Positions 1 through 64,000 of a DNA stretch of 64,000 nucleotides are shown in pieces. Source of the DNA: Octopus vulgaris (Eukaryota); contig OX597817.1 of assembly GCA_951406725.2 (NCBI GenBank), positions 79,608,001 to 79,672,000 of the forward strand, given 5' to 3'. Within the stretch, counting starts at the first letter, position 1. Every line of letters starts with the position of its first letter. The notes under the pieces are model-generated. The model saw nothing but the letters and a program-made list of their open reading frames with translations, had not been told where the DNA came from and did no database searches. Made by a program: the position numbers and the translations under genes.

Positions 1-144
1 ATAATCTTAGCTAATGTTCCTTTATAGAGTATTTTGTCTCAATTGTGACACATATGAGATTTTACCAATCACTCATGTTGTTGTTGTTGTTGTTGTTGCC
101 ATTATTCTTCTCCTTCTTCTTCTTCTCCTCTTTCTTCTTCAGCT

Positions 145-335
145 GTTGGTCAACTCTGATCAACCCCTATCTATCAGTAAAAGCCACCTAAGCTCCAATC
201 ATCCCAGCAGATAACAAATGTAGGATTGCATTATTCAATGTATCCTTCTCTTTTTTACGGCTGCGGTTTTTAAAGGAAGTTTAGCCGCTATTTCTAGCAG
301 ACCGGCAGATCATGTATAGGTCTTTCCATTGCCTT
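145..335. repeat. Old degenerate dispersed repeat; related fragments at ~650-760, 1640-1820, 3030-3370, 17300-17480, 31090-31245 and 53820-53965
   Basis: Recurring degenerate blocks resembling ggtca(a/g)ccctgatc..cagacc..tgatcaaa..attcc and tt(a/g)gc(c/t)gctatttctagca, found in both orientations. Recognised by eye; family unknown. Confidence 0.5.
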
Positions 336-3224
336 GACATACAATAAGGAACTGAGAACATAGATAATGTGTTCCATATGATATTACCTCACAAAAGCAC
401 ATCATTAGTCTTCTGGCATCATGATGTCTCATCATCATCATCATCATCATCATCATTTATTTTGGGGATTTCACTATTTGTGACATGAAGAATTCATCTC
501 AGCTTTTGAAGTTATGATGCCATCAAAAATTTTTAATGCAATATAGTATTAAGAATTGGGTGTACCCATTCCGTGACAGTTCTTTAATCTCTGCGAACCC
601 ATTTGTCGTTGTTTTTGTTGCTGTTGTTGCTGATGTTACTGCTGCTACTGTTGTTGGTCAACCCTGATCTAGCAGACCAGTAATCAAATAGCATTCCTGC
701 CATGCCCATCCCGACGTTTGTTTTCTGACATAGCCTGTGTGTCTAAGATTTAATATGTTGCTAAATGTATTATTTATATTAAGCAAGTAGTGTCTAGCAT
801 GAACTGAATGCAGTTTGCAGTAAATGTTAAGCCTTCAAAAATCATTATCTGCAATATTTACAGCGAAGATCTGAAACGATCCTAAGTACATTCTGACAAA
901 TTTCAATGCAGTATGTTAATCGCTGTTGTGTACGTCACAGAAGAACAACTCCTTTCTCTTAAGACGTCAATGTATTCATAACACACTCGGATTATTGGCG
1001 CAAGAGATTTTGGGACATCAGTGTTTCGACATCTGGTATCTCATTAGTCAGAATTATCCGGATCCCTTTAAGCCGAAACAAACCACTGGTTCTGCTTAGA
1101 ATTTTAGTGAATAAATGGTTTTCTGATCAATGCTAATATCTGCCAATCGATTAAAAATCATTATTTTCGCTGTATATAGCAAGATCTGAAACAAACACAT
1201 GACACATAGATCGAAAACGAACATATTGTCGAGGTAAAAGGGAGAAGTTGTTCTGTGACTTATACAACAATGACTAGCATATTTACATTAGAGAGTCTAT
1301 AGGAACGTATTAAAAATAAATATGCCAATCATCGTTTCAACAGAACAACGACGTAAGCAAGAAAATAATTCTAGAGATTTTTTTCTTTTTTGGCAGCAAT
1401 GAGAGATTACATTATTTAGAATGGGACTTGTGGATGTGGCAAAGTTGAAATAAGATGTGATATGTGTATATCCCGTGGACTTTGTAGGTGGAGCACAATT
1501 TGATAGTTGAGAAATGAGGAGAAACATTGTAGCAATGGTAAAAAAGTCGATGAGAGGTTAAATTAAGTATGTGTTTTAGTGGTTGCTTGGCTATTGTCCT
1601 CGCCATCGCTGTTATCGTTTACTTCAGGTCATCTGCGTTAATGAGAAGGTATGTTCTCAAACAGTATTGTATCTTTGACGATTCCATCGTTTTAGGGGAT
1701 CCGAGTACTACATTGTTGAAAGCATCACTTTCTTTTTTAATAAAGAAGGGTGTGACACGAGTAGATTTGACTGCTATTTATGGTGGATCTAGGGACCATC
1801 TAGAGACTCCTTCAGTGGCTCGAAGGTTACTAGTTGTAATGAGTTGAGTAGTTCTTAAGCAATTATCATATTTGTCTATGCATCATATAATTGTATATAA
1901 CATCAGAATACATCTCTAGTTTACGGAGCAGTACTCTAATCCGACTCACTATTTGGCCTTGTAGAGAGTTTGCAACTAAAGCCTGTTTTTGACCCTAAGG
2001 AAATTCCTCCCTAAAATATTCCTCACTTCCTTCTTAAAGTTTCAGATAATTTCATCTTCCTGGGGGATAGAGATCAATTTTGTTTCACCTTGCCAAATTT
2101 CCCTTGGGAGCCCTGCTTACTAACGAGAATATAATGAGTGACCTGGAGTAATGGCTGTTGTATCCAAAGATAATAGTGCGGTTCCAATAATGGGTTTGTT
2201 TACTGTGGAATTTTTAACCAACGGTGCTGCATTACATTGGTTAAGGTATGACCCAACCCAGTCAGCAATATCGGAGGATAAAGTAGTAAGGAAACACAAC
2301 GATGAACCAGTGAATCACGCGTTATGAGAACGTATCGCCTACAGGAAGATGCTATCCGGTAACAAAAGCCAACAGTGGTCAAAAATGTATACTCGAGTCA
2401 AACCAAATTAAAAATGAATATGTTATTTGGATTTTCATTGTTCTGTGGCTACCCTTTGATTTACAATATATTTTGTATACATTCGTACACATCAGCAGAC
2501 AATTTGTTGTAAATGTCTATAAACAAGAACTTGTGTTCTTGTAAGATTCTTCAGTCTGGCTTTGGATAAACTTTAACCGAAAATACTCACAATGAGGTCG
2601 AAACACTGCGATGTCTCAAAGAACATATATTGCCTAAATGGTACAGATGTTCTCTGATAGCGATACACACAATATGTGCAAAATACCCAGTGTCTTGAAC
2701 TTCCCTTACACCAGTGAATGATGAATCACATGTGCTATGAACACACATCGCCTAAAGTGTGGAACAGTTCTCCATTGGCGTAAACAATAACGATTAGATA
2801 TTCATGTTCAAGTCCATCAGAAATATTAACAATGAATAGATATGATAATAATGATAAAAACAGCATACAGAATACATCTCCAGAAGGATATTATAATGAG
2901 GACAGGTTAAATATTTAAGATAACTATAATTATGGTAGAGGGGATGATGATGAGAGAAATAAATATGATGAGTAATGCGCAATAGGAAAAGAAGAAAGAT
3001 AATACTCTTGGATTGTGGCTGTTGCTGTTGTTTAATTTTAAATCACATCTTATTGAATATATCTATGATCAAAGATATTCAAAACTGGAATATCTTTTAT
3101 TATTTGAAACAAAATTCTCGTTAAGTCTACAAGTTTATGGCGGAGAGCATTAAAAAGCTACCAAAAAGAAAGTAAGCAACAATGCAACAAACCTAACATT
3201 ATTTAATTTTATTTCAGTAGATAA

Positions 3225-3263
3225 CTCTGAAATGTTTTGGCCTTATGATGATCTCATCAGGGA
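3225..3263 (-). ncRNA. Degenerate minimal hammerhead ribozyme remnant (Penelope pLTR-like)
   Basis: Minus strand reads cc-CTGATGA-gatc-atcataa-ggcc-AAAA-catt-TC-agag. CUGAUGA is intact; GAAA and the stems carry mismatches. Confidence 0.4.
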
Positions 3264-3652
3264 ATATATTAGTTAACATGCACTAGCTATATTTAGTTTA
3301 GCAGGATGTTATTTGAGGGATATTGGTATTTTTCTAGCAATTTGAGGAACCATATAGCAGTTGGCCTTGCGATAAAGCAATTGATGATAATCTAAGCTGT
3401 AGTACTGGAGATAATCTCGACAAATACGATGATGATAGCGGTAGTTGGTGGCGGCGGCAGCGGTTGTAGTTGTAGTGGTGGTAGTGGTGGTGGTGGTAGT
3501 GGCGGTGGTGGCGGTGGTTGCAGTGGTGATTATGACGAGGAGTCGGAGGAGAATGGTATTAATGATGATGATTAGCTGTATAAGGGAAAAATAAAGACCT
3601 TCCTGTTTTTACCGAAAACGTAAGAAAAGAAAAAAAAAGAGATAAAAATACA

Positions 3653-3709
<57 letters not shown>

Positions 3710-4698
3710 TGTATGTGTGTATGGATGGATGGATGTATATATGTGTATGTGAGTAAGAATAAAATAGAAAAAAATTAAGTTTCAAAATAAGAAGCAACAA
3801 AAAGTAAAAACAAACATTTAAATAACATGAAGAAGGGAAAAAAGAAAAAAAAAAACAAACAAAAGATACTGACGACAACAACACAAAACATTAGCTAAAT
3901 AAAAATAATTGGTTTGTACAATAAAACCGAAATTAATTAACCAGAATATAAAAAGAGTTAACAAGGCGCTAAAAAAATATGAATAATGAATAAATAAATA
4001 GATAAATAAATAAACAAATAAAAATAAACGAAACAAACTTCTGCATTTATTTTATATTTTAATTATATTTATTTTATAATTTTATTTATTTACTTTTGGG
4101 GGGTGTTTTTATCTTTTTAGGTCTTTTTTGCTTTTATTAATTTTTTTTTCTTTTCCATTTTATTCTTTAATTCTTTGCCGCCGCTGTTGGTCTACCGCTC
4201 TATACGGTACCATCACACCACCATCATACACACATACAAACACTTCCCGAATCTTCTAGATACTCCAGCTACTTGTAATAATTTTTTTCTTTTTTCTTCC
4301 TTCATTTTTTTTTTTACTTCTTGCTTCTTGTTTATTTTTTTTTTACTCTCGGAGTTTCTTCAATTTCAAACTTCTTTTTTCACCGTATTCATCTTGACGT
4401 TTTTGTTTTCCTCCCCCCCCCCCCGCAGTCCTCTTCCTTATACTCTTACACGTTTACTATTCGACCCACCACTTCTCTGCTGCTTCTTCGTACTTCGGCA
4501 GGTGCTGCTGATACTGCTTTATACTGCAGTTGTTGGCGTTGCAGTTGTGAACATTCTCTTTGCAATCCATCCTTAACATACAAGCTAATAAAACACATTA
4601 GTTGCGAAACTAAATATTTAACGAGTTGAGTAAACACAAATAATATGGTTATGTAGGAGTATGTATGTGTGTGTATGCGTGTGTGAGTGTGTGTATGC

Positions 4699-4738
<40 letters not shown>

Positions 4739-4791
4739 TGGTATGTAGTAATCCATGTATATATAGGAACATGAATATGCACACATATGCT

Positions 4792-4857
<66 letters not shown>

Positions 4858-4929
4858 ATAAATTTAGGCTCAATACTTGATAAGTGTATGCACCTGTATA
4901 CGCCAGCTAGTAGCAGAGGTGAGAGGGTA

Positions 4930-5283
4930 TATGTATCAAATGAAATCAAAAACAGAACACAAAGGATGTCGCGGTAATTTATGTTGACTGGGGATACGGT
5001 ATGGACAGATTTTCGAAGTCCAATGATACCCTACACACCTATTTGGTTATGAAGGTTTACAAACATACTTTCTCAGTGAGACTCAATATAACAATCATTA
5101 TGGGCAACACCAAATGTACCTTTCATAATGTGATGTAAATCTTTGGTATAACAATTTCATGCGGCTGAAGAGAGCTTTAAACCATCCTTTATGTCGATTA
5201 TAGACTGATGTGAAAATAGGACGTTTATAAAGCTTGAAACACGTGTACCGCGACATCCTTTATGTTCTGTTTTTGATTTCATT

Positions 5284-5287
<4 letters not shown>
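4930..5287 (+). mobile_element. Short non-coding Penelope-like (pLTR-type) element with ~45-bp terminal inverted repeat and a hammerhead ribozyme
   Basis: tcaaatgaaatcaaaaacagaacacaaaggatgtcgcggta (~4936-4976) is the near-perfect reverse complement of taccgcgacatcctttatgttctgtttttgatttcatttga (5246-5286). It contains a hammerhead motif and abuts a long (TA)n tract. Confidence 0.7.
5161..5251 (+). ncRNA. Type I hammerhead ribozyme with palindromic stem III
   Basis: Stem I gcgg (5161-5164)/ccgc (5248-5251); core CTGAAGA 5165-5171; stem II gagcttta (5172-5179)/taaagctt (5228-5235); GAAA 5236-5239; palindrome ACACGTGT; GUA cleavage triplet ending at 5247. Confidence 0.85.
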
Positions 5288-5363
<76 letters not shown>

Positions 5364-5638
5364 GTATATATATATATATATACATATATATACATATATA
5401 TATATACGTGTATATATATATATACATACATACATATATATATATACATACATATATATATATATATATACATACATATATATATATATATACCTACATA
5501 TATATATATATATATATATACCTACATATATATATATACATACATATATACATATATATATACATATATATACATATATATATATATATATACATATATA
5601 TACATATATATATACATATATATATATATACACAAATA

Positions 5639-5670
<32 letters not shown>

Positions 5671-5757
5671 CATATATACATAATATATATACATATATAC
5701 ATATATACATACATATATACATACATATATACAAATACATATATATACATACATATA

Positions 5758-5788
<31 letters not shown>

Positions 5789-5790
5789 AC
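5287..5790. repeat. Long (TA)n/(TACA)n microsatellite
   Basis: About 500 bp of TA/TACA repeats. Similar tracts occur at 3661-3706, 4660-4856, 6020-6238, 35480-35652, 39940-40350, 54245-54460 and 59614-60046. Confidence 0.98.
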
Positions 5791-6020
5791 TCTTTACTCT
5801 TTTTCTCTCTTTTTACTTGTTTCAGTCATCTGACTGCGGCCATGCTGGAGCACCGCCTTTAGTCGAGCAACTTGACCCCGGGACTTATTCTTTGTAAGCC
5901 CAGTACTTATTCTATCGGTCTCTTTTGCCGAACCGCTAAGTGACGGGGACGTAAACACACCAGCATCAGTTGTCAAGCAATGCTAGGGGAACAAACACAG
6001 ACACACAAACATATTCACAC
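5789..6020 (-). mobile_element. SINE family B, 3' half only
   Basis: Reverse complement of the 3' half of the 15249-15622 element (gcttgacaac..cttagcggttcggcaaaagagaccgatag..ggcggtgctccagcatggccgcagtc..gaaacaagtaaaa). Confidence 0.85.
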
Positions 6021-6071
6021 ACACTTATATATATATACATATATACAACATATATACATACATATATATAT

Positions 6072-6102
<31 letters not shown>

Positions 6103-6822
6103 CATATATACATACATATATACATACATATATACATATATACATACATATATATATATATATACATATATACATACATATATATATATATATACATACA
6201 TATATATATATACATATATACATACATATATATATATGTAATTAAAATATTAAATTTAGAAAAATTAAAAGAAAAGTTTTTTTAAAAGAATATTTATATA
6301 GTGGCATTTTCCTTGTTTCTGCCTTTCTCTGTCTCTCTTGTTTACTCTTGTGGGTTCAAGGTCCATGTGAATTCTTGGTAGGGAAGAAGAAGGAGGAGGA
6401 GGAGGGGAGAAGGGGAGGAAGAATTTGGGATTGCCTTGATGGTCGTTGGTCAGTGGTTGCTAGCAGTTACTGTTGTTCAATTCATGAGAATATTTCTATT
6501 GAAAGGTTTGTTTATAGAATTTGCGTAGGTGTTATACTAAAAAGCATTAGTGATAAAGTCAGGAAGAAGAAGAAGAAGAAGAAGAAGAAGAAGAAGAAGA
6601 AGAAGAAGAAGAAGAAGAAGAAGAAGATGATGATGATGATGATGATGATGATGACGATGATGATAATGAAGAAGAAGAAGAGGAAAGAGAAGGGAGAATA
6701 TGAATGCGTGGAAGTTGTGGAATGTTGGATGACTTAAAGTTGGCACGTTGTGGGTTATAGCTGTGATTGGGGCTGATTTGTAATGGATTCTTAGGAATGT
6801 AATATTTGCCTGTGTATCTGTG

Positions 6823-8590
6823 TTATTCTAAAGCTGAGGTGGATATATCGTTTGTCGTAGATTCGTTCAGAAGGGGCCTGTATTTTGTAGTAAAGAGAGT
6901 TTCTTTACTTATTCGTTGGATCGAGGTTGTATCGTCCCTGAACTGGTAGAGGGGGAAAATCCTGAAGCTTGGAGTTTTGTCGTTGGCGCAAATATCTATG
7001 TGTTGGCTGAATGCTATTTTTCTGTTTTGGGGAATTTTTATCTGGGATCTGTGCAGGGCCATTCTTTTACGTAAACTATTTTTTGTTTGGCCTATGTATT
7101 GCTCTTGACACCCAGAGTAGGTTAGTGTGTATATCAGGTTCTCCGAAGCACATGTGAAGTTGCTTTTCACTGTGAACCGTTGTCCTTGTTTGAAGGAGAA
7201 CTCTGATCCCTCAATTAGATAATTGCATATCCCGCAATTGGGTCATCCACATTTTTTTACTGTCGGCTTCTGTGTTGATGAGTGAATTCGGGCTTGTGTT
7301 AGGAAACTTTTCATAGATTTAGGCTGTCTCTTGCTTTTTATGATCGTGTGTGTTTGGAGGATTAAGTTCATTCTGTGGTTTTTTTGTAGCAGGGGTATGT
7401 TTTGGAGGATGGTGTCGAAGGCTTCATTGTTGAGAGGGTTGTGTTTGGAGATGTATGGTAAGGCTTTTGGTCGTAAATTTTTCTTTAATTTGGGATGTCT
7501 GAGTTCCTAGATGTTGAGTTGAAGGGCACGTTGAATGCATATGTCAATTAGTGAAGGTAGGTAGTTCCTGGTGATGAGGGTATCTTTTAGTTCATGTAGT
7601 CGTGTGTCTCTGGTGTTTGCATTAGAAACTATAGTACATATCCTTTTTGTAGATTGAAGGGGATATTCATTCTGGTGTGTCTGGGGTGGCATGAATTGAA
7701 AGGAAGATATTGCTTAGAATCCGTAGGCTTGTAGTATATATCTGTTTCTATTACATTATTAGATTTCTTAATGAGGATGTCGAGGAAGAGGAGTTGTTGC
7801 TGGCTATATTCCATCGTGAATTGGATGTTTACGTCCAGTCCATTTAAAATTGCTTGGAATTCTTTGAGTTTCTCTATATTTTCATGCCAAAGAATGAAAC
7901 AGTCATCTAGGTATCTCTTCAAGTTGTTTTCTATGAAGAGGGAGAAAGGGCTGCCATATCTTTCTAGAACCTTACGATAAAGACTGATTTCTAGATACCC
8001 CATGACTAGGTTGGCAAAGGAGGGGGCCATTCGCAGTCCCCGATTTTTGTCGGTAGAATTTGTCTTTGAAGGTGAAGTAGTTATTTTCCAGGATGAATTT
8101 AACCCCTTCTATCACGAATTCTTTTTTTGATGTGACGTGGGAGTTCGTTGGCGTGATTCTCTAGCCAGAATTGAATTGCCTCTATTCCTAGGTTGTGGGG
8201 GATATTGGAATAGAGGTTGACTACATCGAAGGATACTAGTAGGGTGTTTTTGTTTATAGTATTAGGCAGGTGATTGAGCATATCCAGGTCGTCCCTTATA
8301 TAGCTTTTGACATGTTTGAGGAGTGGTTTTAAGAGGGTATCTAAAAAGTTACTCAGGCGGTGGGTTTCGCATACGGGACCTGCTATTATAGGTCTCAATT
8401 TGAGGTCATTAGGATTAGGAACTTTAATTATTTTGTCTGTGGTTATCTTGCATGCGTTACTTATTTTCTCACTTTTGTGTATCTTGGGAATACCTTAGAA
8501 TTGGCTAGTTTTACTTGGGAAATTGGTCATATAGTCATATTCTTTGTCGGTGAGCCCTTCTTTGTATGGGGCTAACATGGATTTTAGATC
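6823..8590 (-). pseudogene. Decayed PLE reverse transcriptase / GIY-YIG endonuclease
   Basis: RT motifs RPIIAG, LVSFDVVNLYSNIP, APSFANLVMGYLE, RYLDDCF, FLDILI and DIYYKPTDSKQYL; linker knuckle KKCG*PNCGIC; endonuclease NLIY..(Y)SGC.EQYIGQT...LRKRMALH...SQH...E. Split across frames, with stops. Confidence 0.93.
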
Positions 8591-9045
8591 CCTCATTATT
8601 TTTTGTTGACTGTAGTTTTCATCTTCTTCTTCTTCTTTTTCTTCTTCTTCTTCTTCTTCTTCTTCTTCTTCTTCTCCCCCCTCTTCTTCCTAACTTTATC
8701 ACTAATGCTTTTTAGTATAACACCTACGCAAATTCTATAAACAAACCTTTCAATAGAAATATTTTCATGAACTGAACAGCAGGAACTGCTAACAACCACT
8801 GACCAACGACAATCAAGGCAATCCCAAATTCTTCTTCCCCTTCTCCCCTCCTCCTCCTTCTTCTTCTTCTTCTTCTTCTCCTTCCCTACCAAGAATTCAC
8901 ATGGACCTTGAACCCACAAGAGTAAACAAGAGAGACAGAGAAAGGCAGAAACAAGGAAAATGCCTCTTATATTTGAACACTATATAAATATTCTTTTAAA
9001 AAAACTTTTCTTTTAAATTTTCTAAATTTAATTTTTTAATTGTTA

Positions 9046-9082
9046 CAGTTGAAAAGGTCTCAAATGACCGAAACCGGTACTG
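9046..9082 (+). ncRNA. Minimal hammerhead-like motif with variant core in the PLE pLTR
   Basis: cag-TTGAAAA-ggtc-tcaaat-gacc-GAAA-ccgg-TA-ctg. Stems I and II, the palindrome ACCGGT and the GUA site are intact; the core is UUGAAAA rather than CUGANGA. Confidence 0.7.
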
Positions 9083-9130
9083 AAATGTTCTTTATAAAAT
9101 TATTTTAGCATTTTCTATCTTGACTTGTTT

Positions 9131-9172
<42 letters not shown>

Positions 9173-9540
9173 TTCTTTGGTTCTCTGACACGTTTCCAAT
9201 AGTCTCGCTCTCTACAGTAATGCTGCACTAACATGGATAATTTGAATAACAATTTTGCATGATGACTCCATGATCGTACTTCATTTGACATGAGTCAGTC
9301 AGTAGAGAGTAGTCTGGCTTAAATCTCATCACCATCGTAATTTATACATCATTACATAAAGTACAAAGAACTTCTTATCTCCTGTAATGTACCAGACTAC
9401 AACTACAGACAAATATCACCATTTATCGCATATGCAGCGATGATAAACTATTGTCATTTATGTAATATTGCTTACAGTTTGAATCACTAGAGCTAAAAAT
9501 ATACATGTACCTATATTTTAACACAACAGCTTATCTTCAG

Positions 9541-9702
9541 GAGTCGAAATCAAGTTAACTGATCGCTGAGGTAGTGTGTTTTATCGATGCTGGATAAATA
9601 GAACAACATTCACTCACACGGATGGTATCTAGAGGAACAATACAAGGAGCACACTGCTAACAACCTCAAGAAGTGGTATACCGAACGTATGCACACTCTC
9701 AG
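9541..9702 (+). other. Candidate non-coding exon
   Basis: Acceptor cttatcttcag| at 9540 and consensus donor CAG|gtaagt at 9702 bracket 162 bp. All three frames have stops. Motif evidence only. Confidence 0.2.
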
Positions 9703-12056
9703 GTAAGTCTGCATGTCTGCATAAACTCTACCCTCCTGTCACGATTTATCAGGACTCTCAGTGATCCATAATACTTATAATTGTATGTATGTATACATGC
9801 AATTTTGTATGTGTGTGTGTATGAGTGTGTGTTTGTAGTGCGTTCGAGAACGCTAAGGCCAGCGTGATATAGATATTCATGGAATTGTGCTCACATAAAT
9901 GAGAACTTATATTGAAGCTTCTTCATCTTGGCAGTAACTTCATGGGTATAATGCTAGCTATAAGAACGATCCTCGACCAGCGGTTATGCAAGTGAAAAGG
10001 CAGATAAACACAAGTAGACTTAATTAGTATATATATATGGAGTGCAGCATGTAGTATACGAAATAAAAAACGGCAAAATAAACGAAATTAGATGATCCTT
10101 TTATTCTGAAAGTTGTCGTGGGTGAATTCTGACTTTTTCCATAGCTACGTTCATTACATGATAAGGACTCACAATGTCGGAGGTGTTAGAAATAACTCAA
10201 ATTCGTATGAATCTGTTAGACCAGGCTAAGCAAACCTCATTGGAAGAAGGTGGCTAACAGCTTTTATACATATATAGCAAAGGTTTCAAAACTCATGTTG
10301 TTTTCTCCTTGAAACAGGAAGAAATTCTAGGAGGCTGTTATTTACATATGAAATACATAGTCTCTTTCATAAAAAGCGCAAGCATTTCCGTTCTTGTGTT
10401 CAGACCGTTTGTGCCTAGAACCAAAATTCTCAATGTTTCGCTTATTCTATATTTGAAGCTACCATTTCTGTATGACTCTGTCTTATCTACAATCAACCAG
10501 GTATTTTTAAGTTCAGGACGATATGTCTCACATAAGAACCATATAAATTTCAACAAATCTATAGCATATTCTTTTATAAGGGCTGAAAAATGTATGTTTG
10601 GGCTTATAGGATCGATTTTTAAACGTTAATTCTGTTGCCCTAGTATATATTTTAACCTCATCTCAGTTACTTATTCCCACTTTAGTGCTTTACATTATTG
10701 AATTTGCCTAACAGTTACCATCAAGTGGGCAGCTCTCATTGATTCTAAAGTTACATGACCGTTAGTGACATGCTGCCTGCCTCTTCTTTTCATTCAACTG
10801 ATATAATAAGCGAAATTCTAACAAGTCGAATAATTAACCTTAAAACATTTCCTATTTAATATCTTTCTATACTTTTGCCATAGCGGAAAATGACTACCTT
10901 TTAAGTTAAGAAGTTCCTAGCTACATTAGTTCTGTATACTAGATCACATATTGGATGGTAACAAAATGTTCCTTTTTTCTTTTCTTACGCTGTGCTTCCT
11001 TTTTTTTTCTTTTTACGTACCTAATCTTATCCGAGAGCCCGCTATTTCATAGCGCTTCATTATAATATCCAACTGTTCTCAAATAATAATCTTCATCGAA
11101 AGATATCAAAGATATTGGTTTACTAACGTTGCCAACCAAGTTCTTCAAGATACATGATAGGTGATGCGATAGTCCCCTGTACGTACATTAAATTCTCATT
11201 TACTATGTCGAATGGTTTCAAACTCTCATTTTACAGTTTCATGTGCTGTGTGTGTGTGTGCATTGATTTTGGCATTGTATTGCAGTATGAGTATGGATTG
11301 CATAATTAATTTTTACGTGTGGATACTGACATTAACGTTCAATGGTCAAAAATTTGACCGCAACAAACAAATCAACACGTGACTCCAGAGGTATGGTGCT
11401 AACGGTCAGAAAACCTTTTGCGGGAAAGTCTACACGAATTCAAACTGCATAAAAAAACTACACAAACGGTCTATAGATTCAATTCTTGAAAATTAGTCTT
11501 TGAAAGTCTGGAAACATCGAATATAATTTAGGAACATCATTGTTCCAAATCAACTTAAAAAGATTAAAAATATTAAGATGTAAAATATTAAAGATAAAAC
11601 TTGAGTACCGTCATATATTTAATGAAGTATGTATAAGTATGTATAAAAGCGTTTTGTCCCTTTCATATGTACACATACATACATGCACATATAATCCATA
11701 TACAGATACAAGACTGGATTTAAACCAATGGGGCCCGGGGCACTTCAAGTTTGGTGGACCATTCATATACAAGAATTAAGATCTTGGAAAATTACCAAAT
11801 TTGTATCTCAAAACCCATCTATTTCATGTAATTGAATTGGATGAATTAGCAGAGAAAGTTTAAATAATGATTGAAATGTCGCTTCTAGGTACACTTTTCA
11901 AAATTCAAAATTTCGATTTTCTCACATGCATTTGCAGCATTTGACTTTTCTTTCATTGTGAAAAGTACAAAGAAGTGGGGAAGAGTTACAAAAGAGTTAA
12001 TGCGAGTTGGAAATGTTTCAGAATGTGAAATAACGTGACAGAAAATTACGAAATAA

Positions 12057-12286
12057 GGCGGCGAGCTGGCAGAAACGTTAGCACGCCGGGCGAAATGCTG
12101 AGCGGTATTTCGTCTGCCGTTACGCTGTGAGTTCAAATTCCGCCGAGGTGGACTTTGCCTTTCATCCTTTCAGGGTCGATAAATTAAGTACCAATTACGC
12201 ACTGGGGTCGATGTAATCGACTTAATCCCTTTGTCTGTCCTTGTTTGTCCCCTCTATGTTTAGCCCCTTGTGGGCAATAAAAAAAA
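12057..12286 (+). mobile_element. SINE family A (tRNA-derived, Nin/Deu-like core), full length with tail A
   Basis: Head ggcgagctggcagaa..gagttcaaattcc (A/B-box-like); core gcctttcatcctttc.gggtcgataaattaagtacc; tail tagccccttgtgggcaataaa; TSD agaaaattacgaaa at 12040-12053 and 12287-12300. Confidence 0.92.
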
Positions 12287-12570
12287 AGAAAATTACGAAA
12301 AAGAAAACAATCATTTTTGTGGTTATTGCTGTTCCAAACGCACGATGTGTGTGTGTTTGTGTGTGTCTGTGTGTTTGTGTGTGTGTATGTATGTTTGTGT
12401 GCGTGTGTGTGAGGGGTGGGTGAAGACATCAACATTTAAAAGACATGGATTCTTCTTCTTTTAAAACGGCCTCCCTTCATTGTTTTGCAATACGTGAAAA
12501 AAAGTGGGGAGAAATCTTGATAAAAACAGGAAAATTCAAACAGCTATTTCTGCTTTTCCAGTTTCCAGTA

Positions 12571-13489
12571 GGGGTAGGTGGGCACAGTGAGTAATATTTA
12601 CGGTATTTTTGACTTTGAAAAACAAATAATTTTCACAAATGTTCACTACCTTGCAAAAACTATATCAGCAAAGTAAAGACCCCTAAATGCAGTAAAACCT
12701 ATAATATATTCAGAACGTTATTCCAGAAAATTATCACTCTTCTTTTTGTGCATATGAAAGACAAAACTAGGTGGGGCAAAATGAGTAAGACAAGATGAAG
12801 TAAATTTGTTTTTATTTCTCTTGAATTTCATTTGAAAAAAGATTCATACACGTAAACATCCACCCTTAGACACCAGAAAGATCAGAAAAGCAACAAAGAG
12901 TTTTAAATATCTAGGTCAAATGAAAGCGAATCATGGAAAAATAGCACGATATGAAATGAATGAAATCTAACTAAATCTAAAAACTCAATATAAAATATTC
13001 TCTTTGGCTTTTTCATGATCTGCTGGAGTAGCTTTCTTCCATGCATATTTATGAACTATGTGGTTAAAGAGAGGTAATTACTAAAATTAGTCATTACTCA
13101 TTTTGCTCTAATTTAGACTTTCTTTTTAAAGCTTGAAGATTATCGAATTAGATATTTGTTTGGAAAAAAAATTGTGCAGAATCAAACAGAATATTGATGG
13201 TTAGACATCGAAAATTATCCAGATATTTTATTAGTAACTTCAATTACAATCAAGTCAAATTTGGAGAAAAATTTCTTGTAACGAAAAAGTACCTGTCACT
13301 TATGTTTCAAACGCTCAGCTTCAACAACAACTATATAAGTTATACTGACCAATTCTTACTCCCAACGATGATGCAATGGTATAAAATGGGGATGCAATAA
13401 TTGCAATAATTCTAAACAGGTAGGGAGAAAATAACAAGAAATCAGAAATTATTCATTTTGACCTAGTAACCAATTTTGCTCCACTTCCA
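12571..13489. mobile_element. Degenerate non-autonomous DNA transposon (MITE-like) with GGGG..GGGGCAAAATGAGTAA-type terminal and subterminal inverted repeats
   Basis: ta|ggggtaggtgggcacagtgagtaa at 12571 and ggtggggcaaaatgagtaa at ~12771, versus ttactcattttgctc at ~13094 and aaccaattttgctccacttcca|ta ending at 13489. Confidence 0.55.
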
Positions 13490-15075
13490 TATGGTAATTT
13501 CAAGTGTTTGACAGAATGACGGAAACTATAGGGGAAAATAAGAAAGTAAAACGATTCGTTTAAATGAAAAACATTTGAATACATATGCAATAATTCTAAA
13601 CCGAAAAAGAATGCTTTTAGCTGTTGAGAGATATAATTTTATAATTAAAACTAAATTCAAAATTTAAATTTTGGAACATTTTCTTACTTGTTTCATAAAA
13701 TAAGACCAGTTTTCAATACCTCACTGAAATAAGTTCAGAAGCAGAAATGTGCATGTGTGTGTGGGGGGTGATGTGTGTGTGTGTGTGTGTGTGGGTGATG
13801 TGTGTGTGTGCGTGTTTATGTGCGTGTGTGTGCTTGTAACTGTGATCAGTTAAGGCAATATATTACAAGTCAATGTGATATCCTGGTGAGGGAGTTTGTG
13901 CTGGTACAGTTAGATGCAGGGGCCCGGGAACAGAAGGTGCAGGTGGTACACTTGCATCCACTAAAAATTTTCAGAGGTGCAAAATGAAAATTTATACCCC
14001 TACATACTTTACCAGGTCTAGAAAATAGTGTCTAGAAGTTGGTCTGTAAAAAGTTGTTTGAACTTAGGTTTCTTCTCAAAGCAAGAACAAAGGACAAAAA
14101 TAAAAAAAAGTCCAAAATGCTTACTGATGAAACTGGTCATAAAATTCCCAAGGGAATTCTCTTGAAAGATATACTACTGAACTAAAGCATCATCAACAGC
14201 TAAATAGATAACAGCTAAATAGCCCTTAAATCAGAAATTAAATCACAAATAACTTTTTATTTTACATAGTAATATGAATTCACATGTGTAGAATACAAAT
14301 TCGCAAAAATTTTCGGAAAATTCCAAAAACTAGAAAAATTTATGAGATGCTATATGGGATACTTAAGGATACCTGGCTCTTTTTCCTGATGCATTTATGC
14401 ACCATACAGTTAAAAAGATTTGTGAAATTAGTTATAACTCATTTTGCCCCGTGTAGATACTAGTTTTGGAAAATTGAAAATTATCAAATTAGACATTAGT
14501 GTGAGAAAAAGTTGACTTGCAGCCCAACAGAGGAAAGAATTTGGATTGATGAACAGCCAAAATTATCTAGATATTTTTTTAGCAACCTTAATTACAACTG
14601 GGTCAAAGTTGAGGAGAAATGTTTTGAAAATAAAGTACCTATTACAAAACGGTTTCAAACTGCCTCAACTGCAACTACAACGGTAGTGGCCGATGTTTAC
14701 TCCCAAACATGATGGTAGAGGACAAACTGGTGATGCAATTCTTTCAATGTAATGGTGTCAGACAAGTAGTGAGAAAATAAGAAGAAACTGATAACTCATT
14801 TTGCCCAAGTTACCAACTTTGCCCCAATTCCCTGGAGTTATTTCAAGTATTTGCCTAAATGACGAAAAAATATTGAAAAAGAAAGACAGAAAATAGTGAA
14901 CAAGAAAGAAAGAAAATGATTCGGTTTAATGAAAATATGTGAGCATAAAAACGATAATCCTAAAATGCTTTGAGCTGTTGAGAGATGTAATTTCATAATT
15001 AAAACTAAATTTAAAATTTTAATTTTGGAACATATATACAATAAGATCAGTTTTCAATGCCTCAGTGAAATAATG
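13040..15075 (+). repeat. Diverged ~700-bp direct duplication (13040-13735 vs ~14380-15075)
   Basis: Collinear shared blocks (actcattttgc, aaaattatc.agatatttt, aaagtacct, ataattaaaactaaatt.aaaattt.aattttggaacat, cctca.tgaaataa). Each copy is followed by a (TG)n tract. Confidence 0.8.
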
Positions 15076-15248
15076 AAGTATACAATGGCAATGTATGTGT
15101 ATACTTATTTGCGTGTGAGTGTGTGTGTGTGTGTGTGTTTGTGTGTGTGTTTGTGTGTGTGTGCGTGTGTGTGTTTAATGGCCAGTCGTCAATCTAAGAT
15201 CGTTGTGCTCAGTCATGTATTGAAAGAAAGAATTTGAACTAGAGATAA

Positions 15249-15622
15249 TAGCTTGCTTATCAACCACATGGTTCCGGGTTCAGTTCCACTGCGTAGCACC
15301 ATGTGCAAGTGTCTTCTACTATAGCCTCGGGCCGACCAAAGCCTTGTGAGTGGATTTGGTAGACGGAAATTGAAAGAAGCCCGTCGTATATATGTATATG
15401 TATATATGTGCGTGTGTCTGTGTTTGTCCGCCTCAACATCGCTTGACAACCGATGCTGGTGTATTTACGTCCCCGTAACTTAGCGGTTCGGCAAAATAGA
15501 CCGATAGAATAAGCACTAGGCTTACAAAGAATAAATCCTGGGGTCTATTGGCTCGACTAAAGGCGGTGCTCCAGCATGGCCACAGTCAAATTACTGAAAC
15601 AAGTAAAAGAGTAAAAGAGTAA
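15249..15622 (+). mobile_element. SINE family B (tRNA-like head, CORE-like block, internal TA/TG microsatellite, (GTAAAAGA)n tail)
   Basis: aaccacatggttccgggttcag..gcaagtgtcttctactatagcctcgggccgaccaaagccttgtgagtggatttggtagacgg..microsatellite..gaaacaagtaaaagagtaaaagagta; multiple homologous copies in the window. Confidence 0.9.
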
Positions 15623-15998
15623 ATCTCTTTATCTCTATATACATCCATACTCTCTCTCACACACACACGCAAACACACATACACAAACACACACTCACAG
15701 ATGTCCCAAAAGGAACTACAATTAATTCCCATGAGAATTGCGACCGCTTTGGGAATGTTTTTTATTTGAATGAACTGATGTCACTAATGTAGTAAAAACT
15801 GGTTATTTATCAAAAGAGAGGGGTCCATTACATTTTATAAGATATGCTTGTTGAAGGAGAGCCTCTGCATGCAAGATTGCTGAGAGGTAGGGGGCCCTAT
15901 ATTGTGTGCTACATACTCTTCATAGCAGGAGGGCTCTATATCCGTGAATGCCCAGGGAAATTGCCCTCTTCGATCCCCTATAAATCCAGCTCTGTGCG

Positions 15999-16032
<34 letters not shown>

Positions 16033-16225
16033 CATGTAGCTGAAATTTACAGAAAAACAAAAGACGAAGATAGGTGTATGAACAACAAGCAGGTGAATTA
16101 GTTTGACGCTCGGGAAAGTGAAAAAGTCTTTTATGTTTCGAGCCTACGTTCTTCAACAAAAAGGAATAGGAAAAAATATACAGAGAGAACAAAAAACTTG
16201 TGGATTTAGCGATCAAGCATGGCGA
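16033..16225 (-). mobile_element. Short microsatellite-embedded repeat with a decayed hammerhead-like motif (possible PLE pLTR fragment)
   Basis: Unique sequence between (TA)n and (TG)n. Minus strand 16157-16126 reads gTTGAAGAacgtaggctcGAAAcataaaagac. Confidence 0.3.
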
Positions 16226-16229
16226 TTGG

Positions 16230-16275
<46 letters not shown>

Positions 16276-16329
16276 TATGTATGTATGTATGTATGTATGT
16301 ATGTATGTATGTATGTACATTTCTACATA

Positions 16330-16838
16330 CAGTGATCCTTCGTTTATCGCGGTAGATTGGTTCCGAGACCGGCCGCGATAACTGAATTTCCGCGAAGTAG
16401 GGACAACATATTTACAGTATTTATTTAAGGTGTATTTTGACTTTTAAAACCCTCCCTGTACTGTTAACAACCCACCCATTACAGTAGTCTATTAATAACA
16501 AGGACAACTGCTAAGCAATAACACTTTAGATTTTAAAAAATAAAGATCGTTACTTTTACACAGGCCAGATTACAAAATAGAAAGCTGCGATTCGTCGTCT
16601 CTCTCCATTGCACAAATCACAGCCCGTCTTAAGTTCAAATACCCCTGTATATGCTTTTTTGCTATTTTACGATTGTTTTGTTGTTCCGAGACTAGGAAAT
16701 AACATTTATTATTATTTTAATGAAATTAAATGAAAAATTTTAGGCGTTCATATATATATATTTATATATATATATTTATAAAATCCGCGAATTCGTGAAT
16801 CCGCGATAGTTGAACCGCGAAGTAGCGAGCGATCACTG
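16330..16838. mobile_element. Tigger/pogo-type MITE
   Basis: TA|cagtgatccttcgtttatcgcgg ... ccgcgaagtagcgagcgatcactg|TA. Imperfect TIRs starting CAGT, TA target duplication, subterminal ccgcga repeats. Confidence 0.9.
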
Positions 16839-18459
16839 TATATTCTCTTCTACAGTTTAGTTTTCGAGCTGATTTCAACAAAATGTTGATACTGCAGTAA
16901 GATATTTTTTTATTATATTCTTTATTTATGATTATTGTGGTGAATGTTTAAGCCTTATTAATATTACTTTTTATCTAAATCTTCTGATCACGAATAAAAT
17001 CGCTGATAATGTAATTTCTTCTTAAACTTCATTGTTTTTATATCTTTTATCTAGTTCTCTTTGAAGTTGCGAAAAATTTACATTTCTCATTTCAATAACT
17101 GATTGAAAATTTTCCCTAAAACTGTTTCCTTTTTTTTTTGTTCGTAAACTTTTAAACTTGTTGAAAAAAATTAAGAAAGTATGATACCAGAAATAATTAA
17201 TTTCTTAAAAAATGAAAATAAACAGAGAAGCTAATATGAAATACATCACAATCATTGTTAACTTGATATAATAGCAAAATAAGATTTCAGGATCTTTTTA
17301 TTGAGATAAATAGCAGCCAAAGCTAGACAAGTGATACACATCTAAACAAAATAGTGAAATTTCCTCAAATCACACACTTGTGTCACAAGGAAGGCCAATC
17401 TGAAAAGATGAGATGGTTATGACTGAAACATCTTCGATGATAGATTTGTTTAATGAGGAGTGAGCGGAGGTAAAACAATATCAGGGAATTTTCCATCCAA
17501 ATATACATTGCTGTATTATAGAATGAGGAATATTATTGGATAATGCATTCCTAGATATGCTATGTCCGATGAAAAAAGAGAAAGGAATGGAAATGTATTT
17601 TATGATAGATATCCTATATTAGTGTTTTTTGTTTCATGAAAAATGAAATAAAAAGGACAGTTTGAACTTTAGGCTATAAGGTGTAATCTACGAATAAATA
17701 TCTTCATGAGGATTACGGAAATTATAAAAGGGCGTCATTTTCAGTTGTGTGGCAGAATCTACTCCAAAGACATAGCCTACGGTATTACAACTGTTGTAAT
17801 AACAATGCTGGGAAGTAGGTGACGAAAACAAAAGGTAGGTGATGAAAACAACACAAAAAACAAGCATCAAAAAGTAACTAAGATTGAATGACGAACTAAA
17901 TGTTTTGTGCACCAGCCTCCCTCTCTTATCAATTCCAATGTCTCCCATAGGCGTGATGGTCTGAGGATTGTAAAAGAAGCACGAACGTATTGTCATAATT
18001 AGTGAAATTAGGATGTTTTTAAATTTTTGAAACTTATCCAAAACCATAATAAACAGATACAAACTCTGTTTTGTTTACTCATTAATAAAGAAGAAATTAG
18101 CGCAGAAGTTTATTAATATTTAATGAGTGGACTGTTATTTATCAGTCTGAGAACCATAGAACTATCCTACTTTTGTCACGCAATCATTTATTCCATTGCA
18201 CCTTAAAAAGCATTGTGGTTATTCTCATTATTGCATTTTTGTAGTTCTCAGTTATTAATGACCAGCAGATCTATTCTATATTAGTAATCACCGATCGAAC
18301 AGGTGAAATGCATAACTTTGTAATTTTAGTAGTTAAATAGTCAACCCTGATAGAGTAGTGTTATAGCATTTGGCAGTTGAACGGCTAGACGTAATTTATA
18401 TCGATACGGCTTTCAAATTAGCAGTTGTTATACTTAACTGTGCTTTATATGATAGAAAT

Positions 18460-18930
18460 ATATTAGCAGAATTGTGAGAGGGTTGGACAAGATACTTTGA
18501 AATACTTTTACTGAGTCGTCATGTTCTGAGTTCAAAACTAACTTAGCCTTTCCTCCTTCTGGAGTCAATAAGCAAAAATCACAACAAGGATGTAGGATTA
18601 GCCGAATGATTATAGATATGAAGAAAGTACCTTATAGTATTTATTTCGGTTCTTTAAATTCTAAGGTAAAATCGTATCGAGTTCGATGTTGTCTTTTATC
18701 CTTCCAGTGTCAATAAAATAAAGTAGCAGTCAAGGGGTATGGGTTGACAAAATTGCCAGGGAATTGGACAAAATGCTTTGCATCGGACTTTTTATATTCT
18801 AGGTTCAAATCCACCCCGGGTTAATATTGCCTTTTATCCTCTCAAGATCAATAAAATAAAGAATCAATGGATTGGTAGAATTGTTAAAGCAGCTAGACTT
18901 ATGATATTCCGATACTTTATGGTCTGAGCT
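18460..18930 (+). mobile_element. Cluster of 3-4 old, highly diverged SINE-A-like copies in tandem
   Basis: Repeated degenerate ttctg/aggttcaaa..cttttatcctt..gtcaataaaataaag motifs. Confidence 0.6.
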
Positions 18931-20355
18931 CCCTGGTAGATGTGCCTCACTTACCTATATCTAACCCATCAGTATCGTTTAAAAATATAAGAAGGCAAAT
19001 AAGGGGGAAATACCTTTGAGTTCACCTCCGAAAATTCTATGACAAGCATACAGTGTTTCTCAAAGAAGTCACTAAAGGGTAGTTTCATTTGTTGACGTTA
19101 TGGCTTTCAAAGAAAGTATTATCTTCTTTCATGTTGTGGCTAGGCATCAGGGAAATGCGAAACTGTCTCTATGGCACTAGTAATGAGGTACATCATTACG
19201 TTGTTTGTGCAATAAACATTACGAGTCATAGCGTAGAAGTTTGTAATTGAGTTCTGCTTTAAGCAAATGGAACCATTTTATTTCATTATTATGTTTAAAT
19301 GATATTTTACCTATTTTGTTTAAGAGAGAGAGAGGGAAAGCGAAAGGAGGAGACGGAAAGAAATTTTGTAAGATTTGCAGGGTTATTGAGATGGATCATG
19401 GTCAGATGATTGGTTTGTAGCTTGGACATCTATAAGTTTCTGTCTGCAGGAAAAAATGTTGGCTGAGACGGAGGGAGTACATTAAATTAGGACGAAGGAT
19501 TGTATGAAGTGGTTAATTCGTAGTAATGGTAATAGAAAGGAACATAGATGAGATGAAGGATCGTAGATGGAGGCAATATGCAATTAATTATTTCGAATGA
19601 GTAGAGGTCTTTTTAGTAGCACCAGAAAAGATTTGCCATGCCTAATCCGAAGAAATTTGAAATTATGATAGAGAAAAGTAAAAGAAAATACACAGAAAAT
19701 ATTATATCAAGAATATATAAATAAACTAATAAATGGAAACATCTTTGCGACATCACTGATTCCATCTCGGTGTTGACAAACAAGGATCGTTTCTACTTGA
19801 TTATTATCACTACCCTCAATGCTATTATCATCATTATCATCATCTTCTTTAGTCATCACTTCATTCCTTCTCTTCATGTCTATCAGCATCCTTACAATCA
19901 TTGTCGATGCTATCATCATTCTCCCAATCACCGTTATCATTTCCTATGTTCCACTCAGCTTTTCAACGTCACAAGATGACTGCAATGGTATCTTCCTCAT
20001 TGTAATCACAACCATCTTCCTTCCTATTTTTCTTTTCCTCCTTCTCGCCCCCAATACTTTTGGTTGTCAGTGCAACCATCGCTATCCCCGTGATCATTAT
20101 TACTCCCATCAACACCAACACCTGCTACTCAACACTCAGCTCCTTCACCTCCCAATTCATAATATCGAAATATTTTGTCATCGCCACCCCCATCTCTTCT
20201 TCCACTAATTCTACTGCTGCAAGAATTTTTAATGAAACGATAATCATTGGAACAAAAGCGCTACTTAATGACAGGTGTAATCACAGAGGTAATAACAACA
20301 ACAATAATAATAGTAAGGATTATTGTTATTATAATTATTATTATTATTATCATTA

Positions 20356-20792
20356 TTGAGTGAGAGAGGGGTGCATGCCATGAAAGTGACACTGGGGTAA
20401 AATATACGAAGTCCAGTACACCCATCATGACTACCCGTCTGATAAGGGTACACTAGACACATGCATCACAACCATATGTGCATGACATGGTGATCTCATA
20501 TCAAGATAAACAGTGCATGACCTTGCAGATGGGGCCCAGTTACAATCTCCTTCTAGTCGAGTAGCCCTTCCCGCTCAAAAGTTCCATGAATAAGGATTGT
20601 TTAAGGATGTTGAACAAACCACTCATGTTTCCAAATGTGAATTATCCAAACCTCCAAGAATTCCTTTCAACACACTGCTATGATGTTTCCCCACTACTAC
20701 TGCTCATGATCGGAGATGCACATATCGTCAGCCACTAAGGGACATGGTCAACTGGTTAAGGCCAAACAACTGACAAGCAAATCTGTGGTATT
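20356..20792 (-). mobile_element. (AAT)n-embedded 558-bp element, truncated copy
   Basis: Homologous to 32792-33349, 36203-36760 and 43113-43668 but lacks ~120 bp of one end. (ATT)n on both sides. Strand is assigned assuming 5' truncation. Confidence 0.88.
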
Positions 20793-20796
20793 ATTA

Positions 20797-20847
<51 letters not shown>

Positions 20848-21789
20848 CTTTTTTGCAGAAAAGTTTAACTAATATCGATAGGTGATGCAATGACAGTATG
20901 CAACGTTTGAAGGACGAGTTGAAAATTTGCGTTAAAATTCAATAACTGCAGGTATAAGTTAAAAATGTGTGACACAAAAGCGCTATATTAGTTGAGCAAG
21001 ATTCTGTTTATAAATAGAACTCCACTTACCAATAGTTGAGAAGCTGTGATTGACTTTGGTTAGAGTACTTCATACACCTGATTACATATCTTCTTTAATC
21101 CCTACAAATCCAGTTCAAGACAAGTAACCCCCAAATCGTCTAAATGCAGTTCTTGCATGTATAAAGGGAAGAAAGGGTCACATTTTGCAGTTCATCGAAT
21201 GTAAGGGCTTGTAGTGAGTACTCTTCTAGAGTTTGAAACATAGCTCACAGATTTTCCGAATTTAGAAGTATAAACTAATTTATTTTCTTAATAAGAAAAG
21301 TCTGGTCATTAAAGATATTTATACCTACGGGAATTTGGCTCAACCATCAGTACTGGGGGACTTAATATGACTGAAACGGTAAACTCCAAGGTAAGTATGT
21401 GAATTTTCCTGCGAACTAGTCTGGCCGAAGGTTCTGTGTTGACAGTTATCATTCAGCTTTAGGCAATGCTATCCCGGGTTTATACGGGTTATGCTGCTTT
21501 TGCTCCCTATCATAGTCTCTCACCCCCGCTAACTTGTTCAACCTCACGTTAGATACAGTTGTGCATCGACTAAATTTATAGCAGTTGTCCATGAAACTGA
21601 GAAATCCCATTAACTGGATATGCAGAACAGTAACAATGAGGGTGAGAGGAAAGAAGTGAGCGAGCCGATAGCAACAACATCAATAACAACTAGTGCCACT
21701 TTTTTCTCGTCCTGCTTATATTAAACGTGACAAAGTATTATACGCAGTAATTTTAATTCCTTGCACCACCTTCACGATATTTTCCAATA

Positions 21790-22077
21790 AGGCGGCGAGC
21801 TGGCAGCATCGGTAGCGCGCCGGGCGAAATGCTTAGCGGTGTTTCGTCTGCCGTTACGTTCTGAGATCAAATTCCGCCGAGGTCGACTTTGCCTTTCATC
21901 CTTTTGGGGTCGATAAATTAAGTACCATTTACGCACTGGGGTCGATGTAATCGACTTAATCCCTTTGTCTGTCCTTAAAAAAATGTACTGGAGTCGATTT
22001 ATTCGACTAAAAATTCACGGCGACGCCCCAACATGGCCACCGTCTAATGATTGAAACAGGTAAAAGATAAAAGATAA
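21790..22077 (+). mobile_element. SINE family A with chimeric 3' end (partial tail A followed by a family-B-like tail)
   Basis: Family A head and core to ~21975, then gtcgatttattcgactaaa..caacatggccaccgtc..gaaacaggtaaaagataaaagata, which resembles the family B 3' end. Confidence 0.85.
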
Positions 22078-22164
22078 ATGGACATCCAATGAATTATTGA
22101 TACAAAGTTCAACGAGCAGAAGGGCTAACAATCTTTTGTAGATAACTTGTTGGATGATATTAGT

Positions 22165-22590
22165 TTCACATTTTGGTAGCAGACCAGAAATTTTGTGAGT
22201 GGGGTTAAGTCGATCTCATCGACCCAAGCGTTCAACTGGGACTTATTTTATAGATCCCGAAAGGATAAAAACCAAAGTCGAGCTCAGCGGAATTTGAACT
22301 CAGAATGTAAAGACGGACAAAATGCTGCTAAGAATTTTGCCCAGCGCGCCAACAATTGTTATTTCTTTACTGCCCACAAAGGGCTACACACAGAGGGGAC
22401 AAACAAGGACAGACAAACGGATTAAGTCGATTATATCGACCCCAGTACGTAACTGGTACTTATTTAATCGACCCCGAAAGGATGAAAGGCAAAGTCGACC
22501 TCGGCGGAATTTGAACTCAGAACGTAGCGACATACGAAATACTGCTGAGCATTTCGCCAGGTGTGCTAACGTTTCTGCCAGCTCGACGCT
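22165..22590 (-). mobile_element. SINE family A dimer (tail-A copy joined to an older tail-B copy)
   Basis: Two consecutive reverse-complement cores (ggaatttgaactcagaa at ~22290 and ~22507). Confidence 0.88.
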
Positions 22591-23417
22591 TTCCAGACAA
22601 TATGATATTGAGATACACTCCATTTTGTCTCATACTAACACTTCTATAGCAACACAGATACTCAGAGTTGTGATATCTTCTTAAGCCATCATAGCAGACG
22701 TAAAAATTATGTGCATGGCGGTAGAGACTTTCATGATGCCAATCCAAGATATGATTATAGTTAACACTCAGATATTAAATAACCAAATCTCTGTGTGATA
22801 TTTGATTCCTCTCCTTATCATTAATTACTTGAATGACTGATCAAAAAACACCCGATGACAATAAACGTAAGGGAAAGGAAATAGTTTTATATTCTTGACT
22901 CTTGCTGAAGAAAACGATCAGAAGCAAAACGGATTATGATTTCTCATTGTCGTGACCAAAAAGATGGAATCTTACAAAATCAGCAAGAAATTTAATGTCA
23001 GGGTGATGATTCTACATCTCCAAGTAACCGGAAGACACGAAAATAGCAGCAAAGTTTTAATAAAAATAAAAAAAAGAATATGCATTTACCACCGGGACCA
23101 AAACCAGTAAATTCAGGAACAACTCCAAGAGGATAATTTGTCATTCCGATTACTTGAACCCTTGAATAGTTTAATAATGGATTGCTGGAACAATAGACTG
23201 TCGGATCAATTTCTTGCGGTATTTGGTTTGCTTCAATTTACGTCTGCGTTCAATTCCCATAGTATTCGACTTTGCTTTGCATCCTTTGGAAACGATAAAA
23301 TCAGCATTGGTTAAGCACTGATTTTATTTTACTTGACCAGTTCTGGTCGAGTAAGATAAATTAACTATACTCAGTAAATTAACAATACACTGTTCCCCTG
23401 GATGTGAAACTGTTGAT

Positions 23418-23633
23418 ATTGGCTTCAAATTTTAGCACAAGGCCAGTAATTTCTGGGGATGGGGTGAGTTGATTACATCGGTCCCAGTGTTCAACTGGTA
23501 CTTATTTTATCGACCCTGAAAGATGAAAAGCCAAGTCGACCTCGGCAGAATTTGAACTCAGAACACAAAGACAGATGAAATGCTGCAAAGCATTTTGCCT
23601 GGTGTGCTAACGATTCTGCCAGCTCCCAGCCTT
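23418..23633 (-). mobile_element. SINE family A with tail B
   Basis: Reverse-complement core plus tail ggccttgtgctaaaatttgaagccaa. tgttgata is repeated on both flanks (23411, 23643). Confidence 0.85.
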
Positions 23634-24344
23634 AAATTTTTGTGTTGATACTAGAAATTAATTCTAATCGATAACGAGTATACCCGTAGAATTCAAATCC
23701 CGCTGTGGTCTAATTTGCCCTTCCTCCTACCGAGGTTTATAAGTATCAGTTTAGAGTGGTCAAGAGGTAGAAACGCTAGCGACTAAGAGGAGATACATTT
23801 CAATATTTATTGCTATTCTGTGTCCTAAGCTCAAATTCCAATGTGGCTTTCTAGGGTAGAAGGCTTAATCTATTTTAACGCTACAGCTGAGCGTTGGTTA
23901 ATTTTAGCAGGATTTACCTTGTTGAAAGTACTGAAACTATATCTCCGGTTTAAGGATACCTCACACCTTCACCCTACTAATATCTGAGACCCTGCACACG
24001 ATCATGAGCACTGCCATTTCATGTAGACAAAAAATTAGAATGTTGAAATTAACAATTTATTGCTAATCACTATGAAATTTATTTTCTTTTCAAACATTTC
24101 AAAAATGTTTGCATTAAATTAAAATTGTCTTGGAGGATGGTTATTTACTTTGTATATTCTTTTAAGTTAATTCGATGGAAGCATTCTCGTTTTATATACA
24201 CGGCCTTCAATGGTACTCCTCTTAATAAAAATTGCCTGTGCAGTGTTGTCCATTAGTGGTTCACATTTAGTCTCAGCAGTATTAAAGTTTAATAAGACCA
24301 AACTTCTATGCCTCTACACTTCATTATACTACAAGCACTTTAAT

Positions 24345-24957
24345 ATTAGTTCCAATTTTTGGCACAAAACCAGCGAATTCGGGGGAGAGGGTAAGTCGAT
24401 TATATCAACCCCAGTATTCAGCTGATACCAATTTAATCGATCCGGAAAGGATGAAAGGCAAACTCGACCTCGGTGGAATTTGAACTCAGAATGTAAAGAT
24501 GGACCATATGTCACTAAGCATTACCCCGTGTGCTAACGATTCTGCTAGCTCGCCGCCCTAGCTGACGCATATTGATTTCAAATTTTGGCACAAGGCCAGA
24601 AAGTTCGGGATAGGGTGTAAGTCGATTATATCGATCCTTGTGTTCAACTGGTACTTATTTTAATGTACTTCGAAAGAATGAATAGCGAAGTTGACCTCGG
24701 CAGAATTTGAACTCAGAACGTAAAGACAGGCGAAATACCCATTTCTTTACTACCCACAAGGGGACAAACAAGGACAGACAAACGGATTAAGTCGATTATA
24801 TCGACCCCAGTGCGTAACTGGTACTTATTTAATCGACCCCGAAAGGATGAAAGACAAAGTCGACCTCGGCGGAATTTGAACTCTGAACGTAGCGGCAGAC
24901 GAAATACCTATAAGCATTTCGCCCGGCTTGCTAACGTTTCTAGCAGCTCGCCGCCTT
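24345..24957 (-). mobile_element. SINE family A cluster: a monomer (24345-24559) plus a dimer (24570-24957)
   Basis: Three cores; tail-A/body junction at ~24740. Confidence 0.88.
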
Positions 24958-25334
24958 GAGAAACACCTTAATATTGCAATGTTTACTTATAAAGAGACCC
25001 AAGTTATTTTGTAAGAAGTGAATGAGAAGTCAGAATCAACTGGATTTGAACTTTTAACTAGAAGGAACAATAATAAATGGAATTTTCACTACCGTACTAA
25101 CATTTTTACCAGTATCAATACTAATGCCATTGTCAGTACCATTATCAACACCATTACTACGACCACCACCGGTACTACTACCCGCCTTCCCCATCACCGC
25201 TACCAACACCACTATAAATCTCCAGAGAAAGAACAGATGAAATATAGAGAAGTTTCTAGACTTCTTTTTCGATAATTTCCTATAATTTTTCACTCAAAAG
25301 AAACTGAAGGCTTGGAAACTTTGCTACAAAATAA

Positions 25335-26075
25335 ACAAGGGAGAGAGAGAGAGGAGGAGAAAGGTGGGGAGAAGTGAGGAAGAGAGAGAGAGAGAGAAAG
25401 AAAGAGAGAGAAACATGAAGAGTGTAAATAATGAGGAGAAAGGAAAAGCAGATAAATATGAACAAGACAAATGGAATAAAAGAGACAGAGGGAGGAGGAA
25501 AAGAAACGAAAACAGATTGAGAAAGTACAGAGGGAAGACTTAACTGAAAGAGAGAGGAAACAGAGAAAGAGAGAGAGAGAGAAAAGAAGTAAAATATAAG
25601 GGAATAGGTCATAGAGTGGGAAAGAAAGAAAGAAAGAAAAAACGGTCATAGATCAACTGAAGAAAGAGTAAGAGAGAGTTAGAAGGGGTGCAGTTGAAAT
25701 GTAAGATAAACAAAATGAAAGTGAAACTAAAGCAAAAGAAATGAAGAATGAAGAATGAAGAACAGAAAATAAACCAAAATAATAGGATAAAGGAAGAAAC
25801 CATGAGAAATGAAAGAGAAAGAATGAGAGAGTGTGGGTATGTGATGGATGTGTGTGTGTGCGTGTGTTCATGTGTGTATAAGTGATAAAAAAAAGAAAAA
25901 AAGTAAATAAACAGAAAAGAAAAATAGAAAGAGTGTATTAAGAAATAATTTGAAGTAAAGGGAGGGAAAAAACGGAAAAAAAGGAGAGAGAGGGGGAGAG
26001 AGAGAGGTAGATAGGGAAAGAGATAAAGAACAATTTGGAAAGGAACATGGAAAAGAAGAAACAGAGAGAAGTAGA

Positions 26076-26106
<31 letters not shown>

Positions 26107-26220
26107 AGCGGAGAGGGAGAGGGAAGGAAAGAGCAAGTAAGAGAGGGAGGGGAGAGGACAGAAAAAGCGAGAGGAAGAGGGTGAGAAAGGGAAGGATGAG
26201 GGCATGAGAGAAAGTGAGAT
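25335..26220. repeat. Long purine-rich (GA/GAA) low-complexity tract
   Basis: About 900 bp of almost pure A/G on the plus strand, with small TG islands. Confidence 0.9.
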
Positions 26221-26223
26221 TAC

Positions 26224-26273
26224 CTTCTATCCGTGAGGGAATCGCTAACCTTGTTGCATGGCTTCACCATCAT
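26224..26273 (-). CDS. Candidate first coding exon of an unidentified host gene (MMVKPCNKVSDSLTDR, phase 2)
   Basis: Minus strand aagATGATGGTG...GATAGAAG|gtaatc: purine at -3, plausible donor, unique non-repetitive sequence, followed by a pyrimidine-rich intron-like tract and preceded by a CpG patch. No downstream exon identified. Confidence 0.35.
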
Positions 26274-26399
26274 CTTCTAACTTTCATCCAACTTGACGAG
26301 GTTTCGTAAGAATGAAAATAACAACAAAAGCCACAAAAAGAACAAAAACAATGGAATCAAAACAAAAACAAAAACAAAAAAAAAAAGAAAAGCTAATCC

Positions 26400-26570
26400 A
26401 ATTGTCATGACGAAATGTCTTCCACTTGGTTGAAACAATCTGAAGAGAAGGGGAGCGTCGGAACTGAAAGCGGAAAGCGGCAAACTCCGATCAATATGTC
26501 GGCCGGTTTAGTTTAAACGAGAAAGAATCCACCTACCGCGAAAGCTGAATTGAGCAGACAGTCCATAGTT
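26400..26570 (-). promoter_or_regulatory. Candidate promoter/TSS region
   Basis: Local CpG enrichment in unique sequence and an Inr-like TCAGTT on the minus strand at 26467-26462, ~190 bp upstream of the candidate ATG. Confidence 0.3.
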
Positions 26571-27329
26571 TCACTATTTCACCATCTTATTGAAATCAGA
26601 TCAATGAAAAAGAAACTCATTTCTCTTTTTCTATTTTCTTTTGTTTTGCATTATTTCGATTTGTTTTCTGTTCTTTCTTCTTCTTTTTTTTTTGTTCTTT
26701 TCGTTATTTTATTTGAAATTTGTCAGAGAATTAAAGATTAAGGTTCCAGTTTGCTGATATTTCTGACAGATAATCTTAAGCAAATTCTAAGACAGGCAAT
26801 GAGATTTGGAAACAAGGCAGACTTCAAGCAATTCCAGGGGCAATCTTTCTCTTTTTCTCTGTTATATACACAACATCAGCGAGAAGTGATTGAATTTTGT
26901 GAGTTGTTTCTAATCTCTAATCATTAGATATGCTTCCAGTGGAACACTTTCGGAATGGCAACTTCAATATTTGTTCTGGCAATGATGTTTGAGTATTAAA
27001 GTGGTTATTCACGTTAACTAAATTTTAACGAAATATTTACTCTAAGGTCTTAGATTTGCAACCTTGCTATATTTCTTAAATTTTACCTCGAAGTAAAATT
27101 TATTCCGTTCAACTAGTTTCAGTTTGTCCGAAAGCTACGATTGGCCAAGTGGATTGAAAGTCAACCTACCGATCAAAGGACAGCACGTTCCATCCAGCAT
27201 CGTGCTTGTCTATAACGAAGATAAATTTACAACCGTTTGGCACAGTCTGCTTAATAGTAATTAAATAACTTGGTGACAATCTGGCATTATTGTATGATTG
27301 ACTAGTAACTCGGTCACTTCCACTTCTGT

Positions 27330-27905
27330 ATTGGTTTCAAATTTTGGCACAAGGTCAGAATTTTGGGGAAGGATAAATCGATTGATTATATCGACTATGG
27401 TCGATATTACTAATACTTATTTAGCAACTCCGAAAAGATAAAAGGCAAAGTCGACCTCGGCGGAATTTGAACTCAGAACGTAACGGCAGACTAAATACTT
27501 ATTTATTTACTACCCACAAGGGGCTAAACACAGAAAGGAGAGACAAACGGATTAAGTCGATTATATCGACCCCTGTGTGTAACTGGTACTTATTTAATCG
27601 ACTCCGAAACGATGAAAGGCAAAGTTGACCTCGGCGGAATTTGAACTCAGAACGTAGCGGCAGACGAAATACCTATTCCTTTACTACCCACAAGGGGCTA
27701 CACACAGAAGGGACAAACAAGAACAGACAAACGGATTAAGTCGATTATATCGACCCCTGTGTGTAACTGGTACTTAATTTATCGACCTCGAAAGGATGAA
27801 AGGCAAAGTCGACCTCGACAGAATTTGAACTCGGAACGTAACGGCAGACGAAATACGGCTACGCATTTCGCCCGGCGTGCTAACGTTTCTGCCAGCTCAC
27901 CGCCC
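27330..27905 (-). mobile_element. SINE family A trimer (head-[body-tailA]x2-body-tailB)
   Basis: Three cores, with junctions at ~27500 and ~27673. Confidence 0.92.
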
Positions 27906-29513
27906 TCGCTTCCATAACTATATTAAAATGTTTTCGTGGTTAATACCTAAAATGGGCATAGCCTGTACTTAACTGACTCTCTACTAAACGAAAACGAAGT
28001 TTCCGTATGTTTCTCTATGAGTGTCGAGACCGAATTATTCAGTTAACCTACATATATGTTTGTCTTTTATTTGCTTGCACAGAAAAGACCCTGCCTGTTG
28101 CCTTATACATCGTTCATATTATTATTTACAATGTGTGAAGTGGATAATAGTTACATTCCTTTATATTGTAATTTATGGTTGCATTTGATTATTTACTTAT
28201 CACCAATTTCGACTTAGCTTTTTATATTTTGTAAATTCAATAGAGTGATAGTCACGTACTGAGGCTGATTTAATCGTCTATGCTTTTCTCTTAAAATACG
28301 TTGAATAGGATGTCTTATAGTTATTTCTTTCTCTCCTTTGTGATTCTGACATAAAATCCTGTTGAATATAACGTTAGTCTTCATTCATTTTGGGGTTGAT
28401 AAATAATATACCAGCGAAGGATTAGCAGAAATATAAGAGCTTTACACGTGATACTTTGAAACATATGTTCAGATTCTTTGCGATCTGAGTTTGTAGTGAC
28501 AGCCCTACTGAGATTCGAGCCATATTTCTCAGATTTCCCTTCTAAAATCACAATCTAATAAATTTACATGAAAGGAAAACAGTCGCCATGAAATTTAATA
28601 GTACGTTCGTGTATCTAGTTTGACCAATCGCACTGCCGACTTATTTATGGCAAAGCCGGCAACATCATAAAAAGCGTAGAAATTTCCCTGTCAACCAGAT
28701 TCTAGAACTTTTTAGACCGACAGTTATTAAAAGGCGAGAAAATTCAGCCCAGAACATCTATCCCTGGTTTATACGGGCTATGTTACTTTTTTTCTCTTAT
28801 GATAGTCTCTGATCTCTCTTACCTATTCTCATGGAAAATTCAACCTAATTAAAGAAATATTTCAGGAGCTGCACAAGTCGATCGTTTTTTGCCTTAGGTT
28901 GTCTCTCAAATAGTTTATCTTTCTCACTTTTAACTAGCAGTGTTCATCAACGAATATTTATTTTGTTTGAAAATTTATTTACTCTGTACCACTTAAGCAA
29001 TATGAATCTATTGAATGTGCATATGTAAATACATTATGAAGGCAAATAAAAAAAATTGGGAAGCTCAAATGAATCTTAGTGTGATTATTGTCATTACGGA
29101 GAACGGCTGGAAAAGAAGATAGGTCTAACACCTACACTGAAAGTTCAATTTCGCCATTTGAAAACAGCCTCCTCTTTGTAGGAAAAAATCTTCCATCTGC
29201 TAAAGATAATCGTCTCCAGTATAGTATGGGACGCCCCATCAATTGAAGAAAAATTCTGATTATATAAGGCGAAAAAATGCTGCCGATTCTACAACGAAAT
29301 GGGAATAAACGCTTGAACAGCAAACTTTCTTCCCGCAAAATTGTTTAGTCTGGTGTTCATTTTTAAAAATAATTTATTTCTATTGTTTATGAATTGCTCT
29401 GCAACGCCTAAACAGAATATAGCAGGATTACAGTGTTTGCGTTTGATTGTACAACTGAGTTCTATTCTTTCTGTGGCCCAAAAGAAATATTGAACAATAC
29501 AAGCCTCTCTAAA

Positions 29514-29727
29514 ACGGTGAGCTGGCAGAAGTGTTAGCACGCCGGACAAAATGCTTCCCGGCATTTCGTCCGTCTTATGTTCTGAGTGTAAATGCCATCA
29601 GAGTTGACTTTGCTTTTCACCATTTCGGGGTTGATAAAATAAGTACTATTTTAGCACTGGGGTCGATGTAATCGGCTTACACTTCCCCCGAAATTGTTGA
29701 CCCTGTACCAAAATTCGGAACCACTAT
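29514..29727 (+). mobile_element. SINE family A with tail B
   Basis: cggtgagctggcagaag..ggggttgataaaataagtac..ctgtaccaaaattcggaacca; ctctcta on both flanks. Confidence 0.85.
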
Positions 29728-30495
29728 AATACTCTCTACTAACAAAGTCTCCCAGTCAGTTGGGCTCAGCTTTTAACGGATCAGAAGTCAGGTTTTGATA
29801 ATGTGTTGTTGATAACTTCTCTATAACAGTCAAGTTTCCCATATTAGACTAATATCACAACCTATTTGAGCTTTTTTCTTCAATTCTGAATAAGGAGGTA
29901 TACAGTTGATGAGGAGAATCGTAATACAGTAAATTGGCAGTCTTTAGAGAGTCAAACAGAAAACCTTGCAGAATTTTCTCCGACTTTCTACGCTCTAAGA
30001 TCAAATCCCATATTAGGCCAATATCACAAACTACGTAAGTAATTTCTGCTATTACGAATAATTCTAAAATGTTATAAAGAAGTGTACAGCTAATGAAGAG
30101 AAACGTAACACAGAAAATTAGCAAAATCTTTAGAGAGTTAAACAGAAAGCTTTATAGAGTTGCTCCGATTTTCTATGATATGAGTTCAAATCCCACGCAG
30201 TTCTGTTTTGTATTTCATTCTTACTGTTTTGATAAATAAAGTATCTATCAAATACTAGCGTTGATTCTTCTGTGTTTGTCAGCTTCCGAATCGGTTACGT
30301 CGAGTTATAAAATGTGTCTCGTTCACCAGAAAAGTCAAAGCGTTGAGTGAAGGGCTATTAACCTCTGATTGTTTACGGAAACCAATCAAGAATGGTCTTG
30401 TGTACAGTGCGGTAGGGAATGGACAATTTAAATATTAAGAAGTGATTCGCTGTTATCGAACGACTGTTGAATAAATAAATTAATTGAAATAGAAA

Positions 30496-30690
30496 ATCTT
30501 TTCTTTTTACTTGTTTCGGCTATGGAGTGCGGCCATAGTGGGACCACAACATGAAGGGTTTAGTCTAAGCAATCAACCCCAGTACTTATGTTTTTAAGTC
30601 TAGCATTTAATTTATCGATAACTTTAGCCGAACCGCTAGCTTATATACCAACTCATAGTAGTGGAACGGAACAAACAAACATACACACAC

Positions 30691-30754
<64 letters not shown>

Positions 30755-30776
30755 GCACACACAGACATAGACAGAC

Positions 30777-30834
<58 letters not shown>

Positions 30835-31060
30835 ATAGTTAGATAGACGGACAGACAAGCAGATAGATAGATAGATAGACAGATTACCATTAGCAGGTGG
30901 AAGATTCTTTCCAACAAAGAGGAGGCCGTCTACCAGATTTGCTCACTTGACATCAGTTGGCACGGAACTATTGTAGAAGACACTTGCCCAAGGTGCCGCG
31001 CAGGAGGACTGAACCTGAAACCACGTGGCTTCTTAATCAAACAGCAGTGCCTGTGTCCAT
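30496..31060 (-). mobile_element. Diverged SINE family B with expanded internal (CA)/(TA)/(GATA) microsatellite
   Basis: ttttacttgtttcgg..gccgaaccgcta at the left and actattgtagaagacacttgcccaagg..aaaccacgtgg at the right. Confidence 0.75.
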
Positions 31061-31644
31061 ATTTTTTTAAAATAAATAAATACTAGTAAAATTTTGAACT
31101 GCTAAGAAGTAACAGCCATACCTTTAAAACACATTGGTTATTGCTTTCTGAATAAAAATAACAGACGTGGTGGCCACAGCTAGAATACCTTCCATAATAG
31201 AATCTATTCGATCACAGCTGACCTGGGGCTAAATAACAGTAGCATCAACAACTCTTTTGTTACATATTCATTTATTTACTGTGCTAAACAGACCAACGTA
31301 TTTACGTCACATTTATCTGAAGATTACATCATATTTTATCTTGCTAAATTACCCATTAGTCAAGAAGACAGACCTAAGGGCAGATTTACTTTACTTTTGC
31401 TCTTCATTGCAAATCTGTCAGTCAAGCCATTTAAAACTACAAGACTTTGGTTCAAACAACAGCCTCCAGCAAGTTCTTTTCTATCCCTCTTATTTTCTAT
31501 TAAATGTGCAAAGATAAATGATACACAATACTGCACATACACAAAAATACGTAGCTTTACATATAGATAAATGCATAATTAGGCAGTCAGACACACACCT
31601 AGGCACACACAGTGACATACAGACACACATAGTATATGGGTATG

Positions 31645-31691
<47 letters not shown>

Positions 31692-31960
31692 ATAGATAGA
31701 GAGAGAGAGACGAACAAACATAATGTATACATTTACATAGCTATATTCATATTTACACACACATATATAGACATAAATACAAACATATACATAGATTTGT
31801 ATAGATGCACACACACACATTTCTTTACATAGATATTTAAATAAAACATTACATTTCCTTTTCACCACCTGTGCATAAATATTCACATTTGATTATGAAT
31901 TAATTTCTATATTTAATCCTATATATCCGTTTGTTGCAATTTCCCTAAGTATTATCTTTC

Positions 31961-32032
<72 letters not shown>

Positions 32033-32658
32033 GTCTCTCTGTCTCTCTGTCTGTCTGTCTATGTGTCGTTCTAGCTATGTGTCTATCTATCTATCTACCT
32101 GTCTGTCTGTCTATCTATAGTGAGTTTAACAAATAAAGTCAACTTGAATACCACTCTATACAACCAATTTCAACCCGACAAAGAAGTCTACATTTAATGA
32201 GAACAGCCCTAACCACTCATTCTGTTACGTAAATACAACTTTCGGGGTCGATCAAATGCCGCCGCAGTCTACTTTACCATTTAACCTTTCGGAGTTGATA
32301 AAATAAATACCAGTTCAAAACTCCCCGAAATTGCTGACCTTCTGCTAAAATTTGAAACCAATATATTTCTCTACATATGCGATCTAAATTTGAATATAAT
32401 TTGTACGACTAATTATAGCTGAAAGAAATTCAGTTTTTGTATACATATACTTGTACACTAACGTGAGAGATTTACTACACTGTGGTCATTCCATAGCAGC
32501 CAAAGAATGTTCTCCAATATGCGTTATAACGTCGTAATCAAGTAAAGATGTATTGGCCGATTTGTCTTGATATACAAACTGATGGAATTACCATTGAGCT
32601 GGAGTTAAACAACACCAAAATAATTTCTGTTCTATTTTGTTTTCTTCTTCTTCTTCTT

Positions 32659-33349
<691 letters not shown>

Positions 33350-33350
33350 A

Positions 33351-33427
<77 letters not shown>

Positions 33428-33499
33428 AGTTCACACAATGTCCAAATAACTTACTTTAAAATGCTTCATTTTATTCAGAATAATATCTTTTATATTTTA

Positions 33500-33935
33500 T
33501 ATTTTTATCTTTAACTCGTTTCGGTCATTGGACTGTGGCCACGCTGGAGCACCGATTTCAAAGGTTTAGTCGGAGAAATCGTCCCCAGTACTTATGTTTT
33601 CAAGTCTGATACTTAGTCTATCTGATCTCTTTTTGCCTAACCGCTATTTTATGCGGACGTAAACAAACCATCACCGATTGTCAAGCGGTGGTGGAGGACA
33701 AACACAAACACACATACAAATAGATGTATAAATACATACATATATACATACATATATTTACACACACACACACACACATATTTCGACGGGCTTTTTTCTG
33801 TTTTCATCTGCTCCGTCTACTTACTCGACTCACAAGGCTTTGGTCGGCCCGAAATCATAGAATCATAGTACAAGATACTTACCCAAGGTGCAACGCAGTG
33901 AGGCTGAAACCGGAACCATGTGGTCTGCAAGCAAC
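33500..33935 (-). mobile_element. SINE family B (diverged)
   Basis: ggccacgctggagcaccg..ccgattgtcaagcg..ctcacaaggctttggtcggcccg..ccggaaccatgtgg. Confidence 0.8.
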
Positions 33936-33949
33936 GAGCGACTAAATCA

Positions 33950-35428
33950 AGATGTTAGTCCACACAGACCTCCATTATACGAACAAGATGATCACAGACC
34001 TTCACATGTCTAGATACAGTGTCAAAAACCATCTGAAACAAATTGGTTGTGTCGGCAGGCTCGATGTTTGTGTTCTATATCAATTCAATGAAACATACGT
34101 CGCCCAACGGATTTTCCTCTACGATTCATTGCAGATACGTGAAGAAAATGATTCTTTTTTGTGTTTAAGAGAATGGTATCAGGATACAAAGCATGTAGCT
34201 GGCGGAAACGTTAGCACGCCGGGCGAAATGCTTAGCGGTATTTCGTCTGCCGCTACGTTCTGAGTTCAAATTCCGCCGAGGTGGACTTTGCCTTTCATCC
34301 TTTCGGGGTCGATACATTAAGTACCAGTTACGCACTGGGGTCGATATAATCGACTTAATCCGTTTGTCTGTCCTTGTTTGTCCTCTGTGTTTAGCCCCTT
34401 GTGGGTAGTAAAGAAATAGGTATTTTGTCTGCCGTTACGTTCTGAGTTCAAATTCTGCCGAGGTCGACCTTTGCCTTTCATCCTTTCGGGGTCGATTAAA
34501 TAAGTACCAGTTACGCACTGGGGTCGATATAATTGACTTAATCCGTTTGTCTGTCCTTGTTTGTCCCCTCTGTGTTTAGCCCCTTGTGGGTAGTAAAGAA
34601 ATAGGTATTTCGTCTGCCGTTACGTTCTGAGTTCAAATTCTGCCGAGGTCGACTTTGCCTTTCATTCTTTTGGGGCCGATAAATTAAGTACCAGTTACAG
34701 GGGCCTATCTAAACGAATGGTCCCCTCCTGCAAAAATTTCGGGCCTTGTGCCTAAAGTAGAAAACAAAAAAAGTATACAAAACATGAACCGTCCATAGCA
34801 ACGTGAAGTGCAAACAATCATGGGGAAAACGGCGAACCACCACAAATAACCGTCAAAGCAAGACTTCATCCAAAAAAAAGGTTATGTTTAATTTGGTAGA
34901 ATTGTAAGGGTGTTGTCGTCTGTGACCTTCTTCCCACCGACAAGACCAACAATTCAAGTGTGTACTGTGACCAGCTGGACAACTTAAACGCAGAGATTCA
35001 CATGCAACGTCCAGTATTTGCTAATCGTAAGGGCAATGTCCTTCATCCCTACAATGCCAGATAGTACACTTCTTTACAGACGTGGTAGAAGTTACAGGAG
35101 CTTGACTGGAAAGCTTCGTCACAACTTCCATATTTACCCGATCTTGTGCCTTCAGATTTTGCCTTCTACCTGCTTCAGTCACTTCAAAATTCATTGACTA
35201 GACAAACCTTCGAATTTTAGAAGGACGTAAAAATTCACCTGAAAAAGTTTTTTTGCCAATAAAGACAGGAAATTCTTCGAGGAAAGAATAATAGATCTGC
35301 CCAAAAGGTGGCAGCAGATACTGGAATGAAACGGTAATTATATTATAGATTGAATAAATCGTTCTGCGTTGAAAACTTGTCTTATTTTCGCTCAAGAAAA
35401 CTGAACGAACTCTTTGGCCAACCCAATA
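33950..35428 (+). mobile_element. Decayed mariner transposon (5' end lost), interrupted by a SINE-A trimer
   Basis: HLKQIGCVGRLDVCV (WVPHEL region), KRMVSGYKA (TGDEKW region), ARLHPKK, TNNSSVYCDQLDNL, LHPYNAR (HDNAR) and LPYLPDLVPSDF (YSPDLAPSD). Right TIR ...aactctttggccaacccaa|TA ends at 35428. Confidence 0.92.
34196..34774 (+). mobile_element. SINE family A trimer with TSD
   Basis: Junctions aagaaata|ggtattt at 34418/9 and 34603/4 (185-bp period); flanked by atacaaagcatg (34184-34195) and atacaaaacatg (34775-34786). Confidence 0.93.
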
Positions 35429-35543
35429 AAAAGTCATTAAATGTTATTTATGGCTACGTATTCTACAGCAAAAGATGTATGTATATATACACACACACTT
35501 ACATATACATACATACATGCATACATGGATACATACATACATG

Positions 35544-35653
<110 letters not shown>

Positions 35654-35884
35654 GTTTATATCACTCAGTCACTTCTAATGAAATTGATTTACGTTGACTT
35701 CTTTATTGTACATGTATTCAATGTATAACTTGGAAATGTTATTAAAGATTGTAAATTATTGTTTGAAAAAATTAAAATTGTGAGCGAATAGATTTAATAT
35801 AAAATATTAAATCATACAGTTAAGGAAACAATAGATATAAATGCATTTTTCAATATAGCAACAACAACAACAATAATAATAGTA

Positions 35885-36099
35885 ATCCTTTCTACTATAG
35901 GCACAAGGTCTAGAATTTGAGGGGAGAGTGATTGTCGATCACATCAACCCCAGTGTTTCACTTGTACTTAATTTATCGACTACGAAAAGATGAAAGGCTA
36001 AGTCGACCTTGGCGGAATTTGAATTCAGAAAGGAGCGACGGGTGAAATACCGCTAAGTATTTCGTTCAGTGATGCTAACGATTCTGCCAGCTCACTGCC

Positions 36100-36101
<2 letters not shown>
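35885..36101 (-). mobile_element. SINE family A with tail B
   Basis: cctttctactataggcacaagg..gtcgaccttggcggaatttgaa..tctgccagctcactgcc. Confidence 0.85.
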
Positions 36102-36182
<81 letters not shown>

Positions 36183-36202
36183 TAATAATAATAATAATAA
36201 TA

Positions 36203-36760
36203 ATGCCCTGATGCAGTACCAGGCAGTGGCTCTCATGGCTTCTGATCTTAACTGATTGGAAGTGTTATCATGTACATTGTTTTGTCTTGGTATAAAAGAT
36301 GGGCTACAGCAAATATTCTGCTCAATACCACAGATTTGCTTGTCAGTTGTTTGACCTTAACCAGTTGAGCATGTCCCTTAGTGGCTGACGATATGTGCAT
36401 CTCTGATCACGAGCAGAAGTAGTGGGGGAGCATCATAGCCATGTGTTGAGAAGGATTCTTTGGGGTTTGAATAATTCACCTCTGGAAACATGGGTGTTTC
36501 GTTCAACGTCCTTAAACAACCCTTATTCAGGGACCTTTTGAGCGGGATGGGTTACTCGATCTGAAGAAAATTCTAACTGGGCTCCACCTGCAAGGTCATG
36601 TGCTGTTTATCTTGATATGAGATCACCATGTCGCGCACATATGGTTGTGATGCATGTGCCTGGTGTACCCTTATCAGACGGGTAGTCATGATGGGTATAC
36701 TGGGCTTCGTATATTTTACCCCAGTGTCACTTTGATGGCATGCTCTGCTCGCTCACTCAA
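36203..36760 (+). mobile_element. (AAT)n-embedded 558-bp element, full length
   Basis: atgccctgatgcagtaccaggcag...gctcgctcactcaa between (AAT)n and (AAT/AAC)n tracts. Confidence 0.92.
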
Positions 36761-37049
36761 TGATAATAATAACAACAACAACAACAACAACAACAACAGC
36801 AGCAGCAGCGACACCAGCAACAACAACAACAACAACAATAATAACAATAATAATGAAATGTTATAAAGGCAGCACTTATCTTCACTCTCATCTTCCTCTC
36901 TACTCTCACTTTCCCCTCTACTTTCAGTTTCCTCTCTATCTTTGCCTTCCTCTACCCTTACCGCATTCTTCATATGGGACTTGAAAAAAAAAACAAGTAT
37001 TTTAGTGAGAGTTGAAAAACACTGTTTTCAGACAAGATAACCCTTTCTT

Positions 37050-37590
37050 CTTTGCCAATGGAAGATGGTAATTCAATCTTCACAAAATATTCAGCAGATA
37101 GCCGAGCCCGTCTCATATGTGTTAACAGCAGTTCAATATAAACCCATAAAATACAAATGCATACACATTGAACGAGTTCGCGTCAAACTGTTTTTTCACC
37201 TGGCCGGCATTCAGGACCAATTTGGTTACTGGAGGCTTCAATACAGCCTTATCTGGGAAGTTTATCCAAAACAGACACTACACCTCATTAATGCTGCTAA
37301 GCTAAGGATATGAGGAACTTTTTTACAAGATCAAATCTAACAGTTATCCAGAAGCACCAGTGCAGACTGTACTCGTTGACAAACAGAATCACTCGTAAAG
37401 ATATCTATGAAATGCCAAAGTAGACTTTACACCAACCAACTGATAGAGTGCAATGATACCAAAGGCCCGACCTAGGTTTGCACTTGACCTAAAATTGCAG
37501 CACAGTCAAAAGATGAAATACAGGAGGGCTTACCACAGAACGCTGACCACACCTCTTCACCCTCGTCGTCGTAATCGTCAAGGAATCTCT
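37050..37590 (+). mobile_element. Possible old LINE 3' remnant
   Basis: Balanced-composition decayed sequence ending ccctcgtcgtcgtaatcg, similar to the SINE 3' end at 60712-60755 (minus strand: ccctcatcgttgtaaccgacggag). No clear protein motif. Confidence 0.3.
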
Positions 37591-37635
37591 AAAGACATGT
37601 CGGCATATGTTCATGTTTGAGCAATTTATTATATA

Positions 37636-37871
37636 TATTTCTTTACTGCTCACAAGGGGCTAAACATAGAGGGGACAAACAAGGACAGACAAACGCATTG
37701 ATTAAGTCGATTACATCGATCCCAGTACGAAACTGGTACTTTATTTATCGACCCCGAATGGATGAAAGGCAAAGTCGACCTCGGCGGAATTTGAACTCAG
37801 AACGTAACGACAGACAAAATACGGCTACGCATTTCGCCCGGCGTGCTAACGTTTCTGCCAGCTCGCCGCCT
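37636..37871 (-). mobile_element. SINE family A monomer with tail A and 20-bp TSD
   Basis: Perfect tttgagcaatttattatata at 37616-37635 and 37872-37891. Confidence 0.95.
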
Positions 37872-39439
37872 TTTGAGCAATTTATTATATAGCTATAACC
37901 AGTCATTCATTGCATACAGTTTTTTTGTAACAAAGATATTACAAAAACACACGGAGGTAATCAGATAATTGTATAAAAAAGAGATGGAGTAAAGGCATTA
38001 TGCGATATAGTGAAACGTTTGAAATACTTTTTAGAACAAATGTATATATGAAATAATTTAATGAATTTATATAAACACAATATAATTAAATGAGATATAA
38101 TTTTTTAAAAAGCAAATGTAAACAATAAGGACGTCCCACTCAATAACTTGAACAAGAAATCACAGATAAAATGTAAAGAGGTAGGAAATGGCTCAACAAC
38201 AAATCGAAGGTATGTTGCAGATTTAGATTCGGAAAAGTTTTAATTTATAGTAACATCATTCACACCCGCATACTAACATACACGCATGAAGATAACTACA
38301 CATATGCTTACATACACACCATCACGAAATATATTTATATAGAGACAATTTGACAAAACTAGCAATAATAAACAATGTATGAGCGGCGTTTGCATCAATT
38401 AAGACTAATGTGTGTATTAATTCCCGAACACTTATTCTATGTACATGCGTATGAGTATGTACGTATATGCATACATATTTGCGTGAGTACATGCATAAAC
38501 AATATTAACATATACATATATATTCCTATTTGACCATACATTTTACAGAGAATCTTTGTATGCATGTGTAAGAATATTATTCATATTTGAGCACACATTT
38601 TACCGAGAATCTATGTATGCATGTGTAAAAATATGTGTCTATACATATACATACATATACATACACACATATACACATATGTACATATATATGTGTATAT
38701 ATGTTTACTCATACATACATTATATACATGTATATATATATACACACAAACGAACATGCATACAAACACTGTTGCTTTTAGTTCCATTAAATATAACCGG
38801 AAAACACTAATCCTAAATGTGAGACCAAAGATGAAAAAATAAATTATATAAAAGGCTTTCAAGAAATTACTATTTCTCTTTTTTAAAGAACTACAAGTCT
38901 TCTATAAACAGAAGAATTCATCTTTGAAATTTTCCATCTTCTGTGGAGGCAAAATAAAATAATAATAATAATAAATAATAATGAGGAAAAATTAATAATT
39001 TTACAGCGAAACATACAAACAGTTGGTGAATTTCTCTTAATATCTATTATAGAAAACAAAGACAAGTTAATTAGCATATGAACAACAAATAAGGCAAAGG
39101 AAAAATAAATGTTAAAAAAAATAAAGACAAATATAAGAAACAGAGTGAAAAGACGAGGCACAAACATTAAGCAGGAAATTCTCTTCATTATGAGATAACT
39201 CTAAGATCACAGCATTGATTAGCATCGAATCAGAATGTCTGTGGAGAATTCCAACATTCAGATATAATTATTGACCTCCAAACCGATCAGTTGTTAGTTT
39301 TGTCTCTGAAATTATCTTGATTGCAAAATGCCGATTTGTAAAAGAGATGATGTTTCACCGTATTATTACAAACAAAAATCATCACTTCGGTAAAAAGGAT
39401 GTTATAATACAAATAACAACGACGGTAATAATAATAATG

Positions 39440-39509
<70 letters not shown>

Positions 39510-39967
39510 TAATAATAATAACTGCAAAGAATAATCTAATGCAAGAAAATATTATTAAAAAATATGTAAAATAATCAAAGTATACAAAAATTAGGAATGG
39601 AAACCAAAATTATGATTTTTTTCGTTTTTTGATTATTTTTTTTCTACATTTTGGTATCTTGGCAAATATTTAGAATTAGTAGGTTGATTCTTTGAAAAAT
39701 GTAGATTGATCTATATTAATCACTTGGAACTTAACAACACTCTCTCTGATTATGTTTAGTTAAAGAATAAAAGATTCGGAAATCTTCCGTTAGAAATGTA
39801 TTCAGTCTCATGATTGTTAAGAGTGATTCTTACTTTTAACAATCATTCCTAATAGTTATTTTGTAGAGGTGTTGTTTTTCTTTATTTTACTTCTACTTCA
39901 TTTTGTCTACTTTATGCCAAGTTTTCTGTCTACACATGCACGTACACACACACACATATATATATAA

Positions 39968-40024
<57 letters not shown>

Positions 40025-40108
40025 TAATCCAAACATGAAAACACAAAGAGAAAATATATGGATGCATGTATATCTGTATGTTTGCATATACGTATAAAAA
40101 TATATGTG

Positions 40109-40152
<44 letters not shown>

Positions 40153-40274
40153 ATGTGTGGTGTGTGGTGTGTGTGTGTGCGCGCCTGTGTTTGTGTATAT
40201 ATATATATGTATTTATGTATATATACATGTATATATGGGGAAATAGATATACATATATATATTTGTATGTATAT

Positions 40275-40319
<45 letters not shown>

Positions 40320-40997
40320 GGGAGACATACATATATTTATATATATATATGAGTGTGAGTGTGTGTCATGTATGTGTATTTCTGTGTTCATGTGTGATAT
40401 TTGTATGCATTTTATATTTAGATTTGATTCCTATTAATGGCTCCTTACTCTCATTCTCTCCCTCTCTCTCCCCCCTCTCTCTCCCCCCTCTCTCTCTCTC
40501 TTTCGCTCTCTTTCACTCATGTGTTTTCTTCCTGTCTGCTCTTCTCCATTCTACTCTTTGTTATTGTTTATATTTTCTTTTGTCTTCACAACGAAAAGGA
40601 AAGAACTTGCAGTGTTTACACAAACCTCATGTTGACACTTTGTCAATTACAAAACATACATAATATGCACCTCAATTATGAGAAATGTAACTAAGAAATT
40701 ACCATCAAGCAAACAATATCCAAAGAGAAAGAGAAGGCGAGAGAAAGAGAGAGATTGAGCAAAAGAGAAAACATGAGAGAGAGGAGAAGATGTGGGAGAG
40801 AGACAAAGACGCGGACAGAGAGAGAGAAGGACTTCGAACTGAAAATTTCTGACAATGAGTAGCTTTCAATACCTTATATTTGTTGCTGTTTAACTTTGGA
40901 CTTCCCATTCGTTTTTTATTCGTACGTTATTCAATTAAATTAGTTACTTCCATGAAACAGTGAATTAGATTGGAATGTATGAAATCTTTTCTGTGTT

Positions 40998-41327
40998 GCA
41001 CTCACTAACAAGATTTCTGCCTTATTTTTATAAAGAACTGGATCCGTTTTATTAACTTCAGAAATGTAGAACACAGCATAAGGATATGATGGGGTAAAAT
41101 TGATTAGACCGCTGATGTTTCGAAAAAGTTCAATCGTAACTGATATATCTGGAGCACTCGCTAACAAAATTTCTACCTTATTTTAAATATAAAACTGGAA
41201 CCGTTATATTAACTTCAGAAATGTAGGACATAGCATAAGGATATGATGGGGGTAAAATTGATAATAAAAAAATAGACCGCTGATTTTTTTCGGAAAAAGC
41301 TCAATCGTAACTGATATATCTGGAGCA
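40998..41327 (+). repeat. Tandem duplication of ~156-170 bp
   Basis: gcactc(a/g)ctaacaa.atttct..ccttatttt..tattaacttcagaaatgtag..gcataaggatatgatgggg..tagaccgctgat..tcaatcgtaactgatatatctggagca occurs twice. Confidence 0.92.
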
Positions 41328-41506
41328 TTTCTTTGTTTCTTTTGATACCTCCGCTTGTTTGATCGGTACTATTCTTAAAACCGTTATTAAGGGTTTTAAA
41401 CGATCATATTGAGCCGAGTGCAAATTTTGTTAGTCTGTGTTCATGGAATGGCAAAGTTCCATTTTATGCACAACACTGGCAATCATAAGTTCATTCCCGC
41501 AAACAC

Positions 41507-41538
<32 letters not shown>

Positions 41539-41994
41539 GAGATGGAACGTATAAAATATAACTGGTATTTTATATTTTATAAAATGTACACGTGTTTCAG
41601 TAAGACAAAGCTATCGTTACATAAGCCGGTAGGCTCTATTATGCAAAACAGTGCAGTTGACTTACATCGTCAGCATTAACAGGAATAATAACATTATATA
41701 AAGCATAAATTACCAGTTATATTTTCTAAGTTCCTATTCCTATATTGAGCTGTGGATTCTTCATATTAGCATATTTGAAGTTATGATAGTTATTGTCAAA
41801 TCAAGTCAAGCATAAGAGTAGCATTTGGAATATTTCTACTGTGCCTATAACCTGAAGCATCTTTCCAAAACACATTTTACAGTATATATACACATATGCA
41901 TGCCAACAAACATACATACTTAGGTAGATTAATTGAATGATTTATGCTTACACTCACAGACATATATGCATATGTATGTATATATGTATGGGAT

Positions 41995-42205
41995 AAAGAT
42001 CCTCTCCGAGTCACACTCATAAGGCTGGTTTCCTGGTTCCTGTGCCGCATATATTCTCTCATGGACGGGACACCATTCCGTCATAGATTACTCATTTTCG
42101 TTAGGAAATTGAGCTGGAGCAACGTAAAATGAAGTGTTTTGCACAAAAACACCATATGTCCATCAGTCAAAGAATCGAAACTACAATCTTAAGATTATGA
42201 GTGCA
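41995..42205 (-). mobile_element. SINE family C, diverged
   Basis: Reverse complement resembles 57384-57640 (ttgctccagctca, gaaaccagcc, gtgtgactcgga). Confidence 0.6.
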
Positions 42206-42395
42206 TCTCCAACCTAAGCTTACAATAAATGAAACTTGTTGAAAATGCCTTTTATTGGGATTGAAACTGCAAATATCTTGTTTTATAGCAAATATTTTAT
42301 GTTAGATATATGGAATCCATTGTATTATGATCAAATTGTGAAATCTCTATTGAGTCAGTAATGATCAGAATTAGCAGAATTAAACGATGATGATG

Positions 42396-42461
<66 letters not shown>

Positions 42462-42462
<1 letters not shown>

Positions 42463-43098
42463 TTTCTTTATTAACCACAAGGGTTAACATTAATACAAAA
42501 ACATTATGGACAGTACAGGACAAAACAAAGAATATGAGTGTGTGTGTATGTGTGTGTGTATGTGTGTGTGTGTGTGTGTGTGTTTATGAGCGTTTTGCGT
42601 GTAAACAAGACTAAAAAAATATATAAAACAATAGAAAAAAGAGATCAACAATGTGTAATCCTCAGCAGGGAGAAGACGTTCGAGGGCTGCTCAAGGAAAA
42701 ACTCCCATAAAAACTATGGGTACCCTGACTTTGGAGCAGGAGCTTTTTCCCAACCTTTTTTCCCCAACTACAGGCGTAGGGTCAGGGCAGGCCCGTTCAC
42801 TTGCACCATTCTCGCCACTTTCAACCACCTTTCAGCAAACTGGTCAGAAGACAACTCTTCCATCTCTAACTTATTCTCCCTATTCAAGTGAAACTTGAAG
42901 AAGTTGATCATGGATTGACCAAAGAGAAAAGTGCTTGTCTTCAGCCCCTTCAATCTCGCCCACCATACAGCCACCTTTGCCATGGTCACCAGGCATATAA
43001 ACACAGCCTTTCCTTCCCGGTTAAAGGAAGGTAACTGGGCGGTCTTCACGATGAATTCAATCGACAGCCGGATCTGTCCCACACACGACAGCAGGTGT
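42462..43098 (-). mobile_element. 3' end of an L1/Tx1-like LINE (ORF2 C-terminus + 3'UTR), inside an (AAT)n tract
   Basis: ORF 43082-42768 contains AKVAVWWARLKG...FFKFHL...FAERW, which resembles the AKxxIWxxR..FxxxW C-terminal motif of L1/Tx1 ORF2. The 3'UTR ends cccttgtggttaataaagaaatt. Confidence 0.7.
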
Positions 43099-43112
43099 TA
43101 ATAATAATAAAT

Positions 43113-43666
43113 ATGCTTTGATGCAGTACCAAGCAGTGGCTCTCGTGGCTTCTCGTCTTAACCGATTAGAAGTGATGTCATGTACATTGTTTTGTTTTGA
43201 TATAAAATATGGGCTACCGCAAATATTCTGCTCAATACCGCAAATTTGCTTGTCAATTGCTTGAGCATAACTAGTTGAACATGTCCCTTAGTGGCAAACG
43301 ATATGTGCATCTCTGCTTACGAGCAGAAGTAGTGGGGAAGCATCATAGCCGTGTGTTGAGAGGAATTCTTTGGGGTTCAAATTATTCAGCTCCGGAAAAA
43401 TGGGTATTTTGGTCATCATCCTTAAACAAACCTTATTCAGGGATCTTTTGAGTGGGGTGGGCTACACGAGCTGAAGAGAATTCTAACGGCCCCACTTGAA
43501 AAGTCATGCGCTGTTTATCGTGATATGAGATCACCATGTCGCACACACATGATTGTGATGCATGTGCCTGGTGTACCCTTATCAGACAGGTAGTCATGAT
43601 GGGTATACTGGGCTTCGTATATTTTACCCCAGTGTCATTTTGATGGCATGCACTGCTCTTTCACTC

Positions 43667-43668
<2 letters not shown>
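43113..43668 (+). mobile_element. (AAT)n-embedded ~556-bp element, older full-length copy
   Basis: Same two ends as 36203-36760 but more diverged; (AAT)n on both sides. Confidence 0.9.
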
Positions 43669-43699
<31 letters not shown>

Positions 43700-44063
43700 G
43701 ATAACAATACCATGATATAACAAAATAAAAGCAACGACTATTAACTAATAACTAACAGCGTTTCGTAATTTATTGCTCTTTGATCTAATGTATATTATAT
43801 CTATTTATAAGAATATCTGTTGAAAACTAATTAACGATAAGTTAATGCAAACATCAATTAAATATCTATAAAAATAATAATTAATTAATTTAAACAATGT
43901 GATTATTTATTATTAGTTTGTAATTTAAAATAAGCATATATTTACAAATGAATATATATGAACCATGCATACATGGTTCATATATGGTTCGTATGCATAC
44001 ATGGTTCATACATGGTTCGTATAAAGATATATATATATATAGAGAGAGAGTGATATTAATATG

Positions 44064-44129
<66 letters not shown>

Positions 44130-46126
44130 CACACATATACACGTGTACTTAATGCAATATAGAGGTAATTAAGGTGTATTAATGTTGACTATAATTTCTA
44201 TGCACGATTTATATTTTTATATGAGTATTGACGAACCAACGAGATAACTTGTACGTGAACACTTATTATGTTAGAAATATCAGTTATATCTCCTCTAAAT
44301 CACTAGCTTATACTAAGTTGTATAGTCTTAGGTGCACTAAGGCTGCCTATACAACTAAATGGTCCCTGTAGGAAACCTTTAATATTTTGCTATGACAGTT
44401 TACGATCCTCTACGGGAGGATATTTATATCCTTCTATGTTAAAGAAATCAGGTCGAAGCACTCACTCCTAATATGAAACACCCTTTGTCTTTCAAAAAGA
44501 ACTATTGAAGGTAGAAGTTCATTCTTTAAGATTGCATAAGAAAATAGGTTTTAAAATTTGGTACAAGGCCAGTAATTTCGGGGGGATGCGTAAGTCGATT
44601 ACATCGATTCCAGTATCACTCATGCCAGAGTACTTACGTTTATCTTGAACAAATATGAGCTACATGGAAAGTTGAGGAATAGGTTAATAGTTTTTCCTCT
44701 ACAAAGATGCATTTCTAAAGCAATTTTTCTAAAATAAAAAAAAAGATAAAATTTCTACCTTCTTATATTTAATGTTAACTGTACATAGATGCCTTGCTGT
44801 ACATTTCCTTGGTCTGCATTCTGAGTCCAAATCGCACCTAGGTTACCTTTTCCGTTTATTAATTCGGTGTCGTTAATTAAAGTGCCAGTGAAATCATTAA
44901 GGTGCCTGATAGAATGCTTAGCCATACCTGTTCCGAGAGTAACGCTCACACGTTGCAGGTAGTATTGTCTCTGCCTTTCCCTTGGACAACAACGGTGATA
45001 TGCATATACAAGCAATTGTTATTCTTCAACAAAAGAAAACTTTTTACAAGGCCTGCACCTGGGGGAGAAAAACTTTCTAGCTGTAGATCCATAGCGCATA
45101 AAAGTTTTAGATTCCCCAGAATTTCATTCACAGTTTAACAATATGCTCTAACATAATTGAACTATTATCCTTCTTTATAAGTAAAATAAAATACAGTAAT
45201 ATACTGGAAATCATTCTGTAAGGGTATCCATAATACCCAAATTTTTGAGGACACAGTAAAAATTTACAAAAATAGTAATGATAAAATCGCAAAAATATGA
45301 AATGTAATTCCATCTTGAATATTCTTGTTTTCAACTGTCTTCTTTCTCCTGTTCTTCGTTGCTAGTTTTCTTTCATCCACCTGACCTCCATTTCTTGTTT
45401 TACTTCTTTTATTCATTTTTTCTCTGCGTTGCAACCGTTGCTATGTGGAGTGTATGATGATGTGTATTATGGCACACTCACTATGTTCGTACTTAAACAA
45501 TATATGATATAACAAGCATTGAACTTCTTATCGCTATCTACACCACGCCATCCTCTCTCTCTCAACGTGTTATTTCATAATTGCCTCTTCTTACTTCATC
45601 TGTTCTCAGACTTACAGTTTTCTTGCTTTTTTTTATTTTGTGTTGCTTCCTTCTCTATCTCTTTACGAAACTTTTTGCTATTTCTCATAATTTCTTCTTT
45701 TTCTCTTCTTCTTGGAAAAAGTCATAATGTTTTCTATACAATGGATAGTATACTTTTTAGTCGACAACCCGAGATGTTATCAGTTTTTCTAATAGATGTG
45801 CATGTGCGATCTGCTATTCGTTATTTTGAAAGATTTTGTTTTCAATTTCACACATTTAGAAATTTGTTAGAGAGAAACAAAATAAACATCCTGCTGATAC
45901 GTTGCTCTTTTGCTTTAAAAACTTACCCAAGAGGCATAGAACAGAAGAACATGAAGCACATATGAATAAATTTTTGTCTGAATATCTAACGCCATCACTG
46001 GAGTTTTTATTTTCAGGTGGCGAAATACAAAATGTGCGTTACAAAAATGTCAAATGTAGGTCTCTCCCTCTCAAGAAATAGTTAAACGTAAAATACTAAA
46101 TACAATGATTACTCAAATAATTGATG

Positions 46127-46190
46127 ATCTAATAGTAGCGCTTCAAAGTGGCCCAAGATTATCTAATAGTAGCGCTTCAAAGTGGCCCAA
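46127..46190 (+). repeat. 30-bp perfect direct repeat x2 with 4-bp spacer
   Basis: atctaatagtagcgcttcaaagtggcccaa at 46127-46156 and 46161-46190. Confidence 0.95.
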
Positions 46191-46504
46191 ATTAAGTATA
46201 AATCACACACCAACGTCTGTAACAGTGAGAGAAAGGATCCCTATTATTGTAGATGTACGATTATTCCAGCTCATTGGTCAGAACTGAACCACATTTGGTT
46301 ATATTTCTGCTCAGAGAAGGTATGAGGAAGCCAAACAATAGTGACAACAAAGACACAGTCATGACTATTCATTTCATATAATTAATGCTCATTCTAAATA
46401 AACAACTTATAAAACTTTATCGGTTCATGCAACTTCTGTAGTACCAGAGAAACTTAATTATAACATCATTATTTAAATTCCATTTTTGAAATTCCCAGTA
46501 ATGT

Positions 46505-46546
<42 letters not shown>

Positions 46547-46556
46547 ACACACACAC

Positions 46557-46625
<69 letters not shown>

Positions 46626-47147
46626 TGTATGTATGTATGTATGTATGTATATATCATTCAACAGAAACGGTATAAATGCTAAAAGGTAATATTTATCCTC
46701 CATTCAAAGTGGATGTTTTGTTACAACATAGAATACTGCGTTATTTAATTTGAGGAGGATCTCTCGTATGGAATTGTGATGCATATAAGCACGCGCAGTT
46801 ATATCGATGATAGGCGATGATTATCTGCTGCGGCCGCTGGAACTGGTGGATCACGTCATTTCGCCATGCCTTGGTCTTCTCAATGGCAGACGTTCGACTA
46901 GACACATCAGTCGAAATTCCTCCTTCATTGATATATAAAATCTCAGTGCCTATTCAGACGCTGGTGTCACAAATAGCCATTGGGCTTATAGATACATATG
47001 CATATGTGTGTGTATATGTGCGTGTGTGTACGCATGTGCACGTGTGTGCATGTGTGTGCGTATAAAAAATAAACTTCGAAGATTTATAAGGACCTCTAAT
47101 AAGGAAAACATTATCGGTCGCACATACACTATTTGTGCGATCGATAA

Positions 47148-47206
<59 letters not shown>

Positions 47207-47331
47207 TGCAATTTCTGATCAAGATAAACAATTACAATTTCCTATTTATTAAATGTTCTCGACTATCAGTCACTGAAACGGTCGTAATGGAAACGAAATA
47301 AATGAAATATCATGAACTTACTTCCTGTCCT

Positions 47332-47390
<59 letters not shown>

Positions 47391-47694
47391 TGTGCGTATG
47401 TATGTGTGTGTAAGTGAGTTCTGGCGACTATTTCTCGCAGGTCAAGTACCAACATTAAAACGTCCCTCGTTGGATCGTAATCATAACCTGTTATGTTTGT
47501 TGTTAACACCAGTTCCAGTTTTTTCTTCACACTACTGCCCCATTAATAAATTATTTTATACTTGTAATTTATTGAGCTACAACTATTTCATCGAGTAGAC
47601 GACCATTCCTGCAAACTTGGCTTTGTGCCTGGTCAAAAAGCAAAAAAACGAAAAATTACATTTTCTTGATATTTTGCTGTTTGATGGAAATGGT

Positions 47695-47916
47695 TAGTTG
47701 TTGTTGTTGTTGCTGTTGTCGTCTTCGTCGTCGTCGTCTTCTTCTTCTTCTTCTTCTTCTTCTTCTTCTTCTTCTTCTTCTTCTTCTTCGTCTTCTTCTT
47801 CTTCTTCGTCTTCTTCTTCGTCGTCGTCGTCGCCGTCGTCGTCGTCCTCTTCTTCTTCGTCGCCGTTCTCTTCTTATTATTTTTCTTCTTCGTCGTCGTC
47901 CTCTTTTTCTTCTTCG

Positions 47917-47965
<49 letters not shown>

Positions 47966-48029
47966 TTTCTTCTTCTTCTTCTTCTTCTTCTTCTTCGTCG
48001 TCGTCGTCGTCCTCTTCTTCTTCTTCTTC

Positions 48030-48079
<50 letters not shown>

Positions 48080-48080
48080 T
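47695..48080. repeat. Compound trinucleotide microsatellite (GTT/TCG/TCT/TCA); related (CAC/TAC) tract at 48260-48632
   Basis: In-register switching between TCN units. Confidence 0.97.
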
Positions 48081-48450
48081 TCGGTGGTGTTGGTGGTGGT
48101 AGCCTGTAGCGTTGGTCTTTGTAACTAATTCTAATTACTGTTGATCAAAAGCCTGGTCCAATTCTAGGCAACAGTCCTTACATCCACAGCATTACCAAAA
48201 AGGCTGGAACTAAACTTACCCCTATCAAGTGCACATGAAAATCCTCATAACACGAGCATCATCGCCACCACCACCGCAGTAACAACAACATCCCCACTGA
48301 CACCGTCACCACCGTCACCACCACCAAACAGCAACAACACCAGCGTCACTGCCTCCACCACCATCACCAACATCACCTCCACTAACCATCATCATCAATA
48401 TCAACTTCACTACTCCTACTACTACTACTAATACTACTACTACTACCACC

Positions 48451-48482
<32 letters not shown>

Positions 48483-48574
48483 AGCTAATACTGCTCCTAC
48501 TGTTGATGCTACTACTACTACTATTACTACTACTACTGCTGTTGCTACTACACTTAATACTGCTGCTGCTGATG

Positions 48575-48614
<40 letters not shown>

Positions 48615-48939
48615 AACTACTACTACTACTACTGAACTCACATCGATACCACTGCCAATACAAAACTCTGTGTCTTGTGTCTTGGTAATAAACAATCGGT
48701 AAACAATCCAGCCACCATTGTTTATAGAGGAGGGAAAGGATGAGGAGATGGATTTCATTTTGTTTTGCTATATTTTGCTGTTGTTTTTTTCTTTGTCGAA
48801 ATGTTTTATTGGACCGAGCAAAACATAAAACTCACAGGCTGATACACACATCGTGTGCACGCACGCTCTCATACACACAAACACACGCGCGCATGCCCAC
48901 ATACAAACACATACACGTGTGTGATATCTGCATATATAT

Positions 48940-48997
<58 letters not shown>

Positions 48998-49119
48998 ATA
49001 CATCGAAGTCTAGGTACATACCACAACTTATGCATGTGTGCATACATCATACATATGCACACACGCTCGCGCACGCATACGCACGAGCACTCATACGTAT
49101 GTGTATATATAAATAAATA

Positions 49120-49297
49120 TGGCTGTTGTAGTAAGAAGTTTGCTTCCCGACCACATGGTTCCAGGTTCATTCTTACTGCATGGCATTTTGGACAAGCGTC
49201 TTCTACTATAGCCTCGGGTCAGGTCAAGTCTTGTGAGTGGATTGGGTAGACGGAAACTGGAACAAGCCTATCGTATATATATATATATGTGTGTGTG

Positions 49298-49344
<47 letters not shown>

Positions 49345-49506
49345 GTTTAAATATTTGTTGTGCAAGATTTTTTATGTGAAGTCGTGTGTTGAAACAGATA
49401 TTGTTATATTTCGGAATGGTCATATTGCCAGTTTAGACAATAACACCAAATATATAGTGCGTGTGTTTTTATTGGCTAAACTGGCAATATGACCATTCCG
49501 AAATAT

Positions 49507-49570
<64 letters not shown>

Positions 49571-49722
49571 CACCACCACCACGACCGCCTGACAGCCGAT
49601 ATTGGTATGCTTACGTCCCTATAAATTAGCGGTTCGGCAAAAGAGACCGATAGAATAAGTACCAGTCTTAAAATCCTTTAAGCTTGGCCGCAATCAAATG
49701 ACCGAAAGAAGTAAAAGGTAAA

Positions 49723-49726
<4 letters not shown>
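49120..49726 (+). mobile_element. SINE family B with a foreign hairpin insert in its internal microsatellite
   Basis: Head 49120-49275 (ggctg..gtaagaagtttgcttccc.accacatggttcc), tail 49580-49726; insert at 49345-49514. Confidence 0.8.
49398..49514. repeat. 46-bp near-perfect inverted repeat with ~25-nt spacer
   Basis: atattgttatatttcggaatggtcatattgccagtttagacaataa / ttattggctaaactggcaatatgaccattccgaaatataacaatat, one mismatch. Confidence 0.95.
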
Positions 49727-49753
<27 letters not shown>

Positions 49754-49756
49754 ACT

Positions 49757-50020
49757 ATGGATTGCACCTATAATATTCCCCTCCGTGGCACATGTCCGGC
49801 AAAGAATGTTTATGGAAGACCAGCAGTCGCCCATGCATACCAGCCTCTCCTCTCCATGCCTCCGATATTATCCAAGGGAAAGGCAAAGGCTGAGTGAACT
49901 GGAGCAATGTGAAATAAAGTGTCTTGCTGAAGAACACAACACACAGCCCTATCTGGGAATCGTACTCACAGCCTCATGTTTGTGAGTCCGACGCCCTAAC
50001 ACTGTGCTATGTGCCTTCAC
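49757..50020 (-). mobile_element. SINE family C
   Basis: Reverse complement of 55418-55745-type sequence (ggattgcaccta, gcatacccagcctc-like block, ctgagtgaactggagcaatgtgaaata, gggaatcg.actcac). Confidence 0.8.
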
Positions 50021-50446
50021 ATATTTGTATGTTTGGTTGTATATGTGTGGGTGTATATGTGTGTGTGTGTGCTTATTTTTAACATCTCGTATCTCCCTTG
50101 GAGTCATAAGATCGTCTGACCTCAACAATTCGGTCTGTATGTACGCATGTGTGTATATATGAATGTATGAATGTATACGTTTATCTAGGTATATATTGTG
50201 TCTAAATTGTGAGCAAGTTTCACGAGAGGAAATTAATCAATTATATGGACACCCAACAGTTGGCTGGTACTTAATTTGATTAACATCACAGGGGATGATA
50301 GTCCAAGGGTTTGAATTCCAATGCCATTAAGCATTTCTTTAATTACACTGCTATAATCATAAGAATTTCGTGAACTGTTAATTATTGCAACAAGTAACTC
50401 TGGGAATTTCACGGTTATTTAGAAAAGTGCATGATGAAAATGTATA

Positions 50447-50924
50447 CCGTAAATCATCGAGTATAGTCCACCCTTGAGTATAATACGCAGGGGATTTTTA
50501 GGGGGCTGTACCTCTGAAAAATCTAAACCTTGTGTATAATACGCACCCCTTCTCTAACTTGAGTCGTGCGTAATTCAGCCAGCAGCACCTAGTCGAACAA
50601 ACACTTCCGCGCATGCGTAATACAATAATGGTGATGTTCTTACCTGTTATATGGGAAGGTAAATATGTTTGCAAATTGTTTTTGTTATATGTTATTCTGT
50701 GTTCTGAATACTTTTATTTTAATAAATGTTGCTTACTGCGACTTCATCGCTTCCAGGCTTAGCTTATGGCATTTTCGCGCCCGACATCACAAAATACCGG
50801 ACAGTAAATAGAGACTCGGACATAGCTTAGAAAATATTTTTCATTTTTAACCTCGTATATAGTTCGCACTATTTTGACCTTTAAATTTTGGGGAAATATG
50901 CGGATTATACTCGAGGATTTACGG
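50447..50924. mobile_element. Tc1/mariner-pogo-type MITE
   Basis: TA|ccgtaaatcatcgagtata ... tatactcgaggatttacgg|TA TIRs, with subterminal gtataatacgca repeats. Confidence 0.92.
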
Positions 50925-51454
50925 TATTTTTCTGAAAATCCACATAGGCAGTAATGAAGGTACAAGTAAACAATCAGCCCATTAATCAATCTAGCTAGCT
51001 ACCTACCTACTTGTTTATCCATCTATCTATCTGTCATGCTCTACTTACATTTCTGCCGATGTATGTATCTGTCGTCTGCTCAAACAATACAGATAAATAT
51101 TTAAACTAAAAGCAAGAATAGCTTAAGTAATTGCGGTGCTCTATCATGACCTTGGCGTCTGCACTACTACACATAAAAATGTCGAAGTAAAATCCACAGC
51201 TATTTGCTATGGTTGTTTCACTTTCAGTTGACTGTATCAATATATCTAGCCGACCGTGTTTCTATCTTCTGTCCGTCAATGAATCTAGCTATCCACATTG
51301 ATACATCAACAGATTGAAGATATAGAAAATCTATAACATTAAAACTTTTAACAAGTAAATTTTTATTTGTATTGTGTCATGATATTCTCTCGTTCTACGT
51401 TCAAAGTCATGTAACTGCTTTCAACACCCGTATTCCTTTCAGTCAACACACGTA

Positions 51455-51505
<51 letters not shown>

Positions 51506-51657
51506 ACACTTTCTCTCTCTCTCACTCACTCTCTCTTTTCCTCTTGTATCAACTGTACCGCATGCCCTTGTACTTAAAAATGTTTATCTCTCTCTCTTTC
51601 TACTTTCAACGTAATAGCAATATCTTTCTCTTGGAGCTCAACGTTAACATTCCACTC

Positions 51658-51688
<31 letters not shown>

Positions 51689-53246
51689 CCTTTCTTTTCA
51701 CCTCTTTCTTGAACTAACCATGAGAGAGCGTCACAAATTCGGTCTTAGCGTGATAACTATTACTTTCCCCGTACTACACATCGTTAACACAGCTCTCCTT
51801 TTCTAAAACTCACTCTTCGCCTCTCCCTTTAAATAACCACGTGACAGCATAATGCATTCGGGCTTAGATTATTACTATATAGATATTGTTTCGTTACATA
51901 TTGCTGTGCTTTAATTTGACGATATTGACAAGTGAACATGAAATTAGTGTTATCTTCCAAGTGAGATATATTTAGATTGGTGATTTGAATTATATACATA
52001 TACACACATACATAGATATACATAGATATACATAGAGATAAACGGATAGCGAACGCGACCGACTTTCTCTTACCACCGAAGCCATTACATCTTCCCACCA
52101 TCCCCTTTCTCTCTCTCACTCTCACTTCCTTTCTGTCTCTCTCTCTCTCACCCTCTCTCTTCCTCTCTTTGAAATGAAGCACTAGTGACTAGAAGCATGT
52201 ATATTCCTCGCCACATATGACTTTTGAATTTACAGAGCCCTTTCCATAGCGTTCCTAGCGTAACTTACGTAGAAATATGTTCAGAAACATACACTTGCGT
52301 ACATACACGGATCAGTAAAGGAGCCTTCATGTGATTGTTTGACCTGCAAGAAAGAGGACCAAGATATATCTCAAATAACATGCTACATGCTCTCCTCGTA
52401 CAAACTGAGTAGAAGTCCCGTATATATTTATATGTATGAGTGTTTGTGTTATTGTGCCTATGCCTGTTCCCCATCACCTCTTGGCTAGAGGTGTATGTTT
52501 GTTTACGTCCCCGTTAATTAGTGAATAGCCTTTTCAAAGCGTTTCTATAGCATGGCTGCTGTCCAATGACTGAAAGAAGTAAAAAGACAAAGAGAAGAAA
52601 AATTATAATAAAACTAGCTGACCACGTGCCGTCAATAATGACGGCTAATTGTAGTATGTATGTATAAAATACTACAATAAATAGGGTACTACAATAAATA
52701 CTACAATAAATAAGGTACATAATAATCACACATACAAACATTCCCTTGTACATGCACACACATACACACATATGCTCACACAGAGTTGAAACGCTGATTT
52801 TTTTTTTCACCCCTTCCTTCCTTATTCATCTATCACCCCTTTTTTTCTCTCCTTGCTATTACTTTCTCTCACTCCCTCTCAGTCAGGGCTATTACTCTCA
52901 CTACTTCTTCAATGAATTACTATTTTCTCTCCTCCTCCGCGTCCAACGAAACAGGGACAACTGAAGAACGGGAATATTTCTTGTGTTGTATGTCTTGTAC
53001 TCTGTTTTTTCGTTGTTTGAAAAAAAGTTCGTTTCCATGTTTTTGTTTTTATGCTTTCGTTTCTCATTGTGTTCAACGTTTTTTTTTTGTGGTGTCCTGT
53101 ACCCATATATACATGTATATATACATATAGATGTAGGTATGTATATATATGTATGTATATATGCATATGCTTATATATTATTTATGTTATTATATGATCG
53201 AACGCCACGCATCCATTTCCAAGTAAGTTTTATATATATATATATA

Positions 53247-53650
53247 TTACTCTTTTACTCTTTTACTTGTTTCAGTCATTTGAGTGCGGCCTTGCTGGAG
53301 CACCACCTTTAATCGAGCAACTCGACCCCGGGACTTATTCTTTGTAAGCCCAGTACTTATTCTATCGGTCTATTTTGCCGAACCGCTAAGTGACGGGGAC
53401 ATAAACACACCAGCATCGGTTGTCAAGCAATGCTAAGGGGACAAACACAGACACACAAACATACACGCACACATATATATATATATATATACATATATAC
53501 GACGGGCTTCTTTCAGTTTCCGTCTACCAAATCCAGTCACAAGGCTTTGGTCGGCCCGAGGCTATAGTAGTGGTTTGAGAAAGCCTATATTCAAAAAGGT
53601 GCCCGGAACCATGTGGTTGGTAAGCAAGCTACTTACCACACAGCCACTCC
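53247..53650 (-). mobile_element. SINE family B, young copy
   Basis: 3' half nearly identical to 5789-6020; head ggaaccatgtggttggtaagcaagctacttaccacacagcc. Confidence 0.9.
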
Positions 53651-54243
53651 TACTTGTCAGATTGTCTGTATTTATTTATTTATTTATAAACATGCTCATT
53701 ATTATATTAGAAGAAGGAATTGTTTTGAATGGAACATTTTTGAATACAGGCTTTCTCAAACAAATGCTGATCAACAAAAAAATATCAATTGGATGCTAGA
53801 ATTAACGAGGAAGTGAGTATTTGGTTGATGGACCTGCCTGAAATAGCAGCTAGATCACTCTCAAATCAATTTGGAATGTTTGCAAAGATACAGAAAAGTG
53901 GAGATGGACACTACTGGAATGATTCTTCTCACAGATCAGGGTTAACCTGTGGATAAACACCAAAAGCATCAACGACAACAATAAGAAAGGCAAATTCATT
54001 CATAAATGCGAAACGAAAAACAGACGTAGTTTAGTGGTCATATAACTCAAGACATACGAAATTCACACTTACACATACGAAATTCTCACACATGCATACA
54101 CACACACTTACACACAATTCTTCGACAGTAATGCATTCAGTTATACGTTCTGTATCACATTCACATACATGTGCCTGCATACAATGCACACACTTACACA
54201 GGTCCTTTTTCTTCATTCATAGAGATTATTTCATATTTCCTCT

Positions 54244-54286
<43 letters not shown>

Positions 54287-54961
54287 ATATATATATATAT
54301 AATACATATTATTGTATATATATATATATATGATATATATAATACATATTTGTATATATATGTATGTATATATATATATACACACACACACATATATATA
54401 CCGTATATATTATATTATAAATATACATACAAACATATATATATATATATACATACATACATAAACTCATACACACGCACACACCTGCAAATACATTGGC
54501 CTTCCTTAAGTCCTCGTATACATCCACTGATATACGCACATGTATAGAAAAAGCAATTCAGAAGCGGACCCCCCCTTCCTCGGACACACAACAAGACCGT
54601 TTCCCCCCGCCCCTCGCCATAGCCACACACCCCGCCATTCAAGAAACAACATTGTATTGATTTATGTCCGAGTGCAAAATAGGGTTGCCTTCTCATCTCT
54701 GGCTAGTCTCATACTTGTCAGATTGTCTGAGCAGTTTTGTAACTAGGTCCTCCACCACAGCCATATCCCTCTTCATTGACTCTCCGTATACTTCCTTATA
54801 AATGCGCACCCATATACATACACAGGCATACACAAACACTCACACACATATGTATCTCATATACATAGAAATATGTGTCTGTGCTCGTATCGTATATATA
54901 GACATATATATAATAATATACATACATATCATATGCATGTAAGTATATATATATATATGTT

Positions 54962-55002
<41 letters not shown>

Positions 55003-55417
55003 GTATATGAATTAGTTGTGTTGATCGAATTATTGAAAAAACATTTGGTGGAACTCTGTTCAAGCGGTAGAGTAAAATTTATTGATAATAGTGGATTAAA
55101 TGTAACAGTAAGTCTCGCCTTCAATGGCTTATACATATATAAATATATATCCACACATAGGTGAGCACATAAATGCAAAATAAGGCGGGAAAATGGTACT
55201 CGAATACCAAACGTAGAGCAATATGCTTTTATTAAAACAGCAAAATTATCAAAAGGTTGTAACTCAGTTATTCACGTTCCTATTCGATTTAGAAATTGCC
55301 AGCGATTTAGAAATTTAGAGTCAAAAGATATTTTGCACACAAAATTCAGATGAATTTGAAAGGTTTTGGTGCAAGTTTTAATTGTTTCAAAAAGAAAAAG
55401 AGTATATATATCCTATC

Positions 55418-55870
55418 AGTGCATGGCTCAGAGTTTAGAGCGTCGAGGTTGTGAGTTCGATTCTTAGATAGGGCTGCGTGTTGTGTTCTTGAGCGAGACA
55501 CTATATTTCACATTGCTCCAGTTCACTCAGCTGTAGAAATGAGTTGCGCATCATTAGTACCAAGCTGTATCAGGATTTGCCTTTCCTTGAATAACATCGG
55601 TGGCGTAGAGAGAGGAGGCTGGTATGCATGAGCGACTACTGGTTTTCCAGAAACAACCTTGCTCGGAGTTGTGCCTCGGAGGGGAACTTTCTAGGAGCAA
55701 TACTATGGTCATTCATGACCAAAGGGAGTCTTTACTCCTTACCTTATGTAATATAATAGTGTGGTGAGTGGAGGCTGCTATGCATGGGTAACTGCTGGCC
55801 TTCCGTAAACAACCTTACCGGAATTTCTAGGTGTAATCCCATGGTCTCTCATGACTGAAGGGGCTCTCTA
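55418..55870 (+). mobile_element. SINE family C plus a partial second 3' half (~55765-55870)
   Basis: tggctcagag..gagttcgattc (A/B-box-like), gttgtgttcttgagc.agacact, ttgctccagttcactcagctg; tail tttctagg.g.aat..catggtc..tcatgac occurs twice. Confidence 0.8.
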
Positions 55871-57383
55871 GTATCCTATTAATCGCAGTAAATTGTATCA
55901 GTAAGCAGCACACTTAAATATCAAACGGCTTATCCCATCTTGCTATGAACAAGTACTGTTTATGTAGATGCTCGCCATCACTTAATCTGTAAGCGGCAAT
56001 ACACTCTATAAAACTTTGTAAGCATTTTGTAAGCCTGCAATTCAGAGATTTTTCTTTTAAGAGTACATCATGGAAGTAGGTAAGCTGTCAAACTAACTAG
56101 ATCTTGGTACTCACATCAAGACTAAACTTTTTAAATGGGTTCGTTGTCTTACAATGAGCCAAATAAAACATAATATCAGTGTTATGGTTATCGTAATTGA
56201 TCCCAATTGCAATGTGTTGTGTTTATCTATAACGTAAACATAAGTGTCATTTCAGCTACATATAACATATTAAATCATTTGGATTGAAAAAAAAAAAGAA
56301 AAATCGAGAAAGTGTAAGAGCGAGAAAGCGGAACGTAAGAGCGAGGAGTATGAGAAAAGAGAAAGATTATTGGTGATATTAATTTCATAGTTTCTACAAA
56401 CCGTAAATTTATTGGTCTGATACGATCGGATCATAAGCAAATTCCCAGACTTTCTGGTACCTATTACCAACCGCTAGGGCAAACTGAGACAATGTAGAAC
56501 AAATTGTCTGCATTGATCACGCCTAGAGACATGGCAAAACAATTTCAAATGTTTCTATACTAACGAACATTCCACTGATAGACCACAAAACGTATATAAC
56601 TATTCGTCTACTTGCTTTAAACATAACATCACTTTTCAGTCACTGCACTCACTCAAATTATTGTGCACTTGAATTTTGCAAAGGTAAACCCCATTGAAAG
56701 CCAACAAACGTACTACTATAGAGGTCTTGAAACTACAATCCATTAGCCATCAGTCACAAATCTTAATGCAAACGAGCTATCTGACCTTTACCCATTCTCA
56801 ATAGACCGTATAAAAAGCTCTGTACTAAAGCTAGGCTATGTTCACATACATATATATTGACACCACTACCAAAACATCTACAATCAAAAGTGTAGATGCA
56901 TAAGGCTCAAACAATAAGTGAAAATACTCTTGAAGCTTCGATCTGTTTTACCAATTTCCTGTATATGTCTATGGTATGGTCTACGTTCTGTCGTAACATT
57001 AAGAAGGTCTTTCAAATTCAGTGTCTCCAGAAAATTGTTTCATCTAGGATTATTTAAAAACCACACCGACCGACTAATTGAATACATACAATGCTGACAT
57101 TAATATCTGCAACTGAAGGCGACAAAATAATAATCTCGATATAGAGTTTTCAAATATTCTACAAATGAAAGAGATACTAATTATTCATTCAATAACCAGC
57201 CATTAAAAAAATACATACGCATACACACGCATACATTACATATAGATCCTTGCTGATTCGTTTGTGTTTTTATATTGAATAACTTATTGCTTCACAAGCT
57301 TCAACACACATCAGCAAATATATTGTTTTTGATATTTTGGAACAAAAAATGACCGAGAGAGTGCCTGTCACGGAAGAGATTAG

Positions 57384-57640
57384 TGGAGGCGCATGGCTTA
57401 GTGGTTAGAGAGTTGGACTCATGAATCGTAAGATTGTGGGTTCGATTCCTGGACCGAGCAATGCGTTGTGTTCTTGAGAAAAACAATTCATTTCATGTTG
57501 CTCCAGTCCACTCCGCTGGCAAAACCGAGAAATCTTACGACGGACCGGCGTCCTATTCAGGTTGGGAATGCATAAGCCATGAAACCAGGCAACCGGCCCT
57601 TATGAGCTAGTGTGACTCGAGAAGAAAACTGCTTTTACTG
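57384..57640 (+). mobile_element. SINE family C-type head with a different tail
   Basis: gtggaggcgcatggcttagtggttagag..gggttcgattcc tRNA-like head, then gttgtgttcttgag..ttgctccagtccactc. Confidence 0.8.
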
Positions 57641-57850
57641 AAGAGACGAAATCACACTCAAAGCACCATGTCTGATTGCCAGCCGTCATCACTAGGAGCA
57701 GTGGTCGATGTTTGTATACAAACAAAGTCTATAAGAGGAAAAGGTTTATTCGAGACAATATCCTGTAATGCATACCTTTTACGTATGAACGTACAGCAAT
57801 GAGTTAAAAATCATATCTTTGTACAAACGCATACAAACACAGACACACAT

Positions 57851-58052
57851 AAGTTCCTGGCTTTAAGGCTATCACGAAAGTCTTACTTGGAAGCCAAACC
57901 TTCCGCATTCTTTTAAATGGCTTAGAATAACTGAATGACTGCCGCAATAAGTGTGTGAATCTGAGAGGGAATATGTTGGATAAAATCATAATTAACTGAT
58001 TCTCCTGTAGTTTCTTTTACCAAAGCCAGGAACTTTTCAGCACCTCCTCGTA
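57851..58052. mobile_element. Small mariner-type MITE, left TIR partly lost
   Basis: aagttcctggcttt (57851) versus aaagccaggaacttttcagcacctcctcg|TA (to 58052). Confidence 0.7.
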
Positions 58053-58074
58053 CATACATACATACCTTAATAAT

Positions 58075-58530
58075 AATGGTTTCTGACTGTGGCACAAGGC
58101 CAACAATTTTGGCGGAGGGGATAAGTCGATTACATCGACCCCAGTATTTAACTGGTACTTATTATATCAACCCCCGAGTGGATGAAAGATAAGGTCGAGC
58201 TCAGCGGAATTTGAACTAAGAACGTGAAGATGGACGAAATGCCGCTAAGCATTCCGCCCGGCGTGTTAATGATTCTACCAGCTTGCTGTACATTCTTTAA
58301 TAAGATGAGACAACAGTAATAATACTTACTACAATAGACACAAGGCCTGAAATTTTGGGGGAAGAGACTAGTCAATTACAGTGCTTCACAGGTACTTTAT
58401 TTATTGACCCCCAAAAGGATGAAAAGCAAAGACGACCTCGGCAGAATTTGAACACTGAATGTACTGACGGGTGAAACACCACTACGCATTTCGTCCAACG
58501 TACTAACGACTCTGCGAGCTCGCCACCATC
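58075..58530 (-). mobile_element. Two SINE family A copies with tail B (58075-58285, 58325-58530)
   Basis: Reverse-complement core and gcacaaggcc tail in each copy. Confidence 0.85.
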
Positions 58531-58944
58531 CCAATAATAATAATAATAATAATAATAATTTCTTTGCAATTAATAGCCAATATAATACGGTTGGTTTATT
58601 GATATCTTCAGTCATGCTTTACATCGTACAGGGAAAGTGAAGGGAAAGCAAAAGAGACACACAAAAGAGGTGCAGAATGAATGCACATACTAAGCTAAGC
58701 TGCAGGCAATGAGTAAAGTAACGCTATACACACTGACATACACAGGAAATCAAGGAAACAGGCGAGGGAATATATGCCAGGATAGTCATGAGAGTGTTAT
58801 ACAAACTAGAAATTTGTTTTATTCAATTTTATTTCAAGGTAACTGAATATTTTTCTTTTGAAAAATTAGTTTTAATTTCATTGTTTTGTGTAAGCACCAA
58901 GAAATTTGCACTCAGTTAAATCATAATTATTGTACATTTTTATA

Positions 58945-59109
58945 TGCAGGTGTAGCTGTGTGGTAAGAAGCTTGCTTCTCAACCACATGGTTCCAGGTTC
59001 AGTCCCACTGTGTGACATGTCACCTTCGGCAAATGTCTTTTACTCTAGCCTCGGCACGACCAAAGCCTTGTGAGTGGATTTGATAGAAGGAAACTGAAAG
59101 AAGTCTGTC

Positions 59110-59144
<35 letters not shown>

Positions 59145-59342
59145 ACCCCCACCATCGCTTGACAACCGATCCTGGTGTGTTTACGTCCTCGTAACTTAGT
59201 GGTTCGGAAAACGAACCAATGGAATTAGTAGGTTCTGGAGTTGTCGTGTTTGATTAAAACCCGTCAAAGCGGTGCTCCAGCATGGTAGCGCTCAAATGAC
59301 TGAAACAAGTAAAAGAATAACGGAATAAAAGAATTAAAGAAT
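58945..59342 (+). mobile_element. SINE family B
   Basis: gcaggtgtagctgtgtggtaagaagcttgcttc.caaccacatggttcc..(TG)n..gaaacaagtaaaagaata. Confidence 0.88.
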
Positions 59343-59608
59343 ATATACCATATGACCAAATATTACCTATGGTGGCTAAACTATATATCTTATGTTACCC
59401 AACATATGACAGACAACACTCCAGTCTTTGAAAAGTTAGTGTGGTGATATTATTTGCATTCATCACAAGGATATAAACGCATAAATATGGTAATAAAATA
59501 TATAAATTTCTTTTTTACATTAAACATCGTACAATAAATAATGATTCTGAGAAGTATATATATCAGTGTGTATGAGTGTGCTCCTGTGTGAGTTTGTGGG
59601 CGCACATT

Positions 59609-59660
<52 letters not shown>

Positions 59661-59781
59661 TGAGAGAGTTATACATATAGATACATATATATATATGTAT
59701 ATGTGGGGGGTGTATATATATATATATATATATATGCATATGTATATATATATATACATATGCATATATATATGCATATAC

Positions 59782-59853
<72 letters not shown>

Positions 59854-59979
59854 TTATATACTTATGAGTAAATATACATATGTGTATGTGTGTATTTACA
59901 TGTTTATACATATGCATGTCATATGTATGTGTGGGCTCGCATGTGTATAGATATATATATATACATGTTTGTGTGTGTA

Positions 59980-60049
<70 letters not shown>

Positions 60050-60521
60050 TATGCACGTCCGTGCACGTAACTGAGTGTTTGTATGATTGTGTTTGTGTTT
60101 GATGTAAAAGACAATTGTTCAGAAGTTGTATAACCAAGAATAGCATCAACTAACCATTTAGCAGTAAGGTAGCTGTAGTCACAAAAAAAACCAAAAAAAA
60201 ACACAGCAATAAATATGCAAAATAAACAACAATCGAACACAAGCGAAATTCAATAAAAAAAAAAAAAACATGAATGAAGAAAGTATGAATGAAGGAAGGT
60301 AAGAAAGAAAGAGAAAAAGAAAGGAGTACATTTAATCAATAAAGAAAAATATACCTAAATGAAATATTCCAGCACTGGAGGCGTTGAGCACAAGTTTGAC
60401 ATGGAACATACAGGGATCTGAAAATAGATATTTGTCCTCACTCATCAATCCAGAAGCAGCGCGACCACAAACAACTGCTACCACCACCACCATCACCACC
60501 ATCACCAGCGTCAAGACTGTT

Positions 60522-61550
60522 ACCGCCAGCACCAGCGCCACAATGACCACTAAATCTACGACCGCCATTCATTTTTTTTTTTTTACATAGCAGATGATAC
60601 TTCATAAATATCTGGTGCAGGGTTCTAATTCAAAACGATCTCCTCAATAACGGTTTTAAAATGTTGGCAAAAGGCTCAAATTTCTTGGGTAGAGGTAAGT
60701 CGATTACATTATGGAAGCACTCCGTCGGTTACAACGATGAGGGTTCCGGTTGATCCGAATCAACGGAACAGCCTGCTCGTGAAATTAACGTGTAAGTGGC
60801 TGAGCACTCCACAGACACGTGTACCCTTAATGTAGTTCTAGGGGATATTCAGCGTGACACAGAGAGTGACAAGGCCGGCCCTTTGAAATACAGGTACAAC
60901 AGAAACAGGAAGTAAGAGTGAGAGAAAGTTGTGGTGAAAGAGTACAGCAGGGATCACCACCATCCCTGGCGGAGCCTCGTGGAGCTTTAGGTGTTTTCGC
61001 TCAATAAACACTCACAACGCCCGGTCTGGGAATCGTAACCGCGATCCTAGGACCGCGAGTCCGCTGCCCTAACCGCTGGGCCATTGCGCCTCCACCGATT
61101 ACATTACTTCCAGTGTTCAACTGGTACTTATTTTACCGACTCCAAGAGGACGAACCGTGAAATCGACCTAAGCGTAATTTGAACCCAGAAGGTAAAGACT
61201 GACAAAATATCGCTAAGAATTTAGCATGAGTGCTAATAATTCTGCCAGTGCCACCATCGCAATGACCACTAAATCTACGACCGCCATTCATGTATTTTAT
61301 ATAGCAGATGGTTATTAATAAATGTGTGGTGCAGGATTTTAATTCCAAACAATCTCCGTAATCACGGTTTAAAAATTTTTGCTAGGTAAGTCGATTACAT
61401 CACTCCCAGTACTCAACTGTTATTTATTTTACCGACTCCAAGAGGACGAACCGCGAAGTCGACCTCGCCGTAATTTGAACCCAGAAGGTAAAGATTGACA
61501 AAATATCGATAAGAACTTAGCACGCGTGCTAATAATTCTGCCAGTGCTCA
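60522..61550 (+). repeat. ~300-bp tandem duplication (unique flank + old SINE-A); the first copy is interrupted by a younger SINE
   Basis: caatgaccactaaatctacgaccgccattcat at ~60541 and ~61260; gactccaagaggacgaacc..gtgctaataattctgccagtgc occurs twice. Confidence 0.9.
60712..61095 (-). mobile_element. Young tRNA-derived SINE (family C-like head) with 11-bp TSD
   Basis: Minus-strand head gtggaggcgcaatggcccagcggttagggcagcggactcgcgg..ggttacgattccc; TSD cgattacatta at 60701-60711 and 61096-61106; CpGs retained. Confidence 0.92.
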
Positions 61551-61672
61551 CCTAGTACTTATTTTATCGACTTCAATAAGATGAACGGCAACGTCGATCT
61601 CGGCGTAATTTGAACTCAGAAAGGTAAACACTAACAAAATATCGCTGAGAATTAAGTACGCTTGCTAATGAT

Positions 61673-62237
61673 TCTTTTCTACTCTAGGCGCAAGGCCCGA
61701 AATTTTGTGGGAGGGGGCCAGTCAATTAGGTCGACCCCAGTACGCAACTCCGAAAAGGATGAAAGGCAAAGTCGACCTCGGCGGAATTTGAACTCAGAAC
61801 GTAATGACTGACGAAATACCTATTTCTTTACTGCCCACAAGGGGTTAAACATAGAGTGGACAAGCAAAGACAGACAAAGGGATTAAGTCGATTACATCGA
61901 CCCCAGTGCATAACTGATACTCAATTTATCAACCCCGAAAGGGTGAAAGGCAAAATCGACCTCGGCGGAATTTGCACTCAAAACGTAACGGCAGACGAAA
62001 TACCTATTTCTTTACTACCCACAAGGGGCTACAGACAGAGAGGACAAACAAGGACAGACAAACGGATTAAGTCGATTATATCGACCCCAGTGCGTAACTG
62101 GTACTTATTTAATCGACCCCGAAAGGGTGAAAGGCAAAGTCGACCTCGGCGGAATTTGAACTCAGAACGTAGCAGCAGACGAAATACTGCAAAGCATTTT
62201 GGCCGGCGTGCTAACGTTTCTGCCAGCTCGCCACCTT
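61673..62237 (-). mobile_element. SINE family A trimer; a further monomer follows at ~62320-62507
   Basis: Junctions gaaatacc|tatttcttta at 61820/1 and 62004/5; the terminal unit has tail B. Confidence 0.92.
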
Positions 62238-62774
62238 AACAATTTATTTAATATCAAGAAGACAAAATACATAATAACAAAAAGAAATACTTCCAGCGAT
62301 TTGAATAGTAATAGCAATATTTGTTACTCAAAATTTTATGGGTATAGGCTTGACGGTTACATCGTCCTCGATGCTCAACTGGTACTTATTTTTCGTCCCT
62401 GAAAAGAGGAAAGGGAAAGCCAACCTCAGTAGAATTTGAACTCAGAACGTAAAGCTGGAAGAAACATTTTGCCCGGTGCTGTAACGATTCTACCAGTTCG
62501 CCGCCTTTATACTACTGCCGACTCTCTCGGTTACGACAACGAGTTTTCCAGTTGATCCGAACAACGGAATAATATCATTATTTTCTATTGTCATTCCATA
62601 GTGCTGGAACAATTCCCAGTGTATATAGGCCCAAACCCCATCATACCTGTGGATATATTCCAACTTATACAGAACTGGCTAGCCAGAGACAACATTACAC
62701 TATTTGATGGTCGTTGATTCTCTTGATTTCATCCACCCTTTGAAGGATTTTACATTTCGTCGCGCAGGAGTTCA

Positions 62775-63559
62775 ATAAAGAAAGACAGTTGCAGCAAGTA
62801 GTAGAAGTGAGACATGGCTATGGTTGCAGAAATGAAAGCTGAAAAGAGAGACAGAAAGTATGTTAGTAGTTGCACAAGATCAAGCATTAAGGATTAATTG
62901 GATAAAAGGCAAGATAAACAAAAACCAAATGGATTCCCAATGTAGGTTATGTAAATCAAAAGAGTAAAGCATTACTCATATGGTAAGTGAATGTAATATG
63001 CTGACTCAGAAAGAATACAAGAAAAGACATGACAACCACTGAGAGTTATGTAGAAAGCAAGGATTTGAAAATACCAATAAATTATATGAACATGAACCTA
63101 GTAAAGTACTAGAAAGTAAGAAATACAAGATGTTGTGGGGACTTTAAAATTCAGACTGACAAAGTGAAAGAAGCTAGAAGGCCTGATTTAGTAGTAGGGG
63201 ATAAAGAGAATAGAAAGTGCAAGATAATTGACCCTATAGTCCCAAATGATGAAAACATCGATATGAGAAGTATAGAAAAAATATCGAAGTACAAGGACCT
63301 AGCTATTGAATTACAGAGACTATGGAAAGTGCGGGTAAAATGTATCCCAGTAGTTATATGGGCATTGAGAACTATCCCTAAAGAGAAAATAGGCATAAAA
63401 CCCAGTTTAGTACAGCTGCAGAAAACAGTGTTATTAGGAACAGTTAGGGTACTTTGGAGGGTTCTTTGCATCTAAGGTTACTTGTTGTAGCCCGATGTTA
63501 GGATTTTTTCTTTTCCGACTGTCCTTTCCACACAACAGTCTGTTGAAAATAATAATAAA
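62775..63559 (+). mobile_element. 3' end of an R4/Dong-clade non-LTR retrotransposon (zinc knuckle + restriction-like endonuclease), decayed
   Basis: TWLWLQK*KLKRETESMLVVAQDQAL, CRLC..SITHMVSEC, YKKRHD, RPDLVV.DKE..CKIID, EKISKYKDL and LQKTVLLGT; the 3'UTR ends in (AAT)n. Confidence 0.92.
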
Positions 63560-63564
63560 TTTGA

Positions 63565-63800
63565 AGTAGGAGGCGAAGAAGGAGGAAGAGGAAGGGTATG
63601 TGGAGGAGGGGAAGGAGAGGGAGAAGAAGGAGGAAGAAAAGAAGGAGAAGAAGAAGAAGAAAAAGAAGAAGAAGAAGAAGAGGTAGAAGAAGAAGAAGAA
63701 GAAGAAGAAGAAGAAGAAGAGGTAGAAGAAGAAGAAGAAGAAGAAGAAGAAGAAGAAGAAGAAGAAGAAGAAGAAGAAGAAGAATGAATGAATGAATTAG
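63565..63800. repeat. (GAA)n / purine-rich microsatellite
   Basis: Direct observation. Confidence 0.97.
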
Positions 63801-64000
63801 TTAATTAAATAATTAATGACGGAATGAATGAATGAGGAAGTAGAACAGGGTATATGTAAAATAGTTGCTCCAAATTTCTCTCCTGTAATAATATCAAATA
63901 TCAAATTAAAATTAAGGTAGATTTGAAACAATATGACCGCATGAAAGCCCACCAAACCACACGAACACAAACTTACATGCACAGGCACATATTTTTATGG

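Follow-up and report, generated by a model that had tools for sequence, protein, structure and literature searches.

A known plan of Penelope-like element (PLE) copies comprises an inverted, 5'-truncated copy and a tail at one end (PMC8557442, PMC3846280). For the EN+ PLEs of the Hydra clade, the description in PMC8557442 gives a reverse transcriptase (RT) followed by a C-terminal GIY-YIG endonuclease (EN), the motifs DKT, RWK, CxCX5C and CxxC/CxH, a hammerhead in the pLTR, insertion into (TA)n, a size generally below 3 kb and a tail of 30-40 nt. Penelope elements of Adineta are reported with inverted pLTRs, a tail, an initiator-like TCACT in the pLTR, and solo pLTRs that are ascribed to recombination or deletion (PMC3846280), and an internal pLTR promoter with a DPE was described for Drosophila Penelope (PMC2377424). 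In the Anolis Penelope/Poseidon element PAc, two internal start sites of reverse transcription bound the tail downstream of a hammerhead that overlaps the start codon, targets are AT-rich, and uncut RNA was the main template in vitro (PMC11167929). PLE hammerheads of the type with a palindromic stem III were described as showing no cleavage as monomers and low cleavage as dimers (PMC4209133). Non-LTR retrozymes, which are defined by tandem units (bioRxiv 10.64898/2026.07.22.740005), are likewise described with a type I hammerhead, a palindromic stem III, a unit of a few hundred nt and an origin from PLE pLTRs (bioRxiv 10.64898/2026.07.22.740005; PMC4209133).

The element analyzed here is located in a 64,000-nt stretch of the Octopus vulgaris genome (the window). 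With a probability of roughly 0.85, it is the 5'-truncated hammerhead pLTR of a coding PLE, likely of the Hydra clade, which stands head-to-head with a shorter, tailed inverted copy whose end beside the predicted ribozyme cut is likely due to chance. The octopus elements share with the Hydra clade the domain order, the sequence motifs, the pLTR hammerhead, the (TA)n insertion, the inverted 5'-truncated copy and the one-end tail, but they are longer (~4.4 kb, including a 3' UTR that is long and rich in microsatellites), have a tail of ~75-80 nt, carry RWA instead of RWK in two of the three families detected, and contain an Asn-rich linker. As in PAc, two internal 3' end positions bound the tail downstream of the hammerhead, targets are AT-rich and the template apparently was uncut, whereas the predicted cut in the octopus elements lies 186-198 nt upstream of the ATG. 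The inverted pLTR, the tail, the solo pLTRs and the initiator-like TCACT have their counterparts in Adineta, and the DPE-like motif has one in the Drosophila Penelope promoter. The features named above for non-LTR retrozymes recur as well, but no head-to-tail arrays were seen, and the octopus copies lie dispersed, either singly or as head-to-head pairs, and pass into a coding parent. A literature search retrieved no paper on the three families; the supplements of published surveys may list them.

Structure of the window element

The element and its surroundings consist of the following parts:

4855-4976, minus strand: inverted 5'-truncated arm with tail, extending to the distal 3' end (~122 nt; BLAST; 83% to the corresponding part of copy L395, see below)
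4855-4933, minus strand: Penelope "tail", the ~75-80 nt between two preferred 3' ends, present on the inverted arm only (by comparison with other copies)
4975-4979, no strand: head-to-head junction; the extra nucleotides 4975-4976 belong to the arm or are a mutated start of the forward copy
4977/4980-5288, plus strand: forward copy, a pLTR segment that spans from roughly the upstream hot spot of 5' ends to the proximal 3' end
5003-5007, plus strand: DPE-like GGACA, +28 relative to the initiator-like TCA(+1)CTC found in longer copies at the junction position (putative function)
5289-5790, no strand: (TA)n-type microsatellite, by its sequence the likely insertion target

In the initial annotation the element spanned 4930-5287 and began with an inverted end reaching to within 2 nt of the predicted cut. 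Positions 4934-4976 are indeed an inverted copy of 5246-5288 (42/43 identical, E = 1.7e-15, BLAST), and at the start of the arm two nucleotides (TA) precede the CCGCG that follows the predicted cut. The arm as a whole, however, measures ~122 nt instead of 43, so that the left boundary has to be moved to ~4855, and the forward copy, too, turned out to be 5'-truncated, the complete element being much longer. The annotated lack of a real ORF was borne out: no stop-to-stop frame of at least 120 aa is contained within the element, and frames overlapping its right end continue into the TA repeat. The forward copy shows 85-91% identity to 41 other genomic matches, with two at 80-84%. The tail sequence, with which the 5' UTR ahead of the ATG begins in full-length copies, is missing at the right end of the window copy, yet these 75-80 nt follow many other copies. 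A TA repeat similar to that on the right is also found to the left of 4855, and no target duplication is discernible. Beyond the right-hand repeat, a short dispersed repeat (5792-6010), which we take to resemble a SINE, is situated between TA tracts and adjoins many of the fetched loci.

The hammerhead motif

The forward copy contains a type I hammerhead, which had been annotated as complete and was found to be genuine, with all stems, the core and the palindrome located:

5160-5252, plus strand: type I hammerhead with palindromic stem III (predicted double-hammerhead fold; predicted cut after A5247)
5160-5164/5248-5252, plus strand: stem I, 5 bp
5165-5171, plus strand: core CTGAAGA
5172-5179/5228-5235, plus strand: stem II, 8 bp including one G-U, with a structured loop of 48 nt
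5236-5239, plus strand: GAAA
5239-5246, plus strand: stem III palindrome ACACGTGT

A hammerhead descriptor matched once in the window and not at all in 60 dinucleotide shuffles of it (both strands); the motif at 5160-5252 was missed by an Rfam scan of positions 1-20000, which reported nothing there at E<=1. Folding predictions for the motif on its own contain stem I and stem II, with pair probabilities of 0.97 and 0.88; the probability of stem I falls to 0.005 in the context of 4977-5288 and to 0.0 when the inverted arm is added. Two copies are predicted to join through the palindrome into a double hammerhead of -51.3 kcal/mol, 11.7 lower than the -39.6 kcal/mol of two monomers. Among the three families the sequences of stems I and II differ but their pairing is kept, and stem III always is palindromic (CACGTG, CATATG, CAATTG/CGATCG), a pattern of variation which argues that the motif is under selection.

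The coding parent and two related families

When the octopus genome itself (2.8 Gb) was searched with the DNA sequence, 1214 candidates emerged, 40 of which were scored, and long matches mostly had identities of 84-91%. Two exact patterns of the window family matched 192 and 194 times in the genome. The first 30 loci were biased toward copies spanning the query and were excluded from all end statistics. Walking upstream through longer copies led to L106, where a broken ORF with RT and GIY-YIG is followed by a microsatellite- and pyrimidine-rich 3' UTR of ~1.5 kb and then by a window-type element with hammerhead and tail, in front of which an inverted copy of its own 3' part is located. The same linkage of EN to element was found in L105 and L095. 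In the near-complete copy L395, a window-type element and tail precede an ORF that has its ATG at +186 from the cut and is 75% identical to the intact ORF of a sister family over residues 3-402. The forward copy of the window aligns to the 3' end of L106 (80%) and to the 5' pLTR of L395 (78%); the annotated interpretation as a non-autonomous PLE derivative or retrozyme-like element thus was correct in the relationship to Penelope but wrong in assuming a separate element, since alignment to the 3' end of an autonomous PLE had been named in the initial annotation as refuting it.

The sister family, which is younger and 83% identical in the RT piece, was found by a protein search. Its intact copy L224 carries direct 5' and 3' pLTRs (2315-2784/6708-7156) with homologous hammerhead and tail and an 836-aa ORF. 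L224 is located at G000:C11:64235700-64245600, and the family has 1591 exact pattern matches in the genome and several open ORFs of 818-850 codons; judged from their sequences, young loci of this family including L224 are candidates for active elements. A third family (1145 pattern matches) shows 56-59% identity and the same plan. Its loci L311-L322 contain internal pLTR repeats of ~100 nt and a fold-back hot spot within the loop of hammerhead stem II.

The features of EN+ PLEs were recovered as follows: a single ORF with RT and C-terminal GIY-YIG in L106, L395 and the sister ORF (by motifs and Atlas look-alikes), the 3' end also ahead of the ORF in L395 of the window family and in L224 of the sister, and a hammerhead in the pLTR of all three families. 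Pfam returned nothing for four pieces of L106 and a single irrelevant, weak match for the sister ORF, and a PDB sequence search with the sister ORF gave 0 matches. Atlas neighbors of the ORF at 0.95-0.98 include clusters in which 26-50% of the members have GIY-YIG. These partially GIY-YIG look-alikes and the motifs point to a putative RT/EN identity of the ORF.

By eye, the ORFs of L106 and L224 have a CxCX5C linker and CxxC plus CxH near the end of EN, and lack CCHH. DKT replaces DKG in L224, L395 and L311; RWK is found in the third family and RWA in the window family and the sister. Insertion into (TA)n was seen, not counted, in the flanks of several copies. Since all these characters match the description in PMC8557442, the three families likely belong to the Hydra clade. 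Asn-rich insertions between RT and EN occur in L106 (oriented positions 3200-4100) and L311 and resemble those of rotifer Penelopes (PMC3846280). One copy is part of a multi-kb block that is duplicated at 95-98% on C1, C21, C35, C36 and C44, and a third-family copy is nested in the 3' UTR microsatellite of this duplicated copy (loci L091, L097, L098, L110, L065-L073). The octopus genome thus harbors three abundant families, likely of the Hydra clade and two of them with long open ORFs, which are a tractable set for studying the role of pLTR hammerheads and the origin of solo and inverted pLTRs.

Copy architecture and a proposed insertion model

For sampling, a pattern immediately 3' of the cut was used, which also captures short copies. 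In the window family, the loci of the first 100 of 194 matches contributed 99 distinct copies. In each of the two other families, 70 loci were taken from the first 100 matches (out of 1591 in the sister and 1145 in the third family). They contributed 89 sister copies, with about a dozen listed rows left out, and 90 third-family copies, the final five loci of the third family having been picked as pairs. The end positions derive from BLAST chains against natural copies and may be off by a few bases.

The 3' ends were bimodal in the window family, with 55 short, 42 long and 2 in between (n = 99), and in the sister, with 39 and 50 (n = 89). Of 66 records of arms that have an inverted partner, 63 show the tail on one arm and not on the other (two families; pairs with both arms sampled count twice), and the junction overlaps of inverted pairs mostly were 3 nt or less either way. 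In the mechanism that we propose, the parent protein would nick (TA)n DNA and prime reverse transcription at two internal start sites bounding the tail. The two cDNAs would stop at different places and then be joined with little or no microhomology. The template would usually be left uncut by its own ribozyme, which by prediction requires either a second copy, through the palindromic stem III, or the help of a protein.

Copy ends at the predicted cleavage site

The inversion breakpoint of the window element had been interpreted as the record of a self-cleaved RNA end. Mapping of breakpoints relative to the GUA site does not support this, as the ends are scattered among copies and no pile-up at the cut was found in any of the three families. 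Within -4..+5 of the cut, 5' ends were observed in 6/99 copies of the window family (against an expectation of 2.8 based on the next 100 nt, P = 0.065), 0/89 of the sister and 2/90 of the third family, pooled 8/278 against 6.0 expected from local density (P = 0.26). The six near-cut ends of the window family were called at +5, +5, -1 (the window copy), -3, -3 and -4, none of them at +1. The remaining ~93/99 copies have no end near the cut and most of them read through it, and the starts of partner arms range from +89 to -282. Given this scatter among related copies, the arm end beside the predicted cut in the window likely is a coincidence, and the cut site is at most mildly favored as a copy end.

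It is nevertheless conceivable, although unlikely, that the inverted arm of the window copy was copied from the 3' self-cleavage product, as a minority of copies may be. The arm ends only 2 nt from the cut, and the near-cut ends of the window family amount to about twice the local rate, which would accommodate a small cleavage-derived fraction. Copying of a cleaved template would end at 4974. The two bases beyond agree with the uncut sequence, although one or both of them may instead belong to a mutated start of the forward copy. Against such a template stand the lack of any of the six ends at +1 as called, the counts in the two other families with the pooled P value, and the anole element, for which PMC11167929 describes a lack of reads beginning or ending at the cut. 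A breakpoint recording self-cleavage would have provided in vivo evidence for cutting of the transposition template by a Penelope hammerhead, but the census of copies lends this no support.

Upstream 5' ends

A pile-up of 5' ends was observed ~280 nt upstream of the cut in the window family: of 30 copies that reach -256, 22 terminate by -295, whereas 5.0 would be expected from the rate closer to the 3' end, and just 8/99 copies extend further. In the sister, 18/68 copies end between -196 and -220 (2.4 expected), with the mode at -211/-212. These stretches were chosen post hoc, and the corresponding P values near 1e-11 are optimistic. The mode of the sister is the A of TCATTC, with GGACG at +27; the window family has TCACTC, and two out of three reference copies have GGACG or GGATG at +28, the remaining one having GAACA. 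The initiator-like and DPE-like calls are based on consensus sequences that we take to be those of the initiator and the DPE. The forward copy of the window starts inside the upstream hot spot.

The pile-ups suggest, tentatively and with a probability that we place somewhat below one half, that the commonest short copies are run-off cDNAs of an uncut 5' pLTR transcript, which would start at the initiator/DPE ~280 nt (in the sister, 211) upstream of the cut; the protein would prime in the tail immediately 3' of the hammerhead, and reverse transcription would pass the ribozyme and proceed to the 5' end of the RNA. A competing explanation, to which we would also give close to an even chance, is that the ends arise from hairpin fold-back or stalling of the reverse transcriptase instead of an RNA start. 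Hairpins are predicted at both hot spots (6-7 bp in the window family, weaker in the sister), and palindromes at inverted junctions were read as self-priming in Adineta (PMC3846280). The third family also bears on this, as a start site predicted for it in advance at -135 failed (4 ends versus 5.3 expected), and its strongest pile-up (16 ends at -44..-62, 14 of them in inverted junctions) sits on a hairpin; a weaker one at -444..-470 (9/25 of the remaining copies) was identified post hoc outside the stretch originally scanned. On the other hand, fold-back does not readily account for the 16/22 ends of the window-family pile-up that have no inverted partner, the few copies beyond it, or the position of the sister mode on the A of TCATTC. 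Very small local inversions or fold-backs mark the upstream hot spot in several copies (L002, L004, L018 and L029).

A literature search retrieved no paper in which copy ends map a PLE start site, and the parts available of the Adineta and Drosophila accounts (PMC3846280, PMC2377424) contain no promoter-start pile-up. If the short copies were indeed run-off cDNAs, genomic copy ends would map transcription starts and promoters of PLEs, solo pLTRs would be explained without recombination, and the hammerhead would be mostly off in transposing RNA in vivo.

Retrozyme and MITE identities

The dominance of copies of ~310/390 nt, the commonest class as reflected in the upstream pile-up, also raises the question of whether this unit is a self-propagating, non-autonomous retrozyme- or SINE-like derivative mobilized by the PLE protein. 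In a tree of 82 window-family copies (52 short and 30 long), ORF-linked copies were found on both sides of the window copy but none in its own small sub-branch, where the nearest copies (~90-91%) all are short. The short copies cluster, with at least 13 short/long label changes compared with a mean of 24.9 for shuffled labels. However, 8 of these changes are forced by well-supported branches, many sub-branches contain short copies together with long and ORF-linked ones, and the long copies were sampled with a biased query, which alone makes the labels cluster. Neither the spread of the 5' ends over 40 nt nor the lack of same-strand repetition of the hammerhead region (0 pairs in 175 partly overlapping loci and 0 in 85 pattern loci) fits a self-propagating unit, which we regard as decidedly improbable. 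A stand-alone retrozyme was rejected on account of the lack of tandem arrays in the sampled loci and the continuity of the element with a coding PLE. Contigs of runs guessed to be RNA cover parts of both elements with no back-joint listed; contigs cannot show RNA ends and speak neither for nor against a circular RNA.

Taken alone, the window copy also resembles a MITE that inserted at TA and has terminal inverted repeats of 43 bp. This identity is negligibly probable, as the arms are unequal (122 versus 43 nt), arm length varies among copies, and just 3/42 long matches of the own-genome search span both arms. Fixed terminal inverted repeats at both ends were not found in most copies, and the copy ends together with the continuity of the element body with the RT ORF refute a MITE. 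The window element, with its real motif and known architecture, is an ordinary Penelope insertion.

A second Penelope-like insertion

A second, different Penelope-like insertion occupies positions 6240-9137 of the window on the minus strand. It contains a broken RT (7632-8494) and a GIY-YIG domain (6826-7242; Pfam E = 1.9e-4), and its 3' part (6240-6633) is found inverted at 8619-9041 with 89% identity. The inverted arm leads into a minimal hammerhead at ~9046-9082 that has a U3-A8 core variant (Rfam HH9, E = 0.31), a type described in PMC4209133. The breakpoint of this insertion is located far from its hammerhead cut.
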